A stretch of DNA of 52,095 nucleotides from Acidimicrobiaceae bacterium (GTDB taxonomy: Bacteria > Actinomycetota > Acidimicrobiia > Acidimicrobiales > Bog-793). The stretch spans positions 6,573 to 58,667 of the forward strand of contig PLIM01000087.1 in NCBI GenBank assembly GCA_003139355.1, in the 5' to 3' direction. How positions within the stretch are numbered: position 1 is the stretch's first letter; every line of letters starts with the position of its first letter. The translations under genes were made by a program, and so were the position numbers. Positions 1 through 52,095 of this stretch are shown here, in pieces. The notes beneath the pieces were generated by a model. That model was not told the origin of the DNA and searched no databases. It saw nothing but the letters and a program-made list of their open reading frames with translations.

Positions 1-57
1 GCCGGAGCCATCGCGATGTTCGAGGTCGCACGGCAGCGGTCGGCAGGACCCGGGTAA
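1..57 (+). CDS. 3' end of a TrmH/RlmB-family (SPOUT) RNA methyltransferase, partial
   Basis: Frame 1 reads AGAIAMFEVARQRSAGPG*, matching the typical SpoU C-terminus (..AxxxxFEvxRQR). Truncated by the window edge. Confidence 0.6.
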   Translation, partial: AGAIAMFEVARQRSAGPG

Positions 58-128
58 CCGATCTCTGCCGGGCCGACTCAGCAGAGCCGCGGTGCTGCCG
101 TCAGGACGGGTCGTTCCCGCGGCGCCGC

Positions 129-1397
129 CTACCGGGACGACATCGGCACGTAGTCGCGGCGTGGGCTTCCGACGAAGAGCTGCCTCGGTCGCGCGATCTT
201 CGTATTGTGCTCGAGCATCTCGACCCAGTGCGCCAACCAGCCCGTGACGCGCGGAATCGCGAACAGCACCGGGAACATCTCGACCGGGAAGCCCATGGCC
301 TGGTAGATGAGACCGGAGTAGAAGTCGATGTTCGGGTAAAGCTTGCGAGAAATGAAGTACTCGTCGGCGAGCGCGACCTCCTCGAGCCCAAGCGCGATGT
401 CAAGGAGCGGGTTCTTGCCTGTGACCTCGAAGACCTTGTAGGCGATGTCCTGGATGATCTTTGCGCGGGGGTCGTAGTTCTTGTAGACGCGATGCCCAAA
501 TCCTTGCAGCCGGCCGTGGCCTTCTTTCACGGCGCGGATGAAGGCCGGAATGTTCTCGCGGGACCCGATCTCGGTGAGCATCCGGATGACAGCCTCGTTC
601 GCACCTCCGTGGAGGGGGCCATAGAGGGCGGCGCAAGCGGCGGCACAAGCCGAGTACGGATCGACGTGTGTCGAGCCGACCACCCGCATAGCGGCCGTCG
701 AGCAATTCTGCTCATGATCCGCATGCAAGATGAAGAGAGCGTCCATTGCCCGCACCAGCGTGGGGTCCGCATCAAAACGGGACTCCGCGGTCTTCAACAC
801 CATCGACAAGAAGTTGGACGGGAAGTCCAGTGAGTTGTCGGGATAGAAGAACGGCATGCCGACGCTGAAGCGGTGTGCCGCTGCGGCGAGAGTCGGCATC
901 TTCGCGATGAGTCGGATGATCTGCTTGTGGCGGGTCTCCGGATCGAAGATGTCCTTGGCGTCGGGATAGTAAGTGGAAAGTGCTGCGACGGCCGAGACGA
1001 GGATCCCCATCGGGTGCGAGTCGTAATGGAAGCCCTCGAGGAACCTCTTGCGCATGTTCTCGTGGATGAACGTGTGGTACGTGATCTCGCGGACCCACTG
1101 CTCGGCCTGTTCAGCGGTCGGTAGGTCGCCATGAAGCAAGAGATACGCGACCTCGAGGTAGGTCGACTGCTCTGCCAACTGCTCGATCGGATAGCCGCGA
1201 TACTCGAGGATTCCCTTGTCCCCGTCCACGAAAGTGATCGCACTTTCGGCTACTGCCGTGGTCATGAACGCGGGGTCGTAGAACCAGATGCCGGGCAGGA
1301 TCTTGCTCCACTGCTCTGCGGAGACTCCGCCGTCGACGATCGGGATCTCGATCGTCTGGCCGTTGCGGTTGTCCGTGATCGTCACGCTCTCTACCAC
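129..1397 (-). CDS. gltA: citrate synthase
   Basis: Motifs LHADHEQNCST, GPLHGGANE, GFGHRVYKNYDPRA, YPNIDFYSG; GGAGG RBS upstream of the GTG. Confidence 0.96.
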   Translation of the reverse strand: MVESVTITDNRNGQTIEIPIVDGGVSAEQWSKILPGIWFYDPAFMTTAVAESAITFVDGDKGILEYRGYPIEQLAEQSTYLEVAYLLLHGDLPTAEQAEQWVREITYHTFIHENMRKRFLEGFHYDSHPMGILVSAVAALSTYYPDAKDIFDPETRHKQIIRLIAKMPTLAAAAHRFSVGMPFFYPDNSLDFPSNFLSMVLKTAESRFDADPTLVRAMDALFILHADHEQNCSTAAMRVVGSTHVDPYSACAAACAALYGPLHGGANEAVIRMLTEIGSRENIPAFIRAVKEGHGRLQGFGHRVYKNYDPRAKIIQDIAYKVFEVTGKNPLLDIALGLEEVALADEYFISRKLYPNIDFYSGLIYQAMGFPVEMFPVLFAIPRVTGWLAHWVEMLEHNTKIARPRQLFVGSPRRDYVPMSSR

Positions 1398-1783
1398 GAC
1401 TTCAGACCTCCAGTTGGCTCTCTGCCAGGCTGACGTCGTTGGCGCCCGGTTTTGCGGTTGACGAACTGGCTCACGCCGTCGTCACATCCTATGACGGTGC
1501 CGGACAGAGCCGGTCCGCGGCAGACGGTGCCGATCCAAAGACGGCGCGCCAGGGGCCCGGCAGGGGTGCAGCCCGCCCTACCGGCCGCTTCCTGCGCTCG
1601 CTCGGCGGTAGCATGCCGGGCGCCCCTCGGGGGCGACGAGAGCCCGCAGGTGGCCCCAGATCTGATCTCCGTCAGAGGAGTCCGTGGATTGCAGCGCGAA
1701 CGCGAGAGCGGTGCAGAGCGTGATCGCCGCGGCGCCGACCAGGACAACCCTGCCGCGAACCACTGCCCCGTAGGTCGTCGGCG

Positions 1784-2449
1784 ATGACCGAGCGTTCCCC
1801 TCAGCGCCTCCGCGAGAACCCGGGGACCCCGCTCAGCTCCGGATTGGAGCGGGCACAGATGCAGGCGACGATCCTTGCCGAAATCGCATCATCGTCGCCG
1901 CGACCGCCTGTAGCGGTCGAGATCGGATGTGGCGACGGCATGGCCACAGCTGTCACAGCGACCCTCTGCGAACCGACGCCAGGAACGAACGTCACCATCA
2001 TCGGGCTCGACTGGTCGTGCGCTGCGCTCGATCTCGCGCGGCGACGCGGCGTTCCCATGGTGCGTGCCGTGATAGACGGCTCCGGCCTCCCTCTGGCTTC
2101 CGGCAGTGTGGATGTGGTCATCATGAGCGAGCTGATCGAGCACCTGGTGGATACCGATGTCGCGCTCACGGAAGCAGGACGAGTGCTCGTTCCCGGCGGG
2201 AGTTTGCTGTTGTCGACGCCAAATCTGGCGGCTTGGTGCAAGCGCGTGATCCTCGCGCTCGAGGTTCAGCCGCTCTTCACCGAAGTCGGCCTGCGTAGTA
2301 TCTACGGCCGGCCGGGTCGCGAGGTGGTCGGTCGTCTGCGCGTCTTCACCTGCCGCGCACTCGAGGAGCTGCTGGCTTCCGCCGGATTTGTCGAGCGCAC
2401 ACCCAGCCTCTCGTCGATTCTTCTCGCATCTGCAAGATGGCCGACGTGA
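1784..2449 (+). CDS. class I SAM-dependent methyltransferase, possibly degenerate
   Basis: VEIGCGDG SAM-binding motif I, SVDVVIMSELIEHL, VLVPGGSLLLSTPN. Confidence 0.75.
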   Translation: MTERSPQRLRENPGTPLSSGLERAQMQATILAEIASSSPRPPVAVEIGCGDGMATAVTATLCEPTPGTNVTIIGLDWSCAALDLARRRGVPMVRAVIDGSGLPLASGSVDVVIMSELIEHLVDTDVALTEAGRVLVPGGSLLLSTPNLAAWCKRVILALEVQPLFTEVGLRSIYGRPGREVVGRLRVFTCRALEELLASAGFVERTPSLSSILLASARWPT

Positions 2450-3348
2450 CTCTGGACAGCCACACCTCAGCAGGGATCGCAATCGCGGCGATGTCGGCGC
2501 TGTTCACAGGCTCCGGCACGGTCGTGGAGAAGGTCGCTCTCCAACGGCTGCCCGACATTCACGCGCGGCACTTGTGGGTGATGATCCGCACCTTGTGCGC
2601 TTCGCCGCAGTGGCTCTGGGGTTGCTGCTTGCTGCTGGGGGGTCTCGTGTGCCAGGGCCTGGCTTTGTCCCTGGCACCGATCTCGGTGGCTCAGCCGATC
2701 TTCGCTTCTGGGATCGTCCTTCTGCTCGTGCTCTCACATTTCGTGCTGCACGATCGTCTTCGGCGCGTGGAGTGGTTGGCCCTGGCGACCATCGTTGTCG
2801 CCTTGGTCTTGCTCGGTTTGTCGATCGACACGCGTGTGGATCACGCAGGTGGCCCTGCGAGCCTGCTGTACCTCTTGCTTGCCGCGATCCCAACCTCTGC
2901 GGTCGGTCTCGCCCTTTTTGTGGTAGCGGACCGGGCCCACCGGTCGCGGCGCCGGATCAGGCACTTGCGAGCCCCACTGTTCGGCGTGGCCGCAGGTCTC
3001 CTCTACGGCGTGGCCGGACTCGGCCTGAAGGCGGCGGCGACCTTCGTCCAACGCTGGGGGCTCATCGGCTCGATCCCTCACCTGGTGACTTCCCCTGACC
3101 TCTACCTGCTCGCCGTCGCCATGGCGACCGGCCTCGTGCTGTTCCAAACGGGTCTGCAACGTTGCTCGGCGTCGGTCGTGTCACCGGTGAACATAGTGAC
3201 TTCCACCTCTTACGTCATCGCCGTCGGGACCCTGCTGTTCAACGAGCACCTACCCACCTCCGCCGGTCCCTTGGGGCTGCGGATAGCGGGCTTCGCCGGC
3301 GTGGTGTTCGGCCTTGTCACCCTTGCGGTTGCGGGCGAGGTCGGCTAG
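2437..3348 (+). CDS. DMT/EamA-like integral membrane protein
   Basis: About 9 hydrophobic segments; ALSLAPISVAQP and LLFNEHLP DMT-type motifs; overlaps the methyltransferase stop. Confidence 0.75.
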   Translation: MADVTLDSHTSAGIAIAAMSALFTGSGTVVEKVALQRLPDIHARHLWVMIRTLCASPQWLWGCCLLLGGLVCQGLALSLAPISVAQPIFASGIVLLLVLSHFVLHDRLRRVEWLALATIVVALVLLGLSIDTRVDHAGGPASLLYLLLAAIPTSAVGLALFVVADRAHRSRRRIRHLRAPLFGVAAGLLYGVAGLGLKAAATFVQRWGLIGSIPHLVTSPDLYLLAVAMATGLVLFQTGLQRCSASVVSPVNIVTSTSYVIAVGTLLFNEHLPTSAGPLGLRIAGFAGVVFGLVTLAVAGEVG

Positions 3349-3407
3349 ATCGGCGTCACGGGCGCCGAACACTCGGGTCGAGAGGTCACATCAGACGGTG
3401 GAGTGGC

Positions 3408-3860
3408 TCAGCTCAGGTCCAGCCGGTAGACGTTCGTCTCTCGTTTCACGAAACCAGCCCTCTCGTACAAACGGTTCGCCGCCTCCCTCGACGGTCGCGA
3501 CGTCAAGTTGACGTGGCGGGCACCTAGGTCGCGGGCGAGCCGGACGGCTTCAAAGGCCAATGCAGCGCCGACACCATGACCCCGGGCCGACTCGTCTACG
3601 ACGACGTCTTCGATCACCGCGTGCAGCCCTGTCGGGATTCGGTAGGTGACGAGTGTGATCGTGCCGACGATCGCGTCGCCGCGCGAAGCCAGACGGGCGA
3701 CGAGCAGGGAGCTGCCCGGTGAGGCCACGATCTGCTCGAGGGCAGCGCGATCAGGCGGCACAGCGGTCGAGGACAGTTGCGGCACTAGGCGTGCAATGAC
3801 GTCGACGATCTCGTCGGTCGCCTCCGAGACGCGCTCGACGAGGATGCTATTGGCCTTCAT
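3408..3860 (-). CDS. GNAT family N-acetyltransferase
   Basis: IEDVVVDESARGHGVG acetyl-CoA motif, LTSRPSREAANRLYERAGF; TACACT box 7 nt before the ATG. Confidence 0.9.
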   Translation of the reverse strand: MKANSILVERVSEATDEIVDVIARLVPQLSSTAVPPDRAALEQIVASPGSSLLVARLASRGDAIVGTITLVTYRIPTGLHAVIEDVVVDESARGHGVGAALAFEAVRLARDLGARHVNLTSRPSREAANRLYERAGFVKRETNVYRLDLS

Positions 3861-4638
3861 GCGGGCGAGTGTATCGAGGGGCCTTCTCCTGCTCGAAGCT
3901 CAAGCTCGAGCCAGCCGGGATTGCCTCTGGGGCCTCTCGCCGCCAAATTGGCCGGCGGGGCCAGTCGAAGAGAACCTCGGCCGAGTCGCCTCGTATCGCG
4001 GCGAACGCGTGAGCGCTCCACACACCGGCATTGGCCAGCGGGGCAGGTAGCGAGTCCTCGCCGAACCACCCGACGTCGGCACACTCGAGCGGGTGGGCCC
4101 TCAGCGTGCCGCCCACGGTCCGAAGGTGGAACACGAGCGAGTAGAGCGGCACTTGTGTGAAGCCGAGCCGGAGTCCGTCGAGGACCATGACCAGGCGAAC
4201 AGGCTCGACGTCGATGCCCGTCTCCTCGAGAACTTCCTTCACTGCGACCTCGGCCGCCGAGTAGCCCACGTCGGCCCAGCCGGTCGGGTAGAGCCAGGCT
4301 CCCGAATCCGCCCGCTGCACGAGCAGGATCTGACCCTCGTCGTTGCCGACGATTGCCCCGATCGCAACCTTCGGTGTCACGTATCCAGCGGTGCCTTGGC
4401 GCACGTCCCCCATCCACTCGAGGACGAGGTCGTTCGCGGCGCTCGTTGCCACCGGTTGGCCGTCGCGTGCGAGCGCCGAGGCAGCGGCCGCGCGGATATC
4501 TCCGGCGACGCTCAGGATCTCCTCGTAGCGCTCCTGTTCGTAGAGGTTCTTGGTGAACGCGAGACCTGTCCTCGCAATGGCGGCAAGCGTTTCTCCCCAC
4601 CGAACAAGATCTCGCGTCGACGCCGGCACCTCACCCAC
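3847..4638 (-). CDS. NUDIX hydrolase with Nudix_N N-terminal domain
   Basis: LAAIARTGLAFT..YEQERY N-domain, GYVTPK, Nudix box GWADVGYSAAEVAVKEVLEETG. Start set at GTG 4638, 7 nt after a TAGGGT box (the computed ORF runs to 4734). Confidence 0.85.
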   Translation of the reverse strand: MGEVPASTRDLVRWGETLAAIARTGLAFTKNLYEQERYEEILSVAGDIRAAAASALARDGQPVATSAANDLVLEWMGDVRQGTAGYVTPKVAIGAIVGNDEGQILLVQRADSGAWLYPTGWADVGYSAAEVAVKEVLEETGIDVEPVRLVMVLDGLRLGFTQVPLYSLVFHLRTVGGTLRAHPLECADVGWFGEDSLPAPLANAGVWSAHAFAAIRGDSAEVLFDWPRRPIWRREAPEAIPAGSSLSFEQEKAPRYTRPHEGQ

Positions 4639-4698
4639 GCGTCCGACCCTAATGCTGGGCACCCGGGTCGGGCGCACCGCGACCTTCGGTGCGCGATC

Positions 4699-4914
4699 AT
4701 GGCCGACGTGAGCGTCAAGCAGGACTGCCGGCACTACGTCATGCAGACTGTGCGCCCAGGTGAGCGTACCGAGCGCTGCCGTCTCGGAGCTGCCGAGACA
4801 GTCCCCTTTGCGTGCCCGGACGCCTGCGTGTTCTACGAGGCCCGCCGGATCGCGACCAGCGGCTGGCAGGTTCGTGCCCGGGGCGGCGAAGACCCTCCGA
4901 CAACCAGGCGCTGA
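4699..4914 (+). CDS. small Cys-rich hypothetical protein (71 aa)
   Basis: MADVSVKQDCRHYVMQTVRPGERTERCRLGAAETVPFACPDACVFYE fills the gap between NUDIX and NIL; tail of ORF 4093..4914. Confidence 0.6.
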   Translation: MADVSVKQDCRHYVMQTVRPGERTERCRLGAAETVPFACPDACVFYEARRIATSGWQVRARGGEDPPTTRR

Positions 4915-4975
4915 ACGGAGGCCAGGGGGATCTGGCGTCGTTGGAGGCTGCGAAGCTGCCGTTGGCCTGGGCCGG

Positions 4976-5212
4976 TCAACTCTCCAGGACGTCTCCCAGG
5001 CGGACGACGCTGACGCCGATCTCCTCGAGCCACGCCACCGCGCCTTCGATCGCTGTCGGAGCGCCGTCGAGCTCGCAGATGATCCAGCCTTGGTGCGCTT
5101 CCACGTTCGCTCTGCGAATGTTCGGCTCGACGTCGAAGCGATGGACGAGCTGGGCCACCACCGGCTCGCGAACCAGCTCCTCAGGGAAAGTGAGCCGGAC
5201 CCGCGTGCTCAT
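4976..5212 (-). CDS. stand-alone NIL domain protein
   Basis: 78 aa: RVRLTFPEELVREPVV..FDVEPNIRRANV..GWIICELDG..AVAWLEEIGVSV, typical NIL pattern; ATGA overlap with larE. Confidence 0.8.
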   Translation of the reverse strand: MSTRVRLTFPEELVREPVVAQLVHRFDVEPNIRRANVEAHQGWIICELDGAPTAIEGAVAWLEEIGVSVVRLGDVLES

Positions 5213-6075
5213 CGGCGGACGCCGGCCGCGGCCGCGGCCGCAGAAGACAGGCTGCCCGAACGGAGCCCTTTGAGATCAAGGGTCACGTACCGGTACCCGG
5301 CGCCTCGGACCGCCGTGACGATCTCGTCACGGGTGTCGATCGCACGATCGAGGTCTGCCAGGGGGAGCTCGATTCGAGCGAGATCGCCGTGATGGCGGAC
5401 CCGCAGCGCATCGAAGCCGAGCCGCCGCAAGGATGATTCCGCCGCCGCCACTTGGCCGAGGACCCCCACACTGACCGGCGTGCCGTACGGCAGCCTCGAT
5501 GCCAGGCACGCGGTCGCGGGACGATCCCAGGTACGAAGCCCAAGCATCTGCGACACCTCACGGACCATCGCCTTGTCCAGCCCTGCCTGGACGAGAGGGA
5601 AGACTGCACCCCGCTCGGCGGCCGCCTTCTGCCCGGGGCGGTGGTCGCTGAGGTCGTCGAGGTTGACGCCCAGCACGACGGTCGCCTGCTCGGACTCGGC
5701 CAGAGGCACGAGTACGTCCATCAGCTCGCGTTTGCAGTGGTAGCAACGATCGAGATCATTGCGCACATAGGCAGGATCGTCGAGCTCCCGTGTGGTGACA
5801 GCGACCCAGCGCAAGCCCCACTCGCCTGCGATCCCGGCGCAGTGGGCTTGGTCCTCCGGTGCAAGAGAGGGAGAGACGGCGGTCGCGCAAAGCACTTGTC
5901 GCGCTCCTAGGAGCTTCGTCGCGACGGCCGCAACCAGGGCAGAGTCGACGCCGCCGGAGAAAGCGACGACGACACGGCCGAGGCGGGCCAGGACGGCTTG
6001 CAGGCGGACGAGCGCGTCCCCCGTCAGCTCTGCGGGATTGCCCCCGGTCACCGGCTCAGCGTATGCCGACGCCAC
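5209..6075 (-). CDS. larE: LarE-family ATP-dependent sulfur transferase (PP-loop)
   Basis: VAFSGGVDS PP-loop, RCYHCK, DDLSDHRPG, ACLASRLPYG, RVRHHGDLARIE, YVTLDLKGLRSGSL. Confidence 0.9.
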   Translation of the reverse strand: MASAYAEPVTGGNPAELTGDALVRLQAVLARLGRVVVAFSGGVDSALVAAVATKLLGARQVLCATAVSPSLAPEDQAHCAGIAGEWGLRWVAVTTRELDDPAYVRNDLDRCYHCKRELMDVLVPLAESEQATVVLGVNLDDLSDHRPGQKAAAERGAVFPLVQAGLDKAMVREVSQMLGLRTWDRPATACLASRLPYGTPVSVGVLGQVAAAESSLRRLGFDALRVRHHGDLARIELPLADLDRAIDTRDEIVTAVRGAGYRYVTLDLKGLRSGSLSSAAAAAAGVRR

Positions 6076-6748
6076 TTAGAACCTCCGCAGCCCCTCCGAC
6101 CATCCCGGTGTAGAAGGGGCCAAACTCCGCGTAACGTGTCGAGGCCTCATCAAAGCGCATCGAGTACACGCAATCCTTCAAGTCGTCGGGGTGAATACCG
6201 AACAGGGTGACTCCCCACTCCCAGTCGTCCAGTCCCGTCGAGCCGGTCACGAGCTGAAGCACCCGGCCACGAAAGTTGCGACCTGCGGTCCCGTGTCCTC
6301 TCATGAGATCCATCCGGTCGTCGAAGCTCAGTGCGTACCAGTTCTCGGCACCGGGGGCGCGGCGCTTGGACATCGGATAGAAGCACATGGCCGCCATGCC
6401 CTCTGGTGGAAGCGTCGGGTACAGCCGAGCCTGTCTCATGTCTTCAGGCACGCCGACGGCGTACTCGGACACCTCGGTCAGCGAGACGTAGGAATCGACG
6501 ACGTCAAGGCCGCCGGTCTGCAGCTCGGTCTGCAAGCGCCGGAGCCGCCTCAGGTCCGGGCCGAGCGCGAGAACGCAAACGTCGGCCTTGTGCCCCAGCA
6601 TGGCCGCGGTCACGACCTGGCAGTCGTGCTTGCGTGCGGCGTCGATCGCATCGAGAAGTGACCGCGCCTTCGCCTCGGGTCGCGGCTTGCAGAACAAATG
6701 CAGCACGCCCCAGCCGGTGTTCGGGCTTACCGGTGCGTCTTCAGGCAC
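6056..6748 (-). CDS. hemQ: coproheme decarboxylase / chlorite dismutase family protein
   Basis: CFYPMSKRR, NWYAL, LMRGHG (proximal His), TGSTGLDDWEWGVTLF, MRFDEASTRYAEFGPFY. Confidence 0.85.
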   Translation of the reverse strand: MPEDAPVSPNTGWGVLHLFCKPRPEAKARSLLDAIDAARKHDCQVVTAAMLGHKADVCVLALGPDLRRLRRLQTELQTGGLDVVDSYVSLTEVSEYAVGVPEDMRQARLYPTLPPEGMAAMCFYPMSKRRAPGAENWYALSFDDRMDLMRGHGTAGRNFRGRVLQLVTGSTGLDDWEWGVTLFGIHPDDLKDCVYSMRFDEASTRYAEFGPFYTGMVGGAAEVLSGVGIR

Positions 6749-6915
6749 GAGGGGCTCCGGCAGTCACGGCTTGGAGTCTACGGACAGCTTGAGGAGCCGG
6801 CGCGAAGGCGGCGCGTCACCGGGTCCTCGGGCGCCGTCCACGAGGCGCCAGGCCGGGGCCAGGCCGGCCCGGCTGTGGCAGCCCTTCCGGGTGTCGGCGA
6901 ACGTGTTCCGAACGC

Positions 6916-6949
6916 GCCACCAGGGACGCCTTGCGGCGTCCCTGGTGGC
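6916..6949 (-). terminator. hairpin downstream of groEL, probable intrinsic terminator
   Basis: Perfect 15-bp stem GCCACCAGGGACGCC/GGCGTCCCTGGTGGC, 4-nt loop (GCAA on the minus strand), 31 nt after the groEL stop; weak U-tract. Confidence 0.75.
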
Positions 6950-6980
6950 CCTTGGGTTCATTGACCCCTTGGTGTCGGGA

Positions 6981-8670
<1,690 letters not shown>

Positions 8671-8821
8671 TAGCAAACCACGCCAGGCGCTCTCGCGCAA
8701 CTGCGCCCCAAGATCCCCTGGTCAAAGCCCTGACTACCGAGGCGGGCGCGTGGCCTTGGGGTTGTCCCCCGGGGGGCCTTGGTCTGCCGCGGACCGCGCC
8801 GCCACCGTCGATGCCCCGGCC

Positions 8822-9097
8822 TCAGCCGCCTGCAACCGCCGGGATAATTGACAGTGTGGTGCCGGCCGGAAGGCCGGTGTCGAGTCCTTGGAGGAAGCGA
8901 ACGTCCTCGTCCGCGACGAACAGGTTCACGAAACGCCGCAACGTGCCCTGCTCGTCCAGCAGACGCGCCTTCATTCCCGGATGGTCGCGTTCGAGCATGT
9001 CTATCGCCTCGCGCACAGTCACGGCTTCGACCTCGACTTCACCTGCACCTCCGGTCAACGGCCGGAGCTGGGTCGGGACGCGAACGGTGACGCTCAT
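8822..9097 (-). CDS. MoaD/ThiS/CysO-family sulfur carrier protein
   Basis: 91 aa ubiquitin-like pattern LRRFVNLFV..EDVRF, C-terminal IIPAVAGG; ATGA overlap with the upstream gene. Confidence 0.92.
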   Translation of the reverse strand: MSVTVRVPTQLRPLTGGAGEVEVEAVTVREAIDMLERDHPGMKARLLDEQGTLRRFVNLFVADEDVRFLQGLDTGLPAGTTLSIIPAVAGG

Positions 9098-10350
9098 CGC
9101 TTCGCCGCCCTCAGGTATCCGTCACGGTCGATCAGCTCGGCGACGGCTTCGAGAGTCGGCGGAATGGTCGCCGACGGCCCGACTGCACCGGCGAGTGCCT
9201 CGACGGTTTTGAGACCGGTGCCCGTGACGTAGACGACGACACGTTCATCGGGCCGGACGATACCCGCGTCAGCCAGCTTGGCAAGCGTCGCCACGGTCAC
9301 GCCTCCCGCGGTCTCGGCGAAGATCCCTTCGGTGCGGGCCAGCAAACGGATTCCCTCGATGATCTCCTCGTCGGTGACCGCCGCGATCGCACCTCCGCTG
9401 CGGCGAACCGCGTCGAGGGCGTACCAGCCGTCCGCCGGATTGCCTATCGCAAGCGACTTCGCGATCGTCGCGGGCTTGACCGGCCGCACGTGGTCGGCTC
9501 CATCGGCGAATGCAGTCGCCACGGGCGAGCAACCCTGTGCCTGCGCGCCGGAGATCCTGACCTCGCTTTCGCCGTGGACGAGGCCGAGCTCGGAAAGCTC
9601 GCGAAACCCCTTGTCGATCTTGGTGAGCTGGCTTCCGGACGCAATTGGGACCACGACGTGGTCGGGGAGCTGCCAGCCGAGCTGCTCGGCGACCTCGAAG
9701 GCCAGCGTCTTCGAGCCTTCGGCGTAGTAGGGCCGAATGTTGACGTTGACGAAGGCCCACTCGGTGAATTCGCTTGCCAGCTCCGCGCAAAGGCGGTTCA
9801 CGTCGTCGTAGCTGCCTTCGACCGCGACGAGGTGTCCGCCGAAGACTGCGGTCGTGATGAGTTTCACGGCCTCGAGATCGTGAGGCACGAACACGAACGA
9901 TTCCATGCCGGCCCGAGCGGCGTGGGCGGCGAGCGAATTCGCGAGATTGCCGGTCGAGGCGCACGCGGCGACCTTGAACCCGAGCTCACGGGCCTTGGTG
10001 AGAGCTACTGCGACAACTCGGTCCTTGAACGAGCCTGTCGGGTTGCGGGTGTCGTCCTTCACCCAGACCTCACCGAGCCCGAGCTCGGCGGCGAGACGGT
10101 CGGCCAGGATCAGTGGCGTGAACCCGGACCCGAGGTCGACCGGCGATTCGGCCGAGACCGGAAGAAGGTCCGCGTACCGCCACATGTTGGGCGGCCCGGC
10201 CGCGATGCGTTCGCGGGTAACTGTTCTCCGCAGCGCATCGTGGTCGTACGCGACCTCGAGCGGCCCGAAACAGAACTCGCACACATGGAGCGCCTCAGCC
10301 GCGTACCTGCGTGCGCACTCCCGACAGCGAAGCCCGACGACATGACCCAC
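9094..10350 (-). CDS. threonine synthase-like PLP enzyme, probable O-phosphohomoserine sulfhydrylase
   Basis: N-terminal CxxC..CxxC Zn ribbon, [12 protein letters not shown] lysine, CASTGN, EGSKT, EGIFAETAGG; SAM riboswitch upstream, sulfur carrier downstream. Confidence 0.85.
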   Translation of the reverse strand: MGHVVGLRCRECARRYAAEALHVCEFCFGPLEVAYDHDALRRTVTRERIAAGPPNMWRYADLLPVSAESPVDLGSGFTPLILADRLAAELGLGEVWVKDDTRNPTGSFKDRVVAVALTKARELGFKVAACASTGNLANSLAAHAARAGMESFVFVPHDLEAVKLITTAVFGGHLVAVEGSYDDVNRLCAELASEFTEWAFVNVNIRPYYAEGSKTLAFEVAEQLGWQLPDHVVVPIASGSQLTKIDKGFRELSELGLVHGESEVRISGAQAQGCSPVATAFADGADHVRPVKPATIAKSLAIGNPADGWYALDAVRRSGGAIAAVTDEEIIEGIRLLARTEGIFAETAGGVTVATLAKLADAGIVRPDERVVVYVTGTGLKTVEALAGAVGPSATIPPTLEAVAELIDRDGYLRAAKR

Positions 10351-10358
10351 AGGACCCT

Positions 10359-10459
10359 CCTCATCGTTCGGGCATTGGCACCTGGCACTGCCCAGGAGGC
10401 TCGTGCTGGTTGTCGCGGCTTTCGTCGGGCCCGATCCCTCGGCCGCTCTTGATGATGGG
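10359..10459 (-). ncRNA. SAM-I (S-box) riboswitch
   Basis: Minus strand reads ATCAAGAG-cggcc-GAGGGA-tcgg-GCCCGACGAAAGCCGCGACAACC..GGTGCCAATGCC..GATGAG, the SAM-I core, ending at the RBS. Confidence 0.9.
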
Positions 10460-10570
10460 CCTCAAGTGTGGACCACAGCCCGGCGCACGTCAAAGGATGC
10501 CGACCACGTGTCGATGATCACCTACGAGCAAACCTTGTCGGTGTCACAAGCCCTAACGTGGCGTCCGACC

Positions 10571-10807
10571 ATGGCCGCCGTATCCGATGTCACTACGCCG
10601 ATTGCTTGTTATCACCACGGGGGCTTCCCGGTCGCCGAGTTGCGGGCGATGAAGAAGAACCAGCGGGTCTCGGCCTGCACCCCCGCTCGCGACGAGAACG
10701 CGATTGTCGGTGCTCGCCGCGGGGCCCTCGGGCGCATCGAGCTTGCTCCCCAAGCCCGAGACGTCCGGGACGTCGCACTGCGTCGCGCAGGAGTACGGGT
10801 CGCATGA
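10571..10807 (+). pseudogene. gpgS: internally deleted glucosyl-3-phosphoglycerate synthase remnant
   Basis: YHHGGFPVAELRAMKKNQRVSACTPARDE resembles the GpgS N-terminus and ELAPQARDVRDVALRRAGV its C-terminus; the GT-A core is missing; lies directly upstream of otsA. Confidence 0.65.
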
Positions 10808-12246
10808 CCGAGTTCGACTTCGTCGTCGTCTCGAACCGGGGACCGTTCACGCTCGAGAGCCGGCCCGGGGGAGTAGTCGAATTTCGGCCGGCGGCGGGTG
10901 GCTTGGCACCGAGCCTGAGCGGCGCGCTCGCCGAAGAGCCGATGGGCTCGGGCAGCGGAGTGCTCTGGGTCGCCTCAGCCTTCACCGAAGCAGATCGGCT
11001 CTACGCATCGGCCGGCGCCGTAGCTACCGGACAGGACACGTTGAAGCTGCGCATGGTCGCTGTCACGCCCGAGATCGGGCGAGCAGCCTACGACGTGATC
11101 GCCAATGGCACGCTGTGGTTTCTCCACCACGGGCTGTTCGACCATGCGCGCCGCCCGTGTTTCGACCGCGTCTGGCACGAGGCGTGGGAAGGGTACTGCC
11201 AGTTCAACGAGGCCATTGCGGACGCGGTCGCAGAACAAGCCGCGACCGGGGCGACTGTGGTCGTGAACGACTATCACCTGGCGCTCGTCGGCCGGTATCT
11301 CGCAAAGAGCCGGCCCGATCTCGCGACCGCGTTCTTTACCCACACCGCTTTCTGCCCCCCGGAGGACCTCGCCATGGTGCCGGACGGGCCCCGCCTCGAG
11401 CTGATGGAGTCCATGTCCTGTTTCGGTGCTTGCGGGTTCCACACCTCTCGGTGGCGTGACGCCTTCGTGCGATGTGCGTCGGCGGTCGGCGTCGAGGCGC
11501 CCGCGACCTTCGTAGCCCCCCTCGGCGCCGACCCGGCGAGGCTCGACGAGGTGGCGGCCACCGTGGCCTGCCGATCACGTCTCGAGCGCCTCGAAGCCGA
11601 GCTCGACGGCCGCACGCTGCTGCTGCGCAGCGACCGCGTCGAACTCTCGAAGAACCTGATACGCGGCTTCCTCGCCTTCGACGAGCTGCTGGAGGCGTCG
11701 CCGCAATGGCGGGGGCGTCTGATCTTCTATGCGCGGGTCTACGGGTCACGCGAGTCTCTACCGGAGTATCTCGCCTACCGGACCGAGGTGGAACACGTGG
11801 TGGCCCGGGTGAACGAGCGTTGGGGCGAGTCCGGCTACGTGCCGGTCGTGCTCGACCTCGAGGACGATTTCGAGGCGACTGTGGCCACCCTCCAGCGCTA
11901 CGACCTGCTGTTAGTCAACCCCATTCGGGACGGGCTCAACCTTGTTGCGATGGAAGGGCCGGCGGTCAACCAACGAGACGGCGTGCTCGCGCTCTCACGA
12001 GAGGCGGGTGCTTACGACGAGTTGGCGGACGTGGCAATCGGCCTCAATCCCTTCGACGTGACCGGGACGGCGGCTGCGATATCCAGCGGCCTCTCCATGA
12101 GCTTGGAGGAGCGCCGGGTTCGGGCCGCGGAGCTGCGGCGCCGGGCGCGCTCGCGCACGCCAGCGCATTGGCTGGCCGAGGTCCGCCGCGCAGCCCGGGT
12201 TCCCGGCCAGCGGGGTCCGCGCGCCTGGGGCCAGGCCGGCGACTAG
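10804..12246 (+). CDS. otsA: trehalose-6-phosphate synthase (GT20)
   Basis: MTEFDFVVVSNRGP, GGLA, LWFLHH, NDYHL, DRVELSKN, NPIRDGLNLVAMEG, LSREAGA; start set at ATG 10804. Confidence 0.9.
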   Translation: MTEFDFVVVSNRGPFTLESRPGGVVEFRPAAGGLAPSLSGALAEEPMGSGSGVLWVASAFTEADRLYASAGAVATGQDTLKLRMVAVTPEIGRAAYDVIANGTLWFLHHGLFDHARRPCFDRVWHEAWEGYCQFNEAIADAVAEQAATGATVVVNDYHLALVGRYLAKSRPDLATAFFTHTAFCPPEDLAMVPDGPRLELMESMSCFGACGFHTSRWRDAFVRCASAVGVEAPATFVAPLGADPARLDEVAATVACRSRLERLEAELDGRTLLLRSDRVELSKNLIRGFLAFDELLEASPQWRGRLIFYARVYGSRESLPEYLAYRTEVEHVVARVNERWGESGYVPVVLDLEDDFEATVATLQRYDLLLVNPIRDGLNLVAMEGPAVNQRDGVLALSREAGAYDELADVAIGLNPFDVTGTAAAISSGLSMSLEERRVRAAELRRRARSRTPAHWLAEVRRAARVPGQRGPRAWGQAGD

Positions 12247-13190
12247 GACGGGCGCAGCAGTCCGGCCAGTGCGACGAGGAAACCGACCGCGGCGCCCGGA
12301 CCGTCGAGGACGAGGTCGGCCGCCTCAACCATCCCGTGGGGCACCTCGGCGCCGGTGACCGCGACCTTCAAGGTTCGGAGACCGGATGCGGTCCGCAATC
12401 TGTCGAGCGCGTCGAACGCGAGGAGGTCGCCGGCATCGTCGCCGAGGTAAGCAGCCCTTTCCAGCCCCGCGCACAACTCGGTCACGACCGTTCCCTTGTC
12501 GATCCCGAGCGGGAGTGTGAGCTCCACGCTCGCTTTTCCCAGCCGCGGCACGAGACCGTGCTCGGCTGCGATGGTTCGCACCGCCTCTGTCGTCTGTGCC
12601 ACGACCGCCTCGAGATCGGCACCCGAGGCGCTGAGCGAGCGCCAGTGGACCGTGATCCCGTAGCCCTTGTCGTCGACCCGGACACCGCTGGGCACGGCGG
12701 CAAGGAGCTGATCACGAACGGCCTCGATCACCGGGCGCCAAGCCGAGACCCCGGCGCGGCGCTGGACCGTCCCGTCCGGGAAGCACTCTTCGAGCCCGTT
12801 GAGGCCGATGGCCCGAAGAGGCGATCGATAGCTTTCGATCTCGAGGCGATCGGTGAGGAACGCCGCGGACCGTCCCGAGATCGCGGCGACAACGGCCAGC
12901 TCCCGGGCAAGGTCGTGGAGGGCCCCAAGCGCGCCGGGCAACGGGCGGGCAGCTTGTGGATCGACGACGATCGGGGCGATCGTCCCGTCGAAGTCGCAAC
13001 AGAGCCCAGCTGTTCCGGGGGCTTCGGCGAGAAGCTCGAGAGCGGAAGACTCGGTGGCAGTCAGCCTGCGAACCTCGGCGCCGCCAGCGTTCTCAACGCG
13101 GCCGGCGTTCGAGCCAGGGACCACCTTCGTAACGGTCCCGGCGCCGGCGAACAAGCCGGCGTTGAACACGGTGGACCACGAGCGGGTCAT
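12243..13190 (-). CDS. otsB: trehalose-6-phosphate phosphatase (HAD)
   Basis: DFDGTIAPIV, ISGR, DKG..YLGDDAGDL. True start is probably near 13064, since the ORF's 5' part overlaps the DUF3263 gene. Confidence 0.88.
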   Translation of the reverse strand: MTRSWSTVFNAGLFAGAGTVTKVVPGSNAGRVENAGGAEVRRLTATESSALELLAEAPGTAGLCCDFDGTIAPIVVDPQAARPLPGALGALHDLARELAVVAAISGRSAAFLTDRLEIESYRSPLRAIGLNGLEECFPDGTVQRRAGVSAWRPVIEAVRDQLLAAVPSGVRVDDKGYGITVHWRSLSASGADLEAVVAQTTEAVRTIAAEHGLVPRLGKASVELTLPLGIDKGTVVTELCAGLERAAYLGDDAGDLLAFDALDRLRTASGLRTLKVAVTGAEVPHGMVEAADLVLDGPGAAVGFLVALAGLLRPS

Positions 13191-13353
13191 AGGCGAAAGC
13201 CTCGGGTGAGCCGGCCAATCGCCGTAGCACGCCGTAGTATGCGCCCGGGGACAGCCCCAGCCTTTCGTGGATCGCCTGGCGTTTGGACGGGGAAAACAAC
13301 CACCAGTCGCGTTCTACATCGAGCACATCGCGGTCCCGATCGGTCAGCGTCAT
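13093..13353 (-). CDS. DUF3263 family protein
   Basis: MTLTDRDRDVLDVERDWW..KRQAIHERLGLSPGAYY..AFAYDPLVVHR, typical of this actinobacterial family. Confidence 0.8.
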   Translation of the reverse strand: MTLTDRDRDVLDVERDWWLFSPSKRQAIHERLGLSPGAYYGVLRRLAGSPEAFAYDPLVVHRVQRRLVRRRRDRYEGGPWLERRPR

Positions 13354-13447
13354 CCCACCCGACAATGCCAATCTCAGCCCCGCGAAGCAAGGACCCTCGC
13401 CCGAGGTGCCCGAGAGCGGCGCCGTTCGGGCAGACTTCAAGGCCGAG

Positions 13448-14200
13448 ATGACCAACACGGTGAGCTATGTCGCGGCTTTCGGCGGTGGTGTCGCGTCCTT
13501 CGTGTCGCCCTGCGTGCTGCCGATCGTCCCGGGCTATCTCTCGGTCGTCACCGGGTTGGACCTCACCGACGCCGTACAGGGATCGCGCCACCACCTTCTT
13601 CGGATCGCCCGTGACACGGCGTTGTTCGTGGCCGGGTTCACGGTGGTGTTCGTGCTCCTCGGCATCACGGCGACGACGATCGGGAGCGCGGTCTTTCGCG
13701 ACAAGGAGTTGTTGCTGCGCATCTCGGGGGCGCTCGTCGTCGCGATGGCGTTGTTCCTGGCGGGTTCGCTCGTGCTGAGGAGACCCGGCTGGTACCGAGA
13801 AGCCCGGTTCCATCCGAACCTCGAGCGATACGGGCCTTTCGCGGCGCCGGTCGCAGGTGCCGCCTTCGGCTTCGGCTGGCAACCCTGCCTCGGGCCGATC
13901 CTTGCCGCGGTGAGCACAGTCGCGATGAGCTCGGGATCTGCAGGCCAGGGAGCGGCGTTACTGGCCATGTACTCGCTGGGGCTCGGGGTCCCGTTTCTCG
14001 TCGTCGGTCTCGCACTCGGCCGGCTGTCGGGGATGCTGCGCCTCATCCGCCGCCATTCCCGGCCCATCACGATCCTCTCCGCAGTCGTGATGGGTGCCTT
14101 CGGCGTCCTGTTGTTCACCGACAAGTTGACCTATCTGACGAGCTACCTGGAGACGCTCATGCGCGCGATCGGCCTCGGCCGGCTCATAACGGTCGGCTGA
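13448..14200 (+). CDS. ccdA: cytochrome c biogenesis protein CcdA
   Basis: SFVSPCVLPIVPGY and GWQPCLGPIL Cys motifs, YSLGLGVPF, about 6 TM segments; start at ATG 13448. Confidence 0.9.
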   Translation: MTNTVSYVAAFGGGVASFVSPCVLPIVPGYLSVVTGLDLTDAVQGSRHHLLRIARDTALFVAGFTVVFVLLGITATTIGSAVFRDKELLLRISGALVVAMALFLAGSLVLRRPGWYREARFHPNLERYGPFAAPVAGAAFGFGWQPCLGPILAAVSTVAMSSGSAGQGAALLAMYSLGLGVPFLVVGLALGRLSGMLRLIRRHSRPITILSAVVMGAFGVLLFTDKLTYLTSYLETLMRAIGLGRLITVG

Positions 14201-14213
14201 GGCCGAGCGAGAA

Positions 14214-16919
14214 TCAGCCTGCCGCGAGCGCCCTCACGACGAACGGCAGGATGCCCCCGTGCCACAAGTACTCAGCCTCGCCGGGCGTGTCGACGCGCAG
14301 CATCACTTTGAAGACGCGGTCGTCGGCTCTGACGGTGAGCGCGCGCCCGACCAGCTCGCCGGTCAAAGCGCCGGAAAGGCCCTTCAAGTCGATCGACTCG
14401 CGGCCTGTGAGCCCGAGCGACTCCGCATTCTCGCCGGGGAGGAACTGCAGGGGGAGCACGCCCATGCCGACCAGGTTCGACCTGTGGATCCGCTCGAAGC
14501 TCTCGGCGAGAACCGCGCGGACACCGAGCAGCGCCGGGCCCTTTGCCGCCCAGTCACGCGACGAGCCGGAGCCGTACTCCCTGCCGGCTATGACAACGAG
14601 GGGCACGCCCTCGGACTGGTAGCGGGCGGCCGCTTCGAAGATCGTCGTCTGATCGCCCTCGGGCAGGTGCACGGTCACTCCGCCCTCGATCCCGGGCACG
14701 AGATGGTTGCGGATGCGGGGGTTGGCGAAGGTTCCGCGGATCATGACCTCGTGATTGCCGCGCCGGCTGCCGTAAGAATTGAACTCGGCCACAGCTACGC
14801 CGTGGCTCTGCAACCAGAGCCCGGCCGGGCTCGACGGCTGGATCGTCCCAGCGGGCGAGATGTGGTCGGTCGTGACGCTGTCTCCGAGGACGGCCAGCAC
14901 CCTCGCGCCGGTGAGGTCGGTGAGGGGCTCCGGCTCGGCTTTCATCCCCTCGAGAAACGGTGGCCTTTGCACGTAAGTCGACTGCCCATCCCAGGCGTAG
15001 CGCTCCCCCGTCGGGATCGCGAGTGATCGCCAGTTCTCGTCACCGGTCGTGGCGTTCGCGTACTCGTGGCGGAACATCTCGGCGCCCACCGCCTGCTCGA
15101 GCACCTGTGCGACCTCCTCCGACGAGGGCCAGAGGTCCGCGAGCAGCACCGCTCGGCCATCGGGGGATACGCCGATGGCCTCGGTGGCGAGATCGAGGTT
15201 CATCGTGCCCGCGAGCGCGTACGCGACCACGAGCGGCGGGGACGCGAGGTAGTTCATGCGGACGTCGGGATGGATCCTCCCCTCGAAATTGCGATTGCCC
15301 GACAGCACGGCCGCGCATGCAAGGCGGTGGGCGTTGATGGCCCGGGAGATCTCCGGGAGCAGCGGGCCCGAGTTGCCGATGCAGGTCGTGCAGCCGAAGC
15401 CCACGAGACCGAAGCCGAGCTTGTCGAGATAGGGCACCAGCCCGGCCCGCTCGAGGTAGTCCATGACGACCCGCGAGCCCGGCGCGAGGCTCGTCTTCAC
15501 CCAGGGCTTGGATGAAAGGCCGAGCTCGACGGCCTTCTTCGCCACGAGGCCGGCGCCGATCATGACCTGTGGGTTCGAAGTATTGGTGCAACTGGTGATC
15601 GCGGCGATCACGACGTGGCCGTGTTCGAGATCGAACTCGCTCCCCTCAGCGAGGCGCACGTGTGCCCGGGCGGAGCCGCGGAGCCCATCGGGATCCAAAG
15701 CAGTTGCAACGGGATCGGGAAGCGAGTGCGGGAGGGCTTCGGCGAACATCGCCTTGGACCGGCGGAGCGGAACCCGGTCCTGCGGGCGCGACGGGCCGGC
15801 GAGGCTCGGCTCGACGGTCGAGAGGTCGAGCTCGATCCGTTCGCAATAGGCGGGTTCGGCTGTCTCGTCGTGCCACAGCCCCTGTTCCTTGGCGTAGGCC
15901 TCCACGAGTGCGCAGCCCTGCGCAGGCCGGCCGGTGAGCCGCAGATAGCGGAGAGTCTCAGAGTCGATCGGGAAGATCGTGACCGTGGAGCCGTACTCCG
16001 GCGACATGTTGCCTATGGTCGCCCGGTTCTCGAGCGGCACCTTCGCCACGCCCGGGCCGTAGCACTCGACGAACTTGCCGACGACGCCGTGAGCACGCAG
16101 CAGCTCTGCAACCGTGAGGACGAGGTCGGTCGCGGTCGTGGCTTCCGGGAGCTCGCCGGTCAGGCGCAGACCCACCACCGGCGGTACGAGCATGGAGATC
16201 GGCTGGCCGAGCATGGCTGCCTCTGCCTCGATGCCTCCGACGCCCCAGGCGAGCACGCCGAGGCCGTTCACCATCGGCGTGTGCGAGTCGGTGCCGACGA
16301 CGGTGTCGGGATAGGCGGCGCCCTCGGCGTCGGTGAACACGACGCTGCTCAGGTACTCGAGGTTGACCTGGTGGCAGATGCCGGTGCCGGGAGGCACGAC
16401 GCGCAAGTTCGAGAAGGCTTGCTGGCCCCAGCGCAGGAACCGGTAGCGCTCGGCGTTGCGCTCGTACTCGAGGGTCGTGTTCACCTTGAGGGCGTCGCGA
16501 CGGGCATAGGCGTCAACGACGACGGAATGGTCGATCACGAGGTCGACAGGCACCAGGGGGTTGATCCGGCCCGCGCTCCCACCGAGCGCCTCGATGGCGT
16601 CGCGCATTGCCGCGAGGTCGACGACACACGGCACGCCGGTGAAGTCCTGGAGGAGGATGCGCGCCGGCGAGTACGCGATCTCCCGGGCAGCGCCGCCGCC
16701 GGTCTCATAACGGGCCAAGGCCTCCACGTCTCCCGCTTTCACGCTCGCGCCGTCCTCGTGGCGCAGCAGGTTCTCGAGGAGGAGCTTGATCGAGTAGGGG
16801 ACCCGCCCGAGATCCGCGACCTGCTCGAGGGCCGACAGGCGATGGATGCGGTAGCGCCGGTCACCGACCTCCAAGGTGCCCTCGGCGCCGAAGCTGTCTC
16901 GGCTGTCTCGTCTGGTCAT
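14214..16919 (-). CDS. acnA: aconitate hydratase A
   Basis: LLQDFTGVP, GICHQVNLEYL, GTDSHT, AITSCTNTSNP, GFGCTTCIGNSG, YGSGSSRDWAAKG; start MTRRDS at 16919 after GGAGG. Confidence 0.96.
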   Translation of the reverse strand: MTRRDSRDSFGAEGTLEVGDRRYRIHRLSALEQVADLGRVPYSIKLLLENLLRHEDGASVKAGDVEALARYETGGGAAREIAYSPARILLQDFTGVPCVVDLAAMRDAIEALGGSAGRINPLVPVDLVIDHSVVVDAYARRDALKVNTTLEYERNAERYRFLRWGQQAFSNLRVVPPGTGICHQVNLEYLSSVVFTDAEGAAYPDTVVGTDSHTPMVNGLGVLAWGVGGIEAEAAMLGQPISMLVPPVVGLRLTGELPEATTATDLVLTVAELLRAHGVVGKFVECYGPGVAKVPLENRATIGNMSPEYGSTVTIFPIDSETLRYLRLTGRPAQGCALVEAYAKEQGLWHDETAEPAYCERIELDLSTVEPSLAGPSRPQDRVPLRRSKAMFAEALPHSLPDPVATALDPDGLRGSARAHVRLAEGSEFDLEHGHVVIAAITSCTNTSNPQVMIGAGLVAKKAVELGLSSKPWVKTSLAPGSRVVMDYLERAGLVPYLDKLGFGLVGFGCTTCIGNSGPLLPEISRAINAHRLACAAVLSGNRNFEGRIHPDVRMNYLASPPLVVAYALAGTMNLDLATEAIGVSPDGRAVLLADLWPSSEEVAQVLEQAVGAEMFRHEYANATTGDENWRSLAIPTGERYAWDGQSTYVQRPPFLEGMKAEPEPLTDLTGARVLAVLGDSVTTDHISPAGTIQPSSPAGLWLQSHGVAVAEFNSYGSRRGNHEVMIRGTFANPRIRNHLVPGIEGGVTVHLPEGDQTTIFEAAARYQSEGVPLVVIAGREYGSGSSRDWAAKGPALLGVRAVLAESFERIHRSNLVGMGVLPLQFLPGENAESLGLTGRESIDLKGLSGALTGELVGRALTVRADDRVFKVMLRVDTPGEAEYLWHGGILPFVVRALAAG

Positions 16920-16945
16920 TTCGTCGTTGCCTCCAAGGTGGCGCT

Positions 16946-17434
16946 CTAGGCGGTGAGGATGGCAGCCTCGGGGTTGACCCGATCGCGGAGCTTGCGCAGC
17001 GCGGCTACGACGGCGAGCTCCTCGTCCGGGTCGAGGGCTCCGTCGAGGAGCTCGGCGAGCTGCGCACGGTGGACGTCGAGCGCTTGGCGCATCCGCGTCT
17101 CGCCGGCGTCGGTAAGTGCGGCGAACGCACCCCGGCGATCCTCGGGGCAGGCCTGGCGGCTCACCAGGCCTGCTTCTGACAGGCGGTCGACCGCCCGGGT
17201 GAGACCGCTCGGGGTGAGCGCCGTCTGTGCTGCGAGGTCGCTCATCCGCAGCCGCCCGCCTGAGGTGCGGGCGAGCCGGATCAGGATCTCGAATTCCTGG
17301 CCAGCAAGTTCGCACTGGCGCTCGAGCGGCGGGCCGACCGCCCGACGCAGCCCCGAAGCGGCCTCGAAGACGAGCCCGACGAGCGTGATCCGGTCAATCT
17401 CGCTCGCACGCTCGGGTGTGCCTACTGGTTCCAC
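16946..17434 (-). CDS. MarR family transcriptional regulator
   Basis: LRMSDLAAQTALTPSGLTRAVDRL..CPEDRRGAFAALTDAG winged helix; GTG 6 nt after TATGCT. Confidence 0.9.
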   Translation of the reverse strand: MEPVGTPERASEIDRITLVGLVFEAASGLRRAVGPPLERQCELAGQEFEILIRLARTSGGRLRMSDLAAQTALTPSGLTRAVDRLSEAGLVSRQACPEDRRGAFAALTDAGETRMRQALDVHRAQLAELLDGALDPDEELAVVAALRKLRDRVNPEAAILTA

Positions 17435-17461
17435 GCCGACAGCATAACGGGAGTCCGGGAA

Positions 17462-17508
17462 TAGTTGCGCGGGCAATTAGTTGATATAGTTAGTTGCGCA
17501 AGCAAATG
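17462..17508. promoter_or_regulatory. two putative MarR operator palindromes
   Basis: TAGTTGC-N4-GCAATTA (17462-17479) and TAGTTGC-N4-GCAAATG (17491-17508) in the AT-rich divergent gap. Confidence 0.7.
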
Positions 17509-17546
17509 AACTCGCAGCCTCTCAGCACAACACAAGGAGTCTCGAC

Positions 17547-18146
17547 ATGACCGATACGAGCACCAGCACCAGCGCAAGCACCGAACTGACCAGGAACGTC
17601 AACGGTGTCACGCTACCGACGACCGGCACGTTCGTGCTCGACAAGTCGCACACCCAGGTCGGTTTCGTCGCCCGGCACCTCATGGTCTCCAAGGTTCGTG
17701 GCCGCTTCACCGACTACGAGGGCACGATCGTTGTCGCCGACGACCCGGCGGCGTCGTCGGTCGAGGTGATCATCCAGGCGGCGAGCATCAACACCAACGA
17801 CGAGGGCCGTGACAACCATGTCCGGACCAACGACTTTCTCAGCGTCGACCAGTTCCCGACTCTCACCTTCCGCAGCACGAAGGTCGACCTGGGTTCCAAC
17901 GGCGACTGGAAGGTCAACGGCGACATGACCGTTCGGGGCGTGACACGCCCGATCGTCCTCGATGTCGAGTTCGAGGGCGTCATCCAAGACCCCTGGGGCA
18001 ACCAGCGACTCGGTTTCACCGCCTCCGGCGAGATCGACCGCAACGACTTCGGAGTGAGCTTCAATGCCGCCCTCGAGACCGGCGGCTTCGTCGTTTCCCC
18101 GAAGGTCAAGCTGGAGATCGAGGCTGAGGCGGTCCGCCAGGCTTAA
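17547..18146 (+). CDS. YceI family protein
   Basis: LDKSHTQVGFVARHLMVSKVRGRF, RDNHVRTNDF, DPWGNQRLGF; AAGGAG RBS. Confidence 0.93.
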   Translation: MTDTSTSTSASTELTRNVNGVTLPTTGTFVLDKSHTQVGFVARHLMVSKVRGRFTDYEGTIVVADDPAASSVEVIIQAASINTNDEGRDNHVRTNDFLSVDQFPTLTFRSTKVDLGSNGDWKVNGDMTVRGVTRPIVLDVEFEGVIQDPWGNQRLGFTASGEIDRNDFGVSFNAALETGGFVVSPKVKLEIEAEAVRQA

Positions 18147-18171
18147 GACTTCAGCCCGCTTGCGAACAGCT

Positions 18172-18199
18172 CCTGCCGGTCCGGCTCGGGTCCGGCAGG
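18172..18199 (+). terminator. GC hairpin after yceI
   Basis: CCTGCCGG..CCGGCAGG inverted repeat 25 nt after the stop; no U-tract. Confidence 0.4.
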
Positions 18200-18282
18200 C
18201 GGCGGGTCCAGCAGGCCGTGTGTGCCCCTCGGCGCTTGTCTACTGTGTACCTGGTGATCTCTTCGGTAGTTAGATTTCGACA

Positions 18283-19641
18283 GTGAGCGCGCCAACCGAG
18301 TCAGGGCCGGACGTCCTCGGCATCCACGCGCATCTTCTCGCGTCGATCCCCGGCGTCCTGGTCCTCCTCGACGCTCGTGGCATCGTGCGCTTCGCGTCCG
18401 GTCAGGTCGAGCACCTCGGCGGCCAGCCAGTGGACGTCCTCGTCGGCTCGGAGTTGAGCAACCATCTCGAGCCGAAGGACCGGTCGCTTCTGACCTGGCT
18501 GCTAGCGGCTTCTGCGGCAAAGTCACCCGAGCAGCTGACCGGCCCGGTACGGCTGCCATATCTTCACGCCGACGGAAAGCCGCGGCTCGCCGAGGCCTGG
18601 GCACTCAACCGGTTGGCGGATCCCGCCCTTGCCGGGTTCGTCGTCCTGCTGCTGCTCGAGAGCGCGTACGACCACTTCGATCAGGTCCTCGCCTCGGCCC
18701 AGGCCGGGGCCGCTCTGGAGGACAATCTGTCGGCCCTCGCCGTTGCCCTGGGGCTCCCGCCCGTGCTCGGGGAGTGCTTCTTCGTCGTCGCCTCACCCGA
18801 CGGCCGGATGATCAGCCGCTTTCCGCCGGACCCGTCGGTTCCCGGACCACCCGCCGCCGGACCCTGGGACCAGGCCATGGGGCCTGACTCGAGCATCTTG
18901 TACACCGAGCTTGCGGGCTTGCCCGAGTCCACTCGGGCCGCTGCTGGCGGATTCCGCTCCGTGTCCTGCTTCCCGATCTTGACCCGCGGCGAGATCACAC
19001 CGTCTGCTTGCCTGGTCGTGTGGAGTCGTGAGCTCGGCCCACTTGGGACCACAGAGCGGACCGCGGTGGATCGGGCGCTGATCCTCGCCTCGCTCATGAT
19101 GTCGCAAAACCTCGTGAAGGAACGGTCGCTCGAGGAGGCCTCTCAGGACCTGCTGACCGGTCTCGGTAATCGAAGGAGTTACTTCCAGGCGCTCGACTCA
19201 CGGATCGAAGCCGGCGACCGGCCGGCCGTGTTGTACATCGACATCGACGGTTTCAAGGACGTGAACGACCGACTGGGTCGCCTCGCTGGAGATTCGGCGC
19301 TGCGTGTGATCGCCCGCCGGCTGTCGTCGGTCCTGCGCCCGACCGACGAGCTCGCCCGCATCGGAGGAGACGAGTTCGCAATCCTTTGCGCCAGCGACGT
19401 CACCGAGCCTCAGGTCATCGCCATCGCCGCCCGCGTGGTCGAGCGCCTCGCGGAACCCATCTCAATTGGTGACGCTCCGGCGTTGAAGGTCGGGGCAAGC
19501 ATCGGGATCGTGCTCGACTTCCCACCGGAGACGACCTCGGACACCCTGCTCGCCAGTGCTGACGAGGCGCTGTGCGAGGCCAAAGCGGCCGGGCGGAGCT
19601 GTTGGCGGGTGGCGCCGGTCCCCGAGAGGCAAAGAATCTGA
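18283..19641 (+). CDS. diguanylate cyclase with PAS-like N-terminus
   Basis: DLLTGLGNRR, DIDGFKDVND, RPTD I-site five residues before an intact GGDEF. Confidence 0.88.
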   Translation: MSAPTESGPDVLGIHAHLLASIPGVLVLLDARGIVRFASGQVEHLGGQPVDVLVGSELSNHLEPKDRSLLTWLLAASAAKSPEQLTGPVRLPYLHADGKPRLAEAWALNRLADPALAGFVVLLLLESAYDHFDQVLASAQAGAALEDNLSALAVALGLPPVLGECFFVVASPDGRMISRFPPDPSVPGPPAAGPWDQAMGPDSSILYTELAGLPESTRAAAGGFRSVSCFPILTRGEITPSACLVVWSRELGPLGTTERTAVDRALILASLMMSQNLVKERSLEEASQDLLTGLGNRRSYFQALDSRIEAGDRPAVLYIDIDGFKDVNDRLGRLAGDSALRVIARRLSSVLRPTDELARIGGDEFAILCASDVTEPQVIAIAARVVERLAEPISIGDAPALKVGASIGIVLDFPPETTSDTLLASADEALCEAKAAGRSCWRVAPVPERQRI

Positions 19642-19791
19642 GGCAGTGGTCCACGTCGCGCTGACTGCCGGTTCGTGATGATCTTCGGAATCGCAGCCAG
19701 GCCGGGTTGATCTCGCAAGAAGCGACCTTCGCGTGGAGTTTCGCACTCTTGCGGTGATCCGTGGCGGTCGCGAGCGCTCAGTGCCGAAGCG

Positions 19792-20154
19792 TCAGCGGGA
19801 GTGCCAACGGTCGTCGGTGTCCACCACCTGTAGCGCCAGGTTCTGGAGTGCCGCGACGAGCTCGCGCAGACGCTTGGCGTTGTCGAACATCGGCCGGTAG
19901 TCCTCGAGCTGTTCAGGACTGAGCACCCGGGTGACGGTTCTCGCCTCGACCTTGCGGGTCCACACGATGTAGGGACCGTGCAGCTGGGCGGGATCAGCTT
20001 TGCATCGGCAGTTCGCCTTGCCACAGCGAGTCGATCTCACCTCGACCGAGCCCGGTAACGCCAAGCCCAGCTCGGAGAGCACTTTCACGATACTGGCCTG
20101 CTTAGCTCGCGTCGCCCGGTCGAGGCTCAGACCTCTCGTCGTCGTCATCAGCAT
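19792..20154 (-). CDS. DUF6788-like IS accessory protein
   Basis: LPGSVEVRSTRCGKANCRC..HGPYIVWTRKVEARTVTR, a pattern usually found next to transposases. Confidence 0.75.
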   Translation of the reverse strand: MLMTTTRGLSLDRATRAKQASIVKVLSELGLALPGSVEVRSTRCGKANCRCKADPAQLHGPYIVWTRKVEARTVTRVLSPEQLEDYRPMFDNAKRLRELVAALQNLALQVVDTDDRWHSR

Positions 20155-20156
20155 CC

Positions 20157-20595
20157 TGTGGGTGCCGAAAACCTCATCCAGGTCTTCAACCCGGACTTTC
20201 GGTGACGTGAGGTTCCTGGCGAAGATTGAGGTGCGGCACTCTCTTTCCTCTACGTGGCCTTCGTTCGTCTGCTCCAGCTGGTCCGGTTCACCTGGGGCGG
20301 CCAAGAGGAACTGGCCATCGAAGTCGCCATCGTCCGCCACGAGGTCTCCGTGTTGCGCCGCCAGGTCGCTCGTCCCGGCCTGCGGCCATCGGATCGAGCA
20401 GTCCTAGCGGGGTTGAGTCGGCTGTTCTCAACGGCTCGCCGGAGACGGTTATTCGTCCAGCCCGAGACTCTGCACCACTGGACCGAGATCTGGTGCGAAG
20501 GGATGGACGTACCCGGACCGACGGTCGGACGGCCGGCACCGCCGGTGGGCACTGTGCATCTCGTGAGCTGGGCGGATGGGTTTTCGGCACCGACA
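20157..20595 (+). mobile_element. 439-bp internally deleted IS (IS481/IS3-like integrase-core element)
   Basis: 17-bp terminal IRs TGTGGGTGCCGAAAACC / GGTTTTCGGCACCGACA (1 mismatch) enclose a frameshifted transposase N-terminus (IEVAIVRHEVSVLRRQVARP..VQPETL). Confidence 0.8.
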
Positions 20596-20636
20596 CGCCA
20601 TGAGTCGTCTCCTCGTCGTTGGATGTGACCTGCCAC
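20596..20636 (-). pseudogene. N-terminal stub of a tyrosine integrase, cut by the IS
   Basis: GGGAG RBS then GTG; reads MAGHIQRRGDDSWR up to the IS end; lies just downstream of a tRNA. Confidence 0.55.
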
Positions 20637-20747
20637 CGTGAACTCCCTTCCTCCCTCTGGGAAGGCCGGATTGCCACGACGGATTGCCAAGAAGAGCGAC
20701 AGCAAGAGTTCAGTCCGTCCGAAAGAACCGTTACCAGGAAGTATGTC

Positions 20748-20822
20748 TGGCGCCCTCGGCAGGATTCGAACCTGCGCACCCGGCTCCGGAGGCCGATGCT
20801 CTATCCCCTGAGCTACGAGGGC
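20748..20822 (-). tRNA. tRNA-Arg(CCG)
   Basis: 75-nt cloverleaf: acceptor GCCCTCG/CGAGGGC, anticodon loop CTCCGGA, GTTCGAATC T-loop, encoded CCA; divergent from argS. Confidence 0.97.
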
Positions 20823-20875
20823 TCGCTTGAGCGCAAGTTGCATGCTAGCGGGACTTCAGCCATTCTCGGACTCAA

Positions 20876-22486
20876 ATGACCACCGAACGACGCCTGGCCG
20901 ATGGGATCGTCGCGGCTCTTGCGGCCCTTCATATCCCAGTCGAGCCGCAGGAGGTCCAGCTCGTCCGCCCGGCGCGCCCGGAGCATGGTGACTGGTCGAC
21001 CAACGCTGCACTCGTCGTCGCGAAGTCCGTCGGTCGGGCGCCTCGCGACGTTGCCGCGGCTCTCGTGGCCGCGCTCCAGGACGCAGAGATCTACGAGGTA
21101 GTCGCGGTCGAGGCCGCGGGGCCCGGGTTTGTCAATTTCAAGCTTGCGACCTCGTGGTTGCACCACGCGCTCATGGACGTCGTCGCTGCAGGCGAAGAGA
21201 CCTACGCGACTCCGGAGCTCGGAGCCGGGGAGCGGGTCCAGATCGAGTTCGTATCCGCCAACCCGACTGGCCCGCTGCACGTCGGCAACGGCTGGCTCGG
21301 CTCGTACGGCGACGCTCTCGGGCGGGTGATGAGCCGGTGCGGCTGGGAAGTAGAGCGGGAGTTCTACGTGAACGATACTGGCGGCCAGATCCGCCTTCTC
21401 GGCGAGAGCCTTCTCGCCCGACGCCGCGGCGAGGTTGTGCCGGAGGAGGGCTACCAGGGCGAGTACGTCACGCAGTTGGCGCAGCAGTACGAGGGGCCCG
21501 AGGACATCGTCCAAGCCGGCCGGTTTGCCAGCGAGGCAATCCTCGAGAACATACGGGAGACCCTCGAGAGGCTCGACATTTGTTTCGACGAGTGGTACTC
21601 ACAAGCCTCGATCGAAGAGAGCGGCCAGGTTGGCGAGACGATCGAGTTGTTTCGCGAACGGGGGCTCGTGTACGAGGACGACGGGGCGATCTGGCTCCGG
21701 TCCACCGAGGTCGGCGACACCCGCGACCGTGTGCTGATCAGGTCTAACGGCGATGTCACCTACCTCGCAGGCGATCTCGCGTACCACCGCGACAAGTTCC
21801 TTGTCCGCAAGTTCGATCGGGTCATCGACGTCTTCGGCGCGGACCACCACGGCCAGGTCGCCAGCCTGAAGGCCGGCGTCACGGCGCTCGGCATCGACCG
21901 CGACAGGCTGGAGATCCGCCTCGGTCAGCTCGTCAACATCGTCGGCCGCCGGATGTCGAAGCGCTCCGGGAACTTCATCAAGCTCGACTCGGTCATCGAC
22001 GAGATCGGAGCCGACGCGACCCGGCTCCTGTCGCTCCTCAATTCGATCGACCAGGCCACGACGCTCGACCTCGAGCTCATGAAACGACGGTCGATGGAGA
22101 ATCCCGTGTTCTATGTGCAGTATGCACATGCTCGGATCGCCGCGATCGACCGCAAACGCGCCGAGCGCGGAATCGAGCGCGTGCCCATCTCGGAGGCCAA
22201 CCTGGCCCTGCTCATTCACGACCGAGAGCTCGAGTTGATGCGCTGCCTTGTCGACCTGCCCTATGTGGTCGGAGAAGCGGCCAAAGAGCGCGCACCACAC
22301 AAGGTGACCAACTGGGTTCGCCTGCTCGCCGGCGAGTTCCATGGCTTCTATCACGACTGCCGCGTTCTGTCCGACGAGGTCCCGTTCGAGCTCACTCAGG
22401 CTCGGTTGTGGCTGGTCGAAGGAGTCCGGATCGGTCTCGCGATCGCGCTCAGCCTCCTCGGGGTCCGGGCACCGGACGCGATGTGA
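20876..22486 (+). CDS. argS: arginine--tRNA ligase
   Basis: IEFVSANPTGPLHVGN, FGADHHG, RMSKRSG, NPVFYVQYAHARI. Confidence 0.96.
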   Translation: MTTERRLADGIVAALAALHIPVEPQEVQLVRPARPEHGDWSTNAALVVAKSVGRAPRDVAAALVAALQDAEIYEVVAVEAAGPGFVNFKLATSWLHHALMDVVAAGEETYATPELGAGERVQIEFVSANPTGPLHVGNGWLGSYGDALGRVMSRCGWEVEREFYVNDTGGQIRLLGESLLARRRGEVVPEEGYQGEYVTQLAQQYEGPEDIVQAGRFASEAILENIRETLERLDICFDEWYSQASIEESGQVGETIELFRERGLVYEDDGAIWLRSTEVGDTRDRVLIRSNGDVTYLAGDLAYHRDKFLVRKFDRVIDVFGADHHGQVASLKAGVTALGIDRDRLEIRLGQLVNIVGRRMSKRSGNFIKLDSVIDEIGADATRLLSLLNSIDQATTLDLELMKRRSMENPVFYVQYAHARIAAIDRKRAERGIERVPISEANLALLIHDRELELMRCLVDLPYVVGEAAKERAPHKVTNWVRLLAGEFHGFYHDCRVLSDEVPFELTQARLWLVEGVRIGLAIALSLLGVRAPDAM

Positions 22487-23847
22487 CCAGCCCCCAAGCT
22501 CCATCTGGGGCGCCTAGGCCCAAGTTGCCGCCGCCCGAGTCGTCGTCGCCGCCCGAGGGCCCGATCCATCGGGCCCTGCTTCCCGACACGTCGGCCATTA
22601 CTGCTGACGGTCACCTGAGCGTAGGCGGGGTCGACCTTCTACTGCTCGCGGAGGACGTAGGCACACCGGTGTTCGTCTACGACGAGGACCACATGCGCAA
22701 TCGGTGCCGCGAGGCTGCCCAGGGCTTCGAGGCCGGCGTTGCCTACGCGACGAAGGCTTTCTTGTGCAAAGCGATGGCGACGCTGGCCCTCGAGGAGAAG
22801 ATGGCGCTCGATGTCTCCACCGGTGGGGAACTGGCGGTCGCGCTCGCGGGAGGAGCGACGGGTGAGCGCCTCGTGTGCCACGGCAACAACAAGTCCTCCG
22901 AGGAGCTCGCGGCGGCGCTCAGCGTCGGCGTCGGCCGGATCGTCATCGACTCGTTCGATGAGATCGGCCGGCTGCGCGCTCTGAGCACCGCGGGCGTGGC
23001 ATCCGGCTCGGCGAGTCATCGGCCTCGCCTGTTGGTCCGCGTGACGCCCGGTATTGAGGCGCACACCCACGAGTACGTGAAGACTGGGCAGGAAGACACG
23101 AAATTCGGTTTCTCACTGGCTTCGGGAGCGGCGGCCGAAGCGGTCGACGCGCTCAGGCATCTGGCGGACTTCGAGCTTGTCGGGGTTCACGCGCACATCG
23201 GCAGCCAGATCTTCGAGGTCTCCGCTTTCGCCGAGGAGATCGCCGCTCTCGCCCCGTTCGTGGTCGAGAACCGGTTTACGGAATGCTGCATCGGCGGCGG
23301 CCTCGGCGTTGCATACGTCGAAGGGGAGGTGGCACCTTCCATCACCGAGTGGGCGCGGGCCGTGCACTCGGCAGCGAGGACAGTGGGCCTCCCCTTGACG
23401 GTGCGCGTCACCGCCGAGCCGGGTCGCGCCGTGGTTGCGAGCGCGGCTGTGACGCTGTACCGGGTCGGCACCATCAAGCGGCTCCCAGGCTTGCGCACTT
23501 ACATCGCGGTCGACGGCGGCATGTCCGACAATCCGCGGCCGGTGCTCTACGGCAGTGGTTACGAGGCCTTCCTGCCCCGCGCACCGCTGGCACCTCGGCC
23601 ACTTGCCGCTCGGCTGGTGGGCAAGCATTGCGAGTCCGGTGACGTCATAGTCGATGACGCACGGCTTCCTTGCGACCTCGCTGTCGGTGATGTGCTGGCC
23701 ACCCCGGTCACCGGCGCGTACGGATTCGCCATGTCTTCGAACTACAACCGGGTGCTGCGTCCCCCCGTCGTGTTCGTCTCAGGGGGCCGATCGCGGGTCG
23801 TCGTCCGGCGCGAGACCGTAGCCGACCTGCTCGCCCGCGAAACCTGA
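22483..23847 (+). CDS. lysA: diaminopimelate decarboxylase
   Basis: YATKAF, HGNNKS, HIGSQIF, EPGR, GKHCESGD, TGAYG; GTGA overlap with argS. Confidence 0.95.
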   Translation: MTSPQAPSGAPRPKLPPPESSSPPEGPIHRALLPDTSAITADGHLSVGGVDLLLLAEDVGTPVFVYDEDHMRNRCREAAQGFEAGVAYATKAFLCKAMATLALEEKMALDVSTGGELAVALAGGATGERLVCHGNNKSSEELAAALSVGVGRIVIDSFDEIGRLRALSTAGVASGSASHRPRLLVRVTPGIEAHTHEYVKTGQEDTKFGFSLASGAAAEAVDALRHLADFELVGVHAHIGSQIFEVSAFAEEIAALAPFVVENRFTECCIGGGLGVAYVEGEVAPSITEWARAVHSAARTVGLPLTVRVTAEPGRAVVASAAVTLYRVGTIKRLPGLRTYIAVDGGMSDNPRPVLYGSGYEAFLPRAPLAPRPLAARLVGKHCESGDVIVDDARLPCDLAVGDVLATPVTGAYGFAMSSNYNRVLRPPVVFVSGGRSRVVVRRETVADLLARET

Positions 23848-23873
23848 CTCCGCTCGTCTTGTAACTTGTGCCG

Positions 23874-25211
23874 GTGGGCGAGCCTCGATCGAGCGAAACA
23901 CCCGGCACCGATGTGGTGCGCGTCGGCCTTCTTGGCTACGGCAACGTCGGCGTTGCCTTCACCCGGCTCATCGACTCGCAAACTGAGGCGATCGCGCTCC
24001 GTACCGGCCTCGAGCTGCGAGTCACGCGCATTGCTGTCAGGGACACCGCGAAACAAAGGCCCGGTTCTGCACTTTCCGACGCCGGCGAGCGACTCTCCAG
24101 CGACGCCGCCTCGCTTGTGAACGACCCGTCGATCGACGTCGTCGTCGAGCTCGTCGGCGGAATCGAGCCGGCGCGCACCTTGGTGCTCACGGCTCTCGCG
24201 GCAGGCAAGCCTGTCGTCACGGCCAACAAGGAGCTCCTCGCGTCCTTTGGGGCCGAGCTTCTTCAAGCAGCCGAGAACGGGGGAGTCGACCTGTTCTACG
24301 AGGCCTCCGTAGCGGGCGCGATCCCGCTCGTCCGGCTCCTCAACGACTCGCTCGCGGGAGAGCGGATCGTCCGCGTGATGGGAATCGTGAACGGCACGAC
24401 GAACTACGTGCTCACCTCCATGAGCGAGGAGGGCTGCGATTACGGCCGGGCACTCGCGGAGGCGCAGGCTCTCGGTTACGCGGAGGCCGACCCTACCGCG
24501 GACGTCGAAGGCTTCGACGCCCGAGCCAAGGCTGCCATCCTCGCCGGCATCGCGTTCGACGCGGACGTTGTCGCGAGCGACGTCTACACCGAGGGGATCA
24601 CGGCCATCGGCGCTTCCGACATAGCTTTTGCCCACAAGCTCGGCTACGAGGTCAAGCTGCTGGCCGTCGCTGAGCGCGTGAGCGACGGTCCCACGCCCGC
24701 CGTCGCTGTACGCGTCCATCCTGCCATGGTCCCCCGGGAGCACCCTCTTGCGAGCGTTCGCGGAGCGTTCAACGCGGTTTTCGTCGAAGGCGATACCGCC
24801 GGCGAGCTCATGGTCTACGGCCGCGGTGCCGGCGGGATGGCGACGGCGAGTGCCGTGCTCGGTGATGTGGTGGAGGCAGCGCACCATCGCCGCGAGGAGA
24901 TGAGGGGCCGGGCCGTCCGCCGCGAGCAAATCGAGATCCGGCCGATCTCCGCGCTTCGAACCCAGTACTACCTCACTATGGATGTGAAGGATCAGCCCGG
25001 CGTGCTGGCGTCGGTGGCCCACGTGTTCGGTGAGCACCATGTCTCGATCCGCTCCATGGAACAGATCGACATCGGTGACGGGGCTCGCCTGGTGTTCATC
25101 ACGCACACCGCCCGTGAAGCCGACGTTCAGGCGACCCTCGCCTCGCTCGCGGAGTTGGATGTCGTCGCTCGCATCGGCGTGGTGCTGAGGGTCATCGGGC
25201 CGGAACGTTGA
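23874..25211 (+). CDS. hom: homoserine dehydrogenase with ACT domain
   Basis: [44 protein letters not shown]-terminal ACT; GTG 6 nt after TAACTT (alternative start 23868). Confidence 0.95.
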
Positions 25212-25221
25212 TCGGGACCCA

Positions 25222-26262
25222 GTGAGCTCCTGGCGCGGTGTGATCGAGGAGTATCGAGACTTCCTCCCTGTCTCCGAGGCGACACCGGTGGTGACGCTGT
25301 TGGAGGGCGCGACGCCCTTGCTTGCGGCCCCGCGGCTGTCAGAGCGGGTCGGTGCCGATGTTCTCCTCAAGCTCGAGGGAGCCAACCCGACCGGTTCGTT
25401 CAAGGACCGGGGCATGACGGTGGCGATCTCCAAGGCTGCCGAGGAGGGCGTCAAGGCGGTCGTTTGCGCCTCGACCGGCAACACCTCCGCCTCCGCGGCG
25501 GCCTACGCGGCCCGAGCGGGGATGAGTTGCGCGGTGCTCATACCGGAGGGTCATATCGCCCTAGGCAAGCTCGCGCAGGCCCTTGTGCACGGGGCGCGCG
25601 TCCTGCAGGTACGGGGCAACTTCGACGTTGCCCTCGAGATCGTGCGAGAGCTGCCGCGCCGTGCACCGGTAGTGGTCGTGAATTCGGTGAACCCGTTTCG
25701 CATCGAGGGGCAGAAGACCGGCGCCTTTGAGATCGTGGACCGCCTCGGGGATGCTCCCGAGGTCCACTGCATCCCGGTGGGCAACGCCGGGAACATCACG
25801 GCCTATTGGCGTGGATATTGCGAGTACCGCAACGCCGGGCGCTCCACACGGCTGCCGAGAATGTTCGGGTTCCAGGCCGCCGGCGCGGCGCCGATCGTCG
25901 TCGGTCATCCGATTGCCGAGCCCGAGACCGTCGCCACGGCCATCCGGATCGGCAACCCGGCTTCGTGGTACGGAGCGACAGCGGCAGCGTCGGAGTCCGG
26001 CGGAGGGATCTACGCGGTGACCGACGAGGAGATCCTGGAGGCCTACCGGTTCCTCGCCACCGAGGAGTCGGTCTTCTGCGAGGCAGCCTCGGCGGCGTCT
26101 GTCGCGGGCCTGCTGAGAACTCCTGTGCCGAAAGGCACGACCGTCGTGTGCGTGCTGACCGGCCACGGGCTGAAGGACCCGGATCTGGCGATCAGCCAAG
26201 TGTCGGTGCCTCCGGTGGTCGACGCCGACCTCTCCTCGGTGCTCGGCGCACTCGGGCTCTGA
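25222..26262 (+). CDS. thrC: threonine synthase
   Basis: [47 protein letters not shown]; canonical position after hom. Confidence 0.96.
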
Positions 26263-26712
26263 CTGCGCCACGCGGTCGGTTCCACGGGAACGGTGCTTGC
26301 TGGGAGCTCAATACTCCGCTAGCATGCAGTTGCCCTCGTTCGTCATTGCGGATGCCAGCTCGCCCCTTGGGCGGGCGACCCGAATGGGGCGGCGGGAATC
26401 GCAGAGGTCCTTTCCCGGTTGTTGCTTACACCGGCGCTTCCCCCGTGCAGACGCCTTAGCCGCCGTGGGCACCCACTGATTGGGCTGTGCGATCCGGCGA
26501 AGTCGACGACTCGTTCTGCTCGGAAACTCCCAGCATCGGATCGCAGGCTCGGGTCGATTGCGTGACCCGACTTGGTCTTGGTTCGGGTGACCGCCCGGGA
26601 GGGTAGGTCGTGGGGGCATCGGGGGACCAACGACATCGCGGAATTCCGGAAGGTCCGGGAACAACCTCCAAAGAACCACCTTGAGTAACAGGATTATCCA
26701 GAGAGGAAGTTG

Positions 26713-28707
26713 ATGAGCGAAGAACAGCTCGAGCGTTCGATCCTTGAGCGCAAAGCGAGCGACGAGCTTCGGGCAATCGCGACCGCCATGTCCCTCGAGC
26801 CCGTGGCTCGTACGCGCAAGGCGGATCTCGTGAACCAGATCCTGCGGGCCGCCGGCGTCGAGGTCGAGGGCACCGCACCGTCGCACGCGAGTAGCACGGC
26901 ATCGCCGCAATCACCGCCTTCCAACGGTGGCGCCGCCGACTCGCGCCAGGCAGCCGCGGCAGACGGCGCATCCGCGTCGAAGTCGGCGCGAGGTCGCACC
27001 TCCAGAGCCCGGTCCACAGTCAAGGCGGGTTCGGCGGACTCGCTGCCGGCCCACGCCGAAGTGAACGCCAACGGCGGCGGGCCAGCTCAAGAACTGGGCG
27101 AGGGCCGTGACGGCTCGTTGGCGGCGGGCTCGGCGCTCGGCAACGGGAAGGACTCCGCAGCCTCGACGGACTCCGCGGACGCGGTCGCAGAAGGCGCAGC
27201 CGCCATCCTGGCGGGCTCCCACTTCGACCGAGGCAGTCGGGAGCCAGCCCCGGCGACCGGTGCAAGCTCTGCTTACAGCGAGCTGCGGTCCGGTGAGCTC
27301 GCGTCGAATGTGGCCGGCGGTGCCGCTGGCGGTGCTGAGACGCTTGATCGGATGGCCGGGGATGTGCCGACCACGCTTCGCCCTCAGCGTCAGCCCCAGC
27401 AGCACTCGCAGCCAGGTCGAGGCAATCAGGGTGGCCAGAATGGCCAGGGCAGCCAGGTCGAGGCAGGCAACCGCCGCGGGCGCCGTCGTCGCGGACGTGA
27501 CCGCGAGCGCGGCGGTCAGGAGCCGCAGGGTGGCGGCCAGGAAGTGGCATGGCAGGGCGAGCTCGTGCCGGTCCGTGGCCTGCTCGATCTAAGGGACGAG
27601 GGCTACGGTTTCCTTCGTACGAGCGGCTACCTGCCGAGTGTCAAGGACGTGTACATCTCGGTCTCGCAGGCCAGGCGGTTCGCGCTGCGCCGTGGCGACG
27701 CCATCGAGGGTGCATGCCGTCCGGCGGGACCGAGCGAGAAATACCCGGCCTTGTTGCGTATCGACACGGTTTGCGGGATGAAGCCGGAGGACGCCCGTGA
27801 GAGGCCGCGCTTCGAGGACCTGACTCCGCTGTTTCCCGACCAGCGGATGCGGCTCGAGCTGAAGGACGATCCGCTCAACACGACCGCACGGATAGTCGAC
27901 CTGATCTCGCCCATCGGCAAGGGACAGAGAAGCATGATCGTTTCGCCACCGAAGGCGGGCAAGACGACGATCCTCAAGCAGATAGCCCATTCGATAGAGC
28001 AGAACGATCCGAGCGTCCATCTCATGGTCCTGCTCGTGGACGAGCGTCCCGAGGAGGCCACGGACTGGCGCCGCTCAGTGAAAGGCGAGGTGATCGCCTC
28101 GACCTTCGACCGTCCCGCCGACGAGCACACGACCGTTGCGGAGCTCGCGATCGAGCGGGCCAAGCGGCTTGTCGAGCTCGGCAGGGACGTCGTGATCATC
28201 CTGGACGGGATCACCCGACTCGCCCGGGCCTACAACCTGGCCCAGCCGGCAACCGGTCGCATCATGTCCGGTGGCGTGGACTCCGGCGCTTTGTACCCAC
28301 CCAAGAAGTTCTTCGGAGCCGCTCGGAACATCGAGGAGGGGGGCTCGCTCACGATCCTCGCGACCGCCCTCGTGGAAACGGGCTCGAAGATGGATGAAGT
28401 GATCTTCGAGGAGTTCAAGGGCACCGGCAACATGGAGCTGCGCCTCGACCGCAAGCTGGCCGAGCGGCGGATCTACCCGGCGATCGACGTCAACGCCAGC
28501 TCGACACGCCACGAGGAGCTGCTCTTCGATCGCTCCCAGCTCCAGCAGGTCTGGAAGCTCCGCCGGGTGCTCAACGGCCTTGGCAGCGATGGAGGCGGCG
28601 GTGCTGCCGGGGCCGGTCTCGAGCTCCTCATGGACAAGATCCGCACCACACGTTCCAACGACGAGTTCCTCGCCGAGATCGCCAAGGCGGCGATCCCGGG
28701 CGGCTGA
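26713..28707 (+). CDS. rho: transcription termination factor Rho with N-terminal insertion
   Basis: [42 protein letters not shown]. Confidence 0.97.
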
Positions 28708-28765
28708 TTCACCCCGGAGCGGCCCTGGCTCGGGTCGGCCCGGCACGGCTTACAATGGAGAGATC

Positions 28766-28978
28766 ATGAAGACAGACATTCACCCCGCCTACGTGACCGC
28801 GTCAGTGCGCTGCTCGTGCGGGAATAGCTTCATCACGCGATCGACCAAGTCCGACCTGCACGTCGAGCTGTGCAACGAATGCCATCCCTTCTACACCGGC
28901 AAACAGAAGCTGGTGGACACCGGTGGGCGCGTGGAGCGCTTCGAGCGCCGCTACGGCCAGCGCAAGACCAAGCGCTGA
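28766..28978 (+). CDS. rpmE: 50S ribosomal protein L31 (Zn-binding type)
   Basis: [26 protein letters not shown]; TACAAT box at 28751-28756. Confidence 0.96.
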
Positions 28979-29027
28979 CCCCGCCGGCCTGGCGGAGCGA
29001 CCTGCCCGCAAGGCCGCAGACCTGTCG

Positions 29028-29609
29028 TCAGATGGCTGCCGGCTTACCGAGCCCTGCTTCGACGCGCCGGCGGTACATGACGCCTGTGACGAGGAAGAAG
29101 GCCGCCAAGGCGATCCCTACGCCGATCTCGGCGGGCCAGACGACCAGGTACCCCGGGTAGCTCCTGCCTGTGACGCTCAGCGCCAAAGGCTCGAGACACA
29201 GCGCTCCGGCAACGAGGACTGCGCTCGTCCAGGCCCGCCGAGTGCGCCAACGCTGTCCGAGCAGACCGTAGAGGGGCGCGGTCACAAATCCTCCGAGGAT
29301 GTTCTCCTCATTGGAGAAGAGCAGGCCGTGGACCTCGCGGAGGCTCGTGATGGTCCACTGGCCGCCCTCCAAGGGCCCCATGATCATGAGGAAGTAGCCC
29401 GAGAGCGCCGACAAGGTGGCAACGAGGCCGACCGCCGCAGCGCGGCTCGAGCGCAACTGGCTGCAGCCGAACAGAAATGGCAGCACGAGCCACGGTGCGG
29501 ACAGAAGGCTCAGCGACTCGGTCCAGAGCCCTGTCGCGTTGATGCTGCCCAGGTACTGGTCGCCTCCTCCGAAGATGAGACCGACCACGACGGCGACCAG
29601 GAATACCAC
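29028..29609 (-). CDS. membrane protein (DUF6518-like)
   Basis: About 6 TM segments, FGGGDQYLGS..SAPWLVLPF; probable GTG start at 29609 (computed ORF extends to 29666). Confidence 0.65.
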   Translation of the reverse strand: MVFLVAVVVGLIFGGGDQYLGSINATGLWTESLSLLSAPWLVLPFLFGCSQLRSSRAAAVGLVATLSALSGYFLMIMGPLEGGQWTITSLREVHGLLFSNEENILGGFVTAPLYGLLGQRWRTRRAWTSAVLVAGALCLEPLALSVTGRSYPGYLVVWPAEIGVGIALAAFFLVTGVMYRRRVEAGLGKPAAI

Positions 29610-29678
29610 CCACGCGGTATAGCACAAACAGGCTCGGGCTGGGTATAGGGATGGCTGGTGTGGCACTAGCCTGAGTTC

Positions 29679-30740
29679 GTGCTCGATCGCCTTGAGGCGC
29701 TTGAAGCCGAGTACTCACAGGTCCTCACCCGCCTCTCTGACCCAACGCTCTCGCAGGACCGCAATGAGCTACGCGCGCTGTCGCGCCGCCACAAGGAGCT
29801 CGAAACCGTTGTGCGAAAGATGCACGAGCTCAAGTCCGCGCAGGAGGACGTCAGCATCGCTCGCGAGCTGGCGGCCGATGCCGTCGGCGCCGAGCGCGAG
29901 CTCGGCCGTGACGAGCAGAGTGCCGCGGAGGCAAGGGTCGTGGCACTCGAGACGGGGCTGCGCGACCTGCTGATGCCACGCGACCCGCACGACGGACGAA
30001 ACGTGATCGTCGAGATCCGGGGCGCCGAGGGAGGAGAGGAGGCGAACCTCTTCGCCAAGGACCTGTTCGACATGTACCAGCGTTATGTCGACCACCGGGG
30101 TTGGCGCGTCGAGGTGCTGGACCTTCGCGAGTCGGAGCTCGGTGGTGTCGACGGGGTCACCTTTCTCGTCAAGGGCGAGGACGCCTGGCAGCGCCTGCAC
30201 CAGGAGGCCGGCACTCACCGGGTGCAGCGGATCCCGGTCACCGAGTCCCAGGGACGCGTCCACACCTCCTCTGCGACGGTGAACGTGCTGCCCGAGGCCG
30301 ACGAGATCGAGGTCGAGATCGGCAAGGACGATCTCAAGATCGACGTCTACCGCTCGACCGGGCCGGGGGGACAGTCCGTCAACACGACGGATTCGGCCGT
30401 GCGGATCACCCATCTGCCGACCGGGCTCGTGGTGGCGATGCAGGACGAGAAGAGCCAGATCCAGAACCGGGCGGCTGCGCTCAAAGTGTTACGGGCGCGC
30501 CTTTACGACCTCGAGCAGAAGAAGAACGCAGCCGCTCTTGCCAAAGAGCGCCGCGCCCAGGTCGGTGGTGGTGGCCGCTCGGAAAAGGTCCGCACGTACA
30601 ACTTCAAGGACAACCGGGTCACCGATCACAGGATCGGGCTCACCTTGAAAAAGCTCGACCGCATCTTGACGGGTGACCTCGAAGAGCTCGTCGAAGCATT
30701 GCTGGCAGACGAGCGGAGCCGCCAGCTCGTCGAGGGATGA
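29679..30740 (+). CDS. prfA: peptide chain release factor 1
   Basis: PVT recognition motif ([15 protein letters not shown]), GGQ. Confidence 0.97.
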
Positions 30741-31621
30741 GGCGGCAGCCCGTAGTGGGCGGGGCGACGTGGCGCCAGCTGTGGCGTGAGACCTCCGAGA
30801 CGATCGACGACCCGGTTCAGACGCGGTGGCTGCTCGAAGAGGCCAGTGGCCTCGACGGCGCGGCGTTGCTGCGCGATCTCGATCACGAAGCGTCCGCGGA
30901 GGCCGCGGCCCGGCTCGAGTCGCTCGTGAAGCGCCGTGTTGCCGGTGAGCCGGTCCAGCACGTGCTCGGCCACTGGGGCTTTCGCACCCTTGATGTCGCT
31001 GTTGACTCGCGGGTGCTGGTCCCACGTCCCGAGACCGAGCTCGTCGTCGAGGTCGCCCTGTCCGAGCTCGATCGCCTCTGCGCCTTGCGGCCCTCCGCGG
31101 AGGTGCTCGCCGTGGATCTCGGCACCGGCTCGGGGGTGATCGCCCTCTCGCTCGTTGTCGAGCGGGCCGCGGTGCGCGTCATCGCGACCGACTGCGACCC
31201 AGCCGGCCTCGAGGTCGCCTCCGTCAACTTGTCGCGGATCCCGGCCGAGGCAGCGGCGCGAGTTCAGCTCCGCCGGGGCGACTGGTATCAGGCCTTGCCC
31301 CTCGATGTCACCGGTCGGATCGACTTGGTTGTCTCCAATCCGCCGTATCTCGCCGAGCACGAGTGGTCCGGCCTCGACCCGGCCGTAAGTGACTTTGACC
31401 CGCTCGGGGCTTTGGTGGCGGGACCGAGCGGACTCGAGGCCATCGAGACGGTCGTGTCAGGTGCACCGCACTGGCTTGGCCGGCGCGGCGCCCTCGTGGT
31501 CGAGATCGCGCCCGATCAAGCGGGATCGGTGGTCGATCTGGCGCGGGAGGCCGGCTTTCGCACTGCAGCCGTCGCAGACGACCTGGCGGGCCGCCCGCGC
31601 GTCCTCGTGGCCCGGCGGTGA
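30737..31621 (+). CDS. prmC: release factor glutamine methyltransferase
   Basis: [21 protein letters not shown]; follows prfA. Confidence 0.95.
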
Positions 31622-32214
31622 ACCCGTCGAAGCTCGACGAGGTTGAGGAGGCGCTACTGGATGGGGAGGTCGTGGCCGTCCCGACCGACACGGTCTACGG
31701 GCTTGCCGTCGACCCCCGCTTGCCGGGCGCGGTCGACAGGCTGTTCGCGCTCAAACAACGACCCGGGCAACTCCCCCTGCCGATCCTGATCGCAGATCCG
31801 GCCGGGCTCGCGGACCTGGCGGAGACGACCTCAGCCGCCGGTCGGCTCGCTTCGCGCTACTGGCCTGGACCGCTCACCCTTGTGCTGCTCCGGCGCCCGG
31901 GCGTCATCTTCGACCTAGGTGGCGATCCTGCGACGATCGGGCTTCGCTGCCCGGCGAATTCGCTCCTGAGAGGCCTCCTGCGCAGGATCGGACCACTGGC
32001 CGTCACGAGCGCGAACCGCCACGGAGAACCCCCACTGCACACCGCGGACGAGGTCCGCGAGCACTTCGGAGCCAACGTCACCGCCGTGTTCGACGGCGGT
32101 CGATGCGACGGCCAACCCTCGACGGTGATCTCGCTCACTGGCGCCGGGGTCACTTGCCTGCGGGAAGGGGCGCTCTCGCTTACCGAGATCGCCACGATCG
32201 CTGCGGGCCGGTGA
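31618..32214 (+). CDS. tsaC: L-threonylcarbamoyladenylate synthase (YrdC/Sua5)
   Basis: PTDTVYGL, KQRP, WPGPLT, TSANRHG. Confidence 0.93.
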   Translation: MNPSKLDEVEEALLDGEVVAVPTDTVYGLAVDPRLPGAVDRLFALKQRPGQLPLPILIADPAGLADLAETTSAAGRLASRYWPGPLTLVLLRRPGVIFDLGGDPATIGLRCPANSLLRGLLRRIGPLAVTSANRHGEPPLHTADEVREHFGANVTAVFDGGRCDGQPSTVISLTGAGVTCLREGALSLTEIATIAAGR

Positions 32215-32231
32215 GGGACCACACACGCCTC

Positions 32232-32260
32232 TCGCATCCGCAGTGCCTTCGCATCCGCAG
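32232..32260. repeat. 12-bp direct repeat at the left edge of the islet
   Basis: TCGCATCCGCAG at 32232-32243 and 32249-32260. Confidence 0.5.
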
Positions 32261-32276
32261 CTGCAGCCTGTCGCGC

Positions 32277-33041
32277 CTAGGACCGGCGTCGTGGCAACCA
32301 GCTGAAGCGCCTGATCGCGAACACGAGCGCGACCACGCACCAAATCGCGAGGTTCTCGAGCCGCGCCGCGCGGATCGAGTCGCTGTGGACCAGAGGGTTC
32401 ATCGCGTTGTAGCTGGCGAGGACGAACGGCCGTATCGGGAAGTAAGAGGCGATCTTCGCCAGCACCGAGCTCGACGAGAGCGGGAAGAAGGTGCCGGAGA
32501 TGAACATGAGAGGGAGGTAGACGCCGTTCACGATGGCCGGCGCAGCATTCGGGTTCGGGATGATCACGGTGATCGCGACCCCGAGCGCGCAGAACGTTGC
32601 CGCGCCGAGCACGACGACGACCACGACGGCACCGTAGGAGTGCGCCGGGACGCTGAGGCCGTAGAACGCCACGCCGACTCCGAGGGTGAGGGCCACGAGC
32701 ACCAGCGTGCGGATCACGCAGCTCGCCACGGTTGCCACCATGTAGGCCCACGGGGCAAGCGGCGTGCCGCGGAACCGCTTCAAGATGCCCTGCTTCCGCT
32801 GATTGGTGAGGGTCATCGAGAGATTGGTGTAACAAGCGGAGATCACCCCGAAAGTCATGATCCCCGGGATGAAATACTGGTCGAGATTGAGCCCGTCATA
32901 GTGGGCACCTCTGTAGAGCGAGGCGAAGATGACGAGGAACATCACCGGCATGAAGAAGGTGAAGAAGGCGCCCATCGGGTTGCGCCAGTAGGCGAGCTGC
33001 TGGTACCAGAGCTCGCTCGCGACGATCCGAAGGGATTTCAC
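32277..33041 (-). CDS. ABC-2 type exporter permease
   Basis: WRNP..FFTFFMP, RKQGILKRFRGTPL, FISGTFFP; about 6 TM segments. Confidence 0.88.
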   Translation of the reverse strand: MKSLRIVASELWYQQLAYWRNPMGAFFTFFMPVMFLVIFASLYRGAHYDGLNLDQYFIPGIMTFGVISACYTNLSMTLTNQRKQGILKRFRGTPLAPWAYMVATVASCVIRTLVLVALTLGVGVAFYGLSVPAHSYGAVVVVVVLGAATFCALGVAITVIIPNPNAAPAIVNGVYLPLMFISGTFFPLSSSSVLAKIASYFPIRPFVLASYNAMNPLVHSDSIRAARLENLAIWCVVALVFAIRRFSWLPRRRS

Positions 33042-33957
33042 GCCTTGTCCTCAGCGGTGAGCGACAGGTACACGTCCTCCAGGCTCGGCCGGGCGACTTC
33101 GAGCCCCTCCAGCTCGATCCCGCGCGCGACCGCCCGCGACATGAGCCGGTGCAATAGCGGCGTCGGCGATTCGGTGTCGACTTCGACCATGCGACGGCCG
33201 TCCACGGTGCTGACGGTGAGGTCCGATTCGGTGAGTCCGAGCTCGGCGACGCCGGCGGTCTGCTCGGGAAGCACGAAACGGATCTTCGCGGTCCCGTGTC
33301 CCGTCCCCCGATCGAGTCGGGTGTCCCGGTGGCGACGATGACCCCGTTTGCGATCACCGCGACGCGGTCCGCGGGCACCTGTGCCTCGTCCATGTAGTGC
33401 GTCGTGAGGAGCACGGTTCGGCCTTCGCCGGTGAGGCTGCGGACGATTTCCCACGCTTCCCGGCGCGTTCGGGTCGAAGCCGGTCGTCGGCTCGTCCAGG
33501 AACAGGAGCTCCGGGTCTCCGATGAGCGCCAGGCCGGGGTCCAAGCGGCGCTGCAGGCCGCCCGACAAGGTCCGGACCCGGGCGCCCGACTTCTCGCCGA
33601 TCCCGATGAGATCGATCACCGCGTCCGGATCGCGCGGATGCGGGTAGTACGACGCTTGCCGCCTCAGCACCTCGCGGACGGTCAGGAACTGCTCCACGGC
33701 CGTCTCCTGCAGGACGATCCCGACGCGCTCGAGCATGCGCCGGCGGTCGTGCCGGGGTCGAGCCCGAGCACGGCGACCTTGCCGGCGCCCGCGGTCTGGT
33801 AGCCCTCCAGGATCTCGACGATCGTGGTTTTGCCTGCGCCGTTCGGCCCGAGCAGAGCGAGGACCTCGCCACTTTGAACCTCGAGGTCCACGCCTCTGAC
33901 GGCCTTGACGGTTCCGAAGTCCTTGAGGAGCCCGCTCACTGAAACGGCCAGCTCCAT
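33038..33957 (-). pseudogene. ABC exporter ATP-binding protein, frameshifted
   Basis: Walker A (GPNGAGKT), signature/Walker B (LSGG..LFLDEPT) and H-loop (LTTHYMDEA) are in three different frames; shifts near 33750, 33463 and 33300. Confidence 0.85.
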
Positions 33958-34252
33958 TTCGCACAAGGTAGAAGGCTGCCTGGGAATTCTCCAGTCGTTG
34001 CTCACGATTTGGGCACTGATCGTTGAGGCCGCGGCACCCGCGCGTGCCGGCTGGGCCCTGTGCGAACCGCCCCGGCCAGGCCTTGTGGGAACTGCCCCGG
34101 CACGGGACATCGGGTCACGTTCTACAAGTCGGTCGGCTTCGCGCGCTCAGGGGAGGATGATGCTTGGCATTGGCGTGAAACTGAGAGGTCGTCAATACTG
34201 GAGCCTCTAGCCGGCCGCCGCGTGCCGGGTCCGGGTTCGCAGAGGAGACACT

Positions 34253-36718
34253 GTGCTGTACGGACATTTCGACGACGATCGGCGAGAGTACGTAATCACA
34301 CGGCCAGATACACCGCTTCCCTGGATGAACTATCTCGGGACCGAGGAGCACTTCGGCATGATCTCCAACACTGCCGGCGGCTGCTCGTTCTATCGCGATG
34401 CGCGCCTGCGCCGACTGACCCGTTACCGGCACAACAACACGCCCCTCGACCTCGGTGGCCGTTACCTGTACCTGCGCGACGATCTGGACGGCGACTACTG
34501 GTCACCGTCGTGGCAACCGACCCGGAGTCCGCTGAGTGACTACGAGTGTCGGCACGGACTGTCCTATACGTCCATTTCCTCGGAACGAAACGGCGTCCGC
34601 GCCGAGATGCTCTACTTCGTCCCTCTCGGCGAGACACTCGAAGTCTGGCGGCTTCGTGTGCGCAACGATCGCGACAAGAGGGCTGACCTCTCGGTGTTCT
34701 CCTCGGTGGAGTTCTGTCTCTGGGACGCCGAGGACGACGCGACGAACTTCCAGCGAAATTTCTCGGTGGGCGAGGTCGAAGTGGTCGACGGCGTCATTTA
34801 CCACAAGAGCGAGTACCGGGAGAGGCGGGATCACTTCGCCTACTTCGCGTGTTCCGAGCCGCTCGCTGGTTTCGACACCCAGCGCGATGTCTTCCTCGGT
34901 ACCTGCCGGGGATGGGACTCACCGCTGGCGGTCGAGCGGGGCCGTTCCTTCGACTCGGTGGCGCACGGGTGGGCACCGATCGGGTCCCACCACATCCGGT
35001 TCTCGCTGGCGCCGTCGGAGACGCGCGACGTCGTTTTCGTCCTCGGCTACTCGGAGAACCCCACCGATGCGAAGTTTGACCCGCCCGGGACCCAGACCAT
35101 CAACAAGGCCCGAGTCCGACCCGTGATCGAGCGGTGGTTGGAAACAGGGGAGGTCGAGCGCGCCTTCGGTGCGCTGCGTGACTCTTGGGGGGACCTCCTG
35201 TCCGTTCTCCAAGTCGAGACACCCGATCCTGACACCGATCGGATGGTGAACATCTGGAACCCCTACCAGTGCATGGCAACGTTCAACCTGAGTCGGTCGA
35301 TGTCCTTCTACGAATCGGGCATCGGCAGGGGTATGGGCTTCCGCGATTCGAGCCAGGACCTGTTCGGCTGTGTTGGCATGGTTCCCGCAAGGGCGCGCGA
35401 GCGGATCCTCGACCTCGCGGCGACCCAGCTTCCCTCCGGCGGCGCGTACCACCAGTACCAGCCGCTCACCAAGCGCGGCAACAACGAGATCGGATCTGGG
35501 TTCAACGACGATCCCCTCTGGCTCGTCCTCGCGGTCAGCGCTTACTTGAAGGAGACAGGGGATACCGCAGTGCTCGACGAGCTCGTCCCCTACGACAACT
35601 TGGTGGGAAGCGAGGCCCCGCTCTCCGAGCACCTTCACCGCTGTATCCGTTACACGCTCGACCGGTTGGGACCACACGGGCTACCGCTGATCGGTCATGC
35701 CGACTGGAACGACTGTCTCAACCTGAACTGCTTCTCGGACAGCCCCGGTGAGTCCTTCCAGACCACCGAGAACCGGGAGGGAGGCGTCGCGGAGTCGCTC
35801 TTCATCGCTGCACAGTTCGTGCTTGCGGCCAACGAGCTCGCCGGGGTCGCCCGGCTGCGGGGAGATGCCGACGAGGCAGCATCCCTCGAGGCCGAAGCCC
35901 GTCGGATGGTTGCGGCGGTCGAAGACCACGGGTGGGACGGCGAGTGGTTCCTCCGGGCCTTCGACGCCCTCGGCGGGACCGTGGGCTCACACTCGAACGC
36001 CGAGGGAAAGATCTTCGCCGAGCCGCAGGGCATGTGCGTCATGGCAGGGATCGGCGTCTCCGACCGGAAGGCTGCGGCCGCCCTGGCCAGTGTGAAGGAG
36101 TGGCTTGCCACCGAGCACGGGATCATGCTCGTGCAGCCTGCGTATACCCGGTACCACCTCGAGCTCGGAGAGATCACGACTTATCCGCCCGGTTACAAGG
36201 AGAACGGCAGCATCTTCTGTCACGTCAATCCTTGGATCATGATCGCCGAGACGATCCTCGGGGACGGTGAAGCCGCGTTCGACTACTACAAGCGGACCAA
36301 TCCTTCGGCGCGCGCCACGATCAGTGACGTGCACAGATGTGAGCCCTACGTCTATGCACAGACGATCGCCGGCCGTGATGCCGCGAGCTTCGGTGAGGCG
36401 AAGAACTCCTGGCTGACGGGGTCTGCATCGTTGCACCTCACGGCGATCTCCCAGTGGATCCTCGGTGTGCGGCCAGAGCTCGAGGGTCTCCGCATCGACC
36501 CGGTGCTGCCGCCGTCCTGGCGAGGGTTCACTGCCCGTAGGCGATGGCGGGGGGCAACCTACGAGATCGTCGTTCACCAAGAACAGGGCACGAAAGGCCG
36601 CGTCCGGCGGCTCATGGTCGACGGGACAAGCGTCGAGGGCAACCTCGTCCGCCCGGCGCCGGCGGGGTCCACCGTCAGGGTCGAGGCGACCCTCGAGCCC
36701 GCACCGCCGTCCAGCTGA
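34253..36718 (+). CDS. GH94 glycoside phosphorylase, cellobiose phosphorylase type
   Basis: YGHFDD..REYVIT, RGMGFRDS, catalytic DWNDCLNLNCFS..GESFQTT, YPPGYKEN..FCH, KNSWLTG; AGGAG RBS. Confidence 0.9.
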   Translation: MLYGHFDDDRREYVITRPDTPLPWMNYLGTEEHFGMISNTAGGCSFYRDARLRRLTRYRHNNTPLDLGGRYLYLRDDLDGDYWSPSWQPTRSPLSDYECRHGLSYTSISSERNGVRAEMLYFVPLGETLEVWRLRVRNDRDKRADLSVFSSVEFCLWDAEDDATNFQRNFSVGEVEVVDGVIYHKSEYRERRDHFAYFACSEPLAGFDTQRDVFLGTCRGWDSPLAVERGRSFDSVAHGWAPIGSHHIRFSLAPSETRDVVFVLGYSENPTDAKFDPPGTQTINKARVRPVIERWLETGEVERAFGALRDSWGDLLSVLQVETPDPDTDRMVNIWNPYQCMATFNLSRSMSFYESGIGRGMGFRDSSQDLFGCVGMVPARARERILDLAATQLPSGGAYHQYQPLTKRGNNEIGSGFNDDPLWLVLAVSAYLKETGDTAVLDELVPYDNLVGSEAPLSEHLHRCIRYTLDRLGPHGLPLIGHADWNDCLNLNCFSDSPGESFQTTENREGGVAESLFIAAQFVLAANELAGVARLRGDADEAASLEAEARRMVAAVEDHGWDGEWFLRAFDALGGTVGSHSNAEGKIFAEPQGMCVMAGIGVSDRKAAAALASVKEWLATEHGIMLVQPAYTRYHLELGEITTYPPGYKENGSIFCHVNPWIMIAETILGDGEAAFDYYKRTNPSARATISDVHRCEPYVYAQTIAGRDAASFGEAKNSWLTGSASLHLTAISQWILGVRPELEGLRIDPVLPPSWRGFTARRRWRGATYEIVVHQEQGTKGRVRRLMVDGTSVEGNLVRPAPAGSTVRVEATLEPAPPSS

Positions 36719-36847
36719 ACGCTCAGAAGGCGGATCTCGCGCCGATCGAGATTGGAGTCGTCGTTCTTCAGCCAAGCCAGTCAGCCGACCGACTGGCACA
36801 CCGCAATCTGCCGCCACGCGACAGTGCCGGCCTCGGCCATCTCCTCT

Positions 36848-38293
36848 TCAGTCAGGCTGATGGGCCGACTGGCCGGTCGCGCTGGCCCCGGCGGCGCTCT
36901 GCGGGCCGTCGACGGCGTTCGCGGCGATCACCCCCCGATACCAGAACGCGCTGGCCTTCGGGATGCGCTGCTGAGTCCGGTAGTCGACGAACACGATGCC
37001 GAAGCGCTGCGAGTAACCGTCGGCCCATTCGAAGTTGTCCAACAGCGACCAGAGGAAGTAGCCGCGCAAGTCGACGCCCTTCGAGATCGCTGCATGTGCC
37101 GCGACGAGATGGCTGCTCAGGTACTCGATGCGTTCGGGGTCCCGCACGGCACCGGTTGGGTCGGCGTAGTCGAAGAAAGCAGCCCCGTTCTCGGTGATGT
37201 ACAAGGGGATGTCGCCGTAGTCCTCTCGTACGCGCAGCAGGATCTCGGTGAGCCCGTCGGGCTCGATCGCCCACCCCGTCGAGGTGCGTGGCACGTCATC
37301 TCGCGGCCGCTCGTCGACTCCGAGCCAGCTGCTGTAGGAGGAACGGCGCGTGGGTGGCGCGACCTTGGAATCGGCAGACACGGCCACTGTGCGTCGCGTG
37401 TAGTAGTTGACGCCGAGGAAGTCGAGATCTGCGCGGATGATCTCCAGGTCACCGGCTCGCAGGAAGTCGTCCCCAACGAGGTGCACGTACTCGCCGAGGA
37501 GCATCTCGGGGTAGCGGCCCAGTAGGACCGAGTCGAGGAACCAGCGATTCAGGTGCACGTCGAGCCGCCGCGCGGCGGCAGCGTCCTCGTCGCTCTTCGA
37601 CGCCGGCGTCACCGGGACCAGGTTGAGCGCGATCCCTATCTGCGCGGAGCTGCCCGCCGTCTCGGCGATGGCTCGCGCCGCCATGCCGTGGCCGAGCAGC
37701 AGGTGGTGCGCAGCTGTCACAGCCGCGCCGAGGTCCCGGAGACCGGGCGCGTGCTGTCCGCTGGCATAGCCCACGAAGGCTGCCACGTATGGTTCGTTCA
37801 CGGTGACCCAGCGCTCCACCCGGTCGCCGAGCGCGTCGGCGACGATGCGCGCGTAGTCCTCGAATCGCTTCGCCGTGTCCCTGTTCGTCCAGCCACCGAC
37901 GTCTTGAAGCCCTTGGGGCAGGTCCCAGTGGTAGAGCGTGACGACCGGCTCGATGCCGCGGGCGCGTAGTGCATCCACGAGCCGCCGGTAGTGGTCCAAG
38001 CCGGCTTGGTTCACGGCGCTGCTGCCGTCGGGCTGCACTCGCGGCCAGGCGATCGAGAAGCGGCAAGCACCGATCCCGAGCTCTGCCATGAGCTCGACGT
38101 CTGAGTCAAGGCGGTGGTAGTGGTCGCACGCGATGTCACCGTTGTCGCCGTGGTGCACGGTGCCCGGAAGGTGGGTGAAGGTGTCCCAGATCGAGGGGCC
38201 CTTCCCATCCTCGTCGGCGGCTCCCTCGTACTGGTACGCGGCGGTCGTGACGCCCCAGAGAAAGTCCTTGGGGAACACGAGCTGATCGCTCAT
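36848..38293 (-). CDS. GH1 beta-glucosidase
   Basis: FLWG..AAYQYEG, TLYHWDLP, TVNEP (acid/base), ITENG (nucleophile), WSLLDNFEW. Confidence 0.93.
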   Translation of the reverse strand: MSDQLVFPKDFLWGVTTAAYQYEGAADEDGKGPSIWDTFTHLPGTVHHGDNGDIACDHYHRLDSDVELMAELGIGACRFSIAWPRVQPDGSSAVNQAGLDHYRRLVDALRARGIEPVVTLYHWDLPQGLQDVGGWTNRDTAKRFEDYARIVADALGDRVERWVTVNEPYVAAFVGYASGQHAPGLRDLGAAVTAAHHLLLGHGMAARAIAETAGSSAQIGIALNLVPVTPASKSDEDAAAARRLDVHLNRWFLDSVLLGRYPEMLLGEYVHLVGDDFLRAGDLEIIRADLDFLGVNYYTRRTVAVSADSKVAPPTRRSSYSSWLGVDERPRDDVPRTSTGWAIEPDGLTEILLRVREDYGDIPLYITENGAAFFDYADPTGAVRDPERIEYLSSHLVAAHAAISKGVDLRGYFLWSLLDNFEWADGYSQRFGIVFVDYRTQQRIPKASAFWYRGVIAANAVDGPQSAAGASATGQSAHQPD

Positions 38294-38425
38294 CAGAGCG
38301 TCTTACCGAGGACGCACGGGCACAGGATGTCAGGCGGCGTGAAGCGGCTCCCCTTCGTGCTGCGGTGACCGACCACGTCGAGGCCTCTGAAGGCCATTCG
38401 GAGACAGGTGTGCATGAACTAGAAC

Positions 38426-38562
38426 CTAGTGCCGTCACCGGCAACGTTTGCCTTGTTTCGGACGGCGGAGGTCGCACGCTGACCTCGCTAGGCGATCCTG
38501 AGGACTGTTCTTCGTCGGAGCGACATGCCCGGACATCGGGAAACCGGGCGTGGTGGCACCAG
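38426..38562. repeat. MITE-like palindromic element
   Basis: Ends CTAGTGCCGTCAC / GTGGTGGCACCAG (10 of 13 inverted match) with internal hairpins. Confidence 0.45.
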
Positions 38563-38703
38563 CCCAGCGACAGCGGCAGCCACAGAGAAGGGGACCTTGG
38601 GCGAAGGCTCAGCTCGGACGTCTCGCCGTACACTTTTCCACGCGTGGAACGGTTCAGAGCCTGGTTCCTGAGACCCACGACGGCCGCCTGTGCTTTTGCT
38701 GGT

Positions 38704-39381
38704 ATGCCCGAACACGGACAGGTGAGGCAGACAGCATGGGCGGCCGCCGTGCTGGTTTGGCTGGGCGCGCTGAGCCGGAGCGTGTACGAGGTCATCCTGA
38801 CGCGCTCGTTGCGGGCCGACAATGCATGGGCGCTACGAGATGGCGCGGTCGTGGTGCTGGCGACCCTTCTGGTTGCGGTCTTGACACTTGGAGGACGGCG
38901 CAAGCTGAAGTCCCGCGCGCGGCTCCGCGCGGGTGTCGCCATGCTCATCTTGGGTGCGATGACCGTCGGCCTGGTGATCTGGGTCGTGTATGCCCCCCTG
39001 CCAGAGCAGCGAGCTGTCTCCGTCCCGCCCGTGAATGCCAGTCCGCAGGCCGTGGTGAGAGCCTATGTGGTCGCGTTGGACGAGCACGACGCAGCCGTTG
39101 CCGACACACTCTGGTCGCCGTTGGGGTTCTTTCGCGGCCAGCAGCCTTGGGAAGTCAGCTACTACATCCGCGTCCGGATCACGTGGATGGCAAAGTCGTC
39201 GTACCCAGACGCAAATGACCTGAACTTGCCACGAGGTGTCACAGGAGCAGATGTGTCCGTCGGCCTGGCCGGATGGACGCGGAACGGTGGGCCGGTCGGC
39301 GAGGGCGGTGACTGGGATTACACGCTCGCGCCCATCGGTCCCCATCACGCCTGGCGGATCATCGATGAAGGTATGCCTTGA
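38704..39381 (+). CDS. hypothetical membrane protein with C-terminal extracytoplasmic domain
   Basis: Three TM segments, then SPQAVVRAYVVALD..WRIIDEG; start set at ATG 38704 because the longer ORF runs through the repeat element. Confidence 0.55.
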   Translation: MPEHGQVRQTAWAAAVLVWLGALSRSVYEVILTRSLRADNAWALRDGAVVVLATLLVAVLTLGGRRKLKSRARLRAGVAMLILGAMTVGLVIWVVYAPLPEQRAVSVPPVNASPQAVVRAYVVALDEHDAAVADTLWSPLGFFRGQQPWEVSYYIRVRITWMAKSSYPDANDLNLPRGVTGADVSVGLAGWTRNGGPVGEGGDWDYTLAPIGPHHAWRIIDEGMP

Positions 39382-39634
39382 GGCACGAGTCGCTCAGAGA
39401 CGCGCTCGCCGAGTGACCGGGCACTTCCCAGCGGTACGAGGGAACGCGGTCCGACCTGGGTTGCGGAGATCAAACAGCGCAAACGCTGTCGGTCGCGGCC
39501 CTAGACGTCAGGCCGCCTCGTGTGCACCGAGCAGGTCGACAGGCCAGACGTTCCCGGTCCCGGCACTCCTCAACCCTCAACACGGCCCAGCCAGGTCTTC
39601 GAGGCGTGCCGGGGACGACCGGTAGACTTGGCCA

Positions 39635-40081
39635 ATGCGTATCTCGGTCGGATCGGATCATGCCGGTCTCGAGTTGAAGCGGCTCTTGGTCGAGCATCTC
39701 GCTTTCTTGGGGCACGAGGTGGTGGATCTCGGCACGAACTCGCCCGATGAAGTGGACTACCCGGACTTCGGCGCCGCGGTCGGCCGCAGTGTCGCATCGG
39801 GCGGCACCGATTTTGGGGTCTGTGTGTGCGGCACCGGGATCGGCATGGCTATCGCGGCGAACAAGGTCCATGGTGTGCGTGCCGCTGTGGTGCACGACGT
39901 GAGCTCAGCGCGACTGGCCCGCGAGCACAACAAGGCGAACGTGATCTGCTTCGGAGCGCGCCTTGTCGGCACAGTGGTAGCTACCGACTCGCTGGAGATG
40001 TTTCTGCGCAGCGAGTTCGGGGGAGGCCGACACCTCCGGAGAATCGAGAAGATCGCCGCTCTCGACGAGTGCCAACCATGA
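39635..40081 (+). CDS. rpiB: ribose 5-phosphate isomerase B
   Basis: GSDHAG, DYPD, CGTGIG..ANK, AREHNKAN, GGRH. Confidence 0.95.
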   Translation: MRISVGSDHAGLELKRLLVEHLAFLGHEVVDLGTNSPDEVDYPDFGAAVGRSVASGGTDFGVCVCGTGIGMAIAANKVHGVRAAVVHDVSSARLAREHNKANVICFGARLVGTVVATDSLEMFLRSEFGGGRHLRRIEKIAALDECQP

Positions 40082-40123
40082 CGCCAGGAGCCTGGCCATG
40101 ACATCTTTCGAAGGAGCCAGCGA

Positions 40124-41443
40124 GTGACAATGCCGATCGCCGGACCACCGAGTCCGAGCGCCTTCCTGCCGGGCGCGCTCGCTGGGGACCCGGAACTGCA
40201 CGCCCTGCTCGAGCGTGAGCTCGAGCGACAGCGAACGAGCCTTCAGCTGATCGCATCGGAGAACTTCACCTCTCCGGCAGTGCTCGCCGCCTCAGCCTCA
40301 GTGCTGACGAACAAGTACTCCGAGGGTTATCCCGGACGACGCTATTACGGTGGGAACGTCGTCGCGGATCAGGTGGAGGACCTCGCGCGATCGAGGGCGA
40401 TGGAGCTCTTCGGCGCGGAGCATGCCAACGTTCAGCCGCACGCAGGCGCGAACGCGAACCTGGCGGCGTATCTCGCACTTGTCGAGCCGGGCGACACCAT
40501 AATGGCGATGCGTCTCGATCAGGGTGGGCACCTCACCCACGGTTCTCCTGTCAGCATCACGGGCAAGCTGTACCGGTTCGTCGCCTACGGGGTCACACCT
40601 GCGGCCCCCGACGGTTCGGGCGAGCGGATCGACCTGGACATGGTCCGCGACCTCGCCATCCGCGAACGGCCGCGCCTGATCGTGGCAGGGGCGACGGCCT
40701 ACTCCCGTGTGATCGACCCGCAGCCGTTCCGGGAGATCGCCGACGAGGTCGGTGCTCGCTTCATGTTCGACGCGGCACACCCGGCCGGGCTCATAGCCGG
40801 CAAGGTCCACCCGAGCCCGGTGGGCGTCGCGGATGTCGTCACCCTCACCACCCACAAGACCCTGCGCGGTCCGCGGGGCGGTGCCATCCTGTGCGGCGCC
40901 GACCTGGCGAAGTCGGTCGACTCCGCCGTCTTCCCGGGCCTGCAGGGCGGACCGCTCGAGCACGTGATCGCCGCCAAGGCGGTGGCGTTCGCGGAGGCGC
41001 TCAAGCCCGAGTTCCGCGACTACGCATCCAAGGTGGTGCACAACGCGGCCGCACTCGCGCAGGCACTCACCGTTCAAGGGTTCCGGCTCGTTGCCGGGGG
41101 AACGGACAATCACCTCGTGCTCATCGACCTGCGGAGCTTCGAGTCCGAGCTGACTGGCAAGGTCGCCCAGGAGGTCCTGGACAGGACTGGGATCACTTGC
41201 AATCGCAACGCGATCCCGAACGATCCCAGGCCTCCCTTCGTGGCGAGTGGGCTGCGTCTTGGGGTGTCCGCAGAGACGACCGCCGGGCTCGGTGAGGCAG
41301 AGATGGTCGAGGTCGCCTCGCTCATTGCCCGGGCTCTGCGCGGGCGCGAGGACCAAGACGAACTGGCGTCCGTTCGCGGTGCCGTCAGGGAGCTGTGCCG
41401 CCGGTTCGATCCTTACCCGGGCGGTGTCGCGTCGGCCGGGTGA
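40124..41443 (+). CDS. glyA: serine hydroxymethyltransferase
   Basis: [40 protein letters not shown]. Confidence 0.97.
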
Positions 41444-41534
41444 GGGGCGCCTGCCTTGTTTCCGGTCACGGGAATGGCAGGGGGACCTAGATGGTGGCGG
41501 ACCAGGGTATTGTCTTGCCGGATCGGTGGTGGCG

Positions 41535-41759
41535 ATGCCAGGATTGGCGACCGGAGTGAGCAGGAAGCCCTCGCCGAGCTTCAGCACGTTGATCGGTATG
41601 GGCGTCGCAACAGCCCTGTGCATCGCCGTCGGAGTAGGCGGCGGGTACTGGCTGGACAGGACGTTCCACACCGGTGTGCTGCTCACGTTTGTTGGTTTGG
41701 CGCTCGGGGTGGTTGCCGCGGTTGCGGTGGTCTACTCCGATGTCAAGACGTTTCTCTGA
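41535..41759 (+). CDS. AtpZ/AtpI-family small membrane protein
   Basis: 74 aa, two TM segments around GYWLDRTFHT; first gene of the atp operon. Confidence 0.75.
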   Translation: MPGLATGVSRKPSPSFSTLIGMGVATALCIAVGVGGGYWLDRTFHTGVLLTFVGLALGVVAAVAVVYSDVKTFL

Positions 41760-41825
41760 GAGCCAGCAGTGGGGCCGACCCGCAAGGTCACACGCCGCTG
41801 TTCCAGAGACGATCAAGAAGAGAGC

Positions 41826-42242
41826 ATGGAGCGACTCGCAGCGGTACTGGGACAGCTTGACCTGCCGGAGATCTCGAGGATGCTCCGGCGGACGGTGTTC
41901 ACCGCCCTCGGCGTCGGCGTCGTCGCGCTCGTCGTGCTGTCGACCGTCGGCTACCCGCTTGCCGGGCTGGGTGCCTTAATCGGCCTCGGCCTTGGACTGG
42001 TGAACATCCGCCTCGTGATGTCGACGGCCTCGCGGCTGAATGCTTCGGGGACGACCAAGATCAAGCGCCCGATGGCGATGAGCACCTTGACGCGTCTCGC
42101 TCTCACGACCGTGGTCGCGATCGTCCTGGTCGTGGTGAACCTGCCACTCGGCATGGGCGTGCTCGGGGGCGTCGCGGTGTTCTACCTCCTCTTCGTCGTG
42201 AGCCTGGTGGTCACTCTGCTTCGCCAGGGGGCGGTCACATGA
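41826..42242 (+). CDS. atpI: ATP synthase protein I
   Basis: Four TM segments, GLGLGLVN..RL; ATGA overlap with atpB. Confidence 0.75.
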   Translation: MERLAAVLGQLDLPEISRMLRRTVFTALGVGVVALVVLSTVGYPLAGLGALIGLGLGLVNIRLVMSTASRLNASGTTKIKRPMAMSTLTRLALTTVVAIVLVVVNLPLGMGVLGGVAVFYLLFVVSLVVTLLRQGAVT

Positions 42243-42970
42243 CCGGTAACTGGCTGCTGGCCGGCGCGGGTTCCATCACGGTCGGCAACTCCCCCACGAT
42301 CAAGTTGTTCGGCCTGACGGTCAACAAGTACGACGTCATCTCCTCCCTCGTCGCGGGAGTGCTCGTCATCGGGATCGGGCTCGCCGTGAGGGTGCACATC
42401 ACCGCCGGTGTGCCCGGCAAGCTGCAGCTCGCCTTCGAGACCCTCTCGAATGCCGTCTCGGGTCAGGTCGAGTCGTCCATCGGCTCCAAGGGGCGGCGGA
42501 TCGTGCCGCTCGCGATGACGTTGTTTCTTTACATACTGTTCTGCAACTGGCTCGAGATGATCCCCACGGGTCACACCCCGCAGTTCCTGCCGTCCCCGAC
42601 CGGCGACGTGAACATGACCTACGCGATGGCGCTCACCGTGATCATCCTCGTGCATGCGACCTGGATCCGGACCCAGGGTCTGGGTCACTATCTCGGCCAC
42701 TACTTCCGGCCCTACAAGGTGCTTTTCCCGATTAACTTGATCGAAGAGATCGCGAAGCCGCTCACCCTGGCGCTTCGACTCTTCGGCAACATCTTCTCAG
42801 GCGGGATCATGCTGCTGTTGATCTGGGCGCTCCTCCCCTGGTTCGTAATCCCGATTGGGGACTTGGGTTGGAAGATCTTCGACGGCCTTTTCGTCGCGCC
42901 GATACAGGCGTTCATTTTCTCGTTGCTCACGATCCTTTACTTCCAGGCTGCGATGTCAGGCGAACATTGA
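42239..42970 (+). CDS. atpB: ATP synthase Fo subunit a
   Basis: KPLTLALRLFGNIFSG, IQAFIFSLLTILY. Confidence 0.95.
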   Translation: MTGNWLLAGAGSITVGNSPTIKLFGLTVNKYDVISSLVAGVLVIGIGLAVRVHITAGVPGKLQLAFETLSNAVSGQVESSIGSKGRRIVPLAMTLFLYILFCNWLEMIPTGHTPQFLPSPTGDVNMTYAMALTVIILVHATWIRTQGLGHYLGHYFRPYKVLFPINLIEEIAKPLTLALRLFGNIFSGGIMLLLIWALLPWFVIPIGDLGWKIFDGLFVAPIQAFIFSLLTILYFQAAMSGEH

Positions 42971-43061
42971 CCGCTCACAGCAGTGCCGAGGAGCGCAACT
43001 CGACGGCTCGTTGGAGCTCCGAGCAGATCCCACCCGTTCAGAAAGGGAGTAGGTAAACCCA

Positions 43062-43322
43062 ATGGCAAATGACCTCAACCAGGCGATCGAGCTTGCCGGC
43101 GCAATGGTCGGCGGCGGACTCGCCCTCGGCGGCGGCGCTATCGGCGCAGCCATCGGTGACGGCCTGGCAGGCAGCCAGACGATCGCCGGCGTCGCCCGCC
43201 AACCCGAGGCGCAAGGCCGGCTGTTCACGATCATGTTCATCATCGTGGGTCTCGTCGAGGCCATGTACTTCATCAACCTCGTCTTCATGGTCCTGTTCGT
43301 CTTCGTCCTCGCCAAGAAGTAG
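43062..43322 (+). CDS. atpE: ATP synthase Fo subunit c
   Basis: Gly-repeat helix, ARQPE loop, proton-carrying Glu in [11 protein letters not shown]. Confidence 0.96.
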
Positions 43323-43340
43323 CGACGGAGGTCTTGCTGG

Positions 43341-43886
43341 ATGCTGTTTGCAAGCGCCGCGACCGGCAACTCCGGCAACGGCGGCAACTTCCTGATCCCG
43401 AACGGCACGTTCGTTGTCGAGTTGGTGATCTTCCTGGTCGTGCTCGGGATCATCGCGAAATGGATCCTGCCGCCGCTGCAGAAGGTGGCCGAGACGAGGC
43501 GGGTACGTATCAGCACTGCGTTGCAGAATGCGGAGGCGACACGCGCCGAGAGCCAGAGCCTGCTCGCCGAGCGCGACCGGGTGCTGATCGAGGCGCGTGC
43601 CGAGGCCCGTGTCATCATCGACCACGCCAATCAAGGCGCTGACCTGGCACTCGAACACGGGCGCCAGAGGGGTCAGGAGGAATACGAACGGTTGGTCGGA
43701 GCCTCCCGGGATGAGATCGCAGATGAGGGCCGCCGAGCCCGGGAGGAGCTCGTCGGGCGTCTCGACACACTCGTGGTGGCCGCGGCCGAGCGCGTGCTCG
43801 GCAGCCGCGTCGATCCTGACCGGCACCGCGCGCTGATCGACGAGGCGATCGCCACGGCGACGGCCACGAGCGCGGGAGGGGACTAG
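43341..43886 (+). CDS. atpF: ATP synthase Fo subunit b, first copy
   Basis: NFLIPNGTF + one TM segment + coiled coil. Confidence 0.9.
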   Translation: MLFASAATGNSGNGGNFLIPNGTFVVELVIFLVVLGIIAKWILPPLQKVAETRRVRISTALQNAEATRAESQSLLAERDRVLIEARAEARVIIDHANQGADLALEHGRQRGQEEYERLVGASRDEIADEGRRAREELVGRLDTLVVAAAERVLGSRVDPDRHRALIDEAIATATATSAGGD

Positions 43887-43888
43887 GC

Positions 43889-44368
43889 GTGGCAGCGTAT
43901 CTGGCCGAGGTCTTCGGTTTCCTGCTGTTGGGCGTCTTCGTCTACCGCTTCCGCTATGCGTGGCCCTGGCTCAGGCAGCAGATGAACAAGCAGGCAGATT
44001 CGATCCGGTCATCACTCTCCTCTGCCGACGCTGCATTCGAGAGTGGCCAGCGTATGCTCGCCGAGGCACGTGCGGCCCTGGAGGCGGCGCATTCGGACGC
44101 GACGGCCATAATCGAACGGGCGCACGAGACCTCCGCCCAGCTCCTCCTCGATGGGGAGCACCGCGGCCGGGAGCAGTACGACAGGCTCGTCACGAGCGCC
44201 GCAGCCGAGGGCGACTTCGAGCGCCACCGCGCCCAAGAGGAAGTCACGCGGCAGGTTGGCGCCATCGTGATGGCCGCGACCGAGGTCGTCGTGGCCGCCG
44301 AGATCGACGCGTCGCTCCAGCGGGCGTTCATCGGTGAGACGATCGATGCCGCCGAGGCGATGGCATGA
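43889..44368 (+). CDS. atpF: ATP synthase Fo subunit b, second copy
   Basis: N-terminal TM segment + Ala/Glu/Arg coiled coil, between atpF and atpH. Confidence 0.82.
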   Translation: MAAYLAEVFGFLLLGVFVYRFRYAWPWLRQQMNKQADSIRSSLSSADAAFESGQRMLAEARAALEAAHSDATAIIERAHETSAQLLLDGEHRGREQYDRLVTSAAAEGDFERHRAQEEVTRQVGAIVMAATEVVVAAEIDASLQRAFIGETIDAAEAMA

Positions 44369-45315
44369 GGGACCTGCTGCGCGGTTACGCGACCGCGATC
44401 TTCGAATCGGCGGCGACGGTAGGGCACGCGCGCCGGGTCGCGAGCGATCTGGGTGTGTTCTCGCGGGCCCTTCACGAGTCTGACCCGCTCCGTAACGTGC
44501 TCACCGATGTGGCCATCGCGCCCCGGGCACGTCGCGGTGTCGTGCACGATCTATTGGAGGGAAAGGCTGCCGCCGAGTCTCAGGCGCTCGCTTCCTGGGC
44601 AGCACTGGTCGAGCCTGCCGCCGAGCTCCCAGTTGCCGTGCTTGCGCTGGTCGAGCTCGCTCTCGAGACCGCCGATGCGTCCGAAGCAGGCCAGGTCCGG
44701 CCCATCTCAGCCGAGGAGCTCCTTGGCGGCCGCACAGCAGTGCGCGAGCGGATCCGCGGCTACGCCGACCGACTGTTCCAGGAGGTCGACGGGCTGGAGC
44801 GTATCGACGACATCGAGGACGAATTGGTCCGTTTTGCGAGGACCGTCGACTCGAACCGTACCCTGCGCCGGGCGCTCGGCAACCCGTCAACTGCGGTCGC
44901 GCAACGGGTCGCTCTGGTCGAGGACCTGCTTCGAGGCAAGGTGCTTCCTGCGACTGCACGGCTCGTCGCCTACGTGCTGAAGGCCGGCCACATCCGGGAT
45001 CTCGTCGGCACGCTCGAGTGGGTCGCAGGGCTCGCTGCCGAGGAGCGAGGGCGGCGCGTCGCCGAGGTGCGCTCGGCCGTCGAGCTCGACGATGCCGAAT
45101 ACCTACGGCTCGTCGAGGCGCTCGAGCGTACGGCCGGTCATCCGGTCGAAGTCCGCGTGCAGATCGAACCCTCGCTGTTGGGCGGGATGGCCGTCGCGAT
45201 CGGGGATACCGTCATCGACGGCTCCGTGCGACACCGTCTCGACCGACTCCGCGAAACCCTGGCCCCGTCGACGGCTTTGCGAGACATGTCGACTCTTGAG
45301 CATGACCGTTCCTGA
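44365..45315 (+). CDS. atpH: ATP synthase F1 subunit delta, long form with duplicated N-domain
   Basis: Two GYA..LR..L..R..LL.GK repeats, then AEVRSAVEL..LLGGMAVAIGDTVIDGSV. Confidence 0.9.
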   Translation: MRDLLRGYATAIFESAATVGHARRVASDLGVFSRALHESDPLRNVLTDVAIAPRARRGVVHDLLEGKAAAESQALASWAALVEPAAELPVAVLALVELALETADASEAGQVRPISAEELLGGRTAVRERIRGYADRLFQEVDGLERIDDIEDELVRFARTVDSNRTLRRALGNPSTAVAQRVALVEDLLRGKVLPATARLVAYVLKAGHIRDLVGTLEWVAGLAAEERGRRVAEVRSAVELDDAEYLRLVEALERTAGHPVEVRVQIEPSLLGGMAVAIGDTVIDGSVRHRLDRLRETLAPSTALRDMSTLEHDRS

Positions 45316-45347
45316 ACCAGACGAATTGAGACAAAGGACCTTCACCG

Positions 45348-47069
45348 ATGCCTGAGCTCACGATCAACGCCGACGACATCGCCGCGGCACTGGCGCGTAA
45401 TGTGAGCGAGTTCACGGCCGAGACGGAGGCCGAGCAGGTTGGCCGCATTGCCGAGGTCGGCGACGGCATCGCACGGGTCACCGGCTTGCCTGGGGCCACC
45501 GTCAACGAACTGCTCGAGTTCGAAAATGGAACGGTCGGACTCGCCCTCAACCTTGACGAGGAATCGATCGGCGCGGTCGTGCTCGGCACGATGGACGGCC
45601 TCGACGAGGGGCAGGTGGTTCGCTCGACGGGCAGGATCTTGTCGGTGCCGGTGGGCGACGCCCTACTGGGCCGCGTCGTGAACCCCCTCGGTGAGCCAAT
45701 TGACGGGAAGGGCCCGCTCGGAGCCACCGTCGATCGCCGTCTCGAGATCCAGGCGCCGGGCATCGTGTCGCGCCAGCCGGTCTTCGAACCGTTGCAGACC
45801 GGCATCAAGGTCATCGACGCGATGACACCTATCGGTCGTGGCCAGCGCGAGCTCATCATCGGCGACCGCAAGACCGGCAAGACGACGATCGCTACCGACA
45901 CGATCATCAATCAGCGCGGCGCCGGGGTGAAGTGCATCTACGTCGCGATCGGCCAGAAGGGATCGACCATCTCCCAGACGGTCGCGACCTTCGCCGAGCA
46001 CGGCGCCCTCGCATACACCGTCGTCGTCGCGGCACCGGCTTCCGAGCCCGCACCTTTCAAGTACCTCGCCCCGTATGCGGGTTGCGCGATGGGCCAGCAC
46101 TGGATGGAGAACGGCGAGCACGCGCTCGTCGTCTACGACGACCTCTCCAAGCAGGCCGAGGCTTACCGCCAGATCTCCCTCCTTCTTCGCCGTCCCCCAG
46201 GCCGAGAGGCCTACCCCGGTGATGTCTTCTACCTCCACAGCCGTCTGCTCGAGCGGGCGGCAAAGCTCTCCGACAAGATGGGCGGCGGGTCGCTCACGGC
46301 TCTGCCGATCATCGAGACCAAGGCAGGTGACATCTCCGCCTATATCCCCACCAACGTCATCTCGATCACCGACGGCCAGATCTTCCTCGAGAGCGAGCTC
46401 TTCTATTCGGGTGTGCGCCCGGCGTTCAACGTCGGGAACTCGGTGTCACGAGTCGGGGGCGCGGCCCAGATCAAGGCGATGAAGTCGGTAGTCGGCACGC
46501 TCAAGATAGACCTGGCGCAGTTTCGTGAGCTCGAGGCGTTCGCCACGTTCGGCTCCGAGCTCGACAAGGCGTCGCAGGCACAGCTGGACCGCGGCTATCG
46601 CCTCACGGAGCTGCTGAAGCAGGGCCTGAACGTCCCCTTGCCGGTGCAGGAGCAGGTTGTCGTCATCTACGCGGGTGTGCGCGGGCACATCGACGACGTA
46701 CCCGTGGAAGAAGTGCAGCGCTTCGAGTCCGAGTTGCGGACGTTCATGCGGGCTCGCCACGCCGACATTCTCGAGAAGATCGTCTCAACGGGAGCCCTTT
46801 CGAACGAGAGCGCGCTCGAAGCCGCGATCGTGGAGTTCAAGCGAGGTTTCGGCTCCTCGGATGGGCCACCGGCCGAGGCTGCTGGTGCCGCCGGGGCAAC
46901 CGAGGAGGCCGGGGAGGCCGGGGCTGCCGGCGTAACCGAGGCTGCTGGTGCCGCCGGCACCGCTAGCTCAACCGAGGCTGCCGGCGCAACCGAGGCTGCT
47001 GGTGCCGCCGGCTCCGCTGGCTCAACCGAGGCGAGCGCCTCGGCTGTGGGCGAGAACGAGGCCGAGTAG
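45348..47069 (+). CDS. atpA: ATP synthase F1 subunit alpha
   Basis: [37 protein letters not shown]; low-complexity C-terminal tail. Confidence 0.98.
46873..47011 (+). repeat. coding repeat in the atpA tail
   Basis: CCGAGGCTGCTGGTGCCGCCGG exact at 46873, 46936 and 46990 (EAAGAAG). Confidence 0.85.
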
Positions 47070-47073
47070 GCAC

Positions 47074-49559
<2,486 letters not shown>

Positions 49560-49568
49560 GCGGGCCCC

Positions 49569-50132
49569 ATGGCAAACCTGACCCACGCCGAGCTCATCAC
49601 GCCCGAACGCGTCCTGTTCTCGGGCGAAGCCGAAGCAGTCGTGTTGCGTTGCGACGGAGGCGATACGACCTTCCTGGCGAACCACATGGACTACGTCGGT
49701 GCCGTCGACATCTGCGTCGTGCGGATCGAGGGCGTACAACGTACCGGGGCGTCAGATGGGGGCACCGGAGCCGGCGGCGCGGCCACCCCGGGCGGCGGCG
49801 CGGCCACCCCGGGCGAGTCGACCTCGCTTGGTGAGGTGCGCGCCGCGGTGCACGGTGGCTTCGTCAAGGTGGCCGACAACAAGGTGACGATCGTCGCGGG
49901 AACCGCCGAGCTCGCCGAAGAGATCGATGTCGCGCGGGCGCAGCGCGCGCTCGAAGCGGCCGAGGCGACGCTCGAGGCCGGATCGAAGGCCGGCACGGCC
50001 GGCAGAGGGCTCGAGACGGCCGAAGGCCGGCCTTCTGGTGGCGATGTGGCTGAAGCTGATGCTGCGGCGGCCCGGGCCCGGGTGCGGCTGGAGGCGGCTG
50101 TCAAGCTCAAGGCGGACCTGAGCCGCATGTGA
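49569..50132 (+). CDS. atpC: ATP synthase F1 subunit epsilon
   Basis: ITPERVLFSGE, LANH, AVHGGFV, AEEIDVARA; last gene of the operon. Confidence 0.92.
   Translation: MANLTHAELITPERVLFSGEAEAVVLRCDGGDTTFLANHMDYVGAVDICVVRIEGVQRTGASDGGTGAGGAATPGGGAATPGESTSLGEVRAAVHGGFVKVADNKVTIVAGTAELAEEIDVARAQRALEAAEATLEAGSKAGTAGRGLETAEGRPSGGDVAEADAAAARARVRLEAAVKLKADLSRM
49773..49814 (+). repeat. 21-bp tandem duplication in atpC
   Basis: GGCGGCGCGGCCACCCCGGGC twice (GGAATPG x2). Confidence 0.85.
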
Positions 50133-50177
50133 GACCAGCGCGACAGAGCCCAGGCGGCTCGGCGTAAGTTCTGGGGC

Positions 50178-51011
50178 ATGAGATTCGCCTTCAAGACCGC
50201 TCCCCAGCACACGAACTGGGACGACATGCTCGATGTCTGGCGCGCCGCCGACGACATCGAGTTGTTCGAGTCCGGCTGGCTCTTTGACCACTTCTACCCG
50301 ATCTACTCGGATTCGACGGGGCCCTGCCTCGAGGGCTGGGTCACCCTCACCGCCTTGGCTCAGGCGACAAAGCGCCTTCGGCTCGGGACGCTGGTGACCG
50401 GAATCCACTACAGGCACCCGGCTGTGCTCGCCAACATGGCGGCGACGCTCGACATCATCTCGGGTGGCCGGCTCGAGGTCGGGATCGGGGCCGGTTGGAA
50501 TGAAGAGGAATCGGGTGCGTACGGCATCCCGCTCGGCACGCCGAAGGAGCGCAGCGACCGCTTCGAAGAGGCCTGTGAAGTCGTCATCGGCCTTCTTTCG
50601 GACGAGACGACCTCGTTCAAGGGGACCTTTTACGAGCTGGCGGGTGCTCGCTGCAACCCCAAACCGATCCAGCGGCCACATCCGCCGATCTGTATCGGCG
50701 GCAACGGTGAGCAGCGCACTCTGCGTACTGCAGCCCGCTTCGCCCAGCACTGGAACTTCCTCGGCGGCACGGTTGAGGAGTTCGCCCACAAGCGGGACGT
50801 GCTTCACCAGCATTGCGAGGACCTCGGGCGGGACCCGGAAGAGATACTGCTATCGAGTCACGTGCGCTTCGAGGGCGACCCCGCCGCGACAGCGGCGGCT
50901 GCTGCGGCGCTTTGCGAGGCGGGCGCTGGGCTCGCGATCGTCCAGCTCCGGCCGCCCCACACTCCCGACGTGCTCGAGCCGCTGGCGGAGGCCCTCGCCG
51001 AGCTGGGCTGA
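50178..51011 (+). CDS. LLM-class (probably F420-dependent) oxidoreductase
   Basis: WLFDHFYP, YRHPAVLANMAATLDIISGGR, GIGAGW, PKPIQRPHPPICIGG. Confidence 0.9.
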   Translation: MRFAFKTAPQHTNWDDMLDVWRAADDIELFESGWLFDHFYPIYSDSTGPCLEGWVTLTALAQATKRLRLGTLVTGIHYRHPAVLANMAATLDIISGGRLEVGIGAGWNEEESGAYGIPLGTPKERSDRFEEACEVVIGLLSDETTSFKGTFYELAGARCNPKPIQRPHPPICIGGNGEQRTLRTAARFAQHWNFLGGTVEEFAHKRDVLHQHCEDLGRDPEEILLSSHVRFEGDPAATAAAAAALCEAGAGLAIVQLRPPHTPDVLEPLAEALAELG

Positions 51012-51014
51012 GCA

Positions 51015-52079
51015 GTGACCCCAAGACGCCGGCTGACGGTTGCGCTCGTGGTGACCGGTGTGGTTGCCAATGAGATCGACGGCCTGCGCCGAGCGCTCGG
51101 GGCTGGAGCGCTGGAGCGCATCGCCCCGCACTGCACGCTCATTGCCCCGGTGAACGTCCGCGAGGAGAGCCTCGAGACAGTTCTTGCACAGGTCCGCGCC
51201 GCCGCCGCCAAGAGCGCGCCCATCGCGGTGAACCTGGGACCACCGGCCACGTTCTGGCCACGCGCGCCTGTTCTCTACCTGGCAGTTAGTGGGGACATCG
51301 ATGCCATGACAGAGCTCCGGCGTGACCTTGGGGCCGGCCCGCTTGCTCCACCCCCGGCGCGCCGGGAACGCGACTTCGTGCCGCACCTCACCCTTGACCA
51401 ACGGATCGAGCCCAGCCGGCTCCCGCATGCGCTGAAGGCGCTGGCCAGCTATCGGACGACGTACTGCTTCGAGCGTCTCACCGTTCTCGAACTGGACGCC
51501 GGCCATCGTTGGCAGCCGCTGGCCGACGCCGCACTGGGCAAGCCCATGGTGGCCGGGAGAGGCAGTCTCGATCTGGAGCTCTCCGTGGTCGAGCGCCCCG
51601 ACCCCGTGGTCGCCGCCTGGGCGGACGAGCAATGGGCCGGCTATTCGAGAGACCGCTATGGCGAGGCGGTCCGCCCGATCAAGCCGTACGCCCTCGTCGC
51701 GAGGGCCGACGGCCGTCCGGTCGGCTTTGCCGACGGTGAGATCCGGGGCCCGGTCTTGAGGATCGGCCGGTTGATCGTCAGCCCTGAATGGCGGAGCCTG
51801 GGAGTCGGCTCACACCTGCTGCGCGCCGTGGAGCGGCTCGGGCTCGAGCGGGGGTGCGGCCGAGTCCGGCTAGAGACGCTTCGCGGAGGCCGCGCGGAGC
51901 GGTTCTATGCCGAGCGAGGCTATGTGGTCACCGCGACCCTCCCGCGATGGCGCGAGGAGCATGACTTCGTCCTCATGGAGCGCGACATCGTCGTCACAGT
52001 TGGAGGACCGGCAGCTCAGGGGCGAAGCGGGAACGACTCGAGGAACCCGTCCACGGCCGGACGCGACGGTCTCACCTAG
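51015..52079 (+). CDS. 2H phosphoesterase (2'-5' RNA ligase-like) fused to a GNAT domain
   Basis: Two HxT motifs (PHCTL, PHLTL), then LIVSPEWRSLGVGSHLL..AERFYAERGY. Confidence 0.85.
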   Translation: MTPRRRLTVALVVTGVVANEIDGLRRALGAGALERIAPHCTLIAPVNVREESLETVLAQVRAAAAKSAPIAVNLGPPATFWPRAPVLYLAVSGDIDAMTELRRDLGAGPLAPPPARRERDFVPHLTLDQRIEPSRLPHALKALASYRTTYCFERLTVLELDAGHRWQPLADAALGKPMVAGRGSLDLELSVVERPDPVVAAWADEQWAGYSRDRYGEAVRPIKPYALVARADGRPVGFADGEIRGPVLRIGRLIVSPEWRSLGVGSHLLRAVERLGLERGCGRVRLETLRGGRAERFYAERGYVVTATLPRWREEHDFVLMERDIVVTVGGPAAQGRSGNDSRNPSTAGRDGLT

Positions 52080-52095
52080 CGGCAGTTTCCTGGCT

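Follow-up and report, generated by a model that had tools for sequence, protein, structure and literature searches.

The operon examined here, in a 52,095-nt stretch of DNA (the window) from an Acidimicrobiales metagenome-assembled genome (85% complete, 2.9 Mb), is very probably (roughly 0.87) the Acidimicrobiales orthologue of the MetM/MetO homocysteine route, with its substrate, product, sulfur donor and switching as predicted below. It runs on the minus strand from a SAM-I riboswitch through a metM-like gene to a metO-like gene. The two genes are coupled, the enzyme falls in a separate clade, the gene context is conserved, and accessory genes are present in the genome. In this host MetM/MetO is a second homocysteine route, and the only one that we found under a SAM-I riboswitch. 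The function itself is already published, and the window leaves the account in Hasebe et al. 2024 and GapMind 2026 as it stands.

That account comes from Streptomyces albulus, where MetM, MetO, Mec and MoeZ turn O-phospho-L-homoserine into homocysteine (Hasebe, Adachi, Maruyama, Hamano 2024, Appl Environ Microbiol 90:e0124724, as cited in the available parts of PMC13759103, PMC12172450 and bioRxiv 10.64898/2026.09.15.751699). The Streptomyces route that an earlier sequence-only reading of this DNA had named is therefore real and in print (PMC13759103, PMC12172450, available parts). GapMind 2026 (PMC13759103, available part), citing Hasebe et al. 2024, records experimental evidence for Streptomyces MetO, Mec, MoeZ and MetM, and notes that annotations often give MetM wrongly as threonine synthase. 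The available text of PMC12172450 adds that a SAM riboswitch precedes metM in S. albulus, that MetM prevents methionine auxotrophy, and that the corresponding pair of Microcystis aeruginosa PCC7806 shares 51.6% (MetM) and 47.25% (MetO) identity with the S. albulus proteins. As excerpted, bioRxiv 10.64898/2026.09.15.751699 gives only 33% identity between Bacillus subtilis ThrC and MetM.

All three elements of the operon lie on the minus strand where the sequence-only reading had put them: the riboswitch aptamer at 10358-10458, the metM-like gene at 9094-10350 and the metO-like gene at 8822-9097. They are flanked by groEL and by trehalose-phosphate synthase/phosphatase genes, and no biosynthetic cluster was seen among the neighbouring genes. 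A canonical thrC, which had been read as a separate gene, indeed lies outside the operon and serves here as context only. It encodes 346 aa at 25222-26262 on the plus strand, directly after hom (23868-25211) in an argS-lysA-hom-thrC-rho cluster, and scores 312.1 bits on TIGR00260.

MetH is present in the host genome, as are CysK and a CBS/cystathionine gamma-synthase-lyase pair for cysteine; CysM was not found in the assembly. A ThrB-like GHMP kinase on contig C108 scored 157.8 bits on TIGR00191, just below the cut-off of 168.25. One rhodanese-ThiF E1 enzyme was found (contig C109), with its rhodanese domain N-terminal (residues 51-135) and ThiF at residues 154-389; it scored 569.6 on NF006444 (cut-off 449) and 371 on the MoeZ model NF005902 (cut-off 647). 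A Mec-type JAMM peptidase, the presence of which had been proposed as a check, is encoded on the minus strand of another contig (C173:575-1036; 153 aa, Prok-JAB 83 bits, HSHTH...S..D motif). JAMM peptidases occurred in 20/20 Acidimicrobiia genomes bearing MetM and also in 27/40 without it, and we rejected co-occurrence with JAMM as a pathway marker, since 47 of the 60 genomes have a JAMM gene with or without MetM.

A second proposed check concerned metX and metY. Both MetX and MetY are present beside MetM/MetO, so there is no pathway gap requiring MetM; the suggestion of an alternative homocysteine route stands as an additional, second route and not as one that fills a gap. Several observations count against the MetM/MetO reading: the enzyme scores above the cut-off of the threonine synthase model NF006050, MetX and MetY are present, the scores on the ThrB and MoeZ models fall below their cut-offs, the E1 carries its rhodanese domain at the N-terminus, the JAMM peptidase is not peculiar to MetM-bearing genomes, and some related loci have no carrier gene beside the enzyme gene.

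We cross-tabulated MetM and MetX over 60 Acidimicrobiia genomes that were 90% or more complete, and found MetM only in 15, both in 5, MetX only in 28 and neither in 12. MetX was thus not seen in 15 of the 20 MetM-bearing genomes. This complementarity across the Acidimicrobiia speaks, as independent genomic evidence, for the published function.

CysM and CysO of Mycobacterium tuberculosis make cysteine from O-phosphoserine and the CysO thiocarboxylate. This CysM/CysO/Mec/MoeZ system (PDB 3dwg) has the same logic as that predicted for the window: a phospho-amino acid, a protein thiocarboxylate, a PLP enzyme and release by a JAMM peptidase. The metO-like gene encodes a ThiS/MoaD/CysO-type sulfur carrier of 91 aa (Pfam ThiS family, E 2.3e-12) that ends in ...PAVAGG, and its ATG overlaps the TGA of metM (ATGA at 9094-9097), an arrangement for translational coupling; the coupled, GG-ended carrier had been recognised correctly from the letters. 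It is the only such carrier that tblastn found in the assembly. Its best matches among solved structures are 4n6e_B (E 7.2e-23), from what we take to be the BexX/CysO complex, and M. tuberculosis CysO (3dwg_C, E 1.1e-19), which matches it over its whole length. In contrast to CysM, however, the window's PLP enzyme belongs to the ThrC family and has a zinc ribbon, and its predicted substrate is O-phosphohomoserine, with a gamma-replacement as the predicted reaction.

Could the pair nevertheless do the work of CysM/CysO on another PLP scaffold, making cysteine from O-phosphoserine and the carrier thiocarboxylate, with SAM control as general sulfur-amino-acid regulation? The CysO-type relatives of the carrier and the lack of a CysM hit in the assembly fit this possibility, as does the fact that the ThrC family includes cysteate synthase, a user of O-phosphoserine, although the match of the metM-like protein to the cysteate synthase model is weak (TIGR03844, 85.9 bits). 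We consider a carrier-dependent cysteine synthase very improbable, because this host has CysK and the CBS/cystathionine gamma-synthase-lyase pair for cysteine, because the enzyme complements a methionine-pathway protein, MetX, in its distribution across Acidimicrobiia, and because the family is published as making homocysteine (PMC13759103, available part).

The metM-like gene has a GTG start at 10350 and encodes 418 aa. With its Pfam PALP domain (E 6.6e-76), the protein belongs to the ThrC family of fold-type II PLP enzymes. It carries an N-terminal CxxC...CxxC (C9, C12, C24 and C27) that Pfam picks up as NinF and whose four cysteines are invariant in 14/14 aligned homologues. These features agree with the earlier description of a zinc-ribbon ThrC paralogue. 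The fold, the SFKDR motif with the PLP lysine (K109, kept in both the MetM and ThrC clades) and the likely substrate, O-phosphohomoserine, are common to this enzyme and canonical ThrC (TIGR00260; PDB 2zsj, 1uim). It differs from canonical ThrC in its extra zinc-ribbon N-terminus of ~50 residues, in a remodelled active-site loop, in its separate clade and in sharing only 37% identity with the window's own ThrC. In the loop, S155, N157, R160 and N188 of ThrC, presumably its phosphate-binding residues, are exchanged for N204, R206, Y209 and S238 in MetM.

Related loci were collected by a profile scan of genome contigs with a 5-sequence alignment, keeping the best 80 loci, which include no Streptomyces. 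In an IQ-TREE phylogeny of 46 rows, a branch with support of 100/97 had 22 MetM-like rows on one side; the canonical ThrC clade, of 10 rows and including the window's own ThrC, was supported at 100/100. A quick tree of 70 rows gave the same split with support of 99 and 100. The phylogeny that had been called for thus places the metM-like enzyme apart from true ThrC. Clade membership is no guarantee of activity, because the Microcystis member of the clade acted chiefly as a threonine deaminase, with weak formation of threonine, in the available text of PMC12172450. The window's MetM/MetO are 58.9% and 49.5% identical to the pair of Microcystis novacekii (locus L067). Taken with the reported identities, the clade and the gene context, this makes the window's metM a probable, if indirectly linked, orthologue of S. 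albulus MetM (UniProt A0A059WBP2).

The same enzyme could instead be a second, SAM-repressed threonine synthase isozyme beside a functionally unrelated carrier. It does score above the cut-offs of NCBIfam threonine synthase equivalog models (329.6 against 303 on NF006050; 295.7 against 167.1 on TIGR00260), its top matches among solved structures are without exception threonine synthases (2zsj, E 8.8e-62, is one), no MetM structure being found in the PDB, and, as noted, the cyanobacterial clade member weakly forms threonine beside its deaminase activity. However, a canonical ThrC is present in the host and in 10/10 genomes checked that bear a MetM-clade enzyme. The loop residues of ThrC are replaced throughout the clade. 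The adjacent carrier is GG-ended and joined to the enzyme gene by a start/stop overlap, and 64/80 of the best loci have a same-strand MetO-like ORF downstream of the enzyme gene; an adjacent carrier gene is missing in 16/80, at least two of which end at that point. There is also no obvious logic in stopping threonine synthesis when SAM is high. We rate an isozyme slightly less probable still than a cysteine synthase.

Among the best 80 loci, which are spread over four phyla, an RF00162 riboswitch was found upstream of the metM-like gene in 43: in 39/40 from Actinomycetota, in 4/9 from Chloroflexota and in 0/29 from Cyanobacteriota. Least probable of all is that the pair feeds sulfur to another thio-metabolite and not to primary methionine synthesis, in the way that CysO serves the 2-thiosugar enzyme BexX as sulfur supplier: the carrier's best solved relative is indeed 4n6e_B and MetX and MetY are already in the genome, but the operon has no biosynthetic cluster near it (groEL and trehalose-phosphate genes instead), and SAM riboswitch control with a wide, housekeeping-like spread over four phyla points to primary metabolism.

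The riboswitch matches RF00162 with 52.3 bits (Rfam, cmscan; E 2.9e-9), above the gathering score of 44.4, as expected from the sequence-only reading. The alignment spans model positions 1-108, with P1, P2, P3 and the J3/4 pseudoknot strand present and the positions of the P4 hairpin deleted. The four-way P1-P4 junction of SAM-I is thus incomplete in the window leader, and P4 was missing in 17/17 aligned Acidimicrobiia-type leaders, in which P2 and P3 hold pairs with both sides changed. SAM-I stayed the best model in Rfam clan competition. With SAM-I and the P4-less members of its clan, such as SAM-IV, the leader shares a P1-P2-P3 core and the strand of the J3/4 pseudoknot, but it has no room for the P5/PK-2 elements of SAM-IV because the start codon follows within 8 nt of P1. 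Judged by its sequence, the leader behaves like a SAM-I core and is, strictly, a P4-less variant. A literature search for P4-less SAM-I variants returned only a SAM-IV cryo-EM paper. This was the sole RF00162 match found in the 2.9-Mb assembly (150/227 first-look candidates scored), and no other riboswitch with an E-value up to 0.1 turned up at the metY-metX, CBS-CGS, thrB or E1 genes of the host.

The expression platform (10355-10365, minus strand) is compact. The 3' strand of P1, GAUGAGGA at 10365-10358, runs into the Shine-Dalgarno sequence GGAGGG at 10360-10355, the end of which is 4 nt before the GTG start. GAUGA abutting GGAGG is kept across the aligned leaders, and no intrinsic terminator was found at the metM leader. 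The overlap of P1 with the Shine-Dalgarno sequence suggests translational OFF control. We also considered whether a CCUCC of the P3 loop might pair with the Shine-Dalgarno sequence as a pseudoknot in the style of SAM-IV PK-2. CCUCC is present in the window's P3 loop, but in many related leaders the P3 loop is short and lacks it (for example loci L019, L022, L024 and L026); this candidate was rejected as not conserved.

The proposed MetM/MetO route would begin with homoserine kinase, which would supply O-phospho-L-homoserine. The rhodanese-ThiF E1 of the host would adenylate the carrier, MetO, at its C-terminal Gly-Gly and convert it to the thiocarboxylate. The PLP enzyme, MetM, would then eliminate phosphate from O-phosphohomoserine and add the carrier thiocarboxylate at C-gamma. 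The resulting homocysteine-carrier adduct would be resolved as in CysM/CysO, with the JAMM peptidase freeing homocysteine, which MetH would methylate to methionine. At high SAM, the P4-less SAM-I aptamer would close P1, take up the Shine-Dalgarno sequence in the P1 3' strand, and so keep metM, and with it the coupled metO, from being translated.

With the S. albulus system the window shares the ThrC-family PLP enzyme, the adjacent GG-ended carrier and the upstream SAM riboswitch, together with a genomic JAMM peptidase and ThiF-type E1, a separate canonical ThrC and the threonine synthase mislabel. It differs in that the host belongs to the Acidimicrobiia and not to the Actinomycetes, in that the riboswitch is P4-less with P1 running straight into the Shine-Dalgarno sequence, and in that the rhodanese domain of the E1 is N-terminal and the protein scores below the MoeZ model cut-off. 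The window's carrier also stops exactly at GG, so that no C-terminal trimming would be needed.

A broader proposal is tentative, and we think it rather unlikely to hold in full. In the Acidimicrobiia, MetM/MetO might be the main homocysteine route, because MetX was not seen in 15/20 of its bearers; the present host might be an unusual case in which both routes are kept and divide the work, with no known RNA element regulating MetX/MetY and the P4-less switch gating MetM/MetO by direct occlusion of the ribosome-binding site by P1; and an E1 with an N-terminal rhodanese domain, other than MoeZ, might load the carrier. If true, the published pathway would come to include another sulfur-loading enzyme and another design of regulation.

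The main value of the MetM/MetO assignment is for annotation. The NCBIfam equivalog models and every named homologue among the 120 listed say threonine synthase, the mislabelling as thrC that had been foreseen from the letters alone. Methionine prototrophy is therefore bound to be under-predicted in the many genomes of Acidimicrobiia, other Actinomycetota, Chloroflexota and Cyanobacteriota that have MetM/MetO and no MetX. The loop residues specific to each clade are a simple signature by which MetM can be told from ThrC. In a plasmid collection, only one relative with more than 50% identity to the metM-like protein was found, in Nonomuraea gerenzanensis (56%).

In the window, a SAM riboswitch (RF00162; 10358-10458, −) matched the entire Rfam model with the P4 hairpin deleted, scoring 52.3 bits (E 2.9e-9; gathering score 44.4). 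Downstream lie the genes for a 418-aa enzyme with a GTG start (9094-10350, −; PALP domain, E 6.6e-76) and a 91-aa ThiS-family carrier ending in AVAGG (8822-9097, −), whose ATG is overlapped by the TGA of the enzyme gene (ATGA, 9094-9097). The enzyme has a zinc-ribbon motif (CxxC-11-CxxC) at its N-terminus, with all four cysteines invariant in 14/14 diverse homologues. A canonical ThrC-family gene lies apart (25222-26262, +; 346 aa, TIGR00260 312.1 bits). The sequence-only reading, which had described a SAM-I riboswitch, a Zn-ribbon ThrC paralogue, a coupled carrier ending in GG and a separate thrC, was therefore right throughout. The mislabelling it had expected was also seen, as the NCBIfam threonine-synthase equivalog scores over its cut-off on the enzyme. 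Our data support assigning enzyme and carrier to the published MetM/MetO system as a new member from Acidimicrobiales, with a predicted role in homocysteine synthesis. On the same strand, groEL (6981-8630, −) lies ~190 nt beyond the carrier gene. Upstream of the riboswitch (10468-13190) are genes for trehalose-6-phosphate synthase (GT20, +), transcribed divergently from the operon, and trehalose-phosphatase (−).

The Streptomyces route named in the sequence-only reading is indeed published, as shown by excerpts of PMC13759103 and PMC12172450. The excerpt of the former (GapMind 2026), which cites Hasebe et al. 2024, gives four Streptomyces proteins with experimental evidence, including the sulfur carrier MetO; Mec appears as [MetO]-L-cysteine hydrolase and MoeZ as [MetO]-sulfur ligase. 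According to the excerpt of the latter, a SAM riboswitch lies upstream of S. albulus metM, MetM prevents methionine auxotrophy in this organism, and homologues occur across cyanobacteria. The Microcystis clade member described there was chiefly a threonine deaminase under the conditions used, and not fully a MetM in vivo. The window pair is 58.9% (enzyme) and 49.5% (carrier) identical to a Microcystis novacekii pair, and PMC12172450 (excerpt) reports identities of 51.6% and 47.25% between the M. aeruginosa PCC7806 pair and MetM/MetO of S. albulus. These identities tie the window enzyme to the characterised S. albulus MetM indirectly. A preprint (bioRxiv 10.64898/2026.09.15.751699) puts the identity of B. 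subtilis ThrC to MetM at 33%.

The enzyme was only 37% identical to the ThrC of its own genome, and its nearest named homologues, among the matches listed, are from Acidimicrobiales and Acidimicrobiaceae MAGs. A scan of genome contigs yielded a best 80 loci, at identities of 56-92%, spanning Actinomycetota, Cyanobacteriota, Chloroflexota, Nitrospirota and Aquificota. Both paralogues were present in 10/10 clade-bearing genomes checked by TIGR00260 search, and the canonical ThrCs of these genomes were 60-84% identical to the window ThrC. With MetM-like rows defined by context, the two groups separated both in a quick 70-row tree and in a careful 46-row IQ-TREE tree. In the latter, branch support was 100/97 for 22 MetM-like rows and 100/100 for 10 canonical ThrC rows, so that the proposed comparison with true ThrC places the enzyme apart. 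Further zinc-ribbon ThrC-like paralogues fell outside both groups. The SFKDR PLP lysine motif is common to both clades. Clade-specific residues were concentrated in a single loop: ThrC S155/N157/R160/N188 and T88/S89 are replaced in MetM by N204/R206/Y209/S238 and L136/A137. The ThrC residues presumably bind the substrate phosphate, as in the Thermus enzyme.

A MetO-like ORF followed on the same strand at 64 of the best 80 loci. Among the 16 carrier-less loci, two (L045 and L073) have no sequence past the enzyme gene, and seven are from Actinomycetes. One of these, L057, retains only ~260 nt downstream; for the other six (L065, L077, L084, L085, L086 and L088), the carrier must be encoded elsewhere, if one is used. 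The overlapping genes of the window lack the intergenic room seen at three Chloroflexota loci (L046, L078, L091) and at cyanobacterial loci, where the carrier gene begins 120-350 nt past the enzyme gene. RF00162 lay directly upstream, on the same strand, at 43 of the 80: 39/40 in Actinomycetota, 4/9 in Chloroflexota, 0/29 in Cyanobacteriota, and 0/1 each in Nitrospirota and Aquificota. The sole actinomycetotal miss was the closest relative (L012); its leader scores below threshold, although the RNA can be recognised by eye as the same. The cyanobacterial count agrees with the account of Microcystis in the excerpt of PMC12172450. In a Thermodesulfovibrio MAG (G007:C128; L061/L108/L115) the MetM-like gene, carrier gene and canonical thrC adjoin on one contig. 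Near chloroflexotal MetM loci, Rfam gave a PYLIS_3 match (L087:4716-4815, 42.6 bits) and a T-box leader (L080:4205-4631, 104.3 bits).

The 3′ strand of P1 in the window, GAUGAGGA (10365-10358), is continuous with GGAGGG (10360-10355), and the GTG start at 10350 is 4 nt past the end of this motif. P4 was absent from 17/17 aligned Acidimicrobiia-type leaders, P1 (UCAUC/GAUGA) was invariant, and pairs changed on both sides occurred in P2 and P3. GGAGG immediately followed GAUGA, with the start codon within ~20 nt. A search for a terminator-like site at the operon leader found none. We infer that the switch turns translation OFF: SAM would stabilise P1 and so occlude the first Shine-Dalgarno bases. 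In the Actinomycetes loci P4 is retained and the expression platform is longer. SAM-IV, a member of the SAM clan, is also described without P4 (PMC6890682, excerpt). No other RF00162 match was found in the 2.9-Mb assembly among 150 scored of 227 first-look candidates, and no Rfam element (E up to 0.1) at its metY-metX, CBS, thrB or E1 loci. Thus, of the methionine routes found in this genome, the MetM/MetO operon alone was seen to be under riboswitch control.

The remaining pathway genes were sought in the MAG (197 contigs, 85% completeness, 0.57% contamination), in which the window sits on contig C153. The sole ThrB-like gene found, a GHMP kinase on C108, scored 157.8 bits, slightly below the 168.25 cut-off of TIGR00191. 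The only strong ThiF-family E1 (C109; L010:1405-2667, −) combines rhodanese (residues 51-135) and ThiF (154-389) domains; it passed NF006444 (569.6 > 449) and failed the MoeZ model NF005902 (371 < 647). In MoeZ the ThiF domain comes first, the reverse of the order here. The E1 gene overlaps an upstream 241-aa ORF without a Pfam match. A Mec-type JAMM peptidase, which the sequence-only reading had thought worth seeking, is present (153 aa, C173). It is not diagnostic, since it occurred in 27/40 genomes without MetM as well as in 20/20 with it. Its gene is flanked on one side by smpB, with a probable tmRNA region, and downstream (C173:1-575) by a short IS-like fragment that closes the contig and by eye resembles the N-terminus of a serine recombinase/IS607-type transposase. 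MetH was found (1283 bits) and MetE was not; neither CysM nor a second CysO-type carrier was found in this 85% complete genome. The proposed alternative route would not be the sole one: metX and metY, each over its cut-off, are adjacent on C73, which also encodes CysK, and CBS and a cystathionine gamma-synthase/lyase are on C88. There is thus no pathway gap that demands MetM/MetO. This coexistence, the rhodanese-first E1 and the P4-less riboswitch embedding the Shine-Dalgarno sequence are minor local features. A further PLP enzyme, a 469-aa PALP-domain protein (C98:4577-5986; L121:678-2087, +), shares ~30% identity with the MetM-like enzyme across ~350 aa and matched no NCBIfam model (E up to 1e-30), which leaves it unassigned.

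We compared MetM and MetX across 60 other Acidimicrobiia genomes (completeness ≥90%), scoring MetM at ≥60% identity and MetX by NF001209 (E up to 1e-60); 39-42% MetM matches in G028, G037 and G061 were left out of the count. MetX was found in 5 genomes with MetM and not found in 15, while among those without MetM it was found in 28 and not found in 12. The window's own order contributed 2 MetM bearers without MetX and 12 MetX bearers without MetM. As relatives in the sample are not independent, we give no statistic. The pattern is that expected of alternative homocysteine routes, and lends independent genomic support to a methionine role for the MetM-like enzyme.

The canonical thrC of the window lies in the order argS, lysA, hom, thrC, rho (20876-28707), with no thrB between thrC (end 26262) and rho (start 26710). 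A tRNA-Arg (CCG) gene (20748-20822, −) adjoins argS (20876-22486) in divergent orientation.
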